Both the position numbers and the translations under genes were made by a program. This document shows positions 1 through 64,000 of a stretch of DNA of 64,000 nt, piece after piece; position 1 is the stretch's first letter; each line of letters begins with the position of its first letter. The DNA comes from an uncultured virus (IMG/VR IMGVR_UViG_3300035661_000052). Its lineage: Duplodnaviria; Heunggongvirae; Uroviricota; Caudoviricetes. The notes under the pieces are model-generated. The model did not search any database. It was not told the DNA's origin and saw only the letters and a list, made by a program, of their open reading frames with translations. The stretch lies in IMG/VR virus record IMGVR_UViG_3300035661_000052. One strand, 5' to 3'.

Positions 1-699
1 ATTTGCCTTCTGGTAGCGTTTTAGCACATCACTTGGATAACTGGATAACATAAACTTTCCTTTGATAGCTGCCAGCAATTGCAGCAGGTTTTCATAATCC
101 TGTTCATTGTAGCCATTGTAATGGCCACAATCACTATTAAAATATGGCGGATCAATGTAAAAGAAGGTATTAACCGTATCACGGCTACCGATAATGTAAA
201 GCGCATCAGCACACTCAACCTGTACATTTTGCATGCGGATGGCATACTCCTCACCAAACTGGCTGCGCTTGTTGGTTATCTTCTTTGTAGTTGTGTTATC
301 AGTCTTGTCGTAGCCAAACGTACCGTCCAGCATGGCGCTAAAGCTCTGTGTGCTTAAAACCCAAATGGCCCATGCCCTTTTTATCTCATCAAACAAGTGA
401 GGGAATTCATATACAACCTGCGCATCCCGGTGCAGGGTTCTGCTGTGCAATGTAACTGCAACCATCTTTTGCAGCTCAACAAACCTATTTTGCAAAATGT
501 GATAGAAGTTGATCAGCTCTTTGTTGGTGTCATTGATCACTTCAATGTGTGATGGCGCTTTACTAAAGAAGATGGCCCCGCCGCCAACAAACGGCTCACA
601 ATACATTTTGTGGGCTGGAATTAAAGGAAGGATTGTAGTTACTAACTTTTGTTTACCACCATAGTAACTGATTGGTGTACGTAGCACATTTGTTTTCAT
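1..699 (-). CDS. D12-class (Dam-like) N6-adenine DNA methyltransferase, 3' end truncated by window edge
   Basis: Missing from the ORF track because it has no stop in the window. Hand translation from ATG at 699 gives MKTNVLRTPISYYGGKQKL...YCEPFVGGGAIFF...EVINDTN...FFYIDPPYF, containing the SAM-binding motif I and catalytic DPPY motif IV. Open to position 1. Confidence 0.93.
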   Translation of the reverse strand, partial: MKTNVLRTPISYYGGKQKLVTTILPLIPAHKMYCEPFVGGGAIFFSKAPSHIEVINDTNKELINFYHILQNRFVELQKMVAVTLHSRTLHRDAQVVYEFPHLFDEIKRAWAIWVLSTQSFSAMLDGTFGYDKTDNTTTKKITNKRSQFGEEYAIRMQNVQVECADALYIIGSRDTVNTFFYIDPPYFNSDCGHYNGYNEQDYENLLQLLAAIKGKFMLSSYPSDVLKRYQKAN

Positions 700-740
700 T
701 TTTAAATTTTTAAAGTGATTGCTTATTCCACTCAAAATTT

Positions 741-768
741 AAAAGAGGCAGGGGTAGAAACCCCCGCC
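741..768 (-). terminator. Intrinsic terminator-like hairpin with GTTTCTAC loop
   Basis: Minus strand GGCGGGG-GTTTCTAC-CCCTGCC followed by TCTTTT, downstream of the 815-1273 gene. Confidence 0.6.
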
Positions 769-814
769 GTTTTACCAAAACTAACTGCTTATGAGAAAAT
801 CTTTAATGCCGTTT

Positions 815-1273
815 TTATGGTGCAAATACGTTATCGTAAAAAATATAAAATCCAAGTCTGTTGGCCATAGACGCAATCACTATTTTTCGTAAAACAGCCC
901 GCCAGCTTTTCAAATCTGTCCGGTCTATAATCATGGTTAAAGTGAAGCTGCTTCTGTTAACAAATCTTGTCAGGTGGTAGCCATCTGTACCCGCAACCAA
1001 CAAACTTTTTGCAAATGGATAAGCAGCACGCAAATCCCCATTATCAAAGTCTTTATACTTACGCTTCCAACTGGTGTTATAATCCCAAAATGAGTGTCCC
1101 TTTCCCAATCCGTGTACCTGTATAGCCTGGTTAATCCCGTCCGCACTGCCTGCAATAAATTGCAATAACACCACCTGTTTATCATTCTTGCTAAAGAAGT
1201 GCTTTTTTACTGAGCGCTGCTGACATAAGCAACATGCTGGAAACAGCAATAGTATAATTATCAGTTTTTTCAT
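815..1273 (-). CDS. Hypothetical exported/membrane protein
   Basis: 152-aa ORF with signal-peptide-like N-terminus MKKLIIILLLFPACCLC/QQ and aromatic motifs WKRKYK and TDGYHL. Confidence 0.7.
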   Translation of the reverse strand: MKKLIIILLLFPACCLCQQRSVKKHFFSKNDKQVVLLQFIAGSADGINQAIQVHGLGKGHSFWDYNTSWKRKYKDFDNGDLRAAYPFAKSLLVAGTDGYHLTRFVNRSSFTLTMIIDRTDLKSWRAVLRKIVIASMANRLGFYIFYDNVFAP

Positions 1274-1283
1274 AAAATACTGT

Positions 1284-3833
1284 TCAAAAAATTACTACTC
1301 GTTTCAGTCTAATCTTATCAGTTGGACTTTTCACAGGCGAATTTCCATTAGCAAATAACACCGCACAGCTATAAGGCTGTAGTGTTATAAAATCATTGTA
1401 CGTTACCTGCTTAACATCCTTATATTGTAATCCTAAAAATCCTACGGTCTTTGGCGCATTCGTGTTATTTACTTCGAAGCGCAAATAAGTATCAGGGTTG
1501 GTCGTAGTTACAGAAGAAGTTTCATAAACCTGCACGTCTTCAACATATACTGTATTATTATCCTGTGAAAATTGCAAAAGAATGGCGCCGGTTGTAATGG
1601 TAGGTCCTGTCCAGTTGAGTACCATTTCATGCTGCTGTATGGTAGTATCAACTCCGTCACGAACATCAACAGAAGTTCCACTATAATCACCATACCATTT
1701 CTGGATATAACCACGTACTGTTGTGAATTTGTTACCCCTTGTCTTAAATCGCACAACGTAAGTAGTTCCGGTGTTAATCGCTCCCACAGTACTTAGTACG
1801 GTAGTTTCACTGTTAGACGCAACGGTTGACGTAATCAGCTTTAATGCTCCACCTGTTCCAAACTGATTTGTGTTATCCCAGCTTAATGTATGCACTGTTC
1901 CGATGCTTGAAGCTGTCCATCCTATTATGTTGCTTGTAAAAACACCATTCGTACACTTATCACTGCCTGTTGTTACAACAGTGTAATAAGGTATACTGAT
2001 TGGAGAGCCTACAGAAGTTGAGTTGTAAATCGGGTGGTCATTCTTCCATTTTTGTAATGTGTAAAATGTATTCTGCGTATTGCTGCTATTAACATGGTAG
2101 AACGGAAAGTTATTGAAAGGCATGGCGTAAATATTATTATTAATTGCTCCGATGCTGTCAAGATTTCCGGAAATATTGCTATGGTACATTAGTAATTGAT
2201 TGGGGGACTTTGCAAAAAATATATTGTTTGTGATGGTGTTGTATTTCGTGTTGTTGTACCCGTCGTCAAAATTAAATTGCCCACCGTAAGCAGTGTTATC
2301 ATTCACGTTAAAATTTCCGGAATTATAAACCGTGTTTCCGCTGAACGTGTTGTTTTGTGAAGCAGATATTGATAGCCCAATGAAACAGTCATAAACCGTA
2401 TTATTGAGAATATTTACCGCCAAGCTGGATGAATCTAAGTAAATCCCTTTGGCATGAGGGTTGTTTGGGAGTGTAGTTCCGCCGGGGGCGCCAACAGAGT
2501 TGTGGACGATATTACTATCAATATACACTCCGGTTGCCGCAGCCAATCCTCTTTGCCCGCCATTGTAAATTCCGCCTCCATCATTCTTTACAATGCAGAA
2601 ATAACTAACCTCATTCTTTCTTACAATGGTGTTATTCCTATTTTGGCGCAAGGTGATACCGTTGTAACCGATATAAGATAGATTGTTGTTTTTAATCAAT
2701 ACATTGTCGGAGCCTACAGCTATACCCGTGCTGCTGTTTCCGGCTGCATAAGTAGCATTTATCGGTGAAATCATGCCAGGATTTACTCCAACTCTTGTAA
2801 GGGTATTATTTATAAAAGTACTATTTGTGCAGCCTGTATAATAAACCTCATAGATACCGCACATATTTATATCAACGCCGGTGCAATTACTAATAGTCGG
2901 GTAAGTGCTGGTAGCATATTTGAACATTGAAATTCCACCGTAAGCAAAATCACAACTGTCAATATTTGTATAGTTAGCATAAACATTGTCAACCATCTCA
3001 CCGTTACTTCCAGTGAAATTTATGTTCCGAAATGTGATTCCAGTTTTTGTAGTTGGAGAAGTAAAAACTAAATTAACAAGCTTGTCAACTGTACTTACCT
3101 GGATAGTTCCAGGATTTCCAACACTGTACATTTGAATCTTTTTTGTACCGCTTGCATCATAATAATACCATTCATTTTGAGCATCCAAAGTTGCCGCTGC
3201 GTTCTGAATAAAATAACCGTTTCCATCGGTCAGATTGTTATTTGCTGTAGAGCTATAAGTTATCGTTGTGGTACTGTGATTAGTAATTGGCGCTCTCACA
3301 GTTGACCAATCAGCAACACGTATAACCACTTCTGCTCCTGTCCAGTTAGGCGTTCCTGTAAGAGTTGGATCAGTGATTGAAGTGTATGCGCTATGACTTG
3401 TATATACAGCATAACCTGCATTTGCAGTACCTGCATTAGGCCACCGACCCATAGGAATTAATGCTCCCCCCTTCACAACGACGCTCAACGTTGATAGTCC
3501 ACCTGGAACGGTTGCTTCCCAAATATTACCACTGATATTTGTCCAGCTTGAAATTGTTGTAAGGCCAGTAATTATGGGTTTTGCACCAGACCCGTAGGCT
3601 GCAAATGTTACATTACTCGCAGTTGGCGAAAGTGTGCCGGACCAAACCTCCCCACGTTTTAAATAGATGTTGTTACCCGCTGTTCCGGACAGCGTGTTAA
3701 TGACGCTGATTGTCTGCTTCGGTGATCCGATTGTACCTGCGTTAGCATCCAGACCATTCGTTGCGTCGAAGTAATAATCTGTCGCAAAAAGATGTGAAGA
3801 AACCAGTAGTAATATGCTTAGTAATCTTTTCAT
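1284..3833 (-). CDS. Right-handed parallel beta-helix protein (pectate lyase/tailspike-like) with C-terminal carbohydrate-binding-like domain and signal peptide
   Basis: 849 aa. N-terminus MKRLLSILLLVSSHLFA/TDYYFD..G.D.NAG, Asn-ladder repeats (IKNNNLSY, IDSNIVHN, ILNNTVYD), DGGGIY and GIYLD motifs, then a CBM-like region (NGVFTSNIIGW...VYVEDV). Confidence 0.8.
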   Translation of the reverse strand: MKRLLSILLLVSSHLFATDYYFDATNGLDANAGTIGSPKQTISVINTLSGTAGNNIYLKRGEVWSGTLSPTASNVTFAAYGSGAKPIITGLTTISSWTNISGNIWEATVPGGLSTLSVVVKGGALIPMGRWPNAGTANAGYAVYTSHSAYTSITDPTLTGTPNWTGAEVVIRVADWSTVRAPITNHSTTTITYSSTANNNLTDGNGYFIQNAAATLDAQNEWYYYDASGTKKIQMYSVGNPGTIQVSTVDKLVNLVFTSPTTKTGITFRNINFTGSNGEMVDNVYANYTNIDSCDFAYGGISMFKYATSTYPTISNCTGVDINMCGIYEVYYTGCTNSTFINNTLTRVGVNPGMISPINATYAAGNSSTGIAVGSDNVLIKNNNLSYIGYNGITLRQNRNNTIVRKNEVSYFCIVKNDGGGIYNGGQRGLAAATGVYIDSNIVHNSVGAPGGTTLPNNPHAKGIYLDSSSLAVNILNNTVYDCFIGLSISASQNNTFSGNTVYNSGNFNVNDNTAYGGQFNFDDGYNNTKYNTITNNIFFAKSPNQLLMYHSNISGNLDSIGAINNNIYAMPFNNFPFYHVNSSNTQNTFYTLQKWKNDHPIYNSTSVGSPISIPYYTVVTTGSDKCTNGVFTSNIIGWTASSIGTVHTLSWDNTNQFGTGGALKLITSTVASNSETTVLSTVGAINTGTTYVVRFKTRGNKFTTVRGYIQKWYGDYSGTSVDVRDGVDTTIQQHEMVLNWTGPTITTGAILLQFSQDNNTVYVEDVQVYETSSVTTTNPDTYLRFEVNNTNAPKTVGFLGLQYKDVKQVTYNDFITLQPYSCAVLFANGNSPVKSPTDKIRLKRVVIF

Positions 3834-3836
3834 AAA

Positions 3837-4754
3837 TTAGTTGTAAGCCATTGTTAATTGAATATCCCCCGCAACCAGCACGGTATTATCTAGTGCTGCC
3901 TGCAACTTTGTAATATTGAATCCGATACCTGTTGCGAATTTTAGGCCTACATCACTAATCGGTATATCTATGCTGCTGTTGGCAGGTATAGCCCACTCAT
4001 ACAGATTCGCATCGGTTCCAGTAACCGGCGCAGTTGCCTTATTAAACAGCCTAAAAAAGCAGGCATAAGCTGCATAATTGGTAAGGTGTATTGTATAAAT
4101 ATTTCCAGTTGAAGCCTTTAATAATGTTTGGTTATTTGATGCTGTTGCTGTATAGGTGTATACCGTTGTTCCATTATTAAAACTACCGGTATTAATGGCT
4201 GCCTGAACTTGCAAGTTCGGCCCATACGAACTCGTTGCTGTCAGCGACGGTGGCACTGCTGATGTTGTAGAATAGGTGCTAATCATTTGTACCCCCGTAG
4301 TTGTACCTGTGACAGCGGTCCCAAGTCTTACCCTTACAAATCTTGAAAGTAGCTGTCCTGAAAAACTCCGTGATGCTGTGGTTAAAGTATAGGTGGTAGT
4401 GGATGCTGCGGTTATGTTGTCAGTTACAAACCACTGGTAAGTATTAGCGGAGGATGAAGTGTCGGCGCTTTGTTCAAAAAACAATGTTCCAGCAGTTACC
4501 GTACCCGTTGCTACGAGTAAATTCATTCGAATTGTATTGTATATGCCGTTCCCTGGCAGCCTCGTGTCAATCCAATACCCGCCAAGTTCTTTAAGCATGA
4601 TATTGTCGTTAGCCACTGTCCTGCTGCCTAAGCCAACACTGTCTACTGGCTGATATACTTTTTTCCAAATTGCTGCGACTTCGTCAATATTTTGTGCAGA
4701 AGCAAAAAGTACAAAAAGAAGAAGCGATGTCGTTATTGTTATAATCTTACCCAT
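3837..4754 (-). CDS. Hypothetical beta-rich protein with signal peptide (fibre/adhesin-associated)
   Basis: 305 aa. MGKIITITTSLLLFVLFASA/Q start; Thr/Ser-rich; C-terminal domain resembles phage virion accessory modules. Confidence 0.65.
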   Translation of the reverse strand: MGKIITITTSLLLFVLFASAQNIDEVAAIWKKVYQPVDSVGLGSRTVANDNIMLKELGGYWIDTRLPGNGIYNTIRMNLLVATGTVTAGTLFFEQSADTSSSANTYQWFVTDNITAASTTTYTLTTASRSFSGQLLSRFVRVRLGTAVTGTTTGVQMISTYSTTSAVPPSLTATSSYGPNLQVQAAINTGSFNNGTTVYTYTATASNNQTLLKASTGNIYTIHLTNYAAYACFFRLFNKATAPVTGTDANLYEWAIPANSSIDIPISDVGLKFATGIGFNITKLQAALDNTVLVAGDIQLTMAYN

Positions 4755-6769
4755 GTTGAATTTGTGAATTTATATGTGAAAATTGATGTTTTAGAATTAG
4801 CAAAACTTGGTGTTAAATATTCAAACAACGTCTGCCCTGTGTTTGCGGATATAGTTAGCGCTGAAACAACAGGGTTATTAAAAGCTATTGTACCCCCAAA
4901 TATGATAGTTAGCGGTTGCCCTTCCTGCGGGTTGGCCGGTAAAGTAATTGTTAATGTAGATTGTAAATTTGATGGATTGTATTTCACAGTCTGTACACTA
5001 TCTGCCACTGTGTAAGTGCTTCCACTTGTAAGCGTAACAGATGCGCCATTAGCCCTAAAGCGACTGGAATCAACCGCAATAGAAGGGTATGTTTTACCCA
5101 GCGTAACATCGGTATAAGTGCTTACCAATATGCCATTACCTGCTTTTAAGCTGTCTCTGGCTGTGCTGTCTTTTAGTTGCTGAAGATTTACTGCATCGGT
5201 TGCAGATGTTGCCGTTGGAACGGTTACATGCCCGCTAAATGTAGGGTATGCGGAGGGTGCTTTTAAAGCACTATTTCCGTCTATTTTTTGTATAGCTTGT
5301 AAAATATTATCTGTACTTGCAACAGTGCCAGATCCCGGAGTATAGCCTGTCAATAATTTTGCAATTACTGCTGCGTTACTTATTGTTGCGGCTGCTGTTA
5401 CGTTTGCTGTTCCATCAATTGTTGGGCTGGTATAAATAACTTCCCCAGTTAATGATAAGGTTCTACCATTAGTCCATTTAGCTGCGCTTCCTGTCGTATT
5501 CTGATTGAATGTGGGAAAACTTGTTAATGCTGCCGCACTGCCTGTTGGTGTAAGGTAATCAGTACCAGCAACAGCGGCAGACATCGCAGCACCGTTGCCT
5601 TTTAAAAGCCCCGTTAAATTCGTTGTAATTGTAATGGCAGGCGTTGCCCCACCACTGCTACTACCGCTAAACCCATTCGCCGTAGTAACTGATACACCTG
5701 TAAGTGTACCCGCTGGTGTGGCTATCCAGCTCCGTACACCAGCGGTAGTGGATGAAAGTATATATCCGTTTGCTGCGGGATTACCCAATGCGGTTTCTGC
5801 ATCAGTAATTCCGTAACCGGCAATGGTAGTAGGTTTGCTGGTGAGCGATGAAAAAGTATGTGTATGCGCAAGTGCAGCCGCGTCTGTAATACCGTACCCG
5901 GCCAGCGTTGTAGGTGATCCTGTAATACTGCCCCATGCAGTGGATCCACTACCTGAAATAACCTGTGCTATTTTGTGAACTCTCCCGAGTATGTCAATAC
6001 TTAGGATACTATCAGTTGTGGCGCCTACAGCCAGGGGAGCTACTACTCTTAATGCATTTGAGTCAGTTGCTTCAATCTCCACTATATGTGACCAGGTTGG
6101 GGAGCCCCCAAAGTTGAATTTACCACTTCCCAAGGTTCCTAAAGTTAGCAGATCAAATCCATTCAAAGAACCGGGCGCCCTCAATGAGAGCTGGTAAGGA
6201 CCCGCAGATAGCAGGTAACTGGGCCCACTGAAAATTGATATGTCCTTGAAGTCGTTATTTATGTGTAAGGACATTGCAGAGAAGTCATAACTACCAAGCG
6301 TTACAGCATCGACACCAATCTTTACCCCGTTATTAAATACAGATGGATAAGTGCTTCCAGATGTTGGACTTTGAAAAGCCAGGCTGTGTGTACCGAGGTA
6401 GACGTTTCTGTTCGCCGCTATGTTACCGTCTGCTGTGTATAGGGTACTAACAGTTTCGGTTGGTACAATATCCGCTACCTGTTTTCTCAGGTTAACACCT
6501 GCTATTCCCCCTACAAACTGCCAAACACGTATATCATTAGTTGTAGACCCGTATATATAGGCTATCTCCCCAATATGCCTTCGAGTAGGTGGTACTGTTG
6601 CTAAAAAATCTGCAGTATCTGCGTATGGTACATGCTTATTATCTACAATTTTATACTGCTTGCCATCAACAGACCTTTGAGCACTTACAGCAATATCTTG
6701 ATTTAATGTAAGTTGTGCTGAAGTAAAGAGAGATGTCAATGTAAATACTGCTAATAGTACTTTTTTCAT
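4739..6769 (-). CDS. Tail-fibre-like protein with N-terminal signal peptide
   Basis: 676 aa. Two phage tail-fibre repeats (WGSITGSPTTLAGYGITDA, FSSLTSKPTTIAGYGITDA), a neck motif DAVNLQQL, and a MKKVLLAVFTLTSLFTSA/Q start. Confidence 0.75.
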   Translation of the reverse strand: MKKVLLAVFTLTSLFTSAQLTLNQDIAVSAQRSVDGKQYKIVDNKHVPYADTADFLATVPPTRRHIGEIAYIYGSTTNDIRVWQFVGGIAGVNLRKQVADIVPTETVSTLYTADGNIAANRNVYLGTHSLAFQSPTSGSTYPSVFNNGVKIGVDAVTLGSYDFSAMSLHINNDFKDISIFSGPSYLLSAGPYQLSLRAPGSLNGFDLLTLGTLGSGKFNFGGSPTWSHIVEIEATDSNALRVVAPLAVGATTDSILSIDILGRVHKIAQVISGSGSTAWGSITGSPTTLAGYGITDAAALAHTHTFSSLTSKPTTIAGYGITDAETALGNPAANGYILSSTTAGVRSWIATPAGTLTGVSVTTANGFSGSSSGGATPAITITTNLTGLLKGNGAAMSAAVAGTDYLTPTGSAAALTSFPTFNQNTTGSAAKWTNGRTLSLTGEVIYTSPTIDGTANVTAAATISNAAVIAKLLTGYTPGSGTVASTDNILQAIQKIDGNSALKAPSAYPTFSGHVTVPTATSATDAVNLQQLKDSTARDSLKAGNGILVSTYTDVTLGKTYPSIAVDSSRFRANGASVTLTSGSTYTVADSVQTVKYNPSNLQSTLTITLPANPQEGQPLTIIFGGTIAFNNPVVSALTISANTGQTLFEYLTPSFANSKTSIFTYKFTNSTWVRL

Positions 6770-6779
6770 GATTATTTAT

Positions 6780-7514
6780 TTATCGGCTAAAAATTACTGC
6801 GCCTATAATAGTTGTTTGAGAACGAGTTAAATAAAGTGCATTTCCAGCCCTGGTAGTTTTATACCATACCCCCGATCCTGTCCCAAATGAACTGTCAATA
6901 GGTTGATTTTGTTGAAATGGATTTCCTACTTCGCTCCATTTAGTGAATGGAAGTTCAACAGGGGGAACTTGTAAGAATAATACCTTATCAGTTGCATTGT
7001 AAAAAGTTGTTACAGTAATATCAAGGTCATGTATCTGAGTACTTGAGTATTCTCCCAGTGCAGCCAAAACAGCATCAACAGAAGCAATGTAATTTGCATC
7101 TGTAAGTGGGGCTCCGGTTGTATCAGCAGCAGTTGATCCGAATTTGAATTCAAAAGTTACTGGTGGAGGTATTATGACAGGGGCGTCTGGTACTGCATCC
7201 TGTACTATTTGAGTAGCATTATAACAAGGTTTTATCCAAATAGAATGATCTGTACTGCAGGTATTGGTAAGAGGATCACGATGAGCATAAGCAATTTGAT
7301 CAAATATGGCATTCTTCTGCTGTGTAGTGAGCCATAATTCATGGTCCAGGGCATACATTAACAGAAGAAGGTTATTATCTAAATTTGAATTCTTATATTG
7401 TACCCCGTACAGATCCTTGACGAATTTATTGAAAGTAATATTCGTCAGATATTGTGTTCCTTTATCTATTATAGATTGAGTTAACAATTGCAGGGAGTTG
7501 AAGGAGTTAAACAA
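6780..7514 (-). CDS. Hypothetical protein, possible tail hub/fibre adaptor
   Basis: 244-aa ORF in the operon between structural and fibre genes; function inferred from position only. Confidence 0.55.
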   Translation of the reverse strand: MFNSFNSLQLLTQSIIDKGTQYLTNITFNKFVKDLYGVQYKNSNLDNNLLLLMYALDHELWLTTQQKNAIFDQIAYAHRDPLTNTCSTDHSIWIKPCYNATQIVQDAVPDAPVIIPPPVTFEFKFGSTAADTTGAPLTDANYIASVDAVLAALGEYSSTQIHDLDITVTTFYNATDKVLFLQVPPVELPFTKWSEVGNPFQQNQPIDSSFGTGSGVWYKTTRAGNALYLTRSQTTIIGAVIFSR

Positions 7515-8260
7515 TCGCAGTAAGTAGCCAGGCTGGTAACCAGCATATTAGCATCATTCAAGTAATTTTGTGAAAATTTACTCTTGAGTGCTATCTGTTG
7601 TTTGTACCTTTTCCAGATGTCCTTGAAATTAGCATCCTGACATCCAGTATCAGCCCAGATAGCAATATCCTCTGTAAGACACCGAGCGCCAGCTTTATCA
7701 ACTAATATCATCAAGTCTCCAACATAAATCACTTCAAAAGCAACAGTAACTCCAGTTACCGGCAAAGACTCTGTTACCCATCCACCAGCAGCATCCAGTG
7801 TCTTTGTTCTGTCTATATAATAAATCTTACTGGTATTATCCGGTAGTACAAATCCTATTGCATCTGCAAATACAGTGGAAGCATTAGTCAGTGTAAATTG
7901 CTTAGCAGATCCTGTGAAAGTGATACTTCCCGTACCAGTATAGAGTATATTGTATTTTAAACCATACACTTTATCAGGGAAGATTGTACCAGCACTTAAA
8001 CCTGGAAAACTACTGGCAAGAAGTGTTTCGCCTGCTGAGAATAAATTAATAATCCCGGAAAGTCTGTAGGGGACAATAATGTCAGGAGAGGAGAATGCAT
8101 ACAATCCTATAATTACTCCAGTAATTCCCGCTTGTGGGGGATTAGGGGCTTCAAATCCACCTGGATTAGAAACAGAGTAGTTACCTGTAATTTCTTTTAC
8201 AGTAATTGAGCTGGCATCATCTGCCACTGAAATAAGTTGGAGAGTAGGTTGTAAGGCCAT
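7481..8260 (-). CDS. Hypothetical virion protein, possible tail hub
   Basis: ORF track gives 7481-8278; ATG at 8260 (MALQPT) is the likelier start. Cys-rich C-terminus YCDC..PCNC. Confidence 0.6.
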   Translation of the reverse strand: MALQPTLQLISVADDASSITVKEITGNYSVSNPGGFEAPNPPQAGITGVIIGLYAFSSPDIIVPYRLSGIINLFSAGETLLASSFPGLSAGTIFPDKVYGLKYNILYTGTGSITFTGSAKQFTLTNASTVFADAIGFVLPDNTSKIYYIDRTKTLDAAGGWVTESLPVTGVTVAFEVIYVGDLMILVDKAGARCLTEDIAIWADTGCQDANFKDIWKRYKQQIALKSKFSQNYLNDANMLVTSLATYCDCLTPSTPCNC

Positions 8261-8318
8261 TGTATGAAAGTAGACCACATGAGTCTACTTTCATTTACAG
8301 CTATAGGTAGCATTGCTA

Positions 8319-11300
8319 CTATTGAAGTGCATCCAGGTCCTTGTTGGCCATGTAAATGCTCTTGTTGATGAGCGTCGTCTGCGGAATTGGGATACCAGCT
8401 TTGGTCATTTTCAGTGCCCACTTTCCAAATGTGTAATCATCGTCAATTATCAGCCTCATGGTAGCGCCAATGGCTTTACCATAGTCTGTTAACACTGAGG
8501 TAGCAGGGATGACATTCTTGGTTACAGATTCAAACACACCCGGAGAAGCATAGAAGTCAATATCCTGTTTACCACGGATAAGCATATTGAGTAGCACTTG
8601 TGTGGTGTAAGCACTCTTCTTGTCATCATCTCCTGCATTGAGATGTTTGAGCATAGCGATGGAGCCTGCGAGTACCAGGAAGTAACCGAGTTCAGATAAG
8701 TTCTTCCTCATATTTTCTGTATCCACACTTTCTTCATCTGTCAGTAGCTTACCACCAATGGTAGTGATACCACTGAAAGGATTGACTTTTACTCCCGGTA
8801 GCAGGCCTATGAGCTGTCTTCCCATTACCATGGCATACCCACCGATACCGATCTGATTATCCAGATTAAAGAAGGAACGGTAACGTCCTTTTACTGCACG
8901 ACCCAGGTTCTCATCAAAGCGTTCATCCTGGAACCTATTATACCATCCCTCAGGTAACCAGCTTGCTCTGAACTGACCAAGCAGTCTACCCAGAATTGTT
9001 TTGTTGATCATCTTGGGAGCATTCTTATCCTGGTTACCGTGTAGGATTACATTCACACGGATAGCCTTATTACGAAACTTGTCCCATTTCGTCTGCTGTT
9101 TAGCAGAAGTACCACTAACCCAATCCTCACTTGGTCCGTGTTTAGCACTGTCATAGTAACCATTTTCATCCAGGCTATCCCAAATAGATAACTCAGGAGT
9201 GATCTTATCGTGCATAGCCATGGCCACAGTAGTAACTCCTTTCATGAAGAAATCAGTCTCCCGCATCATACCGAAAGGATCAGCTATCTTCTTCCAGGTA
9301 GATTTGTTATCACGGAACTCAGGTGCCTTACCATATTTGGATTCAACGTAATCTCCAATGATACCGGCTCTATCCATCATACCCATCACTTTTGTAGCCA
9401 GCTTCTTATCAAAGAGTGCCCTGGTCATCAGAGTACGAGCAGCAGCAACGTGTGCATGGGTAAAGTCCCTTCCTCCAGCAGCATGAATGCTGATGGAGAT
9501 AAGTCCAAAGGTTACGTTCGCCACAGCAGAGAATGGGTTATAAGAGAGTGCCTTCAGTTGATTGATACCGATTAGTTTGTCACCGATCTTCGAACCATAC
9601 ATAGTGAAGCCTTCGTACTTACCAAGCTGCTGGTTGATAGGCTCAATGGCAGCTCCGTACTCTTCCTCTGTCAGTTCTCCTGTTCTGAACTTCTCTTCCA
9701 GTTCTTCCCGTTGAGCAGTCAGTTTTTTCACATCCCGTGTCATCTTGATATGCTTGATAAGATTGAGAGAAAACTTACTTCCCTTTCCGGTATTCTTAGA
9801 GTACAGTTTGCTATTGGTGTTACCCTCCAGTTCCTTTGGTTTGCGGAACATAGAGTAATCCTTTAGGTACTTCAGTGCATCCAACGTATTACGTAATCCC
9901 TTCTGTACTGTAACAACTTTACCATTCTGTTCCATTTGGGTAGAGCCTTCAATCTGAGCTCTATTCACTTCTTTGAGAATAGTTTCTCCCATATCAATGT
10001 AATCTTTGGCAGCAGAAAAATGTTTGTAGTGAATGGCCATCATTGCAAACAGGCGTCCTATACCAATCAGGTCCTTGCTTCTATCCTCAAGAACTAACTT
10101 ATTAGCATTTACAAAGTCAATCGGTATCTTATCAAAGGCACGGTCACTCATCTGTTCTTCCCAGCCGGTAGCAGTTATACTGCGTACAAACTTTTCATTG
10201 AAAGTCTTCACCCAATCTACTACATTGAACATGTTAGCCATCACCTCTTTCCTTACAGCAGGTAGAAAGTCAGCACCTTGCCTGTCTTGTACTGCTTTAG
10301 GCATATAAGAAAGAAACTCATCTATCATATTTTTGTAGTCGTTGTAAAATTGGCTTACTTTAGAATCTTCCATCAATCCTTTGTAATCGTCATTCCACAA
10401 TTCTTTACTGCTTAACTTGGGAGCCATAGCAATATACTCTTCTGTAGCTTCAGAGAAAGAACGTGCGCTGTTGTTACGGTCGAAGAATACATTGGGACTG
10501 TGCTTATTCTGCCACTCCTTCTTCATTACCTCAGCTTCTTCTGCTGTATGCTCATGCAGGACAACGCGTTCATCCAGTACATCAAAATGTGTGTTCTTAT
10601 CTTCAATATACTTCAGGTAACGTTCCTGAGCTCTTGCAAGTAATATCTCTACGTGGTCAGCCCCTACATGTATGGCCAATTCTTCCCGTGCACCTGGGTT
10701 ATCAATCAACTCTCCTGTCGTGGGATTGAAGAAGCGGCGGGTGTCAACGAAGACAGCTTTCTTATCTACCTCCTTCCAGAAAGCTTTCCAGGCTGCTTTC
10801 TTAGGTCCAATAGCGCCGACAGTATCATTGCCAAAGTTCTTCTCAATATCGGCAATAGTTGCATTACGTTTGGCAATGATGGAGCGTCTCCATTCAAACC
10901 ATTCCTTACTATACTGCATAGTCAAACCCAAAGATTTGGCACTGGTTTGAGTCATCTTATTATACAATGCTTCCAGTCCCTTCTTTCCACCTGTATGAGC
11001 AAGCATGTTTTTCTCCAGTTTGTTGAGTTTCTGCATCGCCTCATAACACTCCTCATCTCTTTGACGGGCTGTAGTTTCAATAAAATTAGCCACATGAGAA
11101 GTCACTGTACTCTTAGCTGCTGAAGAGAGTGAGCGTAGTAGCTTCTGATCCATACTAATGTCTTCTACCTGTTCAAAGTCTTTGGTACTGCGAATCACTC
11201 CAGCACTCACATCTACCATATAGTCTTTGCCTTTACTCAGTAACCTATGTACAAAGTTACCAGACTGGTTAGCCAACTGAGATAGTTCGGGATCAACACT

Positions 11301-14300
11301 CGTGGCACTATCACCATACAGCAGCTCAACTATGCCTCTCCACATCTGAGCGATGCGTACAGCATTCATGATCTCATTTTCATTGGGCTTCTCCTTAGCG
11401 TCTATACGGGCAACCCACTGCAGATGTTTCTTTCCAATTTCACTCACCTGCATTAGATCCTGGCTATCCGCCAGTTTCTTAATATCCTCTTCAATCTCTT
11501 TAATCTTATACCGTTTATCTAACCGTGATCTGTTGTCAGTTACTCCGGTGTAGGAGTTAATGAGATCCTGTTTTTGCTCAGTAAGTTTACCGATCACTTT
11601 GTCAATGGCTGAGATTTCTTTAGTATTGATACTTGCATTGCTTAGATCACTGAACAGTTCAGTTGAACTCATTACACTGGCAGGAGCTCTCAATACCATA
11701 TCGTGTGTTAGCAGATCCAAAGTACGCTTAACACTGGTCTCAGCGAGTGTACCATTCTGTACTCCCAGTGCAGTCTGCAATGCATTCCACACTTTGGCAA
11801 ACAGGTCCTTGATCTTATTCAGCAGACTGGTTTTGTCCTCAGATTTAATTGAATTGAGGAAAGTAATCGTTCTGCTGTCAGAAAGAATATGGGAGACAAA
11901 CTCAGTAGCATTGTTCAATGAATAGTACAGTTTACCATATTCAGTATCATGATCCGTTTTCAGCAGTTCAAAGTACTCACTGCCAAATTTGGTAACTACT
12001 CTTTTCCTCAATTCAGCCATAGCTTCCTTCCTTGCATCTTCTACAGCAGATAATTTCTGTTGCAGTTCAGGATGTCCATCAATGAATGCCTTAGCTTCAC
12101 GTAACTTAGCCAGGGTACGGGAATTGACTCCCCGTGCGGCCCAACTGGCTTCGCCTTCCATAGCCATAGTCATCAGAGCTGTGTGGTAGTGAATGTTCTC
12201 ATGAATGATGTTAGCTGCCAGTAGTTGTTTGTTACCAATTCCTGGAATAGAGAAAGTCATTTTGTTACTACCAGAGTTAAATGTAGCTGCTGTACCAGAT
12301 GGAAGAGAACTGAACTCATAGCTGAAAGCCCTATTCATTCCAAACACATTTTCATAGGCAAACGCTTCAGCCGGGTTACGCTGCATGTTACCCAGTACTT
12401 CAGCCATAGCACGGATGTGCGCTGGTTGACCTCCGTCTCGGGCAATGACACTCATAGAGTTGATTATATCTTGCAGACCCCCAGTCTCTTTAGTGATACC
12501 TACTTGACGCATGGCAATAGTATGAGCACCAGCAGTTGTAAGACTATCCATCACACTGTTGCTTAGCTTTCGGTACTCAGGACTGATGTGTTCAAACCAG
12601 GGAGCACGGTTATCGGCCACAACTGAGCGTAAACCTTTCTGATCTACCTGTCCGGCAGACTCTGCATATTCACTGAGCTGCAGTTTGCTGTCTCCTAGTG
12701 TGTCGATGCGTGCAAACAGTGGCTTAGCCGTTCCAGGTACCATCCCCATATTCTTGTACAGGTACCACTTGTTCTCTTTTCTGTAAGAGAGGTATGTTGG
12801 GTAATCTGTGAATTTCTTTCCATCATCTGTAGTCATGGTTACTGCCAGAGCAGCTGCAAGATTACCTGTATTATCATCTGCGTTGTATATAGGCAATGCG
12901 AATGTATCCGGAGCTATAGCTGGTTTTCCGATCTCATCCAATTCAGCAGACAACTGCCGGGCGAGATGTGGATTGTGCTGAAAGATCTGTTCTACCAGAG
13001 CTTCACTATCATTGAACTTACTGATCTCATTGAACTGTTCCCGCAGACCGAAAGCAATCTGACTTCCCTCAATGGTTGCCCATGGAATGTACTTGATGAA
13101 GTTCCTGGTTCCCTGTAAGCCTCCGATGAGGTAGTTGTATCTCACCATATCAAATCCCAGAGCTTTCTTCACAGGATCTTCAGAGGTAAGCATAGTTAGC
13201 CACGCCTTTGAATTTTCCACATCATCGGCCATACTGGCCTTGGATGCATTGTACTCAATCATATCAGGACGTACACCGTTAGGATCAATGTCTGTCTGTA
13301 ACCTCTGTAACAAATAATCATTTTTTCCCCAGGTACTCTTAGCTGAAAGTAATCTCTGTGCTAAGCTAAGATTACTTCCATGAGAGAAAAGTAATCTTAC
13401 CCGTTCAGTATAGGCATCACTGTAGAGACCAAGTTTCTTGGAATTGAAAGCAAAGGACTTCATAGCATTGAAGACAAGTTTCTTCTGCTCATTATTCAAT
13501 CCATCCTTACCCGCTAATTCCATCACACTGTTGTAAGACTTTTGAAGAGCCTTGTACGGAAGTTCAGGACTATAGAGATCCAGTGCTGTATTCACAGTAC
13601 TGTCATAAGTCACACCCACTTCAGTGAGACCATTCTTCTTGTTACCAAACACCTGCTGTGTATTAGAGAGGAACTTCTCACTGGTAGTATTTGGCTTGGC
13701 ACGTTTCTCAACTGTGTTCAGCACACCCAGCATATCTTTGCCGGCACCACGGGTATCCTGTGCCATAGTAGACTGCAAGGTTACCAACTGTGAGCCTATG
13801 TCATCAAATTGTTTAAAGAGTTTCAATGCGGCCTGCTGTAAGGTATTGAACTCAGTAGTACCAGGTTTTAGTTTCAATGCTTCCCGCATCTTCTCTGGAT
13901 TAAGTAGTACTTCATCTACCTTCTCCCAGTCAACATCAGTTTCATATTTAGTGGTCAGATCAATGAATACCTTATCTTTCACCTTGCTTTCAAAATTCAC
14001 ACTCAATGTATCATTAGCAGTACTTAATGCAGCAGAGAATTCCCTCACTATTGGCTGCATCAACAGCAAGGCGTTGTATTCCAGGTTGATTGATTTACCG
14101 GGTACAAAGTCAGCTTCTCCTGGTGTACCCTGATCTGCTGTTTGCAAACGGGACATGGCCAGTGAAGCAGCAGACGTATTCGGGTCCAAATTGATCTTAT
14201 CAATTACACGGTTCTTGGCGTGATCCACAGACTCACTTTGTTGTATCTGTACGTTATCAGACTTTGTCCGACGTTCCCCCTTGTAAGTAGTCTCACCGAA

Positions 14301-17300
14301 GCCAGACAGCTCGCTCAGGTGTAAGGGGTTACCTTCTTCATCAGCTACAGTGATAGCTGTAGACTGTGTATACTTACCGGCTTCCTCAACTACCCATTCA
14401 GCCAATCCTACTGTACTGGTTTGTAATACAGCGTTACTGGTAAGGGCCAATGAGGTTTGACCTACAAGTACCTTGGCGCCTTTCATACTCTGGAAGTCAC
14501 TCAGTTGGTAAGTGGGAGAGAAGTAGTACGGCACTTTTCCTTCAGCGGGTGAAAGTTCATCCGCCATATCTTTCAGGTCATTCTTATCCAATGGGCTCAT
14601 GATGGAATCCAGCATTTCCGGATTGGTCAGTGTACTCCAGTGAACATCGAAGTAGTCATTATCCAATCCTTCAGCAGCTGAGAGTTTTCCTCCGTCTGCT
14701 GTATAAGATCTGTGGTAAGTGTAGAGCTTATCCACATCGAAGTCAGCTCCCATTTGCTTGGTAATACCAGCGGGTACCACAATCATGTCGCCCATGTTTT
14801 GAGGAAGGAAGCCAACGATTTCGATTGGAAGCATGGAGCTATGCCCCTGATTAGGAATACGAGCACCTACCAGTTGAAAGAGTTCCGGTGGCATCTTTTC
14901 TGTATCCAGCATCTTCTTATTATCCACTTCTTTGATGAAGTCTTGTATGTTTAATCTGCTGTCAGAAAAATAGTTAAAGCCTACGAGTACCTGAGCTGGA
15001 ACTACAGCACCATCCTCCCCAATATGAGCAGTCTTCAGATTACCATCGAACGGCTTGGTCCATACTATCTGGCTGCGGTCAAGGTTGCTATCTTCCCATG
15101 TAGCCAGTGTCCTGAACCCGGCAGGTGAAGCCTGAATAAATGAATGGCCTGGCATCTTGATTTTGACGATCTTTTTTACCATAGACATCATCATTCCTTC
15201 GAATTTACTGAATGAAGGGGTGAATGCCAGTGGCACCACAAGTTCATCTTGTCCTTCCATGTAACTGGTAAGTGCCAGCAGATCATTGACAGTGTAACCA
15301 TCACGATCTTTGGCTTCCTTAGCCAGCAGGTTGTAGAATTTCTTCTTATCCTTGAAGCGTATAACATCCTTGTCAACATCATAGATAGCTCCAACCTTAT
15401 CCAGGAACTTAGCGTGAGACTGTGTAATGAGTTGCTTGCGTATGTCTTCTTTGATTTGTCTTAATTCAGCACCGCTTTTCTCCTTACCACGGTATATGAA
15501 CTTCTTCTGTATTGTAGGTATTTTTTCAGTGATGTTCTTGTTCATCTGGCTCACAGTCAGGATAGCATCCTTATCTTCATCGTAAGGATTGTCCTGCTGA
15601 CGACCATTGAATTCTCTGGGTATGTACTGCCTGGAATCAGCGATCCAATCAGTTGTAGTGAAAGTATCATCTCTCACCTTACCATTATCGTCAAATAGTT
15701 TGAGAATTTTAACCGGTCCTCCCATTTTCTTAGCAGAAATGAAATTCAATCTGTCAATACCAGTTTCAGGATGCTCCATTGCAATTCTCAATTTGTCCAG
15801 TTCCAATCCTTCAATGAATGGTGGATAAAGTGGAAATGCCGATGCTTTAGTATAAGTATAGGGCATCATTCCTTCCATTGGTGGCATTAATCCAGCCTCA
15901 ACATTCTTTCTTGGTTGTAGAATGATAGATTCAAGATCAGGTCCAAAGTTGTAGAACTTGCCATTAGCTTTTGTAATAATTCCAATAGCCTTATTGTACT
16001 GCTCCTGTGTAACATCCCCATAGGTACGGGCATCATTTAAGTACTCACGCATTGTCCAAATTTCCTGTGCATCTGTAGCATTAGCTGGTTTTTTGTAAGA
16101 AGGTATCTGACTTAATTCGTGTATCACTGGTTCCCAGTCTTCTGCTGTAACAGATGTATATCCAGGACTATGGCTTGTATCTCCATCCTTACGTGGAGCA
16201 ATATCTTTAGCTAAACGTTTACCATATTCAATCAGCGTCGCATTAAGAACCTCGTCATGTTTACCTGTAAGTACATTTTCTTCTCTATCTGTAGTTCCTT
16301 TTGGAGCTTTAAATGCATTGGCAGGGTCACCATAGAATAACTGGCTTAATCCGGTATTGAACAGGAATGAGTTCAGTGTGTAGTCTGCGGCGGCCAGATC
16401 AATATGTAATTTCTGAACCAATTCATCAGGTACTCTTTCTTCACCATCCATCCACACGAACTTGTTACCTTCTTTAGCCTGGCTCAATCCTATTCCTTTT
16501 AGCAGACCATTGTAGTACCATTTACTTCCTGGCAGTCCGGCTTTAATCAATTTACTATCAGTCCAGCTCTGTTTGGTAGCCTCAATCATTTCATTCAGCT
16601 GACGGGCGATGAGCTTCTTAGCTGTAGCCTCAAAAAGTACATTGTCCTGATTATTCAATACCCATTGTCCATCTTTGCCCTGATTCCAGATAGCTTTCAT
16701 CTCACCCTCAGTAAGCTTTCTTTCTTTAACAGCAGACGACATCTGCTGGTGATTGAAAGCGGGGAATAGATAGAAGTACTTCTTGCCATTAGCATAGTTA
16801 CGGATGTTCTCACCTCCAGGTTGAATGGCACGCTGATGTTCACTCAGGAATACACTTCTGTACATCGTGTCCAATACTGTATCTGAGATATAGAGTTTAC
16901 CATTCTTGCGTACTCTGGTGTCAGCGAGACGGGGGGCATTCATGAACACAGGTGTCTTGGTTTTATCTGAATGTGTCAATGAAACCATGTGCCCTGTCTC
17001 ACGACCACTGTTCTGAAATAGTCCCAGTAGTGTCAGCCATTGTTCGCGATCGCTCATGTCAGGCCGGGTAACACCATCGCGTGAACCATAGCGGTTCTTT
17101 AGTCCATCCAGATACACCAATTCGAATTTACTCAGTACACTGGGATTCAGTGCAGAGAGTAACCAACTGTTTTTGGCAAAGTAACTATTCTGAAATGACT
17201 GTCTGTAAGCTTCATCTTCTTTAAACTTCCTCACTGCATGGGATACAGCAGAATTTAATCCGAAGCTGTAGATCGTCTTGCCCTCAGCAGACTTATGTGT

Positions 17301-20300
17301 CTGGCTATAGACTTGAGTAGTATATTTTAGTTGTGCCTTGGCCAGTATCTTGATAGCAGTGTTCTCCACATACAATGGATTGTTCGCCTTGTATGCTTCA
17401 TAGTCTTCACCATTCTCCAGTTCCTCTGGTCGGGCAGCTTGAGTCAATCTCCAGGCAAGTACATCAACAAGTCCTATCGGTTTACCCTCCTCACTTATAC
17501 CAGCGTACATATTATTTAAAGATAATCCCTTTGACAATTGATTAAATAGTAATGAAGTATCTCTATCAGGAATCAATTCTGCTATTGCCTTATCGTCCAT
17601 AGTAATTCCTATAGCAGTAGACAGTCTTTTAAAGTAATCACGTTTTTCTACTACCCAATCTTTCTTCTGTTGTGCCAATTCTAAATCCTTCTTATTACGC
17701 TTCTTAGAGTATTCTTTAGGGTGCAGCTTATCATCCTCTTTAGTCATTTGATAGGCACGGGGCTGTCTGCTGTAGAGTAAAGTCAATTCTTTTTGAAACT
17801 CTTTAGCCTGATCTTCATCAATAATAGTCTGACCAGCAGCATTCTTTGTCAGTAGACCAGCAGTCTTTTGTGCTTCTTGCCAGTACCGCTGCAATGTCTG
17901 CACTTCACTTCCCCGGTTAGAGTCAATGACGCTGGGTTCCAGATAGCCATCTTTACTCCGCGTCATGAGTACCATCAGCATACGCTGGTACTGAGAAGAC
18001 ATCACGGCAACGAACTGTTTTACAATATGATCTTTTTTATCTTCAATTGCTTTCTCCAATCTTTCAGCTATCCGTTGCATATTAGCGTTGCCTGTAGCTT
18101 TTAATGCAGCGAGGTACCCTTCAACCGACGGTTCTCTTCCAGCCAATAGTGCAGAAGCATCTTGAAATGTCTGTTCGAAGTTGGCCAATTTGTTAGCTCC
18201 AAGGAAGTTTACTTCAGGAGCAAGTACATGTGTCCTCTGAACGTATGGAGTAACATGGAGCACTACATCTCCTTCAGCAGGTGTATGGCCTTCCTGTTCC
18301 TGTATGCGTTTCACAGTAATTGCATCTGCAGAGTCGGCTGTTGTCCATGTACGGATGGCAGATAGTCGTAAAGGTTTACCATCAATAATGATTGTCTTTT
18401 GAGACCTTGAATCTCTTTCAGTAGAAATTAATTTGGGAGATAGATTTGATAAAGCAGTAATGCCTAAGTCCTTTGCATTTTTAGCAGTCATAATTAAATC
18501 AGACTTTAATCCCCTCTGTAGTAAACTTCTGGTTTCAGGGTTTCTAATGTAGGAATCAAAGTCTGCAGTCACATCCTCAGGTTTAGGCTCGTTCATGAAC
18601 TTACTCTCAGGAGTGCTCATGAACCATAACTTCAAATCAGTACTCATGGTATCTTTCATATCCATCTCAAAACTGCTGTCACCTCTGTCCTTAGTAATAG
18701 CACCTTCTTCAATTTGCAACTCACCATTTTCATCTTCAATATAGGCGTTGCCATCTGCCCCAGTTTCTATAATTTCACCTTCTTTCATTTTGATCTTCAT
18801 ACTACGTAACCGTTCTATAGCGAAGTTCCAAAGATGATTTTGCTCCTTGGCTATATAGAAAGAATTGATAATATTGGTATAAGTATCCACCATAGACCTG
18901 GAATTTTCTGAAGCAGCAATCTTCTTACTCTTACCATCATTGATAATTCCCCACAGCTGACGTGATCTTTCTAATTTACCGTGTACTTCATCTCTCATGT
19001 ACTTCATGGTGGACTTACCGGCAAGCTTACCTTTCTGGTCAGTACTGTCCTGCAGATCAGAATAGATGTTATAGAACTGGAACAAGATCGTGTTTAGTAC
19101 TTCATGCTGCACTTCCAGATCAAAGTACTTGCCCGTAGGTTGACCATCTATATCACGAATCTGGGCCACGATGAGCTTCATCTGCTTCTCTATAACAGTA
19201 GGATCAAGGTTGAGTGGATTGCCATCTTCCATTATCAGGCCTTTGGCGAAATTCTTAGGGATGTTCTGTATAGAAGCAAACATAGAGTTCTCAAACCGCA
19301 CGTTAGGTGGTACGTTGTCCTTATCCAGTAGGTTTGCCAGTTGAGCACCAGTGACTCTTTCTTTGTTGTCAAGCCAGATTATATCTGTGGGAACCAGTGG
19401 TATAGTGAACTGCTTGGAAGGATTACTCCCTGCCTCAGTGTAGATGGATTCAATTGTTTTGTTCAGTTCAGGTAAAGTCTTTGCATTGAATCTATCTCGG
19501 GGAATAGAAGTCTCAGGTGCAGTTGATTTGCTGTAGTTGATCAGATTGTATCCATGTTGAGTACTCACCTTGAACCAGTCATTCCCATGCTCATCGGTGA
19601 TACGCTCTACATTCTGCTTACCGTACTGCTTGTTGAGTACATTCTGTACACGGGTTTCATAGAAGCTTTCGATGGGTTTGAGCTTCTCAATACCTTGAGA
19701 TTTGAGATCAGCTTTCTTCTGTTCAAGACTTTTAATCTCCTCTTCTATATTACTTTCATTCACATACAAATTCTTATCTACATACAACTGTCCATCATAC
19801 TGAGGATTATTTTCTGTAGCAAATTTATCTGCCTCTTCAACAGTATTAAATGAGGCTCTTGCATCTCCAAATAAATATACGACATGCTGTTGAATATTCT
19901 TTTCCTTTAAAGCTTTTATTGAGGTATCTATTCGAGTAAGTTCATTAGCTAATGTCTCATGCCCCTCAATCTTAGCAGCAGTCTCACCAGCAGGAAACAG
20001 TACACTTTCATATCCTTTTTTGGCTGAGTCTTGTACGATGGACTTGACGAAGAAGGTTACCCAGTTGTTGTCTTTGTTGAGGAGTTGTAGGAACTGATTC
20101 TGTTTTACAGTTTCTTGGTCTAAAGTAGGTTGAGCTTTATCTATTAGGTCAAGCATTTCCGCATAAGAAATCTTCCCTTCGTCATGTTGTTCTTTGTACT
20201 TCATCCTAATATTATGCAATTCTTCACCTCTTTCAAAATCTTCATCAGGAGTACCATCAATTAACTCAGCGGCTAAATATTCACTATTCCGTCCCTTCTG

Positions 20301-22403
20301 AAACAGATCAGACTGTACCTCCAAAATGCGTCGAGTTGTAGGCTTAGCATCGGTTTCTTCCATAATACCAAGAGCATTGTCTTCATCAGATCGTACTATC
20401 TGTTCATCACTCCTGAACCAACCAATCCCATTATCTGTAGAAAACTGAGCATGTCCCTTGATACTGGGAACTATCGCCGGAGTGGAGATTTCATTCTCTG
20501 TGTAGTTGGTTCCACCTGGGGCTGTGAGGTGAGCATAATGGTCTGTAGAACGGTAATTTCTATCCTCACCTTCCTCATAATCTGCTTCATAAATGTCATC
20601 TGCCGCATCTTCATATTGAATATTACTTTGCCTATGATGCGTCATAGCAGTATTTATCTGAACAGTATAACTCATTTCAGCAGCAAGTCCTGTAGCCAGC
20701 TCAGCATAGGTAGTAGGCTGTTCTCTCTGTATGTAATCCTTTAGCCATTCCACCTGCTGCTTACCAGCAGATGCAGTGATTTCCTGATAGAACTTATCCG
20801 GATTACTCTTGAAAAATTTATTGAACAGTTGCTCTATCTTCGGAGTTTGCAATGCACTCATCAACTTAGGTTGAGCCTGTACATTATTCATACTCATCTC
20901 ACGGTTTGCTTCATCAGCTGGATTTGTCGATTTACTCGCGTTTACCAATCCCTCATTAACGGCATCTTTATTGAAATTAAAATGTCTCAGCCCAGTGTTC
21001 TGAGCAATGCCGCCGGATAAGTCTACATTGTACGGATGGAAGTTGATAAAGTCTAATAGATCCTTAGCTCTCCCCATTCTAATTTTAGCCTTGAAGATAT
21101 TTTGCCAATCCTGAAAACCTACTTCATTTGTATCAATACGTGCAGTAGGTTTGGTATTTACAAATAAATCAATAACGTGCTCTCCAATTGTTCCACTGAT
21201 AGTAACATCTCCAGGATTTAACCCAGGAAAAGTCTTTGTTACTTTGAATTCAGGGTATAAATCACTGATTTCTTTGAACCACTCATGACGCTGTACTTTT
21301 TTAGCAAGATTACGTTCGAAAGCTGTGTATATAAGTTTGACGCCCGGTTTAGATGCCCCTACAATTGAAGATCTTAATTCAGCTAGATCCTTTTGCATAT
21401 CTGCTGCTAGATGGCTATGCTGGACAGTAAAATCTAAATCATGTAAATTCTCTCCAGCAGTTCTATACAATGTACCCTGTTTGCGTATACTTAAAGACCC
21501 TGTAAGTGTTAATCCTAATTTCTGAAAGTTTTCAACAATGTCCTTAGCTTTAGAATCAGTAGCAATTGTATCCTGGAAATTTACAAGTTGTTGCTCCTTA
21601 CTTAACTGAGTTTGATACTTAGAAACATTTGCAGTGAGTATATCATTTGCAAGGTCGTTAACAAGTGCATTAAAATCTTCTGAACTCAATTTACCATCAC
21701 TGAACAGTCCGGTAATAAACGCTTTTATACGGGCAAGGATATAGTTAATTTGTTTTTCAATAGAACTATTTCCTGTTATTTTCCAAAACTCTCCTTCTCT
21801 ATGAATATAACTTTCACGGGGAGCTTTGAAATTATTGTGTATTGCATCAGCGAGGTAATCTATTAGTATGAGTTCTTTGATTTTACTATTATATAAATTA
21901 GGAGACTTTTTCTTATACTGTTGAAATATTTTATCATACCCAGGTATCTGTGAGATAGAATGAATCAGATCTGTACGAATCTTATTCTTCTTACCCAGCA
22001 GGCTGTATGCTACGTATGCAGTCTCTTTAGGTAAGACTGTAATATCTCGATCACGTACTACACCAATTACCTTGTTAAGCAAATCAGTAGCATCTATCAC
22101 ATCATAGCCAGTTAACTCTTTAAGTTCATTAAATTCAGATACTCCAATATGTAACTTATCAAGGAAATTTAACATCCTGGTTTCTATAACTGAATTGGTC
22201 TTTACTCTATTCGGGTCCATAGAATTTTCTACAGCTTGTAATGTGGCATCACCATTGATGTCCTTATCTGCTGTAGAGAATGCAGGGCTTTTTACCCAGT
22301 TCCATATCTGAATAGCTTTGTCGTCGCCATACTTCTGAGACAGGCCAGCATATAGTAAAGAAGGCTCACCGTTCGGAGCAGAAAATTGGTTACAAAGTGA
22401 CAT
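8319..22403 (-). CDS. Virion-packaged two-barrel RNA polymerase polyprotein (crAss-like), with additional NTase-like and zincin-like domains
   Basis: 4694 aa. Catalytic GADFDVDKLY (DFDVD at nt 14730-14744) preceded by RIPNQGHSSM, matching the RIP and DFDID-type motifs of crAss-like virion RNAPs. HENIH zincin motif at 12189-12203. Located next to the cargo genes. Confidence 0.92.
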   Translation of the reverse strand: MSLCNQFSAPNGEPSLLYAGLSQKYGDDKAIQIWNWVKSPAFSTADKDINGDATLQAVENSMDPNRVKTNSVIETRMLNFLDKLHIGVSEFNELKELTGYDVIDATDLLNKVIGVVRDRDITVLPKETAYVAYSLLGKKNKIRTDLIHSISQIPGYDKIFQQYKKKSPNLYNSKIKELILIDYLADAIHNNFKAPRESYIHREGEFWKITGNSSIEKQINYILARIKAFITGLFSDGKLSSEDFNALVNDLANDILTANVSKYQTQLSKEQQLVNFQDTIATDSKAKDIVENFQKLGLTLTGSLSIRKQGTLYRTAGENLHDLDFTVQHSHLAADMQKDLAELRSSIVGASKPGVKLIYTAFERNLAKKVQRHEWFKEISDLYPEFKVTKTFPGLNPGDVTISGTIGEHVIDLFVNTKPTARIDTNEVGFQDWQNIFKAKIRMGRAKDLLDFINFHPYNVDLSGGIAQNTGLRHFNFNKDAVNEGLVNASKSTNPADEANREMSMNNVQAQPKLMSALQTPKIEQLFNKFFKSNPDKFYQEITASAGKQQVEWLKDYIQREQPTTYAELATGLAAEMSYTVQINTAMTHHRQSNIQYEDAADDIYEADYEEGEDRNYRSTDHYAHLTAPGGTNYTENEISTPAIVPSIKGHAQFSTDNGIGWFRSDEQIVRSDEDNALGIMEETDAKPTTRRILEVQSDLFQKGRNSEYLAAELIDGTPDEDFERGEELHNIRMKYKEQHDEGKISYAEMLDLIDKAQPTLDQETVKQNQFLQLLNKDNNWVTFFVKSIVQDSAKKGYESVLFPAGETAAKIEGHETLANELTRIDTSIKALKEKNIQQHVVYLFGDARASFNTVEEADKFATENNPQYDGQLYVDKNLYVNESNIEEEIKSLEQKKADLKSQGIEKLKPIESFYETRVQNVLNKQYGKQNVERITDEHGNDWFKVSTQHGYNLINYSKSTAPETSIPRDRFNAKTLPELNKTIESIYTEAGSNPSKQFTIPLVPTDIIWLDNKERVTGAQLANLLDKDNVPPNVRFENSMFASIQNIPKNFAKGLIMEDGNPLNLDPTVIEKQMKLIVAQIRDIDGQPTGKYFDLEVQHEVLNTILFQFYNIYSDLQDSTDQKGKLAGKSTMKYMRDEVHGKLERSRQLWGIINDGKSKKIAASENSRSMVDTYTNIINSFYIAKEQNHLWNFAIERLRSMKIKMKEGEIIETGADGNAYIEDENGELQIEEGAITKDRGDSSFEMDMKDTMSTDLKLWFMSTPESKFMNEPKPEDVTADFDSYIRNPETRSLLQRGLKSDLIMTAKNAKDLGITALSNLSPKLISTERDSRSQKTIIIDGKPLRLSAIRTWTTADSADAITVKRIQEQEGHTPAEGDVVLHVTPYVQRTHVLAPEVNFLGANKLANFEQTFQDASALLAGREPSVEGYLAALKATGNANMQRIAERLEKAIEDKKDHIVKQFVAVMSSQYQRMLMVLMTRSKDGYLEPSVIDSNRGSEVQTLQRYWQEAQKTAGLLTKNAAGQTIIDEDQAKEFQKELTLLYSRQPRAYQMTKEDDKLHPKEYSKKRNKKDLELAQQKKDWVVEKRDYFKRLSTAIGITMDDKAIAELIPDRDTSLLFNQLSKGLSLNNMYAGISEEGKPIGLVDVLAWRLTQAARPEELENGEDYEAYKANNPLYVENTAIKILAKAQLKYTTQVYSQTHKSAEGKTIYSFGLNSAVSHAVRKFKEDEAYRQSFQNSYFAKNSWLLSALNPSVLSKFELVYLDGLKNRYGSRDGVTRPDMSDREQWLTLLGLFQNSGRETGHMVSLTHSDKTKTPVFMNAPRLADTRVRKNGKLYISDTVLDTMYRSVFLSEHQRAIQPGGENIRNYANGKKYFYLFPAFNHQQMSSAVKERKLTEGEMKAIWNQGKDGQWVLNNQDNVLFEATAKKLIARQLNEMIEATKQSWTDSKLIKAGLPGSKWYYNGLLKGIGLSQAKEGNKFVWMDGEERVPDELVQKLHIDLAAADYTLNSFLFNTGLSQLFYGDPANAFKAPKGTTDREENVLTGKHDEVLNATLIEYGKRLAKDIAPRKDGDTSHSPGYTSVTAEDWEPVIHELSQIPSYKKPANATDAQEIWTMREYLNDARTYGDVTQEQYNKAIGIITKANGKFYNFGPDLESIILQPRKNVEAGLMPPMEGMMPYTYTKASAFPLYPPFIEGLELDKLRIAMEHPETGIDRLNFISAKKMGGPVKILKLFDDNGKVRDDTFTTTDWIADSRQYIPREFNGRQQDNPYDEDKDAILTVSQMNKNITEKIPTIQKKFIYRGKEKSGAELRQIKEDIRKQLITQSHAKFLDKVGAIYDVDKDVIRFKDKKKFYNLLAKEAKDRDGYTVNDLLALTSYMEGQDELVVPLAFTPSFSKFEGMMMSMVKKIVKIKMPGHSFIQASPAGFRTLATWEDSNLDRSQIVWTKPFDGNLKTAHIGEDGAVVPAQVLVGFNYFSDSRLNIQDFIKEVDNKKMLDTEKMPPELFQLVGARIPNQGHSSMLPIEIVGFLPQNMGDMIVVPAGITKQMGADFDVDKLYTYHRSYTADGGKLSAAEGLDNDYFDVHWSTLTNPEMLDSIMSPLDKNDLKDMADELSPAEGKVPYYFSPTYQLSDFQSMKGAKVLVGQTSLALTSNAVLQTSTVGLAEWVVEEAGKYTQSTAITVADEEGNPLHLSELSGFGETTYKGERRTKSDNVQIQQSESVDHAKNRVIDKINLDPNTSAASLAMSRLQTADQGTPGEADFVPGKSINLEYNALLLMQPIVREFSAALSTANDTLSVNFESKVKDKVFIDLTTKYETDVDWEKVDEVLLNPEKMREALKLKPGTTEFNTLQQAALKLFKQFDDIGSQLVTLQSTMAQDTRGAGKDMLGVLNTVEKRAKPNTTSEKFLSNTQQVFGNKKNGLTEVGVTYDSTVNTALDLYSPELPYKALQKSYNSVMELAGKDGLNNEQKKLVFNAMKSFAFNSKKLGLYSDAYTERVRLLFSHGSNLSLAQRLLSAKSTWGKNDYLLQRLQTDIDPNGVRPDMIEYNASKASMADDVENSKAWLTMLTSEDPVKKALGFDMVRYNYLIGGLQGTRNFIKYIPWATIEGSQIAFGLREQFNEISKFNDSEALVEQIFQHNPHLARQLSAELDEIGKPAIAPDTFALPIYNADDNTGNLAAALAVTMTTDDGKKFTDYPTYLSYRKENKWYLYKNMGMVPGTAKPLFARIDTLGDSKLQLSEYAESAGQVDQKGLRSVVADNRAPWFEHISPEYRKLSNSVMDSLTTAGAHTIAMRQVGITKETGGLQDIINSMSVIARDGGQPAHIRAMAEVLGNMQRNPAEAFAYENVFGMNRAFSYEFSSLPSGTAATFNSGSNKMTFSIPGIGNKQLLAANIIHENIHYHTALMTMAMEGEASWAARGVNSRTLAKLREAKAFIDGHPELQQKLSAVEDARKEAMAELRKRVVTKFGSEYFELLKTDHDTEYGKLYYSLNNATEFVSHILSDSRTITFLNSIKSEDKTSLLNKIKDLFAKVWNALQTALGVQNGTLAETSVKRTLDLLTHDMVLRAPASVMSSTELFSDLSNASINTKEISAIDKVIGKLTEQKQDLINSYTGVTDNRSRLDKRYKIKEIEEDIKKLADSQDLMQVSEIGKKHLQWVARIDAKEKPNENEIMNAVRIAQMWRGIVELLYGDSATSVDPELSQLANQSGNFVHRLLSKGKDYMVDVSAGVIRSTKDFEQVEDISMDQKLLRSLSSAAKSTVTSHVANFIETTARQRDEECYEAMQKLNKLEKNMLAHTGGKKGLEALYNKMTQTSAKSLGLTMQYSKEWFEWRRSIIAKRNATIADIEKNFGNDTVGAIGPKKAAWKAFWKEVDKKAVFVDTRRFFNPTTGELIDNPGAREELAIHVGADHVEILLARAQERYLKYIEDKNTHFDVLDERVVLHEHTAEEAEVMKKEWQNKHSPNVFFDRNNSARSFSEATEEYIAMAPKLSSKELWNDDYKGLMEDSKVSQFYNDYKNMIDEFLSYMPKAVQDRQGADFLPAVRKEVMANMFNVVDWVKTFNEKFVRSITATGWEEQMSDRAFDKIPIDFVNANKLVLEDRSKDLIGIGRLFAMMAIHYKHFSAAKDYIDMGETILKEVNRAQIEGSTQMEQNGKVVTVQKGLRNTLDALKYLKDYSMFRKPKELEGNTNSKLYSKNTGKGSKFSLNLIKHIKMTRDVKKLTAQREELEEKFRTGELTEEEYGAAIEPINQQLGKYEGFTMYGSKIGDKLIGINQLKALSYNPFSAVANVTFGLISISIHAAGGRDFTHAHVAAARTLMTRALFDKKLATKVMGMMDRAGIIGDYVESKYGKAPEFRDNKSTWKKIADPFGMMRETDFFMKGVTTVAMAMHDKITPELSIWDSLDENGYYDSAKHGPSEDWVSGTSAKQQTKWDKFRNKAIRVNVILHGNQDKNAPKMINKTILGRLLGQFRASWLPEGWYNRFQDERFDENLGRAVKGRYRSFFNLDNQIGIGGYAMVMGRQLIGLLPGVKVNPFSGITTIGGKLLTDEESVDTENMRKNLSELGYFLVLAGSIAMLKHLNAGDDDKKSAYTTQVLLNMLIRGKQDIDFYASPGVFESVTKNVIPATSVLTDYGKAIGATMRLIIDDDYTFGKWALKMTKAGIPIPQTTLINKSIYMANKDLDALQ

Positions 22404-22412
22404 AGGGTGTAG

Positions 22413-25400
22413 TTAACATTTAATGAATGGGTTGTATCCGTCAGCTATCCTGCTGATGCCTAAATCCTGTAGATATTGAAGTACCTGTGCAGGGGTCTTG
22501 GCGTTGCGTTCTTCTGTAGCTGTAAAGTTATACAATTGTTGAAGATTATCAAGGGTAAGTTCATCTCCATTTGGTGCAATTATATGGCGCACTGCTTCAA
22601 AGTTGATGCTACCATTCATGAGATCATTCAGCTCATCAGCCGCATCTTCGTATTCAGTAGTAACGGTACCTGCTGTGTCTGGTGTAGAAGAGATGAGTTC
22701 TGTTGCATTGGCAGTAGCTGCAGGCCTCAATTTAGATTCATCCAGTATCATCTGTCCATTGACGGCGTACACATGTTTACCAGCTACAGTGTGTTTACCG
22801 TAGACAACAGTACTGAGGAATGATTTTGCATACGCGTTGTAGTTGGCATACTCTTTATGAGAGAGTACGTCATTGGCATTGATGGTAACAGCAGTGATCG
22901 GCTTGGGATCACCTAAGCCCATCAATTTGCCCCCACTCAGATTTACATTCTTCATGCGACCATTGAGTCCGGCGATGAGAGCATCTCTGAATGCAGGATT
23001 GAGTTGACCATTCTTCAGGTCAGCTCTCAATGGACGTTTACCGCTGTAAGTAGTTCCCACTTTGATGTCAGCTTTACCATCAGTACGTGTTCCTAATTCA
23101 TCTGGTACTTGGAAGAGCCAACGCAGTTCTTTTTTTCCCTCTACAGCTTCAGCGTTACCTTCAGTCTTGGTATCAGCGAAGCCATTGGTCAGTGTAAAGT
23201 ACTGCTCAATGAATCCTTTCAGTCCAGCAGGTGTACTGATGTCAAAGCCGGTATATTGTTGTATCTGGTCAATAAGTTTCTGTCCCTTGTCCCCCAGAAA
23301 GTCAGTTCCATGCTGCATGTACAGCTCTATAGCACGCACAACAGTGTTGATTTCTCCTGGACGTTTGGACAGAGGAGCTGTGAGCATTGGTACTGGCATG
23401 TACTTACCATTGTTCATTGGTATGTAAGCTACAACTGAAGTACGAGGTTTCTCTGCTGTACCCATCAGTCTTTCCCGCTGCTGTGTAGTGAGGTCAATCA
23501 TATCCAGTTTGGTACTGGCCAGCAGGCTTTTGCCAATCATCAGTCCATCCTTAGTAGCTACACCAAAGGTGAGACTGGTATCAGGCAGTAATTTTTCAGC
23601 TAACTGTGGACGGTATTTCACCTTACCAGTAGATTCATTTAGATCCCCAAAATACATAAGCCTACCTGGAAGCATACTACCAGTTGTGTGAAGCTTAGCT
23701 CCAGGATTGGCATTGTGCCGTTCAGCCAGTTCCTTTCGAATAGCCAATACATATTCCATCTGGCGAAGTACATTACCGGGTTCTCTGTTACCATCTGCGT
23801 CAGGCGGCATCAGGTCTTCTACATTACGGAAGTTATCGCTTCCCTGTCTGGCAGTGATCCAGTCAGCTCTGGGAAAGTACTTCAGTGTCTTACCAGTTTC
23901 AGCATCTACAATCTTAATGGGTACATTGCCATACCCAATCATTGCTTCATGTGCTGCAGTCCTGATTTTTCCATCTGTTGTGTATTGAGAGAAGGAGTCA
24001 TTCAGTTTCACTTCATTCAGATCTTCATCCTGTACCAGTGCATCGTCATTGAGTCGTTGGCCATTCCAGTCAGTGTCAATCTGCAGGTACACCTTGTGTC
24101 CGGGTTGAATGGCACCGGGGATAAGGTTCTCTTTGTTAGCGTGCGGATCGAGTTGAGGAGCACCATTTACGGTGACATTCCTCAGCATACGTTTGCCATT
24201 GTACTCAATCGTCTTATACTGTAGATCAGAACTGTTACCTTTTACGGCATTAGTAGTTTTGGCTGAGTTCTCCCAGGGCAATGCCTCAAGAGTATCATCA
24301 GTGAACCAGGATGCATTGTCCAGAGTGAGAGGCTGCTCATTCTCTATCACAGCAGGAGTATCTGTCTCTTTCAGTTCAGCGGCTCCTTCTATAGGATCAA
24401 CAGTGATCTGCTGTGCAGTAGTGGGGACAGCATTGTTTTTCTCCTTCAAGTACTCTCTCAGTTTGATCTGTACCTCATTCACTTTCATCTGGCTAATCTC
24501 ACCGGCCGCCAGCATTGGGCGGAAAGCATTCTTTAGTAAGTCGTAACTATAAGAAGTACCGGCAGTGTGTTCAGTTTCAATCTTGTCCAGTATCTTCAGT
24601 GCCTTAGCTGGTAATGAATTCTTGAGCTCCAGGTATCCATCTGTAGCAGTAGGCTCTTCGAAGTTGGCCAGTTCATCTGCTGTATAATGAGTTTGAGGCA
24701 GGTCGCCTTCAGTCTCCGGATTCTCCTGATATGGTTCCTGGTACTCAGCTTCTTCACTGTCAGCAGCCTCATTCTCTTCAGCAGGCCGGTTAGCTTCCAC
24801 AGTTTGTTTCACTTCAGCAGTAGCTTTCTGGTCAGATAACAGATCCAGCTTATTCTGAGCTTCGCTGATCTGACCTTTCAGTTGAGCAATTTGACTCTTG
24901 AGGATAGTCATCTTCTGAGTGAGAGGAATGGTCTTGTTCAGAGAAGTGAATGCTCCCATTCCCTTACGCAGTTCTTTCACCTGCTGTTCAAGACTGGTGT
25001 ATTCATTGGTTGCCTGCTGGAGTTTAACAGTGTCCTCGGCCAGTTGCTTCTCAGTTTTGGCAATGAGCACTTCCTTTTCTTTCACAGACAGTCTATTCAC
25101 AGCATCCCGGGACTGTTGTCTCAGGAAGTTTTCTGTGTTGTCCAGTTTGTTCTTCTCCTGCATCTCTTTGATGATGGCTTCTTTATCTCTCTTTAGTGAG
25201 GCAGCTACTTTAGCCATACCCCCCTTGGTCATGATCTTATTGAATGTTCCATGTGCAACACTGAGCTGGAACTTCTGTAGCTCCAGGTTATTCCTGTCTT
25301 CAGTCAGCAGATGATTACTGCCTACCTGATCCAAGTATCCCTGAAAGGAGTGAGAGTTGTTCTTCTCTTTCCATGCAGTGAAGCCTGTGCTATCCTCAAG

Positions 25401-27692
25401 CTGCTGTTTGAGATCGGCAATCTTATCAGCGTGTTCCTTCTTGGCAGCCAGTAGATCAGCTTCAACAGTCTTTACTGTATCATCCAAATCAGCATCGCTG
25501 GTTCCTTCAGCACGGTACTTGGCAGCTATCTGTTTTTTAATTGCAAATTTCCCTGCAGGAGTAGCTGGTACTGAGTTTATTGCAGCAAGGTCATTGTCTA
25601 TGTCTCTGGCTACAGTTGAGAGTGAACTGAGCTGCTGTGACAGACCAGAGTCTAAATCAGTGAAGCCAGTACGGTCAGTGAATCTATCTACAGCTTCCCG
25701 TTCAGCTATCTTACTTTCAACACGGTCAATGGCTTTTTGATGTAGAAAGAGTCCGGCCTTACGCATGAAGATGTGATCAATCAGATCAGGTTCTACCTGG
25801 CCATGGAACTTATTAGAGATTTCCTCATGCATCTTCTGCAGCGCCTTCAGGTTCCCTACAGCAGACAGGGCTCTTTCCTTGTACTCATGGTCATTCTTAT
25901 CCTTGGCAAATCCAGCCTGAGTGGCAGCAGTCTGATCTTTCAGAGACGCCTGTTGTAAGGTAAGATCCTGATGTTGTTTCACCAGTTGATCATACTGAGC
26001 CTTAGCTTCCGGATCAGCTTCTATCTGGGGTTGAAGTTGTTCCATCTGCTGTGTAAGAGCATCGAGTTGAGGTTGTAATTGTTCACCTAAGCTGTGGGTA
26101 TTATCCAGAGCAGCTATTTGTCGGTAAGTCTCCTGGAAGTTCTCTCCCTGGCCCATGGCGATGGGAGACAGTGTGTTGAAACCGAAGAGTTCATTCTTGG
26201 TTCTCTCTATAGCAGCTTCATCGTTCTTACTGTATGCCTGTTTGAGTTCTTCATGCTTAGCGTCCAGTCTGTCAATGTCGGCAATGATAGCATCCTTGAC
26301 ATTGGCGAAATAGGACCTGACTCCCATCTCATTTACCTTCTTACCCATTACCAGGTTCTTCTGTACTTTGTAAACAGGTTCACCATTGGCGTCAGTGCCG
26401 GTTTGTATCTTGTTGCCTTCTTTATCAGTCTTGTAAACAGGATTATTGTTCTCATCGTAATGGGCCACCATACGTGGACTATGATCCAGCAGAACGGCCA
26501 TACCCACATCACCAAATGCACCCAGTGCAAAGTTTAATGCACCTTCGCTGTCACTTACATCTCCCAGGTAATTCTCCAGATCTGTCAGCGAGTCTTTCAG
26601 ATCCCCATTGCCCTCACGACGTCCTTTGTGCTCAGCATACTGGGTGTTGATTTCCTCAAAGCCACCTTTAATAGCTTCCATTGGCATAGAGCTCCATCCA
26701 TGACGCGGCATCAATGCTCGTTTTAATTCCGGATTATCCATCGTAGCCGCAGTAAGCCTTTCTTTCCAGGCTGTACGGGTTTCACCTACAGCTTGTTTAC
26801 CTTCAGTACGTAGCCAGGCTTTAACTTCATCTGCTGGTTCATGAAACATGGGGGCCAACTCACCGAACTGCAGCATCGTGTTGAGAGCGACGTTGGTACG
26901 GATGGTAGTAGCACCGGCTTCAGATGCTGTATGACCTGCAGTGGTACGGGCTTCATCAGGATTCATTCCCTGGGCGATGAGCTTCTTATATTGAGTGTTG
27001 TATACTTCCTGAAATATCTGAGCTCCGGACTGTGCTCCTTCAGAGAAGGACTGTGTAGCAGCAGCTGCAACTTGTGGAATAGTAGAACGTACCACTTTAC
27101 TGGCTATACTTCCAGCCTTCAATCCTTCTCCTGCTGCTTCAGCTAATGTCTTGAAGACAGTACCGAACGCCTTCTCCTCAGCAGCAAATGGTATCATCCA
27201 TTCGGCAGTAGACTTAATCACCGTATCAAACCACCAGGCTGGATCTTTCCAGTCCCAGTTATCATCAGGGTGCTCATGGTATACAGGAAGCGGATCACGA
27301 AAAGACTGTAGTTTCTTAGTCAGTGCATTGGTGTAATCACTGTCATCATTGCCAGTAACACCTGCCCATACTTTAGGATCAAGTCCAGTGGCAAACACTT
27401 CACCAATACCAAGCACAGAGTTGGTTGCAGCATTGACAATGGAGTCTCCGGCTTGTGCGTACCACTTCTGGTTCTGTGCACGCAACATATAGTTGTCCGC
27501 ATTCGTTTTGGGCTGAAATGAGAAGTCGCCAAAGTCTTCTCCTGTTACATTCCCAACAGCAGGCGAATTGCCAGCAGTAGGAGTGTTGGATATTTTATTA
27601 AGATCAAAACCTCCTGAAGTAGAAGGTTTTGAAGATTTAGATGCCGGTGGTTTGCCGGGATCAGCTATTTTGTCAAGGTCAAATCCAGGCAT
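22413..27692 (-). CDS. Large virion cargo/ejection protein
   Basis: 1759 aa. N-terminal RAQNQKWY motif and Gly/Ala-rich segments followed by long coiled coils; immediately upstream of the vRNAP, as in crAss-like phages. Confidence 0.75.
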   Translation of the reverse strand: MPGFDLDKIADPGKPPASKSSKPSTSGGFDLNKISNTPTAGNSPAVGNVTGEDFGDFSFQPKTNADNYMLRAQNQKWYAQAGDSIVNAATNSVLGIGEVFATGLDPKVWAGVTGNDDSDYTNALTKKLQSFRDPLPVYHEHPDDNWDWKDPAWWFDTVIKSTAEWMIPFAAEEKAFGTVFKTLAEAAGEGLKAGSIASKVVRSTIPQVAAAATQSFSEGAQSGAQIFQEVYNTQYKKLIAQGMNPDEARTTAGHTASEAGATTIRTNVALNTMLQFGELAPMFHEPADEVKAWLRTEGKQAVGETRTAWKERLTAATMDNPELKRALMPRHGWSSMPMEAIKGGFEEINTQYAEHKGRREGNGDLKDSLTDLENYLGDVSDSEGALNFALGAFGDVGMAVLLDHSPRMVAHYDENNNPVYKTDKEGNKIQTGTDANGEPVYKVQKNLVMGKKVNEMGVRSYFANVKDAIIADIDRLDAKHEELKQAYSKNDEAAIERTKNELFGFNTLSPIAMGQGENFQETYRQIAALDNTHSLGEQLQPQLDALTQQMEQLQPQIEADPEAKAQYDQLVKQHQDLTLQQASLKDQTAATQAGFAKDKNDHEYKERALSAVGNLKALQKMHEEISNKFHGQVEPDLIDHIFMRKAGLFLHQKAIDRVESKIAEREAVDRFTDRTGFTDLDSGLSQQLSSLSTVARDIDNDLAAINSVPATPAGKFAIKKQIAAKYRAEGTSDADLDDTVKTVEADLLAAKKEHADKIADLKQQLEDSTGFTAWKEKNNSHSFQGYLDQVGSNHLLTEDRNNLELQKFQLSVAHGTFNKIMTKGGMAKVAASLKRDKEAIIKEMQEKNKLDNTENFLRQQSRDAVNRLSVKEKEVLIAKTEKQLAEDTVKLQQATNEYTSLEQQVKELRKGMGAFTSLNKTIPLTQKMTILKSQIAQLKGQISEAQNKLDLLSDQKATAEVKQTVEANRPAEENEAADSEEAEYQEPYQENPETEGDLPQTHYTADELANFEEPTATDGYLELKNSLPAKALKILDKIETEHTAGTSYSYDLLKNAFRPMLAAGEISQMKVNEVQIKLREYLKEKNNAVPTTAQQITVDPIEGAAELKETDTPAVIENEQPLTLDNASWFTDDTLEALPWENSAKTTNAVKGNSSDLQYKTIEYNGKRMLRNVTVNGAPQLDPHANKENLIPGAIQPGHKVYLQIDTDWNGQRLNDDALVQDEDLNEVKLNDSFSQYTTDGKIRTAAHEAMIGYGNVPIKIVDAETGKTLKYFPRADWITARQGSDNFRNVEDLMPPDADGNREPGNVLRQMEYVLAIRKELAERHNANPGAKLHTTGSMLPGRLMYFGDLNESTGKVKYRPQLAEKLLPDTSLTFGVATKDGLMIGKSLLASTKLDMIDLTTQQRERLMGTAEKPRTSVVAYIPMNNGKYMPVPMLTAPLSKRPGEINTVVRAIELYMQHGTDFLGDKGQKLIDQIQQYTGFDISTPAGLKGFIEQYFTLTNGFADTKTEGNAEAVEGKKELRWLFQVPDELGTRTDGKADIKVGTTYSGKRPLRADLKNGQLNPAFRDALIAGLNGRMKNVNLSGGKLMGLGDPKPITAVTINANDVLSHKEYANYNAYAKSFLSTVVYGKHTVAGKHVYAVNGQMILDESKLRPAATANATELISSTPDTAGTVTTEYEDAADELNDLMNGSINFEAVRHIIAPNGDELTLDNLQQLYNFTATEERNAKTPAQVLQYLQDLGISRIADGYNPFIKC

Positions 27693-29854
27693 TACTTATG
27701 GTTTTGAAATGTTTCTATAATACTGTTTGCAAGCTCATCTACAGAGGATGCAGCCACTTCTTTTGAGGTGCCATTTTTTCCTGGGTAAGTGATTGTATAC
27801 TCAGCTCCATCGTGTGCATTGAAAGTTGATTTATCTGATGGTGTGATACGTCTGATCTTTACAGACAGGTTATCCCCTACAGGTAAATCAAGTACTCCTC
27901 CTGGTGCATTGTTCACAGCAGAGATAGACTGTGTAAGGAATTGACGTGCAGGAGTGATTTGCCCCTCTTTGATCAGATTCTGTGCAGCGCCACTGTATGC
28001 CGGCATCTTCACCAGTACATCTTCACCAACTGTATTACCTTTAGCATCAGTCTTACCTGTTCCTACTTTGAAGAACATCTTGTACTGGCCATCCGTATCA
28101 ATACCAATACCAGCGAACTTGGAAGCACCGGCAATTTTCTTATAATCGTCTGCTGCAAGTGGCGCACCAGACTTGTCGCCACTGGCCCAGGTCAATCCCT
28201 GTGCCCCGTACTTCAATCCTTTACTATCCAGATTCACAGATAAGTTATTGAAGTTATCATTGATAGCTGTGTTCAGCTTGGTATTCTTGAACGTAGTCAG
28301 TCCAATGACAGCTGAAGTGTTCTTGGTATTATCATTCAGCAATTGTTTGTAACGGGCATAGCCTGGGGTATCCTGTACAACAGCATCATAAGCACTCTGA
28401 CCTCTCTTGGCAGCATCTTCACGGCTAAGGAGATTCTTAGGATCATTGATTGCATCCTGATAGTATTCCTGGTAAGCCTTGTCAGCTTTCTCTTTCAATG
28501 AAGGATCAATCTTATAACCGGCTTGCTTCTGCAATCTCTCTTTCAGATCACTCAGTTCCTGAGAAGACTTGGAAGCCTGCTTTTGGGTATCTATGAACTT
28601 CTGAGCCATAGAAGTAACTTCCTTGCCACTGGCATCGAACCACTTGGTTCCAGGATCATAGATGTTGCCATTTGGTTTAGCTTTAGTCGTATTCTGCCAG
28701 TCAAGCAGAGCAGTGTATGCATCTTTGTTGGCCTTATCATGAATAGCAATTCCAGATTCAATTGAAGCCGGGTTGCTGTATTGAGAACCATTGAGAGGTT
28801 GGATAATAGTTGACTGGATTGGTATAGACTGATTGTCCATATCCTTCAGTGTAAATGGATTGGCCTGGATACCTTGTCCTGTCTCCACATCGTGCTGAGT
28901 GTACTTATCACGGCCATAAGCATGTGCATTACTAAGCAACTGACTCACAATCTTATCTCCCTTGATACTCTTTATAGCAGTAGTGAGGTCCTCTCCCTGA
29001 GCGAGTCTACTGTGCAGCGCCTCAGATAGGGTGACAGGTACACTATCTTTACCCTGATCTCCGGCTTTCATTCCTACTACTTCATCAGGATTGAGTCTAC
29101 TATAATTAATATTGTATGTTCCCAGATCACGCTGCTGATGTAACCATGACTGAGCCTCAGGGTCATTGGATAGTCCTTCATTGATGATAGCCTGTACACG
29201 ATCTGCAGGCATTGTAGTAGTTTTGCGGCTGGCACTGTCTATCCATTGCCCATTGAGGTATTCTACCTGACGTCCATTGACAACAGGCTTAGCATGTTCC
29301 AACCAGGTATCTACTTTCTTGGATAGGTCAATATCTTTGGTATAGTCTCTTCCCTGGAATCTTCCAGTATACTTACCAGTCTGTGGATCAATCTGTACAC
29401 CTCTGTACTGATGAATATCCCGTTGCAGTATCTGATCCGCTGATGCTGGAGTGAGGTAGCCGGCATCAGTTGGGTTTTTCTCAGTAGCTTTCTTCAATTC
29501 TTCTTTACGGTCTACGAGATCCTTTGCAGACTGTGCAAATGGAGCATACTCCTGTGGCAACTGTTGAGCAAGCATGGTAGACTCTCTCACAGCATTCTCC
29601 AGGTCGGGCCGCTTGGCCAGTGTAGAGAGTTTCGTAGAGAACTTATCTCTCAATCCCTGCAATGCCTGCTGATCCTGTTGAAATGGGGTAGTCAGATTGC
29701 TCAGATACTGATTTGCATAATCCTGCCTGTCTTGAGCAGTATCATATTGCTTCTGTAGTTGAGCACTTACTGCCACCATCTCTGGCACAGCAGATCCCTG
29801 GTACTCTGGTACTCGGTTGCTGTTAGCTAATCTATATCCGTCGTAAAGTCCCAT
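27692..29854 (-). CDS. Virion cargo/ejection protein
   Basis: 720 aa, helical; syntenic with the crAss cargo block; TAATG stop/start overlap with the next gene. Confidence 0.7.
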   Translation of the reverse strand: MGLYDGYRLANSNRVPEYQGSAVPEMVAVSAQLQKQYDTAQDRQDYANQYLSNLTTPFQQDQQALQGLRDKFSTKLSTLAKRPDLENAVRESTMLAQQLPQEYAPFAQSAKDLVDRKEELKKATEKNPTDAGYLTPASADQILQRDIHQYRGVQIDPQTGKYTGRFQGRDYTKDIDLSKKVDTWLEHAKPVVNGRQVEYLNGQWIDSASRKTTTMPADRVQAIINEGLSNDPEAQSWLHQQRDLGTYNINYSRLNPDEVVGMKAGDQGKDSVPVTLSEALHSRLAQGEDLTTAIKSIKGDKIVSQLLSNAHAYGRDKYTQHDVETGQGIQANPFTLKDMDNQSIPIQSTIIQPLNGSQYSNPASIESGIAIHDKANKDAYTALLDWQNTTKAKPNGNIYDPGTKWFDASGKEVTSMAQKFIDTQKQASKSSQELSDLKERLQKQAGYKIDPSLKEKADKAYQEYYQDAINDPKNLLSREDAAKRGQSAYDAVVQDTPGYARYKQLLNDNTKNTSAVIGLTTFKNTKLNTAINDNFNNLSVNLDSKGLKYGAQGLTWASGDKSGAPLAADDYKKIAGASKFAGIGIDTDGQYKMFFKVGTGKTDAKGNTVGEDVLVKMPAYSGAAQNLIKEGQITPARQFLTQSISAVNNAPGGVLDLPVGDNLSVKIRRITPSDKSTFNAHDGAEYTITYPGKNGTSKEVAASSVDELANSIIETFQNHK

Positions 29855-29857
29855 TGT

Positions 29858-30976
29858 TTAGCATTTAACTTTTCTTCTTCCTATGTTTCCACCATAAGCT
29901 GCCACTGGTGGAAGTGTCTTTGGCATTTCCACGCTATGGTGAGAGAATTTATCACGGTAGATATTACTGTTCGGATTGTTGTTACGCATGTAGCTGGCCA
30001 TGTTGATGATCCACTGGTCGGATGTAGGATTGAGGTTTTCACCTTTCTCTGTCTGAATTCCAGCGTATCCTATAGGACGACGTAAACGTACAGGAGGAAT
30101 AGGAGGATGTCCCGGATCAGGCTCAGTAATCAACCCACCTGCTGCAAACTGACCATACATTGCCTTGTATCTCTCGGGATCATTGTCTTTGAGATAAGCA
30201 GCATACCCACTATCAGCGCCATAGGCTCTGTCAGATACACCACTATTTTTCCACATTGGTTTGTAAGCTTCCCACTTATCACGGTCGAGCTGCTGTGCAT
30301 CCCTGAACTGCTGTTGGCCAACATACTTGTCGGCTGCATTGGAGAGATTAGCACTCTGTTCTCGTTGATCGACTACCTGTGCTTCAGTGAGATTGTTCTT
30401 CCACTGATTCATTACTCCCATGTTCTGCATTTCAATGCCAGCATTCAATTGACGGTTCTGATTATCAATTCCCACGTTGGTATTGTTCACGGATTCATAC
30501 ACGCTATTCTTAGCTCGGATACCTTGAGCCATATTGCTTCCCTTTACTGCAGCAGCTGTATTCTCATCCAGATTTCTGTCAGCAGCTCCGTTCATTCCAC
30601 GTACAGATCTGTCAGCTTCCACTAACTGTCCATCAGCAGATACATGAGATGCAGATACTGCACCTACCATACCGGGTGCCTGAGGCAAAGGAGGATGACG
30701 GAATGAGTTAGCCAAATTGGATACATACGGCACGATGTCCCCGAACTTAGAGAATACATTACTCCTGCGCATTGTACCCGGAGAATCAAATCCCGCAGTA
30801 CGGCCTGGAGCATTGAACGCACTCACCTGTTTCCCAACAGCAGGAGTCTTATCGTAGGATAACATTTGTGGATCAGCCATGGATACTCTTTTGGAGGAGT
30901 GGTTGGCTCCCCAATTGTAAGCTGGATCGTATGGATCTTCGGGATCTCCTCCATTTTTGAATACTTTACGTCTCAT
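29858..30976 (-). CDS. Cargo/structural protein
   Basis: 372 aa, Asn/Gln-rich, with repeated xGG motifs (FKNGG, FAAGG, AAYGG). Confidence 0.65.
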   Translation of the reverse strand: MRRKVFKNGGDPEDPYDPAYNWGANHSSKRVSMADPQMLSYDKTPAVGKQVSAFNAPGRTAGFDSPGTMRRSNVFSKFGDIVPYVSNLANSFRHPPLPQAPGMVGAVSASHVSADGQLVEADRSVRGMNGAADRNLDENTAAAVKGSNMAQGIRAKNSVYESVNNTNVGIDNQNRQLNAGIEMQNMGVMNQWKNNLTEAQVVDQREQSANLSNAADKYVGQQQFRDAQQLDRDKWEAYKPMWKNSGVSDRAYGADSGYAAYLKDNDPERYKAMYGQFAAGGLITEPDPGHPPIPPVRLRRPIGYAGIQTEKGENLNPTSDQWIINMASYMRNNNPNSNIYRDKFSHHSVEMPKTLPPVAAYGGNIGRRKVKC

Positions 30977-30982
30977 AGTATA

Positions 30983-31744
30983 TTAATTTAAACCCAGCAT
31001 GTGCTTGGTGTACTCCTGGGATAGTTTCAATTGATTCTCTTTCTCCTTCAGCAGTTTCAGACTGTTTACTCTTTCAGGACTCAATGGCTTGTGTTCAATC
31101 TTACCAATAGCTTTTGCTATCGGCTTATGTAGTGCAGCAAATCCGAGACGGTCGGAGAATACATAACTTCCGTTAGTAGTCTCATTGCCCTCCACTTCAG
31201 CGCCCATGCCTGGTATCTGTATTCCTCCTTGCTCATGCGGTGGTCCATTGAATTCTGCTGCCTGTGAATTGAGTGGAGTGGCAGTACCTCCTTCAGTTTG
31301 TTGATTGGATACATTGAGTGGTCCGCCTGCTGCATAGTAACCGTTCATTAGGGTAGCAGTGTTACCACGTACCAATGTAGGATCAGTGGCAATGCGTGCT
31401 GACGCCTGCTGTTGATTGAGAAGAGTATTACGTCTCTGTTCTTCATTTTTCAATCTGGAAGCCTGTTCTGCCTGAGACTTATTAGATAGAAAGCCTGCAA
31501 TCAATCCTGCTCCAGCGCCAATGCCAGCACCGAGTGGGCCGAAGTTAGCTCCCATGGCCGCACCCTTACCTACACTACTCACGAGATTGGCTCCCATGGT
31601 ACGTTTGCCGTATTGATCAGCAGGTCCCAGTGAGTCAGTTAAACTACCAACCAGTGAACCGGCCTGGCCAATTCCTGTTGCCATTTCAGCATCAGTGAAT
31701 CCACCGACTGCGTATTTCTTATATCGTTTGCTCAGTGTAGCCAT
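30983..31744 (-). CDS. Cargo protein with Gly-zipper transmembrane-like segment
   Basis: 253 aa. GAAMGANFGPLGAGIGAGAGLIAG hydrophobic glycine zipper and crAss-type motif GPPHEQGGI...AEVEGNE...YVFSDRL. Confidence 0.75.
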   Translation of the reverse strand: MATLSKRYKKYAVGGFTDAEMATGIGQAGSLVGSLTDSLGPADQYGKRTMGANLVSSVGKGAAMGANFGPLGAGIGAGAGLIAGFLSNKSQAEQASRLKNEEQRRNTLLNQQQASARIATDPTLVRGNTATLMNGYYAAGGPLNVSNQQTEGGTATPLNSQAAEFNGPPHEQGGIQIPGMGAEVEGNETTNGSYVFSDRLGFAALHKPIAKAIGKIEHKPLSPERVNSLKLLKEKENQLKLSQEYTKHMLGLN

Positions 31745-31745
31745 T

Positions 31746-32501
31746 TTACCTATAAGATTTATCTGCGTTGATGTCTGCTCCGTGCAGTACGAATTGTTTT
31801 CCGGATGAATTATCGAACTCTAACCGTATGATAAAGAAGCTATCATGAATAAGATCCTGGTCGAACCAAGGCTTATCCAAATCTATAGCCACATCATCTA
31901 CAGCGAAGTTATGGAATATGTCAAGCAGAAACTGGGTTCCATATACAGCAAGCATGTCTTTGAAGGAACTGAAGCTCCATATAGATTGTGTCTTTCTGGT
32001 GATATACTCCAGGTTATCGAATACCTGATCCAGTGGAATGCGTCCAGTACACTGTTGATTGTTCCAGATGGTAATATGTGTCAGTGTAGCAAATTCCAGT
32101 TCCTGTCTGTCATTGAAGACTTCACTCATCCACTGCACACTGTCAAGGATCATCTCACTGTCAGCAGTGAATACTGCGTCAATAAAGAAGGGTTTGATAG
32201 CTACATCATGAAAGACACCAGGATTACCAGTATGATGTTTATATATAGATCTGTTTTTCAGATTATACAATTGAGTTTTTGTTGAGAAGTAGAAGTCCGG
32301 CAGGTAGTCATGAAAGAATACCCAGCCTCCACCGTCCAGTGAGAAGGAAAGTGTATAGGATTTATCAATTTGGGCATCCAGTTCTGCATCCTGAAATGCA
32401 TAGCAGATACCATCTACCTTCTCGAGGTAAATGCAACTCCCATCGTCTACATCAGCAGACGGATTATAATTCTTGGCTTTGGGGTTAGTACATCCGTTCA
32501 T
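31746..32501 (-). CDS. C-terminal part of tail stabilization (muzzle) protein, preceded by a GCT..NY..A..DDGSC motif
   Basis: 251 aa. SYTLSFSLDGGGWVFFHDYLPDFY resembles the distal part of crAss muzzle/P22 gp10-like proteins. Confidence 0.7.
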   Translation of the reverse strand: MNGCTNPKAKNYNPSADVDDGSCIYLEKVDGICYAFQDAELDAQIDKSYTLSFSLDGGGWVFFHDYLPDFYFSTKTQLYNLKNRSIYKHHTGNPGVFHDVAIKPFFIDAVFTADSEMILDSVQWMSEVFNDRQELEFATLTHITIWNNQQCTGRIPLDQVFDNLEYITRKTQSIWSFSSFKDMLAVYGTQFLLDIFHNFAVDDVAIDLDKPWFDQDLIHDSFFIIRLEFDNSSGKQFVLHGADINADKSYR

Positions 32502-35500
32502 TAGCTACAAGTTCCTTTAGTGTTAGCGTAAGTTTGTTTATTGGCAGCCACATCTGCTACGGCCAGCGCATCTGCTGCAGCTTGGGAGACGATGGACATG
32601 TATGTTCCCTGTGGAACTGTGTATGTAACTACAGAGCCTACACCAGTGGTGCAATCATTCTTCTGTACAGTCCCTGAGGCTGCTGCACTGAGATAGGTTA
32701 CCACTGTAGCGCCACAGTCGATGTGATTGGCAATGTCCGGGTAATAGGGTACATTCATATCCTGGAAAGTGAGTATAGGAGTAAGCTGATTGTTCACTAT
32801 GTTGATAATAGTTGAATGTCTCAGATCATTGATTTGCACCTTATCCCAGTGACGGGTATTGGTAGCTCCTGTAGGAACAACAGTCTCAATCTTCTTACAG
32901 CTAGGGGAACCTGTCAGGTCCAGTACATACCCGCTTGGACAAGTGGCTACTACATTGGGCTGATTGATCATGCTGGTAGTGGTATAAAGAATAGTCACTC
33001 CGGCATCAGTAGTTGCTGCCTGAATTGTAGCAGGCGTATTGTCATAGATGATCATTCCGATGGAATCATTGACACTGCCGTCTCCGGTACCTACCGCGTT
33101 AAAGATGTTGGCGCCATTGATAATGTCTACAGGAAAGATGTGGAATACCTTGAAGCTTTCGTGTGTACCCAGTCCATCTGTAATAGCAATACGTACACCA
33201 TTCACTTTCAGCTCAAACTCATTGTCTCCGAAGATACCCACGTACACAGTACGGGCAGAGCCGGTGTTGTTATAGTAAGCTGAGATGGTAGTCTGTGCCC
33301 CTGCAGTTAGTGCGTCCGGTGTTCCATTACAATCACTATCTACCCACACACCGCAGGCATTGGGCCTTCCTTTCCAGTAAGTAGTACTCATCTCTGCATA
33401 CACGTCACTGGTGGGGGCTGTGAATAGTTCAATGGAACTGTTATTCCAGCCTGGCTTGTATATACGGGCAAAGTAACTTCCATAGGCGCTGTTAGTGCTG
33501 GCCGCCAAACAACCTCCGCTACTGATAATAGTGGCAGCTGTAGTAGTAGTCTTTACACAAGCAGATCCATCAGAGGATAGTGTATACCCTGATGGACAGG
33601 ATGGAGTACCGCTGAGACAACTTGGGACTGCTGGTGAAAATCCAATTGAGCCCCTCGTGTACTCCACATTGATGGTCACAGTGAAGAGTACTGGTGGTAA
33701 ACCTGAGCCAGATACACTCATGTGTAATAGATACTGTGGGGTAACTATAGGATTAAGTGAACTATTGTTTACAAGGGTAATTACCAGTGTAGTTAGATCT
33801 ACTGTGAACACTCCTGGTACACTTTCAGAGATGAGTGTGTAGGTCAGTGACAAGTCTTCTCTCACCAGAGCCGGTCCCAGTGTTACTACAGGAGTTAGTG
33901 ATGGAGTAGTATCTGGAATGGTGATAGTAGTATCTGGCATTACAATTACCCCATCAGCAGGTGTGATATGTACAATACAGGTGCCGTGTACCAGAGTCGT
34001 ACCATCAGTGACTGTAATATCCAGCACATAAGTTGGAATGGTATTGCCATCCAGTTGTGTATGATCGGCAATGGTGATAGCCCCTGTTGCAGGGTTGATA
34101 GTGAAAGTTCCACCTGTGTTGCCTCCGGCGATGCCAAAAGTAAGTGTATCTCCCTCACGATCCGTAGCCACCATCAATGCTACACTGTCACCATCAAGAT
34201 TAGTCTCAGAGATAGTTACCTCATTGTTCAGTATCACTGGTGGACGGTTAACTGAAGTCAGGTGAACTATCAGGGTGAACCCGTCAAAGTCTCCTGCTGT
34301 GCCAAACCCCTTACCTGCGAAGGTGTACAGAGATTGAGTATAGTAATCCAGGCTTCCCACTACTGTAACCTTACCAGTGGATGGGTCAATGGCAAAGGGA
34401 GACGAGGAGCCTGTGATATAGTAGTTTACAATGTTAGAACCTGCCAGTGTTCCTATGAGGGTACCAACGGCAGTGTTTTCAGAGATAGTCAGTTCCAAGT
34501 CGGGAACCCCCGGTACCGGCGCAGCATCACAGTTATAGACTGTACTATTGACACCAAGAAACCGTACTAGCTTGCCGTCCTTTAATAGCAGATCGCCTAT
34601 AGAGTAAGTCAGGATGTTAGCCGGATCGTAGTTGTTTACTATAAGGCCCGCATTGGCTCTCACATCTTTAGCTGTCAGCAGGAGTCTCTTGTACTTAGGA
34701 TCATACCCAATAGTGTAGCCATTACCAATAAAAGGATTATTCTCTTTCATTCGCAGGTATTCTTTGAAGAATACGTTCATCTCTTTATTGATCAACTCCA
34801 GCTGTCCCTTGTAGATGAAGATGTTTCCTTCTTTGGAGTCAAGAAAGATATAACCATTTGGGGTACGTACACAGGCCAGGTCATGCTGTGTCCCTGCATA
34901 CCCTCTGGGAGCTGAGTTTGCTTCCTGTGGTTCAAACTGGAAGATGTCTCCACTTCCAAGTGTGATGGATATGATGTCAGCTTCCAGTTTGGTTTTATCC
35001 TGTGTACGGAAGAGGGCATTCTCACAATGGATGAGTAATCGGTCATCCATACCTTCCAGGTGAACAGGTTTGCCCATATTCTTCTGCATCTCGTAGTAAT
35101 CCAGTGGCAGGCAGCTTCTCCAATTACGGACTTTAGTTTGCCGGCTCAGTTTACCCATTCGATGTATCCTGTATGGGTGGAGGTATAAGTCCTCGGCGAA
35201 CGTATTAAATATATCTGTTGCAAACAGATCATCCAGTGCATTGCTGTCCTTCTTATAGCCGAACTGGTTAGGATCTATATCCCGCATGAAGTTAGTAAGG
35301 TAATTGTCCTTATCATTAGGTGTAAGTGAACTTTTCGGATAGTACCTGCTGTATGGATTGGCAGGGTCTTCATAGCGGGCATAAAGATTAGCCACACATT
35401 CACAGATGAAGCGTCTTACTACTTTGGTTCCCTGGAACATACCATTGTAAGGAGATACCTGGTTCTCATTATCGAACCACCCGTATGTGTGGAAGGAGTA

Positions 35501-37693
35501 ATCACAGATGTAAATGTCTCCTCCGTAGAAGATCTCGGTATTGTTCACAGTGTTTGAGCTTCCCCCTCTTACCAGTGACTGGGCAGTGAAGGGTACAAAG
35601 AGTTGTGATTTGATCGACATCATGTTTGACAGGAAACAGGTCTCAGACTTAGGTTGAGCCTCGGGCCCTGTATACGGATGACGGGAACCTGGTTGAACAG
35701 TAAGCTCATATACATCTCCGGAGCTAATGAGTGCTTCAGGATGTGTAAATCTGCCACCAAAGAAACGTTCAATTCCTTTGTTATGCCACTTCAGGTATTC
35801 AATATTGTTTGGCACCCAGGAAGTATCAGCTACTGCTTTGATGCGTTTAGCGGGAAGTACTGGTGAGATCCCCTTTTGCAGGTAGTCCAGTACAAATACC
35901 ATTGGGCCATCGTTGGAATCTGTTACCAACTGATCTTCCACAGTACCTCCCGTATAAGGAAAGTTCACACGGGAATGCTTTAGCTGTAGATCAATATAGT
36001 CAGGTGTTACACTGGGATTGTTGAATAGCATGTCAAAGCTATGGAAATGAAATATGGATTGGTCCATATATAGGTGGTAATCAGGTCCACTTTTCCAATC
36101 AATATAGCTGTTCCAATTACCTCCGGTTGAATAGTAATTACTTGGGGATAGTGCAGTTTCAGCCTGGTTACGTGCACCATTGAGCATGAGACTCTGTCCC
36201 ACGATAGTAGAATTGGCCACATTACGTTTGGCATAAAACAGTTCCCAGCCAACTATCTGGTCTGCATATTCAGCAGGTATAGTTACATTCTCCAGACTGA
36301 TGCCTAACATATCTAAACTGTTACGGCCGTAATCGGGCTCACCCATAAACAGATTCTGCTTACACCATGCAATAGAAGGGAAACGGTGGTGTCTAACAGG
36401 AGTGCCCCTCAGATCCTCTCCACCTACAGCAGATGAATTGAAGTCATCTGTGTTGGGGTAATTCTCAGAAGCATTCTCCCATTTACCGAAGTAGCCACTT
36501 TTAGATGCATAGTCAAATGAAGGTATCCTATCTTCTACCTGGAACTTCTTAGCTGTAAGTCCTTCTGCTGTAGCTAAGGGGGAGGTGAGCCGGTCTGTGG
36601 AATCCAGTGGTTCTCCGGGTATCACAAAAGATTGTGTTACGGTGCCATCTGTCTTCTTGAAACGTATGTACCATGCGTATACTTCTCCATGCATGTGACT
36701 CTTCTCTTTACCCTCTGACATAGGAGTATAGACAGGATTTACGGTGATCAGTTTAGAATGCCACTTTAGTCGGATCAGATTAACCCACTTTTGCATCCGA
36801 ATCTGCTGTGGACTCTCAAGGTCAGCAATGTACAGGGCATCATTAAGTTGTCCCATGGTACCCACTTTGTTGTATACCTTGCGTGGAGTAAGTATTTCTT
36901 CCAAGGTTACTGGTTCAGTCACTTCAGTACCTGTGTAGGCAATGGTGATTGAGCCGGATGCGAGGATAGGATTAAGAAACTGTACTGCTGATAATATGCC
37001 ATTGATCTTGGTTACAATGGCTATCTGTACGTAATCATAATCCGGATCTATGTTAGTAAGCGTGATTTCAAGACTTTTGTCTGTAGCCTGTCCAGTAGTG
37101 CCACTCACAACAGCAGGTGCACTTACAGCGATGTAACTGGTCTCCGTTCCATCTTTCTTAGTGTACTTTAGTGCAGCGTAATAAGCGCCGGGTAACAGGA
37201 TACCTCCAGCCTGTACTTCAATAGTGAGATCTGCTGGTAATGCATTGGGGAATAGTTTTAGGTCATTGAGGGTGTTGGCCATAGGTGTATCCATATTAAC
37301 ATAGAAAGGAGTGGCATTCTTATCTGTGAATGCTACTACCAGTTCTCCCTTGTAGTTCCGCTGGGCCTGTCCGGTGATATAGAAATCGGTATCAAAAGGA
37401 AGTTTGAATGGGAGGGACGCGTCATCGTATTTGGGGATGTAAATGTCATTGTCCACGTCAAAGTATCCGATAGCACTGTGAACATTGTTACTGCTGAAAA
37501 TAACAGGGTACTTATCTGTTTCAATGATACCGATTTGAGTGTAAGGTAGTATTGCAGCAGACTTGGCAAAGCCCATCTCATTGAGAGTAGCTCCTTCAAT
37601 GTAGTTCTGTACTCCGTTCTTACCAAACGGGTACGTCCCCTTGGGTTGTTCCTGGGGACGGGTGTTTCTGCTAAGTTTATTAAATTTCTGCAT
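32501..37693 (-). CDS. Tail stabilization (muzzle) protein N-terminal part fused to cadherin-like repeats, a Cys-flanked beta domain and a DUF5977-like domain
   Basis: 1730 aa. Muzzle-type motifs (GEVYAWYI, VRHHRFP, FYGGDIYI, GYDPKYKRLLLT). Three cadherin-like repeats (ISENTAVGT..FAIDPSTG..LDY; ATDREGD..FTINPATG). C-terminal QKNDC..G..VTYTV..SIVSQAAADALA..ANTKGTC. Confidence 0.8.
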   Translation of the reverse strand: MQKFNKLSRNTRPQEQPKGTYPFGKNGVQNYIEGATLNEMGFAKSAAILPYTQIGIIETDKYPVIFSSNNVHSAIGYFDVDNDIYIPKYDDASLPFKLPFDTDFYITGQAQRNYKGELVVAFTDKNATPFYVNMDTPMANTLNDLKLFPNALPADLTIEVQAGGILLPGAYYAALKYTKKDGTETSYIAVSAPAVVSGTTGQATDKSLEITLTNIDPDYDYVQIAIVTKINGILSAVQFLNPILASGSITIAYTGTEVTEPVTLEEILTPRKVYNKVGTMGQLNDALYIADLESPQQIRMQKWVNLIRLKWHSKLITVNPVYTPMSEGKEKSHMHGEVYAWYIRFKKTDGTVTQSFVIPGEPLDSTDRLTSPLATAEGLTAKKFQVEDRIPSFDYASKSGYFGKWENASENYPNTDDFNSSAVGGEDLRGTPVRHHRFPSIAWCKQNLFMGEPDYGRNSLDMLGISLENVTIPAEYADQIVGWELFYAKRNVANSTIVGQSLMLNGARNQAETALSPSNYYSTGGNWNSYIDWKSGPDYHLYMDQSIFHFHSFDMLFNNPSVTPDYIDLQLKHSRVNFPYTGGTVEDQLVTDSNDGPMVFVLDYLQKGISPVLPAKRIKAVADTSWVPNNIEYLKWHNKGIERFFGGRFTHPEALISSGDVYELTVQPGSRHPYTGPEAQPKSETCFLSNMMSIKSQLFVPFTAQSLVRGGSSNTVNNTEIFYGGDIYICDYSFHTYGWFDNENQVSPYNGMFQGTKVVRRFICECVANLYARYEDPANPYSRYYPKSSLTPNDKDNYLTNFMRDIDPNQFGYKKDSNALDDLFATDIFNTFAEDLYLHPYRIHRMGKLSRQTKVRNWRSCLPLDYYEMQKNMGKPVHLEGMDDRLLIHCENALFRTQDKTKLEADIISITLGSGDIFQFEPQEANSAPRGYAGTQHDLACVRTPNGYIFLDSKEGNIFIYKGQLELINKEMNVFFKEYLRMKENNPFIGNGYTIGYDPKYKRLLLTAKDVRANAGLIVNNYDPANILTYSIGDLLLKDGKLVRFLGVNSTVYNCDAAPVPGVPDLELTISENTAVGTLIGTLAGSNIVNYYITGSSSPFAIDPSTGKVTVVGSLDYYTQSLYTFAGKGFGTAGDFDGFTLIVHLTSVNRPPVILNNEVTISETNLDGDSVALMVATDREGDTLTFGIAGGNTGGTFTINPATGAITIADHTQLDGNTIPTYVLDITVTDGTTLVHGTCIVHITPADGVIVMPDTTITIPDTTPSLTPVVTLGPALVREDLSLTYTLISESVPGVFTVDLTTLVITLVNNSSLNPIVTPQYLLHMSVSGSGLPPVLFTVTINVEYTRGSIGFSPAVPSCLSGTPSCPSGYTLSSDGSACVKTTTTAATIISSGGCLAASTNSAYGSYFARIYKPGWNNSSIELFTAPTSDVYAEMSTTYWKGRPNACGVWVDSDCNGTPDALTAGAQTTISAYYNNTGSARTVYVGIFGDNEFELKVNGVRIAITDGLGTHESFKVFHIFPVDIINGANIFNAVGTGDGSVNDSIGMIIYDNTPATIQAATTDAGVTILYTTTSMINQPNVVATCPSGYVLDLTGSPSCKKIETVVPTGATNTRHWDKVQINDLRHSTIINIVNNQLTPILTFQDMNVPYYPDIANHIDCGATVVTYLSAAASGTVQKNDCTTGVGSVVTYTVPQGTYMSIVSQAAADALAVADVAANKQTYANTKGTCS

Positions 37694-38562
37694 TAGCTGA
37701 GTGGTTGATTGGTTCCTGCAATGTACGGCTGCTGTGTATTGCTGTTGGCACTGCTTAATCCTGTATTAGGGCCAAAGCCGCGGGTATCAAATGTACCTTC
37801 TGGTCCTGGTGTAGAGAAGAAGTTGTCGTAGTACCCCTGGTGAGGGATGAACCGTACAAAGGTATTGATGCGTTTATCCATTTGCTCAGGAGAAGGCATA
37901 CGAATCTCAGCTATTGCTCTTGGTCCGTAGAGCATCTCGAACTGCTGTATGCAGTAATCAAATTTGAAGATGGTATCCTTCCAGCCGGCACCGATCATCA
38001 TCCCCCTACAATACCAGTAGAGTGCAGATTTGTAGTTTTGGTTATCGGGTATCATCGGAAAGCCATCTTCGTCAGTTTTGATGCCACGGTAGTACAGGAT
38101 CACTTTTCCATCTGAAAATGAAGTATTGATGTGTCCCATGTCCGTGTAGTAATAGGCGCCTGCTGTGCATGATTGAAGGGCATTGACGTCCTGTAGTTTA
38201 CTTACATACAGGGTGTGTCCATCAAAGGTCTGCTTGTCTACTACTGAATTGAACGCTGAGTAATTGTCCAGATAAGTCACTGCCCTGTCTCTTTCAGCAG
38301 GCCGGGCGCCACCGCCCTCTCTTAGTCTATGTCCATCATACTCAACTCCATCCAGGTACTTCATGCCGCAGGGAAGTTTAGCCTTGTGGAAGTTGATTTG
38401 TACCGGCTCCCATTTTCCTTCTAAAGAGAACTGAGTCTGCAGTTGTTCCATGGCTTCATACAACCACTCATGAATGTCGGCTATGAAGGAACTGTCCTGG
38501 ATACGCGTATTACGTACTACGTTTCCAATGACGTCCCGAAGGCTGGTGTACTGGTATTGCAT
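37693..38562 (-). CDS. Tail ring/tubular protein
   Basis: 289 aa. INTSFSDGKVILYYRGIKTDEDGFPMIPDN motif typical of crAss ring proteins; synteny. Confidence 0.72.
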   Translation of the reverse strand: MQYQYTSLRDVIGNVVRNTRIQDSSFIADIHEWLYEAMEQLQTQFSLEGKWEPVQINFHKAKLPCGMKYLDGVEYDGHRLREGGGARPAERDRAVTYLDNYSAFNSVVDKQTFDGHTLYVSKLQDVNALQSCTAGAYYYTDMGHINTSFSDGKVILYYRGIKTDEDGFPMIPDNQNYKSALYWYCRGMMIGAGWKDTIFKFDYCIQQFEMLYGPRAIAEIRMPSPEQMDKRINTFVRFIPHQGYYDNFFSTPGPEGTFDTRGFGPNTGLSSANSNTQQPYIAGTNQPLS

Positions 38563-39155
38563 GGTATCGGATGTTTGTTTATTCGCTTTATAATAGGGTA
38601 GTACTTGTATTTGAATTTAAGTAGCGGGTCATCAGTGAGTGCCTTGGAGAACTCAGCCTTGAATCCCTTCCTGGTGGCCATATTCTTCTCAGCAGGTTTG
38701 AAGTGATAATTGGTCTCGTTGGGTATCATTCCAAACTTAGCCCATTCAATTCTGCAGTAGTCGTCCTCTGTATGGAAGACTTTGATCAACTTACCGTCTG
38801 GTCCTTTCTCTCCGTTGAACGTCTCATGCCAGTTGACCAGTGGTTTGGTGAAATCCCGTTGTATCCTGGCTCCTCTGATCTTTCCCAAGTTAGCCCCCAG
38901 TCTTAGTGTTTCTCCATGGATGATAGCGTATTTGGCTTTATGGAAGTAAACTTCAATCACATCTTTCCAGATAAACCAGCTCATTTTCAATACTACTTTG
39001 CCATTCTCTTTGGCGTAGATGTAGCAATCTTTACGCTTCACGCGTTTCTCGTATTTCCCCCACCAGGTAGGGTGCGCATCAAGTAACTTTTTTACATACG
39101 CCGCATAGACGTCTTTGATGGAATACTGCTTCGGTCTTACAATTGGTTTTGCCAT
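38517..39155 (-). CDS. Conserved crAss-like basic protein (IHF/HU-like family)
   Basis: 212 aa, Lys-rich; IIHGETLRLGANLGKI resembles the HU/IHF arm; position within the tail block. Confidence 0.55.
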   Translation of the reverse strand: MAKPIVRPKQYSIKDVYAAYVKKLLDAHPTWWGKYEKRVKRKDCYIYAKENGKVVLKMSWFIWKDVIEVYFHKAKYAIIHGETLRLGANLGKIRGARIQRDFTKPLVNWHETFNGEKGPDGKLIKVFHTEDDYCRIEWAKFGMIPNETNYHFKPAEKNMATRKGFKAEFSKALTDDPLLKFKYKYYPIIKRINKHPIPCNTSTPAFGTSLET

Positions 39156-39167
39156 ATCGGTCTCAAG

Positions 39168-39812
39168 TTATTTCTCAACTGGTACTTCATCAGTGGGCTT
39201 GGAATCAGGTCGATTGTAATCAATCTGTAGTATAGACTGAACAATCAGCTGCATGATGTCACCACTGCATGGAAACTCAATATCCCAAACATCACAGTTG
39301 TATGCCTGAGGTAAACATGAACAGCTCATCTGCTGGATAAGAAGGGGATCATCAAAGATGCCATCAGTTCTCACCACAGGGATACCGGTCTTATCAATAT
39401 AGAGTTTGTTATTGCTGTATTCAAAGGCCGGGAACCACGAAGCGAACTTACCTGTCATCAGATAGTTGGCTGTGCCAGGGCCTACTTCACGAAATGGACT
39501 CTTGCCGTCCACACCTCCAACGTAATCAAATAAGGTAGTCCCCACTCTGATCAACAGGGGTATCTTTTCAACTGAGATGGATTGCATCTCCCCAATGCCT
39601 GCTGCATAATTTGAAGCAGAAGCAGTAGTCATCTTAACGTAGAGAGTTTGCCGAAAGAATTTACGCTGACCAGGCTCTTTTCCAATGGAGTTGGCGACAT
39701 GCCTGCTTCTCCAGTACTTTATCCGTTCCATCAATTGAAGTCTGAAGGGAACATCCAGCTCTCTGTCAAGATTGGAAGCTATCAATGTGGTTATTTCATT
39801 CGGAGTCATAGT
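39168..39812 (-). CDS. Tail ring protein
   Basis: ORF track gives 39168-39833; MTPNEI (ATG near 39810) is the likelier start. GIFDDP...C.....FPC motif as in crAss ring proteins. Confidence 0.6.
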   Translation of the reverse strand, partial: TMTPNEITTLIASNLDRELDVPFRLQLMERIKYWRSRHVANSIGKEPGQRKFFRQTLYVKMTTASASNYAAGIGEMQSISVEKIPLLIRVGTTLFDYVGGVDGKSPFREVGPGTANYLMTGKFASWFPAFEYSNNKLYIDKTGIPVVRTDGIFDDPLLIQQMSCSCLPQAYNCDVWDIEFPCSGDIMQLIVQSILQIDYNRPDSKPTDEVPVEK

Positions 39813-39844
39813 GTACAGGATGTTTAAGAACAATTACAAGTTAC

Positions 39845-39870
39845 AAAAAAGAGTGGGTAGAAACCCACTC
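39845..39870 (-). terminator. Intrinsic terminator with GTTTCTAC loop
   Basis: Minus strand GAGTGG-GTTTCTAC-CCACTC followed by TTTTTT, after the auxiliary capsid gene. Confidence 0.8.
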
Positions 39871-39926
39871 CGCTTGTCCAATATTTATGAAAACCTTCGA
39901 ATTCTGCAATGTTCCTAAGAACTATA

Positions 39927-40907
39927 TTATAATCCTAGTATCAGCTTCACTTCAGCCTCTGCGTTAGTAGCACCGTTGGAAGGGATAGCCAAGAGAATGT
40001 TGCGTGGTTGTGTATGTCTGTCAACAGGAGTAGGAGAATTTTCAGATGCAGTTCCCTGTATGATATACAAATTGTATGTAGCAGCGGGTAATGCAAATGC
40101 AGTAGGAGCACCGAAGTCAGATGGACGAGCCATTTGCATTCCGGGATACTGTGTACCTAATCCTTTGTAAACATCAGATTCAAATTCCAGTTCAGCTACC
40201 TGGTTGTAAGTACCAGTTCCCCAGTAAGCATTGGCAGTACCACTTCCAGAGTAGGTAGCAGTTGCTGCATTATCATTCAATGAGTCATAACTGAATGCCA
40301 GGCGGAAAGTGATTCCTGCAGAGGCAGCGGTTAAGATGATGGTAGTGGTAGACAATGTAGCAGTAACAATACTATCTGTGCCCTTGTTAATTACGTTGGT
40401 CTTATCATTGATAAGGTCAACAATGCGCTGTAATAGGATAGCAGCAGTAGTATCAGTTGCTTTAGCAGTAACACCATATTCCCATGATGGGAAAGGCTGG
40501 TAGCCGGGAGTAGTTTCAATTACTTTCACACTATAGTAGTGTCCGACAGTTGGTACTACAGCACCAAATACAGCTTTACTTATCTGAGCAACAGGAGCAG
40601 AATAAGTAACGCGTTTGGCAGTGTACCCACCAGCCAATTGGAAAGTACCAGTTTTCTCAATGTTACCATCTCTTTTCAAAGCGAAGAACAGATTGACTGT
40701 TGTAGCTGGGGTGGTAGCTCCACTGATCAGGGCATTGGTATCAGCATTGAAGCAGGCGATCTCACCTTCAGCAGCTGTACTTACGAATGTTGGAAAATCA
40801 GTTACACCAGTGGCGATACCAGTTCCTGAATAGTCAACTTGTTTGGCGATTAATACATCTGCAAATATACCGAGGGTAGATTTCCAGTACTTGTTTCTGT
40901 CTAACAT
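39927..40907 (-). CDS. Putative auxiliary capsid/structural protein
   Basis: 326 aa, Thr/Ala-rich beta protein with a C-terminal GTGTYNQVAELE motif; followed by its own terminator, consistent with high copy number. Confidence 0.6.
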   Translation of the reverse strand: MLDRNKYWKSTLGIFADVLIAKQVDYSGTGIATGVTDFPTFVSTAAEGEIACFNADTNALISGATTPATTVNLFFALKRDGNIEKTGTFQLAGGYTAKRVTYSAPVAQISKAVFGAVVPTVGHYYSVKVIETTPGYQPFPSWEYGVTAKATDTTAAILLQRIVDLINDKTNVINKGTDSIVTATLSTTTIILTAASAGITFRLAFSYDSLNDNAATATYSGSGTANAYWGTGTYNQVAELEFESDVYKGLGTQYPGMQMARPSDFGAPTAFALPAATYNLYIIQGTASENSPTPVDRHTQPRNILLAIPSNGATNAEAEVKLILGL

Positions 40908-40926
40908 GAATATGAATTTTAAAAGT

Positions 40927-41979
40927 TTAAATGGGTACGGATCGGGTCATGTTGTCTTTCAGTTTAGTCTCCCAGTTTGGATCTGCTATCATAGCTTTAA
41001 AGTACTCAACTGTTAGATCACAAATGGCTTGATGAAACTCTTCTGGTAACTCACAATCCTGAGATAAAAGTAGACTTATCCTACGGGGTTTTTTCACGTA
41101 GTCTATACTCACCCCAGTTACTATGAAGCCTGTATCCCCATAAACTGTCAATTCACGTCCTGAAACTTCTGAAATTGGGGATAGATTAGATGATTTGATA
41201 AAGGCAGTACGTCTCATAGTACTGATCTTGTCTGCAGGAGTGAGCCTGTTGGCTTGCCATGTTCCCAGTATAGAACTGTATCTGTTGTAAGATAAGGAGG
41301 TGACGATTCCATTTACAGTTGTAGTATCATCTACAGTGATAGTTCCAATGGTACCACCAGGGAAGATGAAAGAATGCGGCTTGTAAACAGATTTATAATT
41401 TTCCCAATATACAATTATGCCGAGTGTATTACGCATGTGCCAAAGCATTACATCACGAATGAGATACCTCTCCTCTTTAGAGTTGAGGCCAGTGTACCCC
41501 GTGATTTGCTGTGCGGTAATAATATCCAGTAGGCTGATGGTGTTACCATTGAGTGTAATCACTACTGTACTGAAATACTTAGGTGTACTCTTGCTGCTGT
41601 ATAGAGGAAGGGAGAGTACACTCTCAGTGATGGTCTTCAGGGTAGGACGTGGTGTTCCGCATTGAGAAAGAGTACGGCTATCATCTGATATGAGGTAACT
41701 GTAGTCTCCTGGTAAAGAAGCCACGTACACATCAGAGTCAAACGAGTCTGTCACTGGGATAGTTCTGTTAGTAACCAGCAGGGTACGGATGCTATCTGCA
41801 TCCAGTTGATCTACCTGGAATGCGCCATTGCCCTTTGACTTGAGTTTGGATTGAATAAACCTCTCCAGATTCTTATTCAGCAGCCAATCTATTTCATCTG
41901 GCAATAACTTACGACGTGTGTTAGAAGCTATGTTCTGTGTAGCCATTGACACTTCTATGTGCTGCTCGCGAATGTTCAT
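40927..41979 (-). CDS. Head-tail adaptor ring protein
   Basis: 350 aa. DEIDWLLNK and YVKKP...CELPEEFHQAICDLTV motifs; two genes downstream of the major capsid gene. Confidence 0.72.
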   Translation of the reverse strand: MNIREQHIEVSMATQNIASNTRRKLLPDEIDWLLNKNLERFIQSKLKSKGNGAFQVDQLDADSIRTLLVTNRTIPVTDSFDSDVYVASLPGDYSYLISDDSRTLSQCGTPRPTLKTITESVLSLPLYSSKSTPKYFSTVVITLNGNTISLLDIITAQQITGYTGLNSKEERYLIRDVMLWHMRNTLGIIVYWENYKSVYKPHSFIFPGGTIGTITVDDTTTVNGIVTSLSYNRYSSILGTWQANRLTPADKISTMRRTAFIKSSNLSPISEVSGRELTVYGDTGFIVTGVSIDYVKKPRRISLLLSQDCELPEEFHQAICDLTVEYFKAMIADPNWETKLKDNMTRSVPI

Positions 41980-41998
41980 CTGGAGAGGTTTTTATAGG

Positions 41999-42919
41999 TT
42001 ATGCTTTGCTGGTAGCTGGAGTTTGCTGAAGTCCTTCCTGCATACGTGCCTTCAGCATCACAAGTGATTCTGAGTTTAATTTGTCCTTGATCCAGTACAC
42101 TGCTTCCTGCATATCATTGCCGAGTACAGTTCCTGTTTCAGGGTTGATGATACGTTCCCCAATCTTCTGCAGAACACTGGTGTTAAGCATAGTTTGAATA
42201 GTGTACATCTCATCAAATGATTTATCATTGAATATCTTCACTACATCTGAGGGTTTGGTTTCAGCCAGCACTTTTACCTTGTCCAGTTTCAATGCCTGAG
42301 CATTTTTACCTTTGAAAGTACGTGGATCAATTCCCATCAGTGTCAACAGCATATCTGCTTTCTCCGGAGTCTTTTTAATACGCAGGTAAAGTACCAATGC
42401 TTCATCCTTATCCTTGTTACCCAGTACTTCGAAATCTTCCTGTTCCTGTGCATCAAAGATGTAGTAGAATTTCAACATACTGTTCTCACCATCCTGCTTG
42501 CTGCCGGCTACTTCCGGGTGAGCCTTTGCATGACGGTAGGTAACATAGTCAGATAGATTGAGTGGTAAGTTGATTGAGCTCAATGGTTCATTGTTATCAG
42601 TTTCCAATCCGATCTCCAGCTCACGGCCTTTATCAAATGGTACTGCTGTTTTGATTGCGGAGTAGTACTCTGATACCTTGGCACGGAATGCTCTGTCCTC
42701 AGGTTCACAGTCTACAATGGTTGGTAATAATAGCTTCTGTTCAGAGAAGTTCAAACCAGACCCAATGGTCGTGGAATAACTATTCTCCCAAAAGGAACCT
42801 ATGCTCCTTTTGCTCATAGCCATGAATTCCGGTGCGCCGTGTTGAGCATTTCCAATGAAGGAAGGCTTCCGGTAAAGCTTTACAATTCTACTGTTAGGGT
42901 GTTTCTTACTCGAGATCAT
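41999..42919 (-). CDS. Conserved crAss-like protein downstream of major capsid gene
   Basis: 306 aa; syntenic position; PLNLSDYVTYR..HPEVA motif. Confidence 0.65.
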   Translation of the reverse strand: MISSKKHPNSRIVKLYRKPSFIGNAQHGAPEFMAMSKRSIGSFWENSYSTTIGSGLNFSEQKLLLPTIVDCEPEDRAFRAKVSEYYSAIKTAVPFDKGRELEIGLETDNNEPLSSINLPLNLSDYVTYRHAKAHPEVAGSKQDGENSMLKFYYIFDAQEQEDFEVLGNKDKDEALVLYLRIKKTPEKADMLLTLMGIDPRTFKGKNAQALKLDKVKVLAETKPSDVVKIFNDKSFDEMYTIQTMLNTSVLQKIGERIINPETGTVLGNDMQEAVYWIKDKLNSESLVMLKARMQEGLQQTPATSKA

Positions 42920-42985
42920 TTGTTTACTGTATGTTTAAGTGTAAAAATACGAAATTCAAAACTACTGCAACTCCTGGGATTGGTG

Positions 42986-43014
42986 AAAAAAGAAGCCCCT
43001 AAAAAGGGGCCTCT
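42986..43014 (-). terminator. Intrinsic terminator after major capsid gene
   Basis: Minus strand AGAGGCCCC-TTTTTA-GGGGCTTCT followed by TTTTT. Confidence 0.75.
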
Positions 43015-43054
43015 CGAGATTAAGAAACCTCTATACAGTAGTTTCTTAAATATA

Positions 43055-44605
43055 TTACTGACCAGCTAAGCATTGGAAGTCGAAGCAACGGTTAGCTCTT
43101 AGGATCTGAATACCTGCAGACTTAAAGCGTGTGTATGCGCTCTTATCCTGGTCAGTGCTCAGCAGAGTTGCCTTGCTTTCGTTATCAATGTTAAAGCTTC
43201 CAGTCATTACCTGAAGACTCTTAGGCATGTTAGTCATACCGGCGATCACACCATGCTGGAATGAACGTCCTTTCTGAGCAACGTGTTGGATGTTTGGTTG
43301 ACCATCGTAATCGTTGTCATCAATGAACACCATACGGTAAGATTCTAATGGCCACCCTGTTTCCGGATGAGTGTAACCAGCTGCCTGCTGTGCAAGAGCT
43401 ACTTTACCCATGTCGAAGGTTGGGTTGTGTTTCACTTTCACAGTGTATCCATCAATATGATAGAACTGATCGAAGTATCCACCCAAAGCCAGATGTGATC
43501 CAGTACCAGAGATGAACTTATCGGCAATGTTGCCGGCGCCAGATCCAAGGTTAGCCAGGATAGTTCCACCTGCTTTCTTGATAGCACGATCGAATGCCCT
43601 CATACCACCACGACCTGTATGCAATGTGATAGAGATACCTGCTGTGTCAGACTGACCAAACAATGCGTCACCGATTTGGCTCACCATGTAGTCGTAGTTC
43701 AAATCAGAGTAAGTACTCTTGTTCTGAATTTGCTCCAGGATACCTGATCCGGTTGGGATGTCTTTACCAGTAAGCAAATCTTTCAGCGCCACGGTACCGT
43801 TGGCAGCCCTGTTGTAACGAGAATACCAGTAGTTGTGTTCGCAGATAGATAGCCATTCCATTTCATACTGCCACATAGCCCAATCCATCCAAACATCAGT
43901 TTCACCCTTGTCTGTCTTAACTGAGATCTTCATTACCTTGTTAGCAGAATTACCAGCCCAGCTGAAACCATGACGCATGAAACCCATTTGGTTCTTGAAT
44001 GAACCAGGCATGGCCATTTTAGATTCAGTTGTACGGGATTCACTCTCTGCAACAGCGGTAGTAATGTCAATCCATGCATTACCACCATCCAGCTCTGTCA
44101 AAGGACAAAAGTCAGTTGGCAAGGCAGCATTCAATGATACAGTGTACTCATATTCACCAGTACCTGTAATAACAGGATCAGAATGAACATAAGCCTGAAT
44201 ACCGCGGGCTGACTGGATGATGAAGAAACGTTTAATCCAGTTGTCCGTAAGGCGCAACTTGAACTGGTTGTTTCCGATACCAGGCTTATCACCAGTGGTG
44301 TACGCATTCGAGCTTACAATTGAAGCTTTATGAATACGGCCCATCACAGGATAAGTGAACTGGACATCATCCAATTCCACAGCAGCTCTCTGCATAGCAT
44401 TGCCTTCATAGCCAATACCACCGAGGGTCATCAATGAAATAGGATAATTCTTTGTATAGTCACCCATGATATAGGTGAGTTTACGGGTAAGCTCCGATGG
44501 AGCGCCCTGACGCTGGTGGTAGAAGTTGGTTTCATCCAGCATTGATTTGGAATCAAAGATTCCTTCGGTGACCCTGTATTTCAGGGCTGGGGTAGGTTGT
44601 GCCAT
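43055..44605 (-). CDS. Major capsid protein (crAss-like)
   Basis: 516 aa in portal-scaffold-MCP order; motifs GSGILEQI, LHTGRGG, HIDGYTVKVKHNPTFD, HPETGWPLESYRMVFID. Confidence 0.9.
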   Translation of the reverse strand: MAQPTPALKYRVTEGIFDSKSMLDETNFYHQRQGAPSELTRKLTYIMGDYTKNYPISLMTLGGIGYEGNAMQRAAVELDDVQFTYPVMGRIHKASIVSSNAYTTGDKPGIGNNQFKLRLTDNWIKRFFIIQSARGIQAYVHSDPVITGTGEYEYTVSLNAALPTDFCPLTELDGGNAWIDITTAVAESESRTTESKMAMPGSFKNQMGFMRHGFSWAGNSANKVMKISVKTDKGETDVWMDWAMWQYEMEWLSICEHNYWYSRYNRAANGTVALKDLLTGKDIPTGSGILEQIQNKSTYSDLNYDYMVSQIGDALFGQSDTAGISITLHTGRGGMRAFDRAIKKAGGTILANLGSGAGNIADKFISGTGSHLALGGYFDQFYHIDGYTVKVKHNPTFDMGKVALAQQAAGYTHPETGWPLESYRMVFIDDNDYDGQPNIQHVAQKGRSFQHGVIAGMTNMPKSLQVMTGSFNIDNESKATLLSTDQDKSAYTRFKSAGIQILRANRCFDFQCLAGQ

Positions 44606-44639
44606 ATATGGGTACGGTTTTTACATAGTGCGGAAAGCC

Positions 44640-45827
44640 TTAAAGACTTCCGAGTGATACGAATCCTTTGTTCTTGCCAGCAGTATCATCTGCGCCGGAT
44701 TTGTTATCATCTTTGGTTTTCTCAACAGCACGCTTCAGTCTTTTCACCTGGGCAGTTTGTGCCTGTGTCTTAATGAGACCACTGAGATCTCCCTTCTTGA
44801 ACAGCAGGTAGAGGCTTTCCAGTTGTTGAGTAAGATTGTCTCCGACTCTCTGAACCAAAAGGAACTTTCCGTCTTTACCATCATACTCCAGGTGCTCTCT
44901 TACATAAGCATTGAAGGCTACTTTATCAGTATCAGGTATGATGATTCTCATTCCTGCTCCCTCATTGATCGTGGTGCTGAGTTTCTGACTCAGTGCATTG
45001 ACACTTGCAGTGTAAGCTTGTTCAGCTTTCTGCTGTTGCTCCTCGATCAGTTTGAGTTCATGCTCATGGCTGGCTTCTGTTGTCTTATAGGCAGCATCAG
45101 CTTTGTCAAAAAGTACCCCATCCTTGATCGCTTTGTCAACAGCCATTTGTGCTGTGTCAGCATCCAAACCTTTACTTATTAAAGAACTCTTGTACAGTGT
45201 TACTTGCAGATCAACATTATCTTTAAATGTGCTATACTCAGGCAAGCTAAATGTTTTGAAAGAGTAAAAACTCTCGTCATCACCACCTGCTTGTCTGTGT
45301 AGCATGTATGCGTAAGATCTTGGATCCGCTTTCTTCAAATACGCCTCAAAGCTTTGCACAGCCTGCTCTGCAACAACTTTGTCCCTATGGTAAATTCCCT
45401 CTGGTGTGAGTGGATCAACTCCGTCAGGATACTCAACTTTGATTGGGTTACCATGTAGTTTATCCACATCAGCAAAGAACGCTTCAGGACTATCGTCAAC
45501 AGTATCCGTTGTATTGTCTGTTGGTTTGAATGTAGGGTCCTTAATAGCCTTACCATCTGCGTCTTCAATGTATCCCTCAGCCAGGGTACCATCTTCATTG
45601 CGCCCATCAACAGGATCTGCAGGTGGAGGATTATCACCAGCAGCTTTCTTAGTTGCCTCAGTTGCAGCAGCATCATCGGTTAACTTCTGTGCAGCAGCTG
45701 CATCATCGAGTTTCACCAGCGGTGGTGTGTAATTAGGATTGCTTAAATCTGCCAGTGAAGGTGGCATTGGTATCGCTGCTGCTCCGTCTCCTGCAGAAGG
45801 ATCATAGTGTCGTTTAATGTAGTTCAT
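44640..45827 (-). CDS. Putative scaffolding protein
   Basis: 395 aa; acidic, disordered N-terminus followed by helical coiled coil; lies between portal and capsid. Confidence 0.7.
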   Translation of the reverse strand: MNYIKRHYDPSAGDGAAAIPMPPSLADLSNPNYTPPLVKLDDAAAAQKLTDDAAATEATKKAAGDNPPPADPVDGRNEDGTLAEGYIEDADGKAIKDPTFKPTDNTTDTVDDSPEAFFADVDKLHGNPIKVEYPDGVDPLTPEGIYHRDKVVAEQAVQSFEAYLKKADPRSYAYMLHRQAGGDDESFYSFKTFSLPEYSTFKDNVDLQVTLYKSSLISKGLDADTAQMAVDKAIKDGVLFDKADAAYKTTEASHEHELKLIEEQQQKAEQAYTASVNALSQKLSTTINEGAGMRIIIPDTDKVAFNAYVREHLEYDGKDGKFLLVQRVGDNLTQQLESLYLLFKKGDLSGLIKTQAQTAQVKRLKRAVEKTKDDNKSGADDTAGKNKGFVSLGSL

Positions 45828-45844
45828 ACTGTATAGTGTTTGAG

Positions 45845-48280
45845 TTATTTCTTAGTTGACTTGGCCTTAGCAGCCTGGAGTTTCATAGCTTCAGTCTTCT
45901 CTTTACTTTTTAGCTTTTCCTTCTCCAGTGCCAGTTGTTTATCGGCCAGGTTCATATTGTCCTTGTGTATCTTATCACGGTGACTGATCTCCATATAGGC
46001 TACCTTCTCTTCAGATAGTACCTTCTGTGCTGCAATCACACGTTTACTGATCTCAACTGAATCGGGTATTCCGTTACCATCCGCATCACTGCTTACACCT
46101 GCTGCTTCGAGGGCGTACTCCCCAACTACCATGGCATTCTGGTCACGTCTGTCCCACTCGGCATTGATCTCATTAATCTTGCAGTCACTCTGTATCTGGG
46201 CATACTTCTCTTTGATCTGTTCAATCATGGCCTCATGCTGCTGTTCATTCTGAGCGGTCTCTTGCGCCTGCTGCATTTCAATAGCCTCAATGCGCTTGAG
46301 TTTACCCATTAGTTCAGCTATGTTATCGGCACGCTGAATCTCCAGAATGGTGGATTGCTTTACACCATTCTGTATCATAGCCTGCGTCTGTCCTTTGTAC
46401 TGGTTGAGGTTCTGTTGCTCTTCTGCAGAGTGCGTCACGAATAGACCGAGCTCTGCCGAGCAGTAAGAGTTGGGGTCAATCTCCAGCAGCTCACGATCGA
46501 AGTCATCTTCATTGTAAATAGCACGAATGCCATCTACATTGACGAAGCGACTGTAATCCAGGAAGCCTTGCAGTTCTTTCTCTGTGAATTCTTCAAACAG
46601 GGTGAAAATCATATCTGTCATCAGGCTACTCTGGAAGAGATTGGCTTGAGTGGTACCCAGTCCATCACTACTATTTGTCTGTGCCTTACGTTGTGGTGAG
46701 ATACCCAATACTTCATCCCAGTCTCTCTTAAAACTATCACGCAGATTAATGAGTTCTTTGATCTGATCAAACAGACTCATATCCAGCGTATGGTATTGAT
46801 TGAAGCTCTTGTCAACTCCCATCTGGGAACGGTTGATGAGCATGTATCCGAGTGCGTCCGCGTAGTAGAAGAACTTTTCTTCATCCCAGCCATCTCCTTT
46901 GGGTATTGAATTCTGGTCAATGAGAGCGATCTTTCCTTTGCTCTTGGCAATAGTTTTCTCCAGCAGGAAGTTGGTTACCATATACATGATAGCATACGGC
47001 AGACCCATCTCCAGTACACTCATGTTTTCGGCATGTGTATCACTGTAGTGCTTACCATTGTAGGGAAGCTTACACCGGGAGAAGTTGTTCATCTCATTGC
47101 GCTGTACAGGAATTTCCCGCATACGTGAGAAGATCTTGTCCCCGATTCTCCATCCTTCATGCACACTGTTTACCCAGATACGTTTGGTAACTTTCATTGT
47201 ATCATCAATAGGAGTGTCTTCATCAAGTTCCATCTCCTCTACCTTTCCAGTGAAGGGATCGGTATATTCAACAATCAGTACCTGTTTTTTTCCTTTCCAA
47301 GTTACATGGTATACGGGTATCTTACCACTATACTGATCTGACTTGGTATCTCCCTGCAAATAGTTATACATACTGAAAGGAGTAACCCACTGGGTACGGG
47401 ATTCAAGGTCTACATAGTCTGCATCTTTCAGTTCATCATAGAATCTGTCTACCACATCGCTGATGCTTAACAGTTGTCTACGGATGGCCCATTCACCATC
47501 TTCAATGAAGTCAAGTCCGGGACTCTTATCATAATCAAACTCGAGAGCACTTACTCTCTCATAGATGAAGCTTCCATTTTCAATATTCTTGTAACTGTAC
47601 ACACGACCAGTGATCAGCCAATCTTTAAACATCTTCAGTTGCTTCTGCCTTACGTTGTACTCACGGATGGCACGCTTTATCCATTTCTGTCCTCTCCGTG
47701 CAAGGTTATCCTTGTAGCCGGAAGTGAACCTATCTTTGATTTCCTCAGGCATGGGTATCTCCTCCTGCTGAGGAATGGAAGGAACATCATGTCCAGCAGC
47801 TTGCATGTTAGCTTGTGCTGCAGCAAGGAAATGCTCACCAATGTTCTGTTCCAGCTTCTTGCTCAACCCATCCAGGTAGTTGTTAAAGGCATCTTCGCCC
47901 ATATTTACTACTTGGTAGACGTAAGGTCTCTTGGGGTATTCTCCCAATAGTAAATCAATGTTGGTACGGAGCATGGAAGTAGGTCTCACCTTAGCGGGGT
48001 AAACCTTGTGTTGTGGATTGGTAGCGGATAGCGGATCGGTGATATGGGAGAACCACTCAAGTGGGAATTGATTATTGTACACGCTGTAGAGCATACCCAG
48101 ATCTTTCCGGTTGCCGGGGGCAGTGCCAAAGTTGAAATTGGATAAACCAATTCTGTAGTCGATATTCAGTTTAAACCACTCGTAGTTCTTTGCAGTCTTT
48201 TCAGCCCATGAGAGTCTCTGTAATGGCTTACCACTGGGAGCTACACGGGTATTTTCTTCAGGTAACTGGTTAGATGACAT
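45845..48280 (-). CDS. Portal protein
   Basis: 811 aa directly after terminase; LLLGEYPKRP, CKLPYNG and LGISPQR motifs; C-terminal coiled coil with DADGNGIPD. Confidence 0.9.
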   Translation of the reverse strand: MSSNQLPEENTRVAPSGKPLQRLSWAEKTAKNYEWFKLNIDYRIGLSNFNFGTAPGNRKDLGMLYSVYNNQFPLEWFSHITDPLSATNPQHKVYPAKVRPTSMLRTNIDLLLGEYPKRPYVYQVVNMGEDAFNNYLDGLSKKLEQNIGEHFLAAAQANMQAAGHDVPSIPQQEEIPMPEEIKDRFTSGYKDNLARRGQKWIKRAIREYNVRQKQLKMFKDWLITGRVYSYKNIENGSFIYERVSALEFDYDKSPGLDFIEDGEWAIRRQLLSISDVVDRFYDELKDADYVDLESRTQWVTPFSMYNYLQGDTKSDQYSGKIPVYHVTWKGKKQVLIVEYTDPFTGKVEEMELDEDTPIDDTMKVTKRIWVNSVHEGWRIGDKIFSRMREIPVQRNEMNNFSRCKLPYNGKHYSDTHAENMSVLEMGLPYAIMYMVTNFLLEKTIAKSKGKIALIDQNSIPKGDGWDEEKFFYYADALGYMLINRSQMGVDKSFNQYHTLDMSLFDQIKELINLRDSFKRDWDEVLGISPQRKAQTNSSDGLGTTQANLFQSSLMTDMIFTLFEEFTEKELQGFLDYSRFVNVDGIRAIYNEDDFDRELLEIDPNSYCSAELGLFVTHSAEEQQNLNQYKGQTQAMIQNGVKQSTILEIQRADNIAELMGKLKRIEAIEMQQAQETAQNEQQHEAMIEQIKEKYAQIQSDCKINEINAEWDRRDQNAMVVGEYALEAAGVSSDADGNGIPDSVEISKRVIAAQKVLSEEKVAYMEISHRDKIHKDNMNLADKQLALEKEKLKSKEKTEAMKLQAAKAKSTKK

Positions 48281-48316
48281 AGTACAGGTGATATGAGAAC
48301 ACCAATACTAAGCCGA

Positions 48317-50416
48317 TTAGAAGTAGGAGGTGGTACCAGCTTGTGTAGCTTGTGCCCCCCCGAAGAGGGGTTTCTTGAAGAAAGTGTTGTCCTTGGGGAT
48401 ACGCTTCTCTTCTTTGTAAGCATTCTCCTTGAGCATGAACATGGCTAGGATAGAACCTGAGATACGGTCAGCATTCTTGTCCGGATTGAATCGCTTCATC
48501 TCCCTCAGCAGGCCGAGCCAGTAGATACGATGAATGTTTAGTACAGGTTTTCCCTCAGGAGTAGAGCCTCTCTGTGTAGTATGCCAGTTGGCCAAATAGG
48601 TAAGGCCCATACGTTTCTTTTCTGTGGACATATTCATGAAGATAGTACGATTTTTCTGCTGAGCAGCAGTAGTGTACTCCTTGTTACCGAGCATCTCAGG
48701 TTCGAAGTCCAGCTTGTGAAGTTGCTTCGTTTTACGTGCGTAGTCTACTATACCCTGTCCACCACCGGCTATCTCACTTTGGATAGACGCATTGTACATA
48801 TCACTCAGCATAAAGAGATTCTTGTAAGCAGTCTCCAGTTGTTGTGGCCGGGCATCATACCAGGCTACAGGAAGTCCCTCATCTACAGGGTCCAGCATGT
48901 TATACTGCTTCCATACAGAGACAGAGAACAGTGAGGTGAGATCTTCACTCTCTTCCTTGTAATAAGGATCGACTACGATTTGGTACATACCATCCGGAGT
49001 CTGCCCCTTGATGTCTTTATATGGACGGGCCGCGATAGTGACACATCCTTCCAGATCATCCTTGGCTGTGTGGGGATAGAAGTCCACTGGCTTGGCTACA
49101 TCCTTTGCTTGGGGTACCAGTATGACTCCATGTTCCTCATCACGTCTAAGTTGTCCGTAGCGTAACATACCCTGTATCACCTGCTGTGTCTCAACACGCC
49201 TGATCTGGGCATCCACTTCAGCGATGTCAAACATATTCTTGGAGAGACGTTTGAACATTTCTCCAGGTTTAAATGGGTACTCAGCCTTGTGTCCATCGAG
49301 TACTTTGGGATCTTTGGCTTTCTTTTTCTGCCGGCGAATGATCTTCTCAGAGTCAATGGCGCCAACAATATCCACGTTACCCTCTTCATCCATGAAAGAA
49401 CTCTTGGTTCTCCATACAGGGACAAAGTAGCCACAGGTAGTTCCCTCATAACCTTTCTCCCACACGTTGGGGAATGCCAGCATATCAAAACTATCCGGAT
49501 CATAGAAAATGTCTTCCAGTCCTTCAATACTTGTACCTTCTTCACCGCCGGTACCAAACACACTGATCTGTCCCACAGTGATGTCTCCATCTTGTATAGA
49601 ACCGCGGCATACATTCAGCGCTTTCTTCAGGTTCTTGAATGAACCAGCCTCTTCAAATACAATCTTACGTCCACGCTTTCCTCTGGTCTTTTCCGGATCA
49701 TCAATGCTCAGTCCTATGATCTCACTGAAACTACCACGTTCAACTCCCATACTATCAACATAGGATGCTTTCTGATGCAGAAGTGTACTTTTCTTCTGCC
49801 TGTTCTTCTTCCATTCAATACAGTTGTCATTGATGAAATCCAACATGGGCTGTACCTTATTGAGGATACCATCTGTTGTCAAGTACTGTTCCAGTCCTGC
49901 AAAATAGTAACTCTTGGAACCATCAATGAAGGTGAAATTGTACACTCCATCCTGGGCCTCTTTGTAAGAGAAGCCGGCTCCTCTTGTCTTCCCACAGCAG
50001 ACGTGCTTAGCGCCGGGAGACTGAATTCCCATGAATTCTCCGCCGTTCCAGGCGATGTGTTTGAAGTTGTACCACTCATAATCTATCTCATAGAATCTAG
50101 GAAAGCCCATGATACGATCACTCACAGTACGACTGAGTTTACCATCCTTCTTACTTCTTCCTTCCCTGTACATAGCCATGGCCACTGCATCGTCTACCTT
50201 CATGATAGGAGAGAAGTTTAGGTAGTGATACATTCTGCCGGGTATCCAAAGATCTCCAATACTGTAACCTTCAGCACACCGATGTTCTTCCTCATCCCAC
50301 CATTCTGTCCACTCCCGGCTTCCTATAGGAGCCAGGCAATACTTGTCTCCCTGTTTTTTGAAATCACGGGCTGTATAAGAGAACTGTGCAGTATTGACTA
50401 ACTTATGGAATCCCAT
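48317..50416 (-). CDS. terL: Terminase large subunit
   Basis: 699 aa. Walker A-like KTRGAGFS, Walker B IVFEEAG, coupling motif GTGG, RNase H-like nuclease IVVDPY and NADRI. Confidence 0.95.
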   Translation of the reverse strand: MGFHKLVNTAQFSYTARDFKKQGDKYCLAPIGSREWTEWWDEEEHRCAEGYSIGDLWIPGRMYHYLNFSPIMKVDDAVAMAMYREGRSKKDGKLSRTVSDRIMGFPRFYEIDYEWYNFKHIAWNGGEFMGIQSPGAKHVCCGKTRGAGFSYKEAQDGVYNFTFIDGSKSYYFAGLEQYLTTDGILNKVQPMLDFINDNCIEWKKNRQKKSTLLHQKASYVDSMGVERGSFSEIIGLSIDDPEKTRGKRGRKIVFEEAGSFKNLKKALNVCRGSIQDGDITVGQISVFGTGGEEGTSIEGLEDIFYDPDSFDMLAFPNVWEKGYEGTTCGYFVPVWRTKSSFMDEEGNVDIVGAIDSEKIIRRQKKKAKDPKVLDGHKAEYPFKPGEMFKRLSKNMFDIAEVDAQIRRVETQQVIQGMLRYGQLRRDEEHGVILVPQAKDVAKPVDFYPHTAKDDLEGCVTIAARPYKDIKGQTPDGMYQIVVDPYYKEESEDLTSLFSVSVWKQYNMLDPVDEGLPVAWYDARPQQLETAYKNLFMLSDMYNASIQSEIAGGGQGIVDYARKTKQLHKLDFEPEMLGNKEYTTAAQQKNRTIFMNMSTEKKRMGLTYLANWHTTQRGSTPEGKPVLNIHRIYWLGLLREMKRFNPDKNADRISGSILAMFMLKENAYKEEKRIPKDNTFFKKPLFGGAQATQAGTTSYF

Positions 50417-50601
50417 TACTTTTTGTTGGTTTTATATGTGCGGCGCTTGGATTTAGCCTGATGTGTTGTATGCCAATTTGAGCAAGCAATGCAGTAGTAC
50501 ACATAGGTAAGTTTGAATTGAAGTTTCTTCTTACGGTTGACTTCCTTCATTGCAGCTTTGGCAATGGCACGGGTTTCATAACATTTCTTGGTACATGACA
50601 T
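50416..50601 (-). CDS. Small basic zinc-finger protein
   Basis: 61 aa; C.KKCY...YYCIACSNWHTT; TAATG-coupled on both sides. Confidence 0.7.
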   Translation of the reverse strand: MSCTKKCYETRAIAKAAMKEVNRKKKLQFKLTYVYYCIACSNWHTTHQAKSKRRTYKTNKK

Positions 50602-50816
50602 TAGTTGGTTGTACTGATGATGTGGTCCTTTTCTACTGATAGTTCAAAACCAAAATGTTCAGACTTCATAGTACCACAGGCCACTTCATAGGTAACATCT
50701 CCATCCCGGTATACCCTGAGAGAAGTGATTACTCTTAGCCGTTGCTCACTATCTGTAGTCAGGTATACTGCACTGCCAATTTCAAATTGAGTCTTAACTA
50801 TTAGTGTCATTTTCAT
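50601..50816 (-). CDS. Hypothetical small protein (SH3/KOW-like)
   Basis: 71 aa; FEIGSAVYL start; translationally coupled to the next gene. Confidence 0.65.
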   Translation of the reverse strand: MKMTLIVKTQFEIGSAVYLTTDSEQRLRVITSLRVYRDGDVTYEVACGTMKSEHFGFELSVEKDHIISTTN

Positions 50817-50822
50817 AAGTGT

Positions 50823-51506
50823 TTATTCCTCGTCATTTTCATCCCCAAGCATCTTCCCAATCTCTTCAAATGAGATCTGCTGTATAGAAGGAGCAGAGAG
50901 TTGCAGGGTTTTCTTTTCACTCCACTCAGTTCTCATAGTTCCCTCTTTCCTTCCCAGGGTAGACTGGCCACGGATGGATGCGTCTCCCTTCATCTCTTCC
51001 TGAACACGTTTCTTAAAAGCATCAACCGCAGTGTAAGCCTTACCCAGTTTCTCCAGATTGGTGAGGTACTGGTTAGGACTATGTACAAGTTCTCCCTTCT
51101 TATCCTTTTCAGTAAAATCCAGCTCCAGGAAGTAAGTATCCAATGCATTGAGTGAGTACTCCACAGCCTTGAGTGTCTTGAGACTCCTACTGGATTGAAG
51201 CAGCAGATCATTGTACTTACTATGAGCCTGCATTACAGCTGCATCCATATCCGACTCACCAAGGCCGGCATACTTCATTGCCTCCTGTCTACGTTCGAAG
51301 TCTTCCCACTCACGAATGGGGGAGGTGAAGTCCAGATCGAAGTAGATGAAAGTGAACTCACGTTTGGCTTTCAACTTCTTGTCTCCGCGGTAATCTCCTT
51401 CTGAGCCCTTGTCCCTTCTCAGCAGAGCAGCAAACTCTGGTATCAGCATGATCCATTCCTTGTTTAGTTCTACCTGGTAGTTAGCGTCTATAGTGAAGAG
51501 TCTCAT
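50823..51506 (-). CDS. Conserved helical protein upstream of terminase (terminase small subunit candidate)
   Basis: 227 aa; assignment rests on position and helical character, so function is inferred. Confidence 0.55.
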   Translation of the reverse strand: MRLFTIDANYQVELNKEWIMLIPEFAALLRRDKGSEGDYRGDKKLKAKREFTFIYFDLDFTSPIREWEDFERRQEAMKYAGLGESDMDAAVMQAHSKYNDLLLQSSRSLKTLKAVEYSLNALDTYFLELDFTEKDKKGELVHSPNQYLTNLEKLGKAYTAVDAFKKRVQEEMKGDASIRGQSTLGRKEGTMRTEWSEKKTLQLSAPSIQQISFEEIGKMLGDENDEE

Positions 51507-51853
51507 TGTTCAATGCCCTCCATCAGGACATCCATTGCATCCTTGTTTGATTTGAAATACTTCTTCATATCCTTGCCCAACGAATGTAGGAAGTCCTTGT
51601 ACTGTTGTGAATGAAGTTTGACCTGAAACTTACCGAGATAGGGTACCATTACCCCTTCAAGTGAGCCGGAGTGAATGGTACCTGAGATAAATTCAGAGAA
51701 GTGTTTAGTAATGTGCTCAACCTGTGAGATGTTGAGACTCATATCTTCCGCTATTTCACGGATGATACGACTATTACATTCCTTCTCCTCATAGGGTAGA
51801 TGAGAATCATACATGGCCATAGTGAAACGTTTATTTGCACTTACACATAGCAA
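51503..51853 (-). CDS. HU/IHF-like DNA-binding protein
   Basis: IIREIAEDMSLNISQV...VMVPYLGKFQVK matches the HU fold pattern; true start is probably the internal MAMYD. Confidence 0.7.
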   Translation of the reverse strand: MLCVSANKRFTMAMYDSHLPYEEKECNSRIIREIAEDMSLNISQVEHITKHFSEFISGTIHSGSLEGVMVPYLGKFQVKLHSQQYKDFLHSLGKDMKKYFKSNKDAMDVLMEGIEQ

Positions 51854-52679
51854 GCACTTCTTTCTTTAAATAGGGTACTTCGTATTCAACCGGCTTAGGA
51901 TTGGGATTATCTGCTGTTGGGTGAGGATAGTGTTTGATAGTTATTCTTCCCGGCAGGAATCCCTGATACTCCAGACAGAGCATGTACACACTCTGTTGAA
52001 TAGCGTAGTGGATCCAATTGCAATCCATCAGGTGAGCAATGGGATACTTCATCATCTTGTAACTGCCATTGCGGAACTGAAAACTCTTGAAGTCCAGCTT
52101 AGCGTTGGTTTTGTAATCCTCTATATTAGCATATCTCAGTGGTCCCCGTTGAACTCCGAACCCGTGAATAGGTGTATTGTCTGTAAGGATGATAGTTTTA
52201 TCAATCCTTCCAGCTATTTTGTACCCGTGGTGCCACACCATCCTCTCTGTGTACACTCCATCAGGTCTCTCAATCCATGGATAGTTATCCTCATAGCCGG
52301 GCCCGATCACCGATACCTGCTGTCCTTCATAGATGTTAATCATTCTCCCGTGGTCTGACACCTCATTGGCATCATGTATCTTGTTCCCCCTCACTCTGCT
52401 CAGCAGGTTCTTTTCTTCCCACTTCTGTTTCCAGTACTCAGGAGTGTTACCATGTTTCTCAGCATATTTGATGTGAGCATCTGCAGGGAACTTCTCATGG
52501 AAGTCTTCATACAGAGAAGAAGCTCCGATGTATTTCTGTTGATTGAGAGTGTAAACATGTTCAGCATCATCATAGACTACAGGAGTAGTTATAGGTATCT
52601 GCTGTTCAGTACCACACAGTAGTTTACTATCCATCTCTTTAGATGCAAACTCACGTTGTATGTTTTCTGCCCAACTCAT
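51831..52679 (-). CDS. PD-(D/E)xK exonuclease
   Basis: 282 aa; RGNKIH, TE, IAGRID, IEDYKT and HYAIQ..Y motifs of RecB/Cas4-like nucleases. Confidence 0.85.
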   Translation of the reverse strand: MSWAENIQREFASKEMDSKLLCGTEQQIPITTPVVYDDAEHVYTLNQQKYIGASSLYEDFHEKFPADAHIKYAEKHGNTPEYWKQKWEEKNLLSRVRGNKIHDANEVSDHGRMINIYEGQQVSVIGPGYEDNYPWIERPDGVYTERMVWHHGYKIAGRIDKTIILTDNTPIHGFGVQRGPLRYANIEDYKTNAKLDFKSFQFRNGSYKMMKYPIAHLMDCNWIHYAIQQSVYMLCLEYQGFLPGRITIKHYPHPTADNPNPKPVEYEVPYLKKEVLAMCKCK

Positions 52680-52837
52680 TACAAATAGTATCTTATTGGC
52701 ATGATAAACTTCTTGGCAGCTTTCACAGCACTGCTCTTACGTTTGTAAGTCTCACTGGTAGCAATGGTCTTACCGTTGCGTGCGTGAATAGTGAAGAATA
52801 TCTGATTGTCGAGTGAACGTTTAATATGTATTTTCAT
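52679..52837 (-). CDS. DUF1508/YegP-like small protein
   Basis: Below the ORF-track cutoff. Hand translation: MKIHIKRSLDNQIFFTIHARNGKTIATSETYKRKSSAVKAAKKFIMPIRYYL (52 aa), with the A.NG..IA.SE.Y signature. TAATG overlap with the exonuclease gene. Confidence 0.8.
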   Translation of the reverse strand: MKIHIKRSLDNQIFFTIHARNGKTIATSETYKRKSSAVKAAKKFIMPIRYYL

Positions 52838-52847
52838 AGTTGTAGAT

Positions 52848-53171
52848 TTATCGAGTGACGGCTTTCACTGCATACATCTGAGCAGTCTCCAGGTTAGTCT
52901 TGGCAATGGAGGCAAGCCGCATCATGTCTGAATGTTGTAAATCTCTTGAAGTAAAAGTTCTTTCAATGTTTTCCTTAACCTCAGGGTCAGTAGTAGAAGT
53001 CATATCAATATGCCTCTGTCGTACCCACTTATCAATTTCATCAAATGCATCAGCGAAGATCTGTTTGATTGCAGCCACGTCCTCACGCTGACCGGGATTG
53101 AAGGATACGGACATTATATGTTGTCCTCTGGTGAGAGTCTTCGAAGACTCCTGTGTAGATTGTGAATCCAT
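52848..53171 (-). CDS. Acb2/Tad1-like helical hairpin protein (candidate nucleotide-signal sponge)
   Basis: 107 aa; FNP....V..IK...A..D and RLASIAKTNLETAQMYAVKAVT, resembling the C-terminal helix of the Acb2/Tad1 family. Confidence 0.65.
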   Translation of the reverse strand: MDSQSTQESSKTLTRGQHIMSVSFNPGQREDVAAIKQIFADAFDEIDKWVRQRHIDMTSTTDPEVKENIERTFTSRDLQHSDMMRLASIAKTNLETAQMYAVKAVTR

Positions 53172-53249
53172 AGTTGTAAAGATTTAATATTAGGTAGTTA
53201 AGGTACACCTGCTGGGTAGTGAGAAAATTGTTACCCACACGGTGTTGGT

Positions 53250-53285
53250 AAATAACAATGCCCCAGAGTATTAATCTGAGGCATC
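53250..53285 (-). terminator. Possible intrinsic terminator
   Basis: Minus strand ATGCCTCAGA-TTAATAC-TCTGGGGCAT followed by TGTTATTT, after the 53301 gene. Confidence 0.5.
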
Positions 53286-53300
53286 TGTCATCTGGTTAGG

Positions 53301-53771
53301 TTAGACTGTTGGCGGAGTTGGGTCTGTTACTACTGGAGTTGGGTCAACTACCGGAGCTGGTGTTGGAGCCGAAACAGTACTGGCTACATCAGTTGTAATA
53401 GTATCCAGGCCCTGGCTTACTACACCAAGAGATTCTCTTAGTGTTTGTACTCCTGCTGGTGATATACCACTGGCTAACTGTCCCTGCAAATCAAGGATGG
53501 TTGCTTTCAGTGTTTCGTTTGCTGCTTGTGCAGTAGCAATGGTTACATCTTTTGCAGCCATAGTGTCGGTGAGAGTTTGCTGTACACTATCAAGTGTAGT
53601 TTGTAATGTCGCTTCTTTAGCTTTCAAGGCTTCTACCTCAGCTAAAATTTCTTGTTCTGCATCCATGATTTTGTCGAGTTTTGAGTTAATAGATTGTAAT
53701 AGAGTTACCAACTGTGCACCGGGTTCATCTCCAATGAATCTGTGCTCATGTTTGAATAGACCGAGTACCAT
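53301..53771 (-). CDS. Hypothetical coiled-coil protein with Pro/Thr-rich tail
   Basis: 156 aa; first gene of the minus-strand block; heptad pattern; C-terminal PTPAPVVDPTPVVTDPTPPTV. Confidence 0.7.
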   Translation of the reverse strand: MVLGLFKHEHRFIGDEPGAQLVTLLQSINSKLDKIMDAEQEILAEVEALKAKEATLQTTLDSVQQTLTDTMAAKDVTIATAQAANETLKATILDLQGQLASGISPAGVQTLRESLGVVSQGLDTITTDVASTVSAPTPAPVVDPTPVVTDPTPPTV

Positions 53772-54450
53772 AATGTGTGTTTGAATTGAGTGTGAAAGTA
53801 GAGAGATAATTGAGCCATGTAGCCCACTCTCTATACAGCAGATGTCCCCTCAATGACAATTTACTGCATTCTTTCCATACGTCTGCTGGATACCAAGTGC
53901 CGAGGATTGGGTCATACACAGATCCTCCAGAGTAAACTATTCAGTGCCAGTTTCCTGGATACTCTTGCTGGACGAGAGATGCGGAGGCACACTTTATGCT
54001 TAACAGGAGTCTTTGAATACCTTACAATCAAATATGCAAGTAGCGTGTTCCCTTCTTGTGTCCTATCAGTTCAATGCCCCTATCTAAGGTAATACTTAGG
54101 AGAATAGCCTGGCAACAGAGAGAGATGAATTGAGTGGTTGTTGTATTATAGGAATAGATTGAGTGCAAGGTAAAAAATTTCTAAAATTTTGAAAATATAT
54201 TTTGAAGAAGTGTGTGTTGTTAACTGGTGGGACCACCTCCGTGAAGAGCCCCCTACTAAGTTTTGCGGGTGAAGGTGTCCGTCATCAGCAATTCAGCTAA
54301 TCTGGTTGAGTTGTCTTCTTTGTTGCCAGTAATCAATACTGGATGAAAGCCAATAGAACATGGCAGCGTTAACCGGCTTCACGGTTGCCCTTTTTAATTC
54401 AACGCATCTTAACTTTAAACCTTTCGGTCATAGGTCAACCGAGTCATATT

Positions 54451-55008
54451 ATGAGCACACGCATCAACATCGACGCAGCAAGAGCAATTGCCATCATCAA
54501 CAGCAGAACACCACTGTCACGTACACACGTAGGACAACAGGTGTTGCTCACTGTACAAGGCGCAGGAACATTTCAATCTGCTACACAGCAGGAAGCCAAG
54601 ACTCCAGGCCAGAAGGCGTACTTCGACAAGTACATCCACAACCTGAAAGCCAACAGTACAGAGGCCATGAGCCGTCCAGAGAACAAAGCCATCTTCGCCG
54701 CAGCAATGAAAGCTGAAGCAGCAGGCAATGTGGATGAAGCATCTGAACTTTTCAATGAATACCTGAACAATGTACAGGTGAGCTTCAACGCCATCGCACG
54801 TCCGGGTGTACGCAAGTTCGAAGATGGAGACATGTGTACTGCACTTGTTGAAGAGGCAGATACCAAGAGTGGCAACAGAGCCATCGTGGTGAACCAGGTG
54901 AAGTACAAGGCTCCAACAACTGTGGAGAAAGTGAAGTTCAGTATCACAGACCTGTTGGGAGAAGAGGCACCAGTTGCCGTAGACAATGCAGCTGTAGTAA
55001 CAGAGTAG
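54451..55008 (+). CDS. Hypothetical, probably highly expressed protein (possible OB-fold)
   Basis: ATG at 54451 (MSTRINIDAAR...), 185 aa; codon bias toward AAC/ATC/TTC; acidic C-terminal tail. Confidence 0.75.
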   Translation: MSTRINIDAARAIAIINSRTPLSRTHVGQQVLLTVQGAGTFQSATQQEAKTPGQKAYFDKYIHNLKANSTEAMSRPENKAIFAAAMKAEAAGNVDEASELFNEYLNNVQVSFNAIARPGVRKFEDGDMCTALVEEADTKSGNRAIVVNQVKYKAPTTVEKVKFSITDLLGEEAPVAVDNAAVVTE

Positions 55009-55009
55009 C

Positions 55010-55351
55010 ATTCATCTGCTGTAGAGAATTGGAGGAGAAGTCGGTAATCCTTCAATACACAGCAGGAGTCTTAACGTCAGGGCACACAGTCGAGAGATTG
55101 TGTGCTCTTTTTAACAGATCAATCGTTCAGGATAGATACACAGCGGGCTTCACAGAGATGTGGAGTCCATTTTTTCCAGGGTACGGAGTATACTACTCCT
55201 GCTGTAGAGAGTGAGAAGATGAGATCTGCTGGTGATCGAGAGGCGTGTCCTCAATACACAGCAGGCAGGAGTGGTGCGGTAAGAGTTGGAACTGGTGCAG
55301 TACGCAATGAGAGGTGGTGCACTAACCCCTCTTTCTACGCAGCAGATGAAT
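55010..55351. repeat. Nested inverted repeats built from an ACAGCAG(A/G) motif
   Basis: ATTCATCTGCTG (55010-21) pairs with CAGCAGATGAAT (55340-51); ACAGCAGGAGT (55059-69) pairs with ACTCCTGCTGT (55195-205); direct repeat TCAATACACAGCAGG at 55052 and 55251. Confidence 0.8.
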
Positions 55352-55518
55352 TTTTACTGGCCTCAGAATATACTAGTCAGAATTCCATACCTTAGTGAGA
55401 TGAAACAAGAAGATGACAATGGGGTTGCACTGATCGGGATTGTCTGTGTATGGGTATTTGGAGCTTACGTGTTTGGTAGGGTAGTGCTGTGGTTAGTGAG
55501 CCTGATGTGAGGATCTAT

Positions 55519-55745
55519 TTGAAATTTAATTTCAAGTGCTGATGCGTAAGTGACTGAGTCTGTGGCTCTTCGAGCCTGGACCTACACATCCCTCTAACAC
55601 CTATTCAATACTACCTCAGATACTACCCCACTATTCTCTCAACACATCTATCACAGCTTCTATTCTTTCCCGTTATCCTACTATTCACTGAAACAGTAGC
55701 CGATTTCACTACTAAATAGCACATTTGTAGTGAATTTCACTACTG
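55519..55745. promoter_or_regulatory. Candidate replication origin
   Basis: Palindrome TTGAAATT-T-AATTTCAA; G-rich to G-poor skew flip at ~55570; CTATTC x4; TTCACTAC direct and inverted repeats; adjacent to a RepL-like gene. Confidence 0.5.
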
Positions 55746-55758
55746 GCAATTCACAAAT

Positions 55759-56244
55759 TCAATCATTTAACTCCTTCTGTGTAACATACACGGTTTTTAG
55801 TTTTAACTTACGATCCTCAAACATAGTAAGTCTATTTCCTGCACAATAGAAACGTGGATTGTACCAAAATGAGTTATCCTTCTTATTTCTAATACTAATC
55901 ACATCATGCCTGATAAGTTCGCGTATAGTATCTTCATACTTTCGTTTAGATACCTTCTCTGGATGTCGGAGTTCTTTTATCTTATCCAAAGAAAGAATCA
56001 CATACTCATAAGAGTCATTGGTAAAATACTGAATAGTTAAGAACATATCTCTGGCATAAATTGTCATCTTTAAGATAACATCTCTATATTTCTTGGCAGT
56101 ATACATCCTGGTATAATCCTCAGCTTCAGTTTCAAAGCCATAAAGTATTTTAGAATTCTTACCTTTGATAGGTATAATATCAGTGACATTTTTAATATAC
56201 TTCACTACTAAAGGAGCAGTGAATGGATTGGTTGGTTGATACAT
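55759..56244 (-). CDS. RepL-like replication initiator/winged-helix protein
   Basis: 161 aa; HTH-like segment SKRKYEDTIRELIRHDVI followed by FWYNPRFYCAGNR, the (Y/W)xxNP...G.R signature of RepL-like proteins reported in crAss-like phages. Confidence 0.7.
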   Translation of the reverse strand: MYQPTNPFTAPLVVKYIKNVTDIIPIKGKNSKILYGFETEAEDYTRMYTAKKYRDVILKMTIYARDMFLTIQYFTNDSYEYVILSLDKIKELRHPEKVSKRKYEDTIRELIRHDVISIRNKKDNSFWYNPRFYCAGNRLTMFEDRKLKLKTVYVTQKELND

Positions 56245-56429
56245 TTGAGTATGATTTGAATAAAGGTATGTATTTTATGCAGTAATTCTACACGATTTAA
56301 AAAAGTGTGTAGAATCTCTGCATATCAAATCAGCTATAATGCACTGGTAGTAAGCATTTCAGAAATATCCTTCCCTAAATAGTACATTGAGGGAAGCCAA
56401 CAATTATTATCACTTTCAATTACACTCCA

Positions 56430-56813
56430 ATGAGTAATCAAAATCCATTTGTAACAGGAGAATATATTCCACCGGTAAATAAGGTGCCTCAAGACAGGGC
56501 AGATAAAATAACTAATGAAATACTTGAAACACTTACATCTGACCAGTTATTAACTGTAATAGCCGAAGTAATTGGACCTTCCAGTAACAGTGTACTTGTA
56601 AGAGTACAAAGTTTAGAATATGGTGTAGTGGATGTATCTATAGATTTGAACATTATATTCTTACTACTACTTAAAACAATCCCTTGCAACAATCGCAAAC
56701 AAGTAGAAAAATTATTAATGGGAAATAAAGTTTGGCCAAATCATATCTACTTATTCGATGAAGATGAGTCAATAGCTGAACCAGATTATCCACCAATGTG
56801 TGTGACAAGTTAG
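56430..56813 (+). CDS. Hypothetical protein
   Basis: 127-aa ORF with an AT-rich Bacteroidota-type initiation region, followed by a terminator. Confidence 0.6.
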   Translation: MSNQNPFVTGEYIPPVNKVPQDRADKITNEILETLTSDQLLTVIAEVIGPSSNSVLVRVQSLEYGVVDVSIDLNIIFLLLLKTIPCNNRKQVEKLLMGNKVWPNHIYLFDEDESIAEPDYPPMCVTS

Positions 56814-56837
56814 CACATTTTAAATATTTATAGTTTC

Positions 56838-56864
56838 AAGCCTCACCTAACCGTGGGGCTTTTT
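56838..56864 (+). terminator. Intrinsic terminator
   Basis: AAGCCTCAC-CTAACC-GTGGGGCTT followed by TTT. Confidence 0.7.
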
Positions 56865-57383
56865 CAATTCCATCCACTTAATTCCATAACAACTTAAATC
56901 AACTCCAATGAGCGCAATTATCAATGGCACACTCATGAGCACAACTGATGCTCAGAGCTGGGACTTTCAATAGTCCACTTAATTCACAACATCTGCTGGT
57001 CAATGAGTAGCAGATGTTTACCTTCACAATTCAATCAATTAACATAGGAGCAGACAAACATTTAATATGGAAAAGAAACCACGTAAACCAATGATTAAAG
57101 CTATCCGCAAATGTCTCAGATGGAACCATGACTTCCAAAGCTGAAGCCTATTAAGACTCAACTCACAGGTACAAAGACACCTGTTATTGATATTGTTCTC
57201 AGGGGACAGATAATTACCCGGCTCTAACCTCTAATCCAAACGTCTTCCTATGAGCACTCCTTAATTACACGAATCTCTTAATTCTTAATGGTACAGGTAC
57301 TCTGTATAAATGAATGTTCGCACACATCTGCCGTGAGTTACGGACTCCGGCAGATATATTCCTCAAATTAAAAACCCCGCTAT

Positions 57384-57806
57384 ATGCAAAATCTATTCAA
57401 CTGGGTTACCGCACACCCATACAAAGCCGGTACATTACTATGTGTAATGATCATATTCGCAGTATCAATGTGGTACTTCTTCGCCAGCAGAGCCATTCCC
57501 CTTGAAGAGGAACAATTAGATGACTATGAGTCACCCGAGCCTGCTGTGCAGAAAGAGAGGAACTACATCAATATACATGCAGGCTGCTTAGGCACATGCT
57601 GTGTGGTTTATGAATATACGCCTGGGATTCCTACATTGAGTGGGCATCCTATTCGATTTGGAGAGATCAATCTGATCAGGGTAAAACTGTCTTTTGGACT
57701 CACATCCAGTGAGGACATTCTTCCCCTGCTTACATTTCATCAAAGAGATTTGTTAGCTCAGAGTGTTTATAAAGAACATGAATTAAGAGCATTATTACAG
57801 AATTAA
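57384..57806 (+). CDS. Hypothetical membrane-anchored protein
   Basis: 140 aa; N-terminal hydrophobic segment AGTLLCVMIIFAVSMWYFFA. Confidence 0.65.
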   Translation: MQNLFNWVTAHPYKAGTLLCVMIIFAVSMWYFFASRAIPLEEEQLDDYESPEPAVQKERNYINIHAGCLGTCCVVYEYTPGIPTLSGHPIRFGEINLIRVKLSFGLTSSEDILPLLTFHQRDLLAQSVYKEHELRALLQN

Positions 57807-57820
57807 TTTACTAACCCAGT

Positions 57821-57936
57821 AAACCGGAGAGAGGGATCGTAGCCTGATAGGATATGTGAAAAAGTGATGTGAGTAAATGTATCCGAGGGATAGGATTTTG
57901 TGGAGGCACCACAGTCCCTCTCTCTCTTTCGGTTTT
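57821..57936 (+). ncRNA. Candidate small structured RNA
   Basis: Long closing stem AAACCGGAGAGAGGGA / TCCCTCTCTC..TCGGTTT with internal helices GGATAT/GTATCC and TGTGG/CCACA. Confidence 0.45.
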
Positions 57937-57950
57937 TAAAACTTAATGAC

Positions 57951-58265
57951 ATGCTAACTAATGAACAAAAGATTGAAGCTTATAAGTATGTGCTTGAATG
58001 TCTGGCAGATGATAGAAATCTGAAAGAATACTCCGGTATCTGCTGGTATTTAAAAAAATGAGTGAATGGCAGTACCGACTATATTATACATGATTTTTTA
58101 AGACTTCCAGAATTCTTTCCTGAGTTTTTTATATTACCTCAAGTAAGAAATCTATTTGAATTCTGGTGGCCGAAAACAGAAGAAGGTTACCAGGAACGTG
58201 TAAAAGCTATTAATTCAATTCTTAAAACTCTTAAATCCACAGCAGATGTCGCAATTATTAAGTAA
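57951..58265 (+). pseudogene. Paralog A of a small FPEF/FWWP family, interrupted by in-frame TGA at 58059-58061
   Basis: MLTNEQKIEAYKY...ICWYLKK*VNG...FFPEFF...FWWP; aligns end to end with the 59059 gene. Confidence 0.75.
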
Positions 58266-58539
58266 AGAAGAAAGACTTGCTGCCTATGAGAAGGCACTGG
58301 CTTGGTATACAGCAGATGAACAGAACAATACTGGACTGTGTGTTGTTTTAGGAAGATCTCATTGGAGAAATTTTATGGATTCTCCACTAACATACTGGTA
58401 TAATATGGAAGAGTACTTTCCAGAAATATTTATTCAGGGACATCCTTACCCTCATAATACAAGCTATGAAAAGACAAGAAATAGACGTATTTTCTGGCTT
58501 GAAAATGCAATAATGCAATTAACACAACCTATAAATTAA
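58246..58539 (+). CDS. Paralog B of the FPE family, hypothetical
   Basis: 97 aa; LSKEERLAAY...GLC...YFPEIF...RIFWL. Confidence 0.7.
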   Translation: MSQLLSKEERLAAYEKALAWYTADEQNNTGLCVVLGRSHWRNFMDSPLTYWYNMEEYFPEIFIQGHPYPHNTSYEKTRNRRIFWLENAIMQLTQPIN

Positions 58540-58540
58540 T

Positions 58541-58828
58541 ATGGCTAGAGGACCCGTTGGGCATACATGCCCTGATATTGATGCAGTGATAAATGGTATT
58601 TCATACGCTATGAGTGATTTGAGAGGACTTGAATCTATTTTAGAGAGTTTACGTAGTGACAACGATGCATTACGTACTTGGGGATCTGAATGGGAAAATA
58701 AGGCCAATGATACAATTAGTGATCTACAATCAGACTTAAAAGATGCCAAAGAACAAATAGAATCACTCAAAACAAAACATGATGAACTCAAGGAAGAGCT
58801 TGAACGTCACAAATTATCTAATTACTAA
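58541..58828 (+). CDS. Hypothetical coiled-coil protein
   Basis: 95 aa; PVGHTCPDID...LESLRSDNDALRTWG followed by heptads. Confidence 0.75.
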   Translation: MARGPVGHTCPDIDAVINGISYAMSDLRGLESILESLRSDNDALRTWGSEWENKANDTISDLQSDLKDAKEQIESLKTKHDELKEELERHKLSNY

Positions 58829-58838
58829 ATCAATTAAC

Positions 58839-59057
58839 ATGATAACAGGAACAATCTTAAAGAATGGAGTGATCAAACTGTTCCTCACGGGAACAGACTC
58901 CATTGATGAGGCCATACTCAAGGAGTTGAATGGTGCTCATTGCAAATTAGTCACGGAAAATTTCAGGCTTGGAGATAAAAGTATCACTGGTGCACTTATC
59001 ATTGAAAAGCCTGTGAACGGAACTGGAAATGATTCTTCATTTAAAACTGCTGAATAA
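58839..59057 (+). CDS. Hypothetical protein
   Basis: Likely start ATG at 58839 (MITGTILKNG), 72 aa. Confidence 0.6.
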   Translation: MITGTILKNGVIKLFLTGTDSIDEAILKELNGAHCKLVTENFRLGDKSITGALIIEKPVNGTGNDSSFKTAE

Positions 59058-59058
59058 T

Positions 59059-59328
59059 ATGATACTAACTAATAAACAAAAGAAAGCTGCCTATCAATTT
59101 ACTATAAATGAGCTTAATCGTGGGTATAAAAGTGTATGTGGGAGACTGCAAACTTGGTTAAATATCAATTTACAGTTGCACTTTAATACTTGCGCAGAAG
59201 TTCTTAACTGCTTTCCAGAGTTTTTAGTGTTAAAACCTAAAGATACATACATAGATGGCTTTTGGTGGCCAAGTATTGATAAAAAAATTAGAATTAAGCA
59301 TCTTGAATCAATTATCTCAAATCTTTAA
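59059..59328 (+). CDS. Paralog C of the FPEF/FWWP family, hypothetical
   Basis: Likely start 59059; MILTNKQKKAAY...VCGRLQTWLN...CFPEFL...FWWP...RIKHL. Confidence 0.72.
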   Translation: MILTNKQKKAAYQFTINELNRGYKSVCGRLQTWLNINLQLHFNTCAEVLNCFPEFLVLKPKDTYIDGFWWPSIDKKIRIKHLESIISNL

Positions 59329-59330
59329 TC

Positions 59331-59768
59331 ATGGAAAGCAGAATATCATCGGAACATGTGTACGACTATTTGCTGAGCGGTAGAGTACACGCCAACTTCT
59401 ACAATATACTTACTAACAATCAGCTTCACGTCAACATCAACCGTAAAAATGCAAGCCTGGTGTGGTATGTGTACGCTGTGGATAAAAGTTACCTTGGGTA
59501 CATTCGTGGAGATGTGTTTATCTGGGCAACACCAGGCAGTGGATTCGTATCATCAAACGGTAAGCTTGCAATGCAGAGATTTAGCTGGATCTGGAAACAG
59601 ATTGTGGCTAAAACTATACCTGATACTATGTACATATTACATGATGGTAGCTGTGGACATTGCGGTCGTACACTGTCAGACGCGACAAGTCTCAAGGTTG
59701 GCATTGGCCCATCATGCAGGAAGAAACTTGGAATCGTATATTCATCACAAACTCAACTTGAACTTTAA
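59331..59768 (+). CDS. DUF6011-like zinc-finger protein
   Basis: C-terminal HDGSCGHCGRTLSDATSLKVGIGPSCRKK signature. Confidence 0.8.
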   Translation: MESRISSEHVYDYLLSGRVHANFYNILTNNQLHVNINRKNASLVWYVYAVDKSYLGYIRGDVFIWATPGSGFVSSNGKLAMQRFSWIWKQIVAKTIPDTMYILHDGSCGHCGRTLSDATSLKVGIGPSCRKKLGIVYSSQTQLEL

Positions 59769-59770
59769 TA

Positions 59771-60124
59771 ATGGAACTGATACCAGCAGATGATACTATC
59801 AAATCCGAAGTAGTTATTCCTGCAAAGACAGAACATAAGTTCATCGGTACGCTTACACCACATCCAGGGCACACCTGTTATCAGTTCAATCTTATAACTA
59901 AGAAGATTACGCTTGCTGTATTTGAAACAACCACTTCTAATCTGAGTGGAAAAAACGGGCGTAAGCTTATCGTTCAACCTGACTGCATCTACTGTACTGC
60001 GTTGAATCCGAAGAATGCTATCAAGAGATTTTTCAAGATGCTGCAACTGAATGCGGCTATTCAAATGATTAAACCTAAAACCGATGAGAAAGATCTTAAT
60101 CTCAGTAAAACAGAAACTCAATAA
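59771..60124 (+). CDS. Hypothetical protein
   Basis: 117 aa; PHPGH and ALNPKNAIKR motifs. Confidence 0.65.
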   Translation: MELIPADDTIKSEVVIPAKTEHKFIGTLTPHPGHTCYQFNLITKKITLAVFETTTSNLSGKNGRKLIVQPDCIYCTALNPKNAIKRFFKMLQLNAAIQMIKPKTDEKDLNLSKTETQ

Positions 60125-60590
60125 TGCTATTCAACGTAGTATATTGGTGAATTGTCCTCAAGGGCATCATGATTGGGGATTCTCCGTACAAGATAGGTGG
60201 AATAAGCCTAAAACAAGAAAAATAGCTAAGGTTCAAAGGATTTGCTATGAGTGCATTCGAATTAGACAACGAAATAAAATGACTCGGGAAAAAGCCAAGG
60301 TGAAAAATGCCAGAGATAATAAAATTCGTAACCTTAAAATGAAAAGAGATCCTGAATATGCTCAAAAAATACGAACTTCATTTGTCAGAAGAAGTACTAA
60401 TGCATGTAAAATTTTAAATGATGGTTATATCAGACAATACATAAGGAAAACTTTTGCTGAGAAGAGTTTAAAAGCTTTAGAGATACCAGATCAACTGGTG
60501 GAGATTACCAGATATTATTTACAACTAAATAGAACCTTTAATGACAAAAGCACAATTAATAGGGAAGTCACAAGCCCAACACATCCGTGA
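60084..60590 (+). CDS. Basic Cys/His zinc-binding protein
   Basis: 168 aa; CPQGH...CYEC, Lys/Arg-rich middle; start uncertain. Confidence 0.6.
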   Translation: MRKILISVKQKLNNAIQRSILVNCPQGHHDWGFSVQDRWNKPKTRKIAKVQRICYECIRIRQRNKMTREKAKVKNARDNKIRNLKMKRDPEYAQKIRTSFVRRSTNACKILNDGYIRQYIRKTFAEKSLKALEIPDQLVEITRYYLQLNRTFNDKSTINREVTSPTHP

Positions 60591-60768
60591 AGTTTCATAC
60601 CAAGATGGAATGAAGTATAGAGAACTGGCTTTGAAAACTGGAAGTAAAGATCATGCAATGTTTGCGATTTTAAATTTCAGAATTTGGATTCGAGCTGCTG
60701 TAATAGATCTTATTGAGACTAAACAGTTAGCTTCTGGTACAGTGAAACCAATCAAACAATTAAAATGA
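60541..60768 (+). CDS. Hypothetical protein
   Basis: 75 aa, overlapping both neighbours in operon fashion. Confidence 0.6.
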   Translation: MTKAQLIGKSQAQHIREVSYQDGMKYRELALKTGSKDHAMFAILNFRIWIRAAVIDLIETKQLASGTVKPIKQLK

Positions 60769-60974
60769 ACTGGAATCTATTTAATCCCACCGGCGTAACG
60801 GGAGGAGATGATGAAGATCTCCTCTACAGATCCGAAATCACTGGTCCACAGGGTGCCAGATATGAATTACTACGGGAGAAAACTCACATCCATGCTGACG
60901 TGGAAAAAGCTAAAAGGTATTTAAGAAGAAACTTTGATGTAGTGAGTATCCAAATAATTCATGAAACTGATTAA
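60765..60974 (+). CDS. Hypothetical protein
   Basis: 69 aa; ATGA overlap with the upstream gene. Confidence 0.6.
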   Translation: MNWNLFNPTGVTGGDDEDLLYRSEITGPQGARYELLREKTHIHADVEKAKRYLRRNFDVVSIQIIHETD

Positions 60975-60997
60975 CTTTGTAAATCAATCACAACTCT

Positions 60998-61621
60998 GCG
61001 GGTAGGTGGATAACAAGATACCGGCCCCCATGCCAGGCTCACTGAAAGCAGTTTAAAATGTATCCATGATTGAATTTGTTGCAATGAGCCATGCTTTTAC
61101 CTACGAAGACTAAGCAAACCTCAAGTGTCTGGGATGCTAAAACCTACCCAGTTAAACTATGAGTTTAGCTTAGCCAGTGGTTTTAAGACCAGTGTTCAAG
61201 GTGATGATGCCAGTACTATTGAGTTATCCCCTTAGATCAGAAATGAACCTATCGTAAAGGGCATACTTCACTTTATCCTGATTGAAGTTATCGTAAGATG
61301 GAGGTCAAAATGAGTTCTTTAAGGAGCAGTACCATATATGTAAGTGGTACGTCCCGGTAACGGCACAAACTGGAGCCGAAAGCAAAGTCGAGCATACCTC
61401 TTTGGATATGAGCAATCATTGAGAAAGTCGCTAAGCCTCGATCGGGTGCCCAACGTTAGGGCCGCATGTACAAGAACGACGTAAGAGATTGGTGGATGTT
61501 AGTAGAAAACCGAGGCTGGCCAGCCGGAGTATCAAAAACATACACCTGCAAAACGGGTGAGATCCGTACGTTGGTGAAAACTCTCTCAATGCCCGGTGTC
61601 CCAGTGATGGGTATCCGGGCA
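60998..61621 (+). ncRNA. Candidate large, highly structured non-coding RNA (~620 nt), class unassigned
   Basis: Gap without credible ORFs in a gene-dense operon, GC-richer than its flanks by eye. More than 12 complementary helices, GNRA tetraloops on the + strand (GTAA x2, GTGA), and possible pseudoknots. Confidence 0.65.
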
Positions 61622-61912
61622 CTAACCACACACTTACTGTTCAAATCACACGTAAATTGGAAATTATCGTCCTTAATGTCACACCTATGCCATTCAGAAA
61701 AGCAATTGAAAGAGCACTTACTGAAATTCACCAAGTTCAAGCACTCAACATACAAGCCGCATAGAAATTCATCAATGCACGCAGACATCTTGAGGAGTTG
61801 TTTGCAAACGTTCAACCTCGCAGATCTCCTAATGTTTTGACGGATACGGAGATCACTCGGCCTCTGGAGAAGAAGCTAAAGAGATAATTTATTCACCATT
61901 TAATTAACATTG

Positions 61913-62401
61913 ATGCAAACATTATTAAAATCTCACAATGCTTGTGAGGAGGCCAGAGAATGGGCCCTAAATAAATCCTGGAAACAAATCTTTAAAACTT
62001 GTCATAGAGGAGATTGGTTTCTATGGCTATTTAAAAAGACTAATCCAAATGACTTACAGTTACTGACTTTAGCAAAAGGACATTGCGCTAATACTGTTAG
62101 ACATCTAATGAAAGATGCTCGAAGTATTAAAGCTGTTGATATTTCTATTGGTTTTGGGGAAGGTAAAAATACAAGAGAAGAACTTAGTGCTGCTGGTGCT
62201 GATGCTTATGCTGCTTATGCTGGTGCTGATGCTTATGCTGGTGCTGATGCTTATGCTGCTTATGCTGCTGCTTATGCTGCTGATGCTTATGCTGCTATTT
62301 CTAATAGAGTAAATACTATGAAAGCCAATCAACTTTTAACAGCAAATATCTGTCGGCAATATTTACCGTTAGAAGTTTGGAACATACCTCAGGACTTATA
62401 A
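61913..62401 (+). CDS. Phage protein with Imm5-like helical region and Ala-rich repeat
   Basis: HNACEEAREWA...CHRGDWFLWL...DARSIKAVDI...TREELSAA, then ADAY/AAY repeats. Confidence 0.7.
   Translation: MQTLLKSHNACEEAREWALNKSWKQIFKTCHRGDWFLWLFKKTNPNDLQLLTLAKGHCANTVRHLMKDARSIKAVDISIGFGEGKNTREELSAAGADAYAAYAGADAYAGADAYAAYAAAYAADAYAAISNRVNTMKANQLLTANICRQYLPLEVWNIPQDL
62189..62296 (+). repeat. Tandem GCT/GAT/TAT/GGT codon repeat (ADAYA units)
   Basis: GCTGATGCTTATGCT occurs four times, interspersed with GCTTAT/GGT variants, in frame. Confidence 0.9.
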
Positions 62402-62473
62402 TCTATAATAGACGATAAGTTTTCTATAGAGGAGACCAAGAAAATAATTTACTTAATACTTAATTAACAATTA

Positions 62474-63685
62474 ATGGAATTTCCAACACTATACAAACGC
62501 ACTAAGACAGGTGCGATACAACAATGGTCTGTCTTTGTCACAATTGGTTTAGCGGGAGCAATTATTATTAAAAGAGCAGGTCAACTTAATGGTACACTTA
62601 CTGAACACAGAGAAGTAATATCTGTAGGTAAGAACATAGGTAAGAGTAATGAAACCACTCCTTTACAGCAGGCAGAAGCACAGGCTCAATCTGACTGGAC
62701 AAAAAAACATGATGAAGGATATAAGAGTTTAAATGATTTGGACATTGTATTATGTACTGATAAAATTCATTTTCCAGGATTGTATATGTATCCAGGATGT
62801 GGTATTATGTTTATGAATTTGGAGTATTCATTGAATCAAACTTTACCAAAATTTAATTCGGATGCTGCTGGAAATGCAAAACCGATGCTCGCGAAGCCCG
62901 TAGACTGGAAGAAGGTTACATACCCATGCTATGTGCAACCAAAACTGGATGGTGTACGGTGTTTGATGATTGTGAAATCATATCATCTTACAGCGGATAT
63001 AACTTTTCTAAGTCGGAGTGGTAAAGAGTATACAACACTTAATCACATTAAAGATGATGTTCTCAATTATATCGCCGGTAGTGAGCAAGAGTTTATTTTG
63101 GACGGGGAGATATATTCAGAAAATCTAAGTTTCCAGGAAATTGTATCTGCTGTAAAGAAGCAACGACCGGAGTCACTAAAACTTCACTTTCGTGCCTACG
63201 ACATTGTAAATGATAAGAAGCAACATCAGCGCATTGAACAGGTTCGTGAATTAATTGATCTAATTGATTCAAAGTATATCCAGTATGTAATCACAATTAC
63301 AGCTGCTGTTAAAGATGATGTCACTCATCACCATGATAAGTGGGTATCTGAAGGAAATGAAGGCGCTATGATCAGACACTACAATGGTATCTATGGACAA
63401 GGCCAACGTTCATCTGACTTACTGAAAGTGAAAGAATTTGATGAGACTGAGTTTGAGTTCAAGTGTTTTGAACAAGGACAACGTGAAGAAGATCTCATTG
63501 CTGTATGTGAAACTCTTGAGAAGAAAGAGTTCCGTGCAAAGATGATTGGTAACAAACTATCTAAAGCTACAATGCAAACTGAGTGTGGTGAGCTTCTGGG
63601 TACTCAACTTACAGTGAAACATTTCGGTTGGACTACTGATGGTCTCCCACGTTTCCCGATTGGTAAATCATTTCGTGACTATTAA
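62474..63685 (+). CDS. ATP-dependent DNA ligase
   Basis: 403 aa; PMLA, motif I QPKLDGVRC, LDGEIY, FRAYDI, EGAMIR, LLKVK; C-terminal OB-like PRFP. Confidence 0.95.
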   Translation: MEFPTLYKRTKTGAIQQWSVFVTIGLAGAIIIKRAGQLNGTLTEHREVISVGKNIGKSNETTPLQQAEAQAQSDWTKKHDEGYKSLNDLDIVLCTDKIHFPGLYMYPGCGIMFMNLEYSLNQTLPKFNSDAAGNAKPMLAKPVDWKKVTYPCYVQPKLDGVRCLMIVKSYHLTADITFLSRSGKEYTTLNHIKDDVLNYIAGSEQEFILDGEIYSENLSFQEIVSAVKKQRPESLKLHFRAYDIVNDKKQHQRIEQVRELIDLIDSKYIQYVITITAAVKDDVTHHHDKWVSEGNEGAMIRHYNGIYGQGQRSSDLLKVKEFDETEFEFKCFEQGQREEDLIAVCETLEKKEFRAKMIGNKLSKATMQTECGELLGTQLTVKHFGWTTDGLPRFPIGKSFRDY

Positions 63686-63695
63686 TACGCAGCAG

Positions 63696-63971
63696 ATGAT
63701 ACGATATGACATATACGATCAGCAACTCAATCCAGGTGACTTCATCTGCTGTATAGTGAGAGGACAGTTCTCAGCAGCAAGGATAGCATCTATTAGTTTG
63801 AAAGGTACTATTCACATCAATCCCTGGAATGACCAGTCAAAGACATACCACAGCGTTGTAAGGCAACTGCGAGGATACAACATTATTAAAACAGCGGGGA
63901 TGCCCGTACATCAATTTACTTTATTCAAAACAGATAATTATGCTGGCAAGAAACTTTTGGAATCAGCTTAA
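63696..63971 (+). CDS. Hypothetical protein
   Basis: Likely start ATG at 63696 (MIRYDIYDQQLNPGD), 91 aa. Confidence 0.6.
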   Translation: MIRYDIYDQQLNPGDFICCIVRGQFSAARIASISLKGTIHINPWNDQSKTYHSVVRQLRGYNIIKTAGMPVHQFTLFKTDNYAGKKLLESA

Positions 63972-64000
63972 AGAAATCATAGAACTCCCATTCGAATTGG

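Follow-up and report, generated by a model that had tools for sequence, protein, structure and literature searches.

GOLLD and ROOL are large ornate RNAs of 0.5-0.8 kb, often found in phages, which carry many GNRA-capped hairpins; their function was unknown at discovery, and both families rest on covariation in many sequences. Early long non-coding RNAs are already known from one cultured crAss-like phage, phi14:2. According to the preprint on this phage, two long regions between genes, one at the g004-g005 junction and one at g005-g006, have rightward transcription above that of most genes and RNAs that stay abundant, and the authors term these transcripts long non-coding RNAs of unknown function (bioRxiv 10.1101/2020.03.07.982082). 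In our own reading of the sequence record (NC_021806), these regions span 2905-3589 and 3911-4601. The second holds a tmRNA at 4031-4500, which scores 46 bits in Rfam (gathering score 47) and for which ARAGORN gives a tag peptide, and the first contains three GNRA hairpins compared with 0.56 expected (8/300 shuffles). Matches to the first region were limited to Cellulophaga phages, with no similarity to the DNA analyzed here. In the literature on structured or non-coding RNA in crAss-like phages, as covered by main texts outside subscription journals, we found nothing specific beyond this preprint.

Here we describe a gap between genes of another, environmental crAss-like phage, whose source habitats are microbial mat and sediment. 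The gap is the probable source of a folded RNA with, at its end, a hairpin common to other phages. The window, by which we mean the whole 64-kb stretch of DNA analyzed, encodes large terminase, portal and major capsid proteins on its minus strand (PHROG E-values 1e-68 to 1e-94), as well as giant ORFs of up to 4,694 aa. The assignment to crAss-like phages made in an earlier, sequence-only reading of this DNA is borne out by the large terminase (TerL), which has about 30% identity to those of gut crAss-like phages and also of Flavobacterium phages. A rightward block of small early/replication genes begins at about 57900 and has an ATP-dependent DNA ligase at its end. The gap sits inside this block, in which adjacent genes abut or overlap, and its earlier placement in the early region agrees with this location.

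The ORF-free gap (60975..61656, + strand, 682 nt), which holds the candidate RNA body and the terminal hairpin, is real, since no credible ORF is present under three genetic codes and codon-usage scores are negative there and positive for the flanking genes in their own frame. Under code 11 there are just short or odd ORFs of 36, 46 and 124 aa, and translation with code 4 or with TAG read as Q opened no frame, so the claim of more than 600 nt without a credible ORF stands. The codon-usage log-odds score was trained on the phage's own genes and applied to six frames in 11 windows with starts at 60960-61560. All six frames were negative in 8 of the 11 windows and the other three windows were slightly positive (+3.9, +0.5/+0.4 and +0.9 bits); with nearly every frame and window negative, the stretch is non-coding, as had been proposed. 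Its G+C content is 0.43-0.50 compared with 0.30-0.39 in the local early-region flanks, a rise that holds against those flanks only, as late genes of the same phage reach 0.39-0.48.

Upstream of the gap lies a complete 69-aa gene (60765..60974, + strand, stop at 60974), for which we found 20 relatives with 47-69% identity and lengths of 66-87 aa, the C-terminal ends of which agree to within a few residues in all 20. Downstream there is a small ORF (61657..61887, + strand) of 35 aa, or 76 aa with readthrough of the in-frame TAG at 61762-61764, which has a weak coding score. Comparison of 56000-64000 and of the gap RNA with 50,697 phage records, using blastn and megablast, gave zero matches. A promoter-like TAACTTTG (60972..60979, + strand) is located about 20 nt upstream of the first helix, and fits TAnnTTTG, which we take to be the '-7' promoter element of Bacteroidota. 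It is one of four + strand matches to this pattern in 56000-64000 and of 33 in the whole window, and the sole TTTG upstream of it is 39 nt away, which is a poor spacing; judged by its sequence, TAACTTTG is a possible promoter of the RNA's own. No terminator-like site was seen on the + strand within or just past the gap.

The stretch 60998-61621 folds somewhat more stably than its composition predicts, in the comparison with shuffled controls that had been suggested for it. On the + strand, its MFE is -184.8 kcal/mol versus -170.5 +/- 6.0 in shuffles (z -2.38, with 0/80 as low), and on the minus strand z is -1.60 (6/80 shuffles). As a control, 14 coding windows matched in length were taken from this phage; their z runs from -1.45 to +1.03, and the gap is lower than all of them. 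The signal is unevenly distributed: in sliding 150-nt windows z falls to between -2.4 and -1.7 only at 61000-61249 and 61500-61649, and across 61350-61599 it lies between +0.65 and +1.8, which leaves the 3' third with no folding signal.

Local helices in the 5' half have pair probabilities of 0.58-1.00. On the + strand, the 5' domain (61002..61104) is closed by a 9-bp helix, GUAGGUGGA/UUUACCUAC, around GGCUCA/UGAGCC (pair probability 0.78 and 0.99; z -2.37 in the 61000 window), and is followed by a long hairpin, CUAAGC/GCUUAG around CUGGG/CCCAG (61110..61173; 0.99; z -2.12 in the 61100 window). Further along this strand are a GNRA hairpin, UCA-GAAA-UGA (61237..61246; 0.81), a hairpin ACUUCA/UGAAGU with a GNRA hairpin AUC-GUAA-GAU after it (61265..61299; 0.73 and 0.58), a hairpin GUACCA/UGGUAC with a GNRA hairpin CCG-GUAA-CGG after it (61329..61363; 1.00 and 0.03), and a GNRA hairpin AUGA-GCAA-UCAU (61408..61419; 0.65).

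As for the helices listed in the sequence-only reading, all nine pairs and all 11 motifs are present where it placed them, seven of the pairs being complementary in full and two at 9 of 10 positions. Its picture of a gap filled with complementary helices was not borne out beyond chance by comparison with dinucleotide shuffles, as the number of stems is no higher than these give: perfect Watson-Crick stems of at least 6 bp number 40 versus 32.8 +/- 5.4 (4/40 shuffles at least equal), and those of at least 7 bp number 10 versus 7.0 +/- 2.6 (6/40 at least equal). The strings of the proposed long-range and crossing helices are present in the 3' third (61418..61590, + strand), and their pairing is unsupported: 61418/61581, 61434/61511, 61491/61537 and 61450/61568, as well as two pairings listed as 'alternative', have a mean pair probability of at most 0.03 in the nested thermodynamic ensemble. 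Because the helices occur at chance frequency and are absent from this ensemble, we regard the ornate long-range, crossing architecture as unsupported by the folding model, which contains no pseudoknots and hence does not disprove crossing pairs.

GNRA hairpins carry a strand-specific signal. With at least three Watson-Crick pairs required, there are five on the + strand of the stretch, compared with 0.40 +/- 0.63 in shuffles (0/1000), and none on the minus strand, in line with the earlier observation of a + strand preference for such loops; in the phage's genes, sense-strand GNRA hairpins number 0.36-0.50 per 624 nt. When 1,268 window-by-strand positions over the 64 kb were ranked, all five with a count of at least four overlapped the gap on the + strand, and the next best count was three. 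This ranking allows for the region having been picked for such loops. An RNA signal on the + strand is therefore supported.

The terminal hairpin is part of a conserved module (61582..61630, + strand). Its outer stem of 7 bp (61590-61596 with 61615-61621) encloses a 3x3 internal loop UGU/UAU, a 4-bp inner stem CCCA/UGGG and a GUGA loop, and is followed by a C-N-A tail, in which the C never varies and the A, two positions further on, hardly does. The hairpin at 61590-61621 is real and conserved, as well as a member of a covarying family. The idea that it is a private feature of the gap RNA was rejected, as the module is common to other phage non-coding regions. Both helices of the hairpin covary: in 11 aligned copies, 95.0% of 121 cells are paired and 9 of 11 pairs have changed on both sides (0/500 shuffles), a count that is biased by the choice of some copies by eye as hairpins; sliding the partner by 1-3 columns leaves 21-44% paired. 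The inner stems found vary yet stay complementary (CCCA/UGGG, AGGC/GCUU, GCCG/CGGC, GAGA/UCUC and GUGA/UCGC), and in copies L041_d and L165_e, which occupy homologous positions in alignment A2, the entire outer stem has been exchanged compensatorily. A model built without the window's copy assigns it 46.8 bits (E 2.1e-10), the next best site in the window scoring 12.4 bits, and a copy outside the training set, on a Danxiaibacter flavus contig (L194), scores 48.4 bits. The window's hairpin has all traits of the module family (models R1 and R2), including its location on the sense strand of a non-coding stretch. All 12 copies lie on the sense strand of the adjoining genes (12/12), and G-U pairs were on the sense strand in every case read. 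In papers outside subscription journals we found no published description of the hairpin module or the gap RNA.

We searched for the module using patterns with the outer stem, internal loop and GUGA loop fixed and the inner stem free. The scan of IMG/VR returned nine stretches, among them five loci (six matches) with a fully complementary inner stem. The metagenome scan returned 23 stretches with three matches at 4/4 inner pairs (L165, and L169, which is L041's contig); 15 matches were discarded as copies of one human-gut coding sequence with only 1/4 inner pairs. The genome scan returned 15 stretches, one strong (L194) and the others at 22.8 bits or less. In total, the window has one copy, G004 two, L041 four, L165 four and the D. 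flavus contig one. G002, G003 and phi14:2 yielded no copy, and neither did 150 other sampled Bacteroidota genomes, for which 40 candidates per genome were scored.

The surroundings of these copies are varied. Of the two in G004, one precedes a tmRNA gene (72.3 bits) by about 130 nt and the other comes just past a methyltransferase-like gene. L041 (IMG/VR) and L165 (metagenome) each carry an ORF-free region flanked by small phage genes, 929 and 1,150 nt long respectively; the two regions are homologous, hold strong module copies, show a sense-strand GNRA excess and end in hairpins that, read by eye, resemble intrinsic terminators. In L194, a 60-kb contig of the D. flavus assembly, the module lies downstream of tRNA-like genes, the one ahead of it scoring 35.7 bits, and before a terminator-like hairpin. 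In both G004 and L194 the module is 50-60 nt into a short non-coding unit, ahead of the tmRNA, a gene or a terminator.

Outside the module, little connects these loci. Among the ORF pairs compared, adjoining proteins do not match each other apart from G007 with L165, and the window RNA has no significant similarity to the module-bearing loci beyond the module +/- about 15 nt. An nhmmer search of the window with an L041+L165 profile recovered the hairpin only (E 0.15), and a search with a 21-mer conserved between L041 and L165 matched L041's own contig only. A 15-mer, GCGGGTAGNTGGATA, common to the window and L041 (E 0.32) was discounted, as it occurs in at least 116 IMG/VR stretches that are almost all coding chance matches; L074 and L080, which at first appeared alike, lie in coding sequence of the opposite strand. 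A permuted three-block likeness to L041, seen by eye, was not significant.

A search for homologs, which had been proposed as a check, returned for the ~600-nt body identical copies only, in two IMG/VR contigs and four sequencing runs, all of them DNA; the four runs have no variant letters across 60400-62190. An undescribed RNA class, as suggested in the sequence-only reading, is not claimable for the body, because identical copies alone were found. We also searched the whole contigs of relatives found via TerL (71-90% identity). G002 (TerL 78%) keeps the neighbouring genes, and after its 72-aa homologue there are a methyltransferase-like gene and a tRNA-like gene (32.6 bits, anticodon CUA, with an insertion of about 91 nt) at the syntenic place, the body being absent. 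In G004 (TerL 71%, complete) and G005, the common sequence is 31 nt, namely the terminal hairpin, at the syntenic place. BLAST of the whole contigs of five relatives found just this hairpin in G004 and G005 (E 0.0023 and 9.3e-4) and two 17-18-nt chance matches. No large gap follows the neighbour gene in G002, L202 or L203, which were reached via the 75-aa and 69-aa proteins; the more distant L202 and L203, reached via the 69-aa protein, have genes directly downstream. G002 and G004 have a methyltransferase-like gene here; a remnant of that gene was sought in the window and dismissed, as the best tblastn match (E 0.35 over 11 residues) is noise and two short DNA matches that first hinted at it are due to chance. 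In one run, a low-depth contig connects 60566 directly with 61678 at a 6-nt repeat, skipping 1,111 nt. As this deletion contig lacks the entire region, the region may be dispensable, for which a single low-depth contig is a weak basis.

Our preferred reading, which we hold tentatively and rate somewhat below probable, is that the gap makes a folded + strand RNA of about 600-640 nt, expressed early, with a 3' end defined and protected by the module, which acts in trans. We infer its transcription, processing, stability and trans action as follows. Transcription would take place early, the RNA being part of the operon transcript or starting from the promoter-like TAACTTTG at 60972. As no intrinsic terminator follows, cleavage beside the terminal module would create the 3' end, which that module would protect. 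The body could then accumulate as a stable RNA, as with the two early long non-coding RNAs of phi14:2, and might bind a host or phage protein, either as a platform for it or as a decoy, the module being the conserved recognition site. The window's module may start a downstream unit instead of ending the RNA, since it is near the 5' side of the non-coding units in G004 and L194. Several observations count against the folded-RNA account: no diverged homologue of the body turned up, the nearest syntenic relatives are without it, the stem count is that of chance, the long-range helices are unsupported, the 3' third does not fold beyond the level of shuffles, and one low-depth contig lacks the region. 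Overall, a new large phage RNA is plausible and partly supported.

The chief rival of this account, unlikely but still carrying appreciable weight, confines function to the module, which would act in cis on the downstream genes as a signal for processing, stability or antitermination, and takes the ~600 nt as an operon leader or spacer. This would explain why homology to other phages is confined to the module +/- about 15 nt and why the body is absent from relatives, and it suits the 3' third without folding signal, the lack of a + strand terminator-like site in or just after the gap, and the modules of G004 and L194, placed as described above. It leaves unexplained, however, the four further GNRA hairpins found on the + strand only and the z of -2.4 of the full stretch, and a 600-nt spacer would be unusual where neighbouring genes abut or overlap. 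It is doubtful that the body has no function, being for instance newly inserted DNA or the relic of a gene, next to a conserved hairpin that is perhaps a small mobile palindromic element. A singleton sequence, a stem count at chance and the variant without 60567-61677 in one run would all fit such an origin, as would the presence of the module in phages without common neighbouring proteins (only G007/L165 ORFs match); yet GNRA hairpins are in excess on one strand only, with the top count of the window, tblastn detects no protein remnant of the methyltransferase-like gene (best E 0.35, 11 residues), and the module copies are on the sense strand of neighbouring genes in 12 of 12 cases.

Known RNA families offer still less probable explanations. 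Rfam 15 gave 0 matches in the 64-kb window at gathering scores, and at E up to 10 returned for 60700-62000 five weak, chance-level matches (IS009, snoRNAs, lncRNA) far under gathering scores; models without a match include GOLLD, ROOL, RNase P RNA, tmRNA, group I and II introns, OLE, raiA and HEARO. ARAGORN found 0 tRNA or tmRNA genes in the window. As a positive control, Rfam and ARAGORN do recover the tmRNAs of G004 and phi14:2. The earlier statement that hallmarks of GOLLD, ROOL, tmRNA, RNase P and introns could not be seen agrees with these results. A self-splicing intron (group I or II) or its remnant, interrupting a gene, would account for the abundance of GNRA loops. Some crAss-like phages are rich in introns (PMC7886860), and the TerL match of the relative L018 spans 3,123 nt versus 2,097 nt in the window, hinting at an insertion in L018. 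We nevertheless consider an intron very improbable: no Rfam intron family matched at E up to 10, the gap has no endonuclease ORF, and a tblastn search of 50,697 phage records gave zero matches to the small ORFs flanking it, leaving no sign of a conserved gene that is split. The 69-aa gene was rejected as a 5' exon, as it is full length and 20/20 relatives end at nearly the same point. A group I core fitted by hand onto the crossing helices failed on wrong spacing of the P7-P3 strands; the Rfam intron model is insensitive to some subgroups. Equally hard to credit, and to our minds likewise very improbable, is a strongly derived tmRNA or tRNA-like gene. The company of the module and of the syntenic place speaks for it: the G004 tmRNA (72.3 bits) has the module about 130 nt upstream, one long intergenic region of phi14:2 contains a tmRNA, and tRNA-like genes are found at the syntenic place in G002 (32.6 bits) and before the module in L194 (35.7 bits). 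ARAGORN, however, calls neither in the window, no such Rfam family appears at E up to 10, and reading the sequence of the gap RNA revealed no T-loop and no acceptor pairing between its two ends.

A broader and quite improbable extension of the folded-RNA account is that the window RNA, the L041 and L165 RNAs, the G004 tmRNA leader and L194 form an undescribed modular group of phage RNAs with 1-5 GUGA hairpins, which would mimic the tRNA acceptor minihelix and recruit host tRNA/tmRNA processing or CCA-adding machinery. The 7-bp stem and C-N-A would be the imitation of the minihelix, and the machinery might be recruited to release and stabilise large GNRA-rich bodies, or its enzymes might be occupied during takeover. 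If true, this would explain why, in early regions of Bacteroidota phages, the module keeps company with tRNA-like genes of unusual form and with tmRNA. With its 49-position model, the module allows such RNAs to be collected by search, and it is itself a defined element in which protein binding or RNA processing can be studied.

In comparison with known systems, the gap RNA candidate is, like GOLLD and ROOL, phage-borne, of the same size class and rich in GNRA-capped hairpins; unlike them, it has no Rfam match and is one sequence instead of many. Should the ~600-nt body indeed fold as an RNA, the very short list of large phage RNAs would grow by one. With the L041 and L165 regions the window has in common the module, the sense-strand GNRA excess and a site between small phage genes, and the L041 region likewise has no Rfam match; those regions have several modules and terminator-like ends, whereas the window has one module and no terminator. 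The crAss-like tmRNA genes of G004 and phi14:2 are similar in their early-region location, and the G004 tmRNA leader carries the same module, but the window has no tRNA-like domain or tmRNA call. The window differs from phi14:2 in that there is no sequence similarity by blastn against a phage collection that includes phi14:2, that it has no tmRNA call and the module was not found in phi14:2, and that its RNA is a predicted one. As in phi14:2, however, a crAss-like phage has a long (~0.7 kb) intergenic stretch among small rightward early genes, and to the early long non-coding RNAs described there our analysis adds a covarying module, which links large ORF-free regions of several unrelated Bacteroidota phages with tmRNA and tRNA-like genes.

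One contig of run X3, a sequencing run that contains the stretch, joins window position 60566 to 61678 across the 6-nt repeat GTCACA and thereby skips 1,111 nt, a part comprising most of the 75-aa gene upstream of the RNA, the 69-aa gene, the RNA itself and its terminal hairpin. The depth of this joining contig is 3.8 versus 8.1, and contigs of the same run also end close to both 60566 and 61678. Further downstream, an Ala/Tyr/Asp-rich repeat of the GCTGATGCTTATGCT type occupies 62190-62300 (+), within a 163-aa ORF at 61910-62401. In the four DNA runs containing the stretch, dozens of other contigs stack up over these positions at 80-95% likeness, with many variants and rearranged joints among them, and the summed depth rises to as much as 843 versus ~30 in the flanks. 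This repeat is hypervariable or widely shared.

The small ORF downstream of the RNA (61657-61887, +) contains an in-frame TAG at 61762-61764, and reading through it gives a protein-like product of 76 aa, for which no relatives were found in the phage collection of 50,697 records. None of the window's long genes requires recoding, and the search for tRNAs across the window gave none. A motif resembling TTATTCAC-N2-3-TTTAA(A)C is repeated 10-20 nt upstream of start codons, both in the window and in G004, the contig of a relative with 71% TerL identity (window 61888-61913; L023 ~1384-1410, -; L027, a stretch of G004, ~6411-6440, -); in these phages it may act either as a promoter or as a signal for translation initiation.

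Other features were noted in the relatives. At a position syntenic with the window's RNA, G002 (TerL 78% identical) has a tRNA-like gene (L026 911-1072, -) that scores 32.6 bits with the Rfam tRNA model, against a gathering threshold of 29, and is not called by ARAGORN. Its anticodon loop is UUCUAAU, so that the anticodon, CUA, would decode UAG. The anticodon arm is separated from the T-arm by a ~91-nt insertion. More tRNA-like genes, likewise not detected by ARAGORN, lie in a Danxiaibacter flavus assembly contig (L194 ~1020-1165 and ~1270-1370, +) and in a distant locus reached through the 69-aa protein (L203 ~3470-3660, +); they have GGTTCGAATCC T-loops and long insertions, and one of them reaches 35.7 bits with the Rfam tRNA model and has an anticodon region of 39 nt versus 11 expected. 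Since the TerL match in G003 (TerL 90% identical; L018 1001-4123) spans 3,123 nt versus 2,097 nt in the window, the terminase gene of this relative probably carries an insertion of ~1 kb, an intein or an intron.

The early regions of two crAss-like phages each include a tmRNA gene, namely those of G004 (L027 6486-6831, -; 72.3 bits; ARAGORN tag peptide ending AIAA*) and phi14:2 (NC_021806; L183 4031-4500, +; 46 bits; tag peptide ending AMVA*). The phi14:2 gene sits within the g005-g006 intergenic region, which according to passages of a preprint gives a long non-coding RNA expressed at a high level (Drobysheva et al., bioRxiv 10.1101/2020.03.07.982082). In an unexplained early intergenic region of phi14:2, ~110 nt (L183 3256-3364) are 74-75% identical to unannotated stretches at ~131.5-132.0 kb of Cellulophaga phages phi4:1 and phi17:2, both 145-kb phages unrelated to phi14:2; these stretches may represent a shared RNA element.
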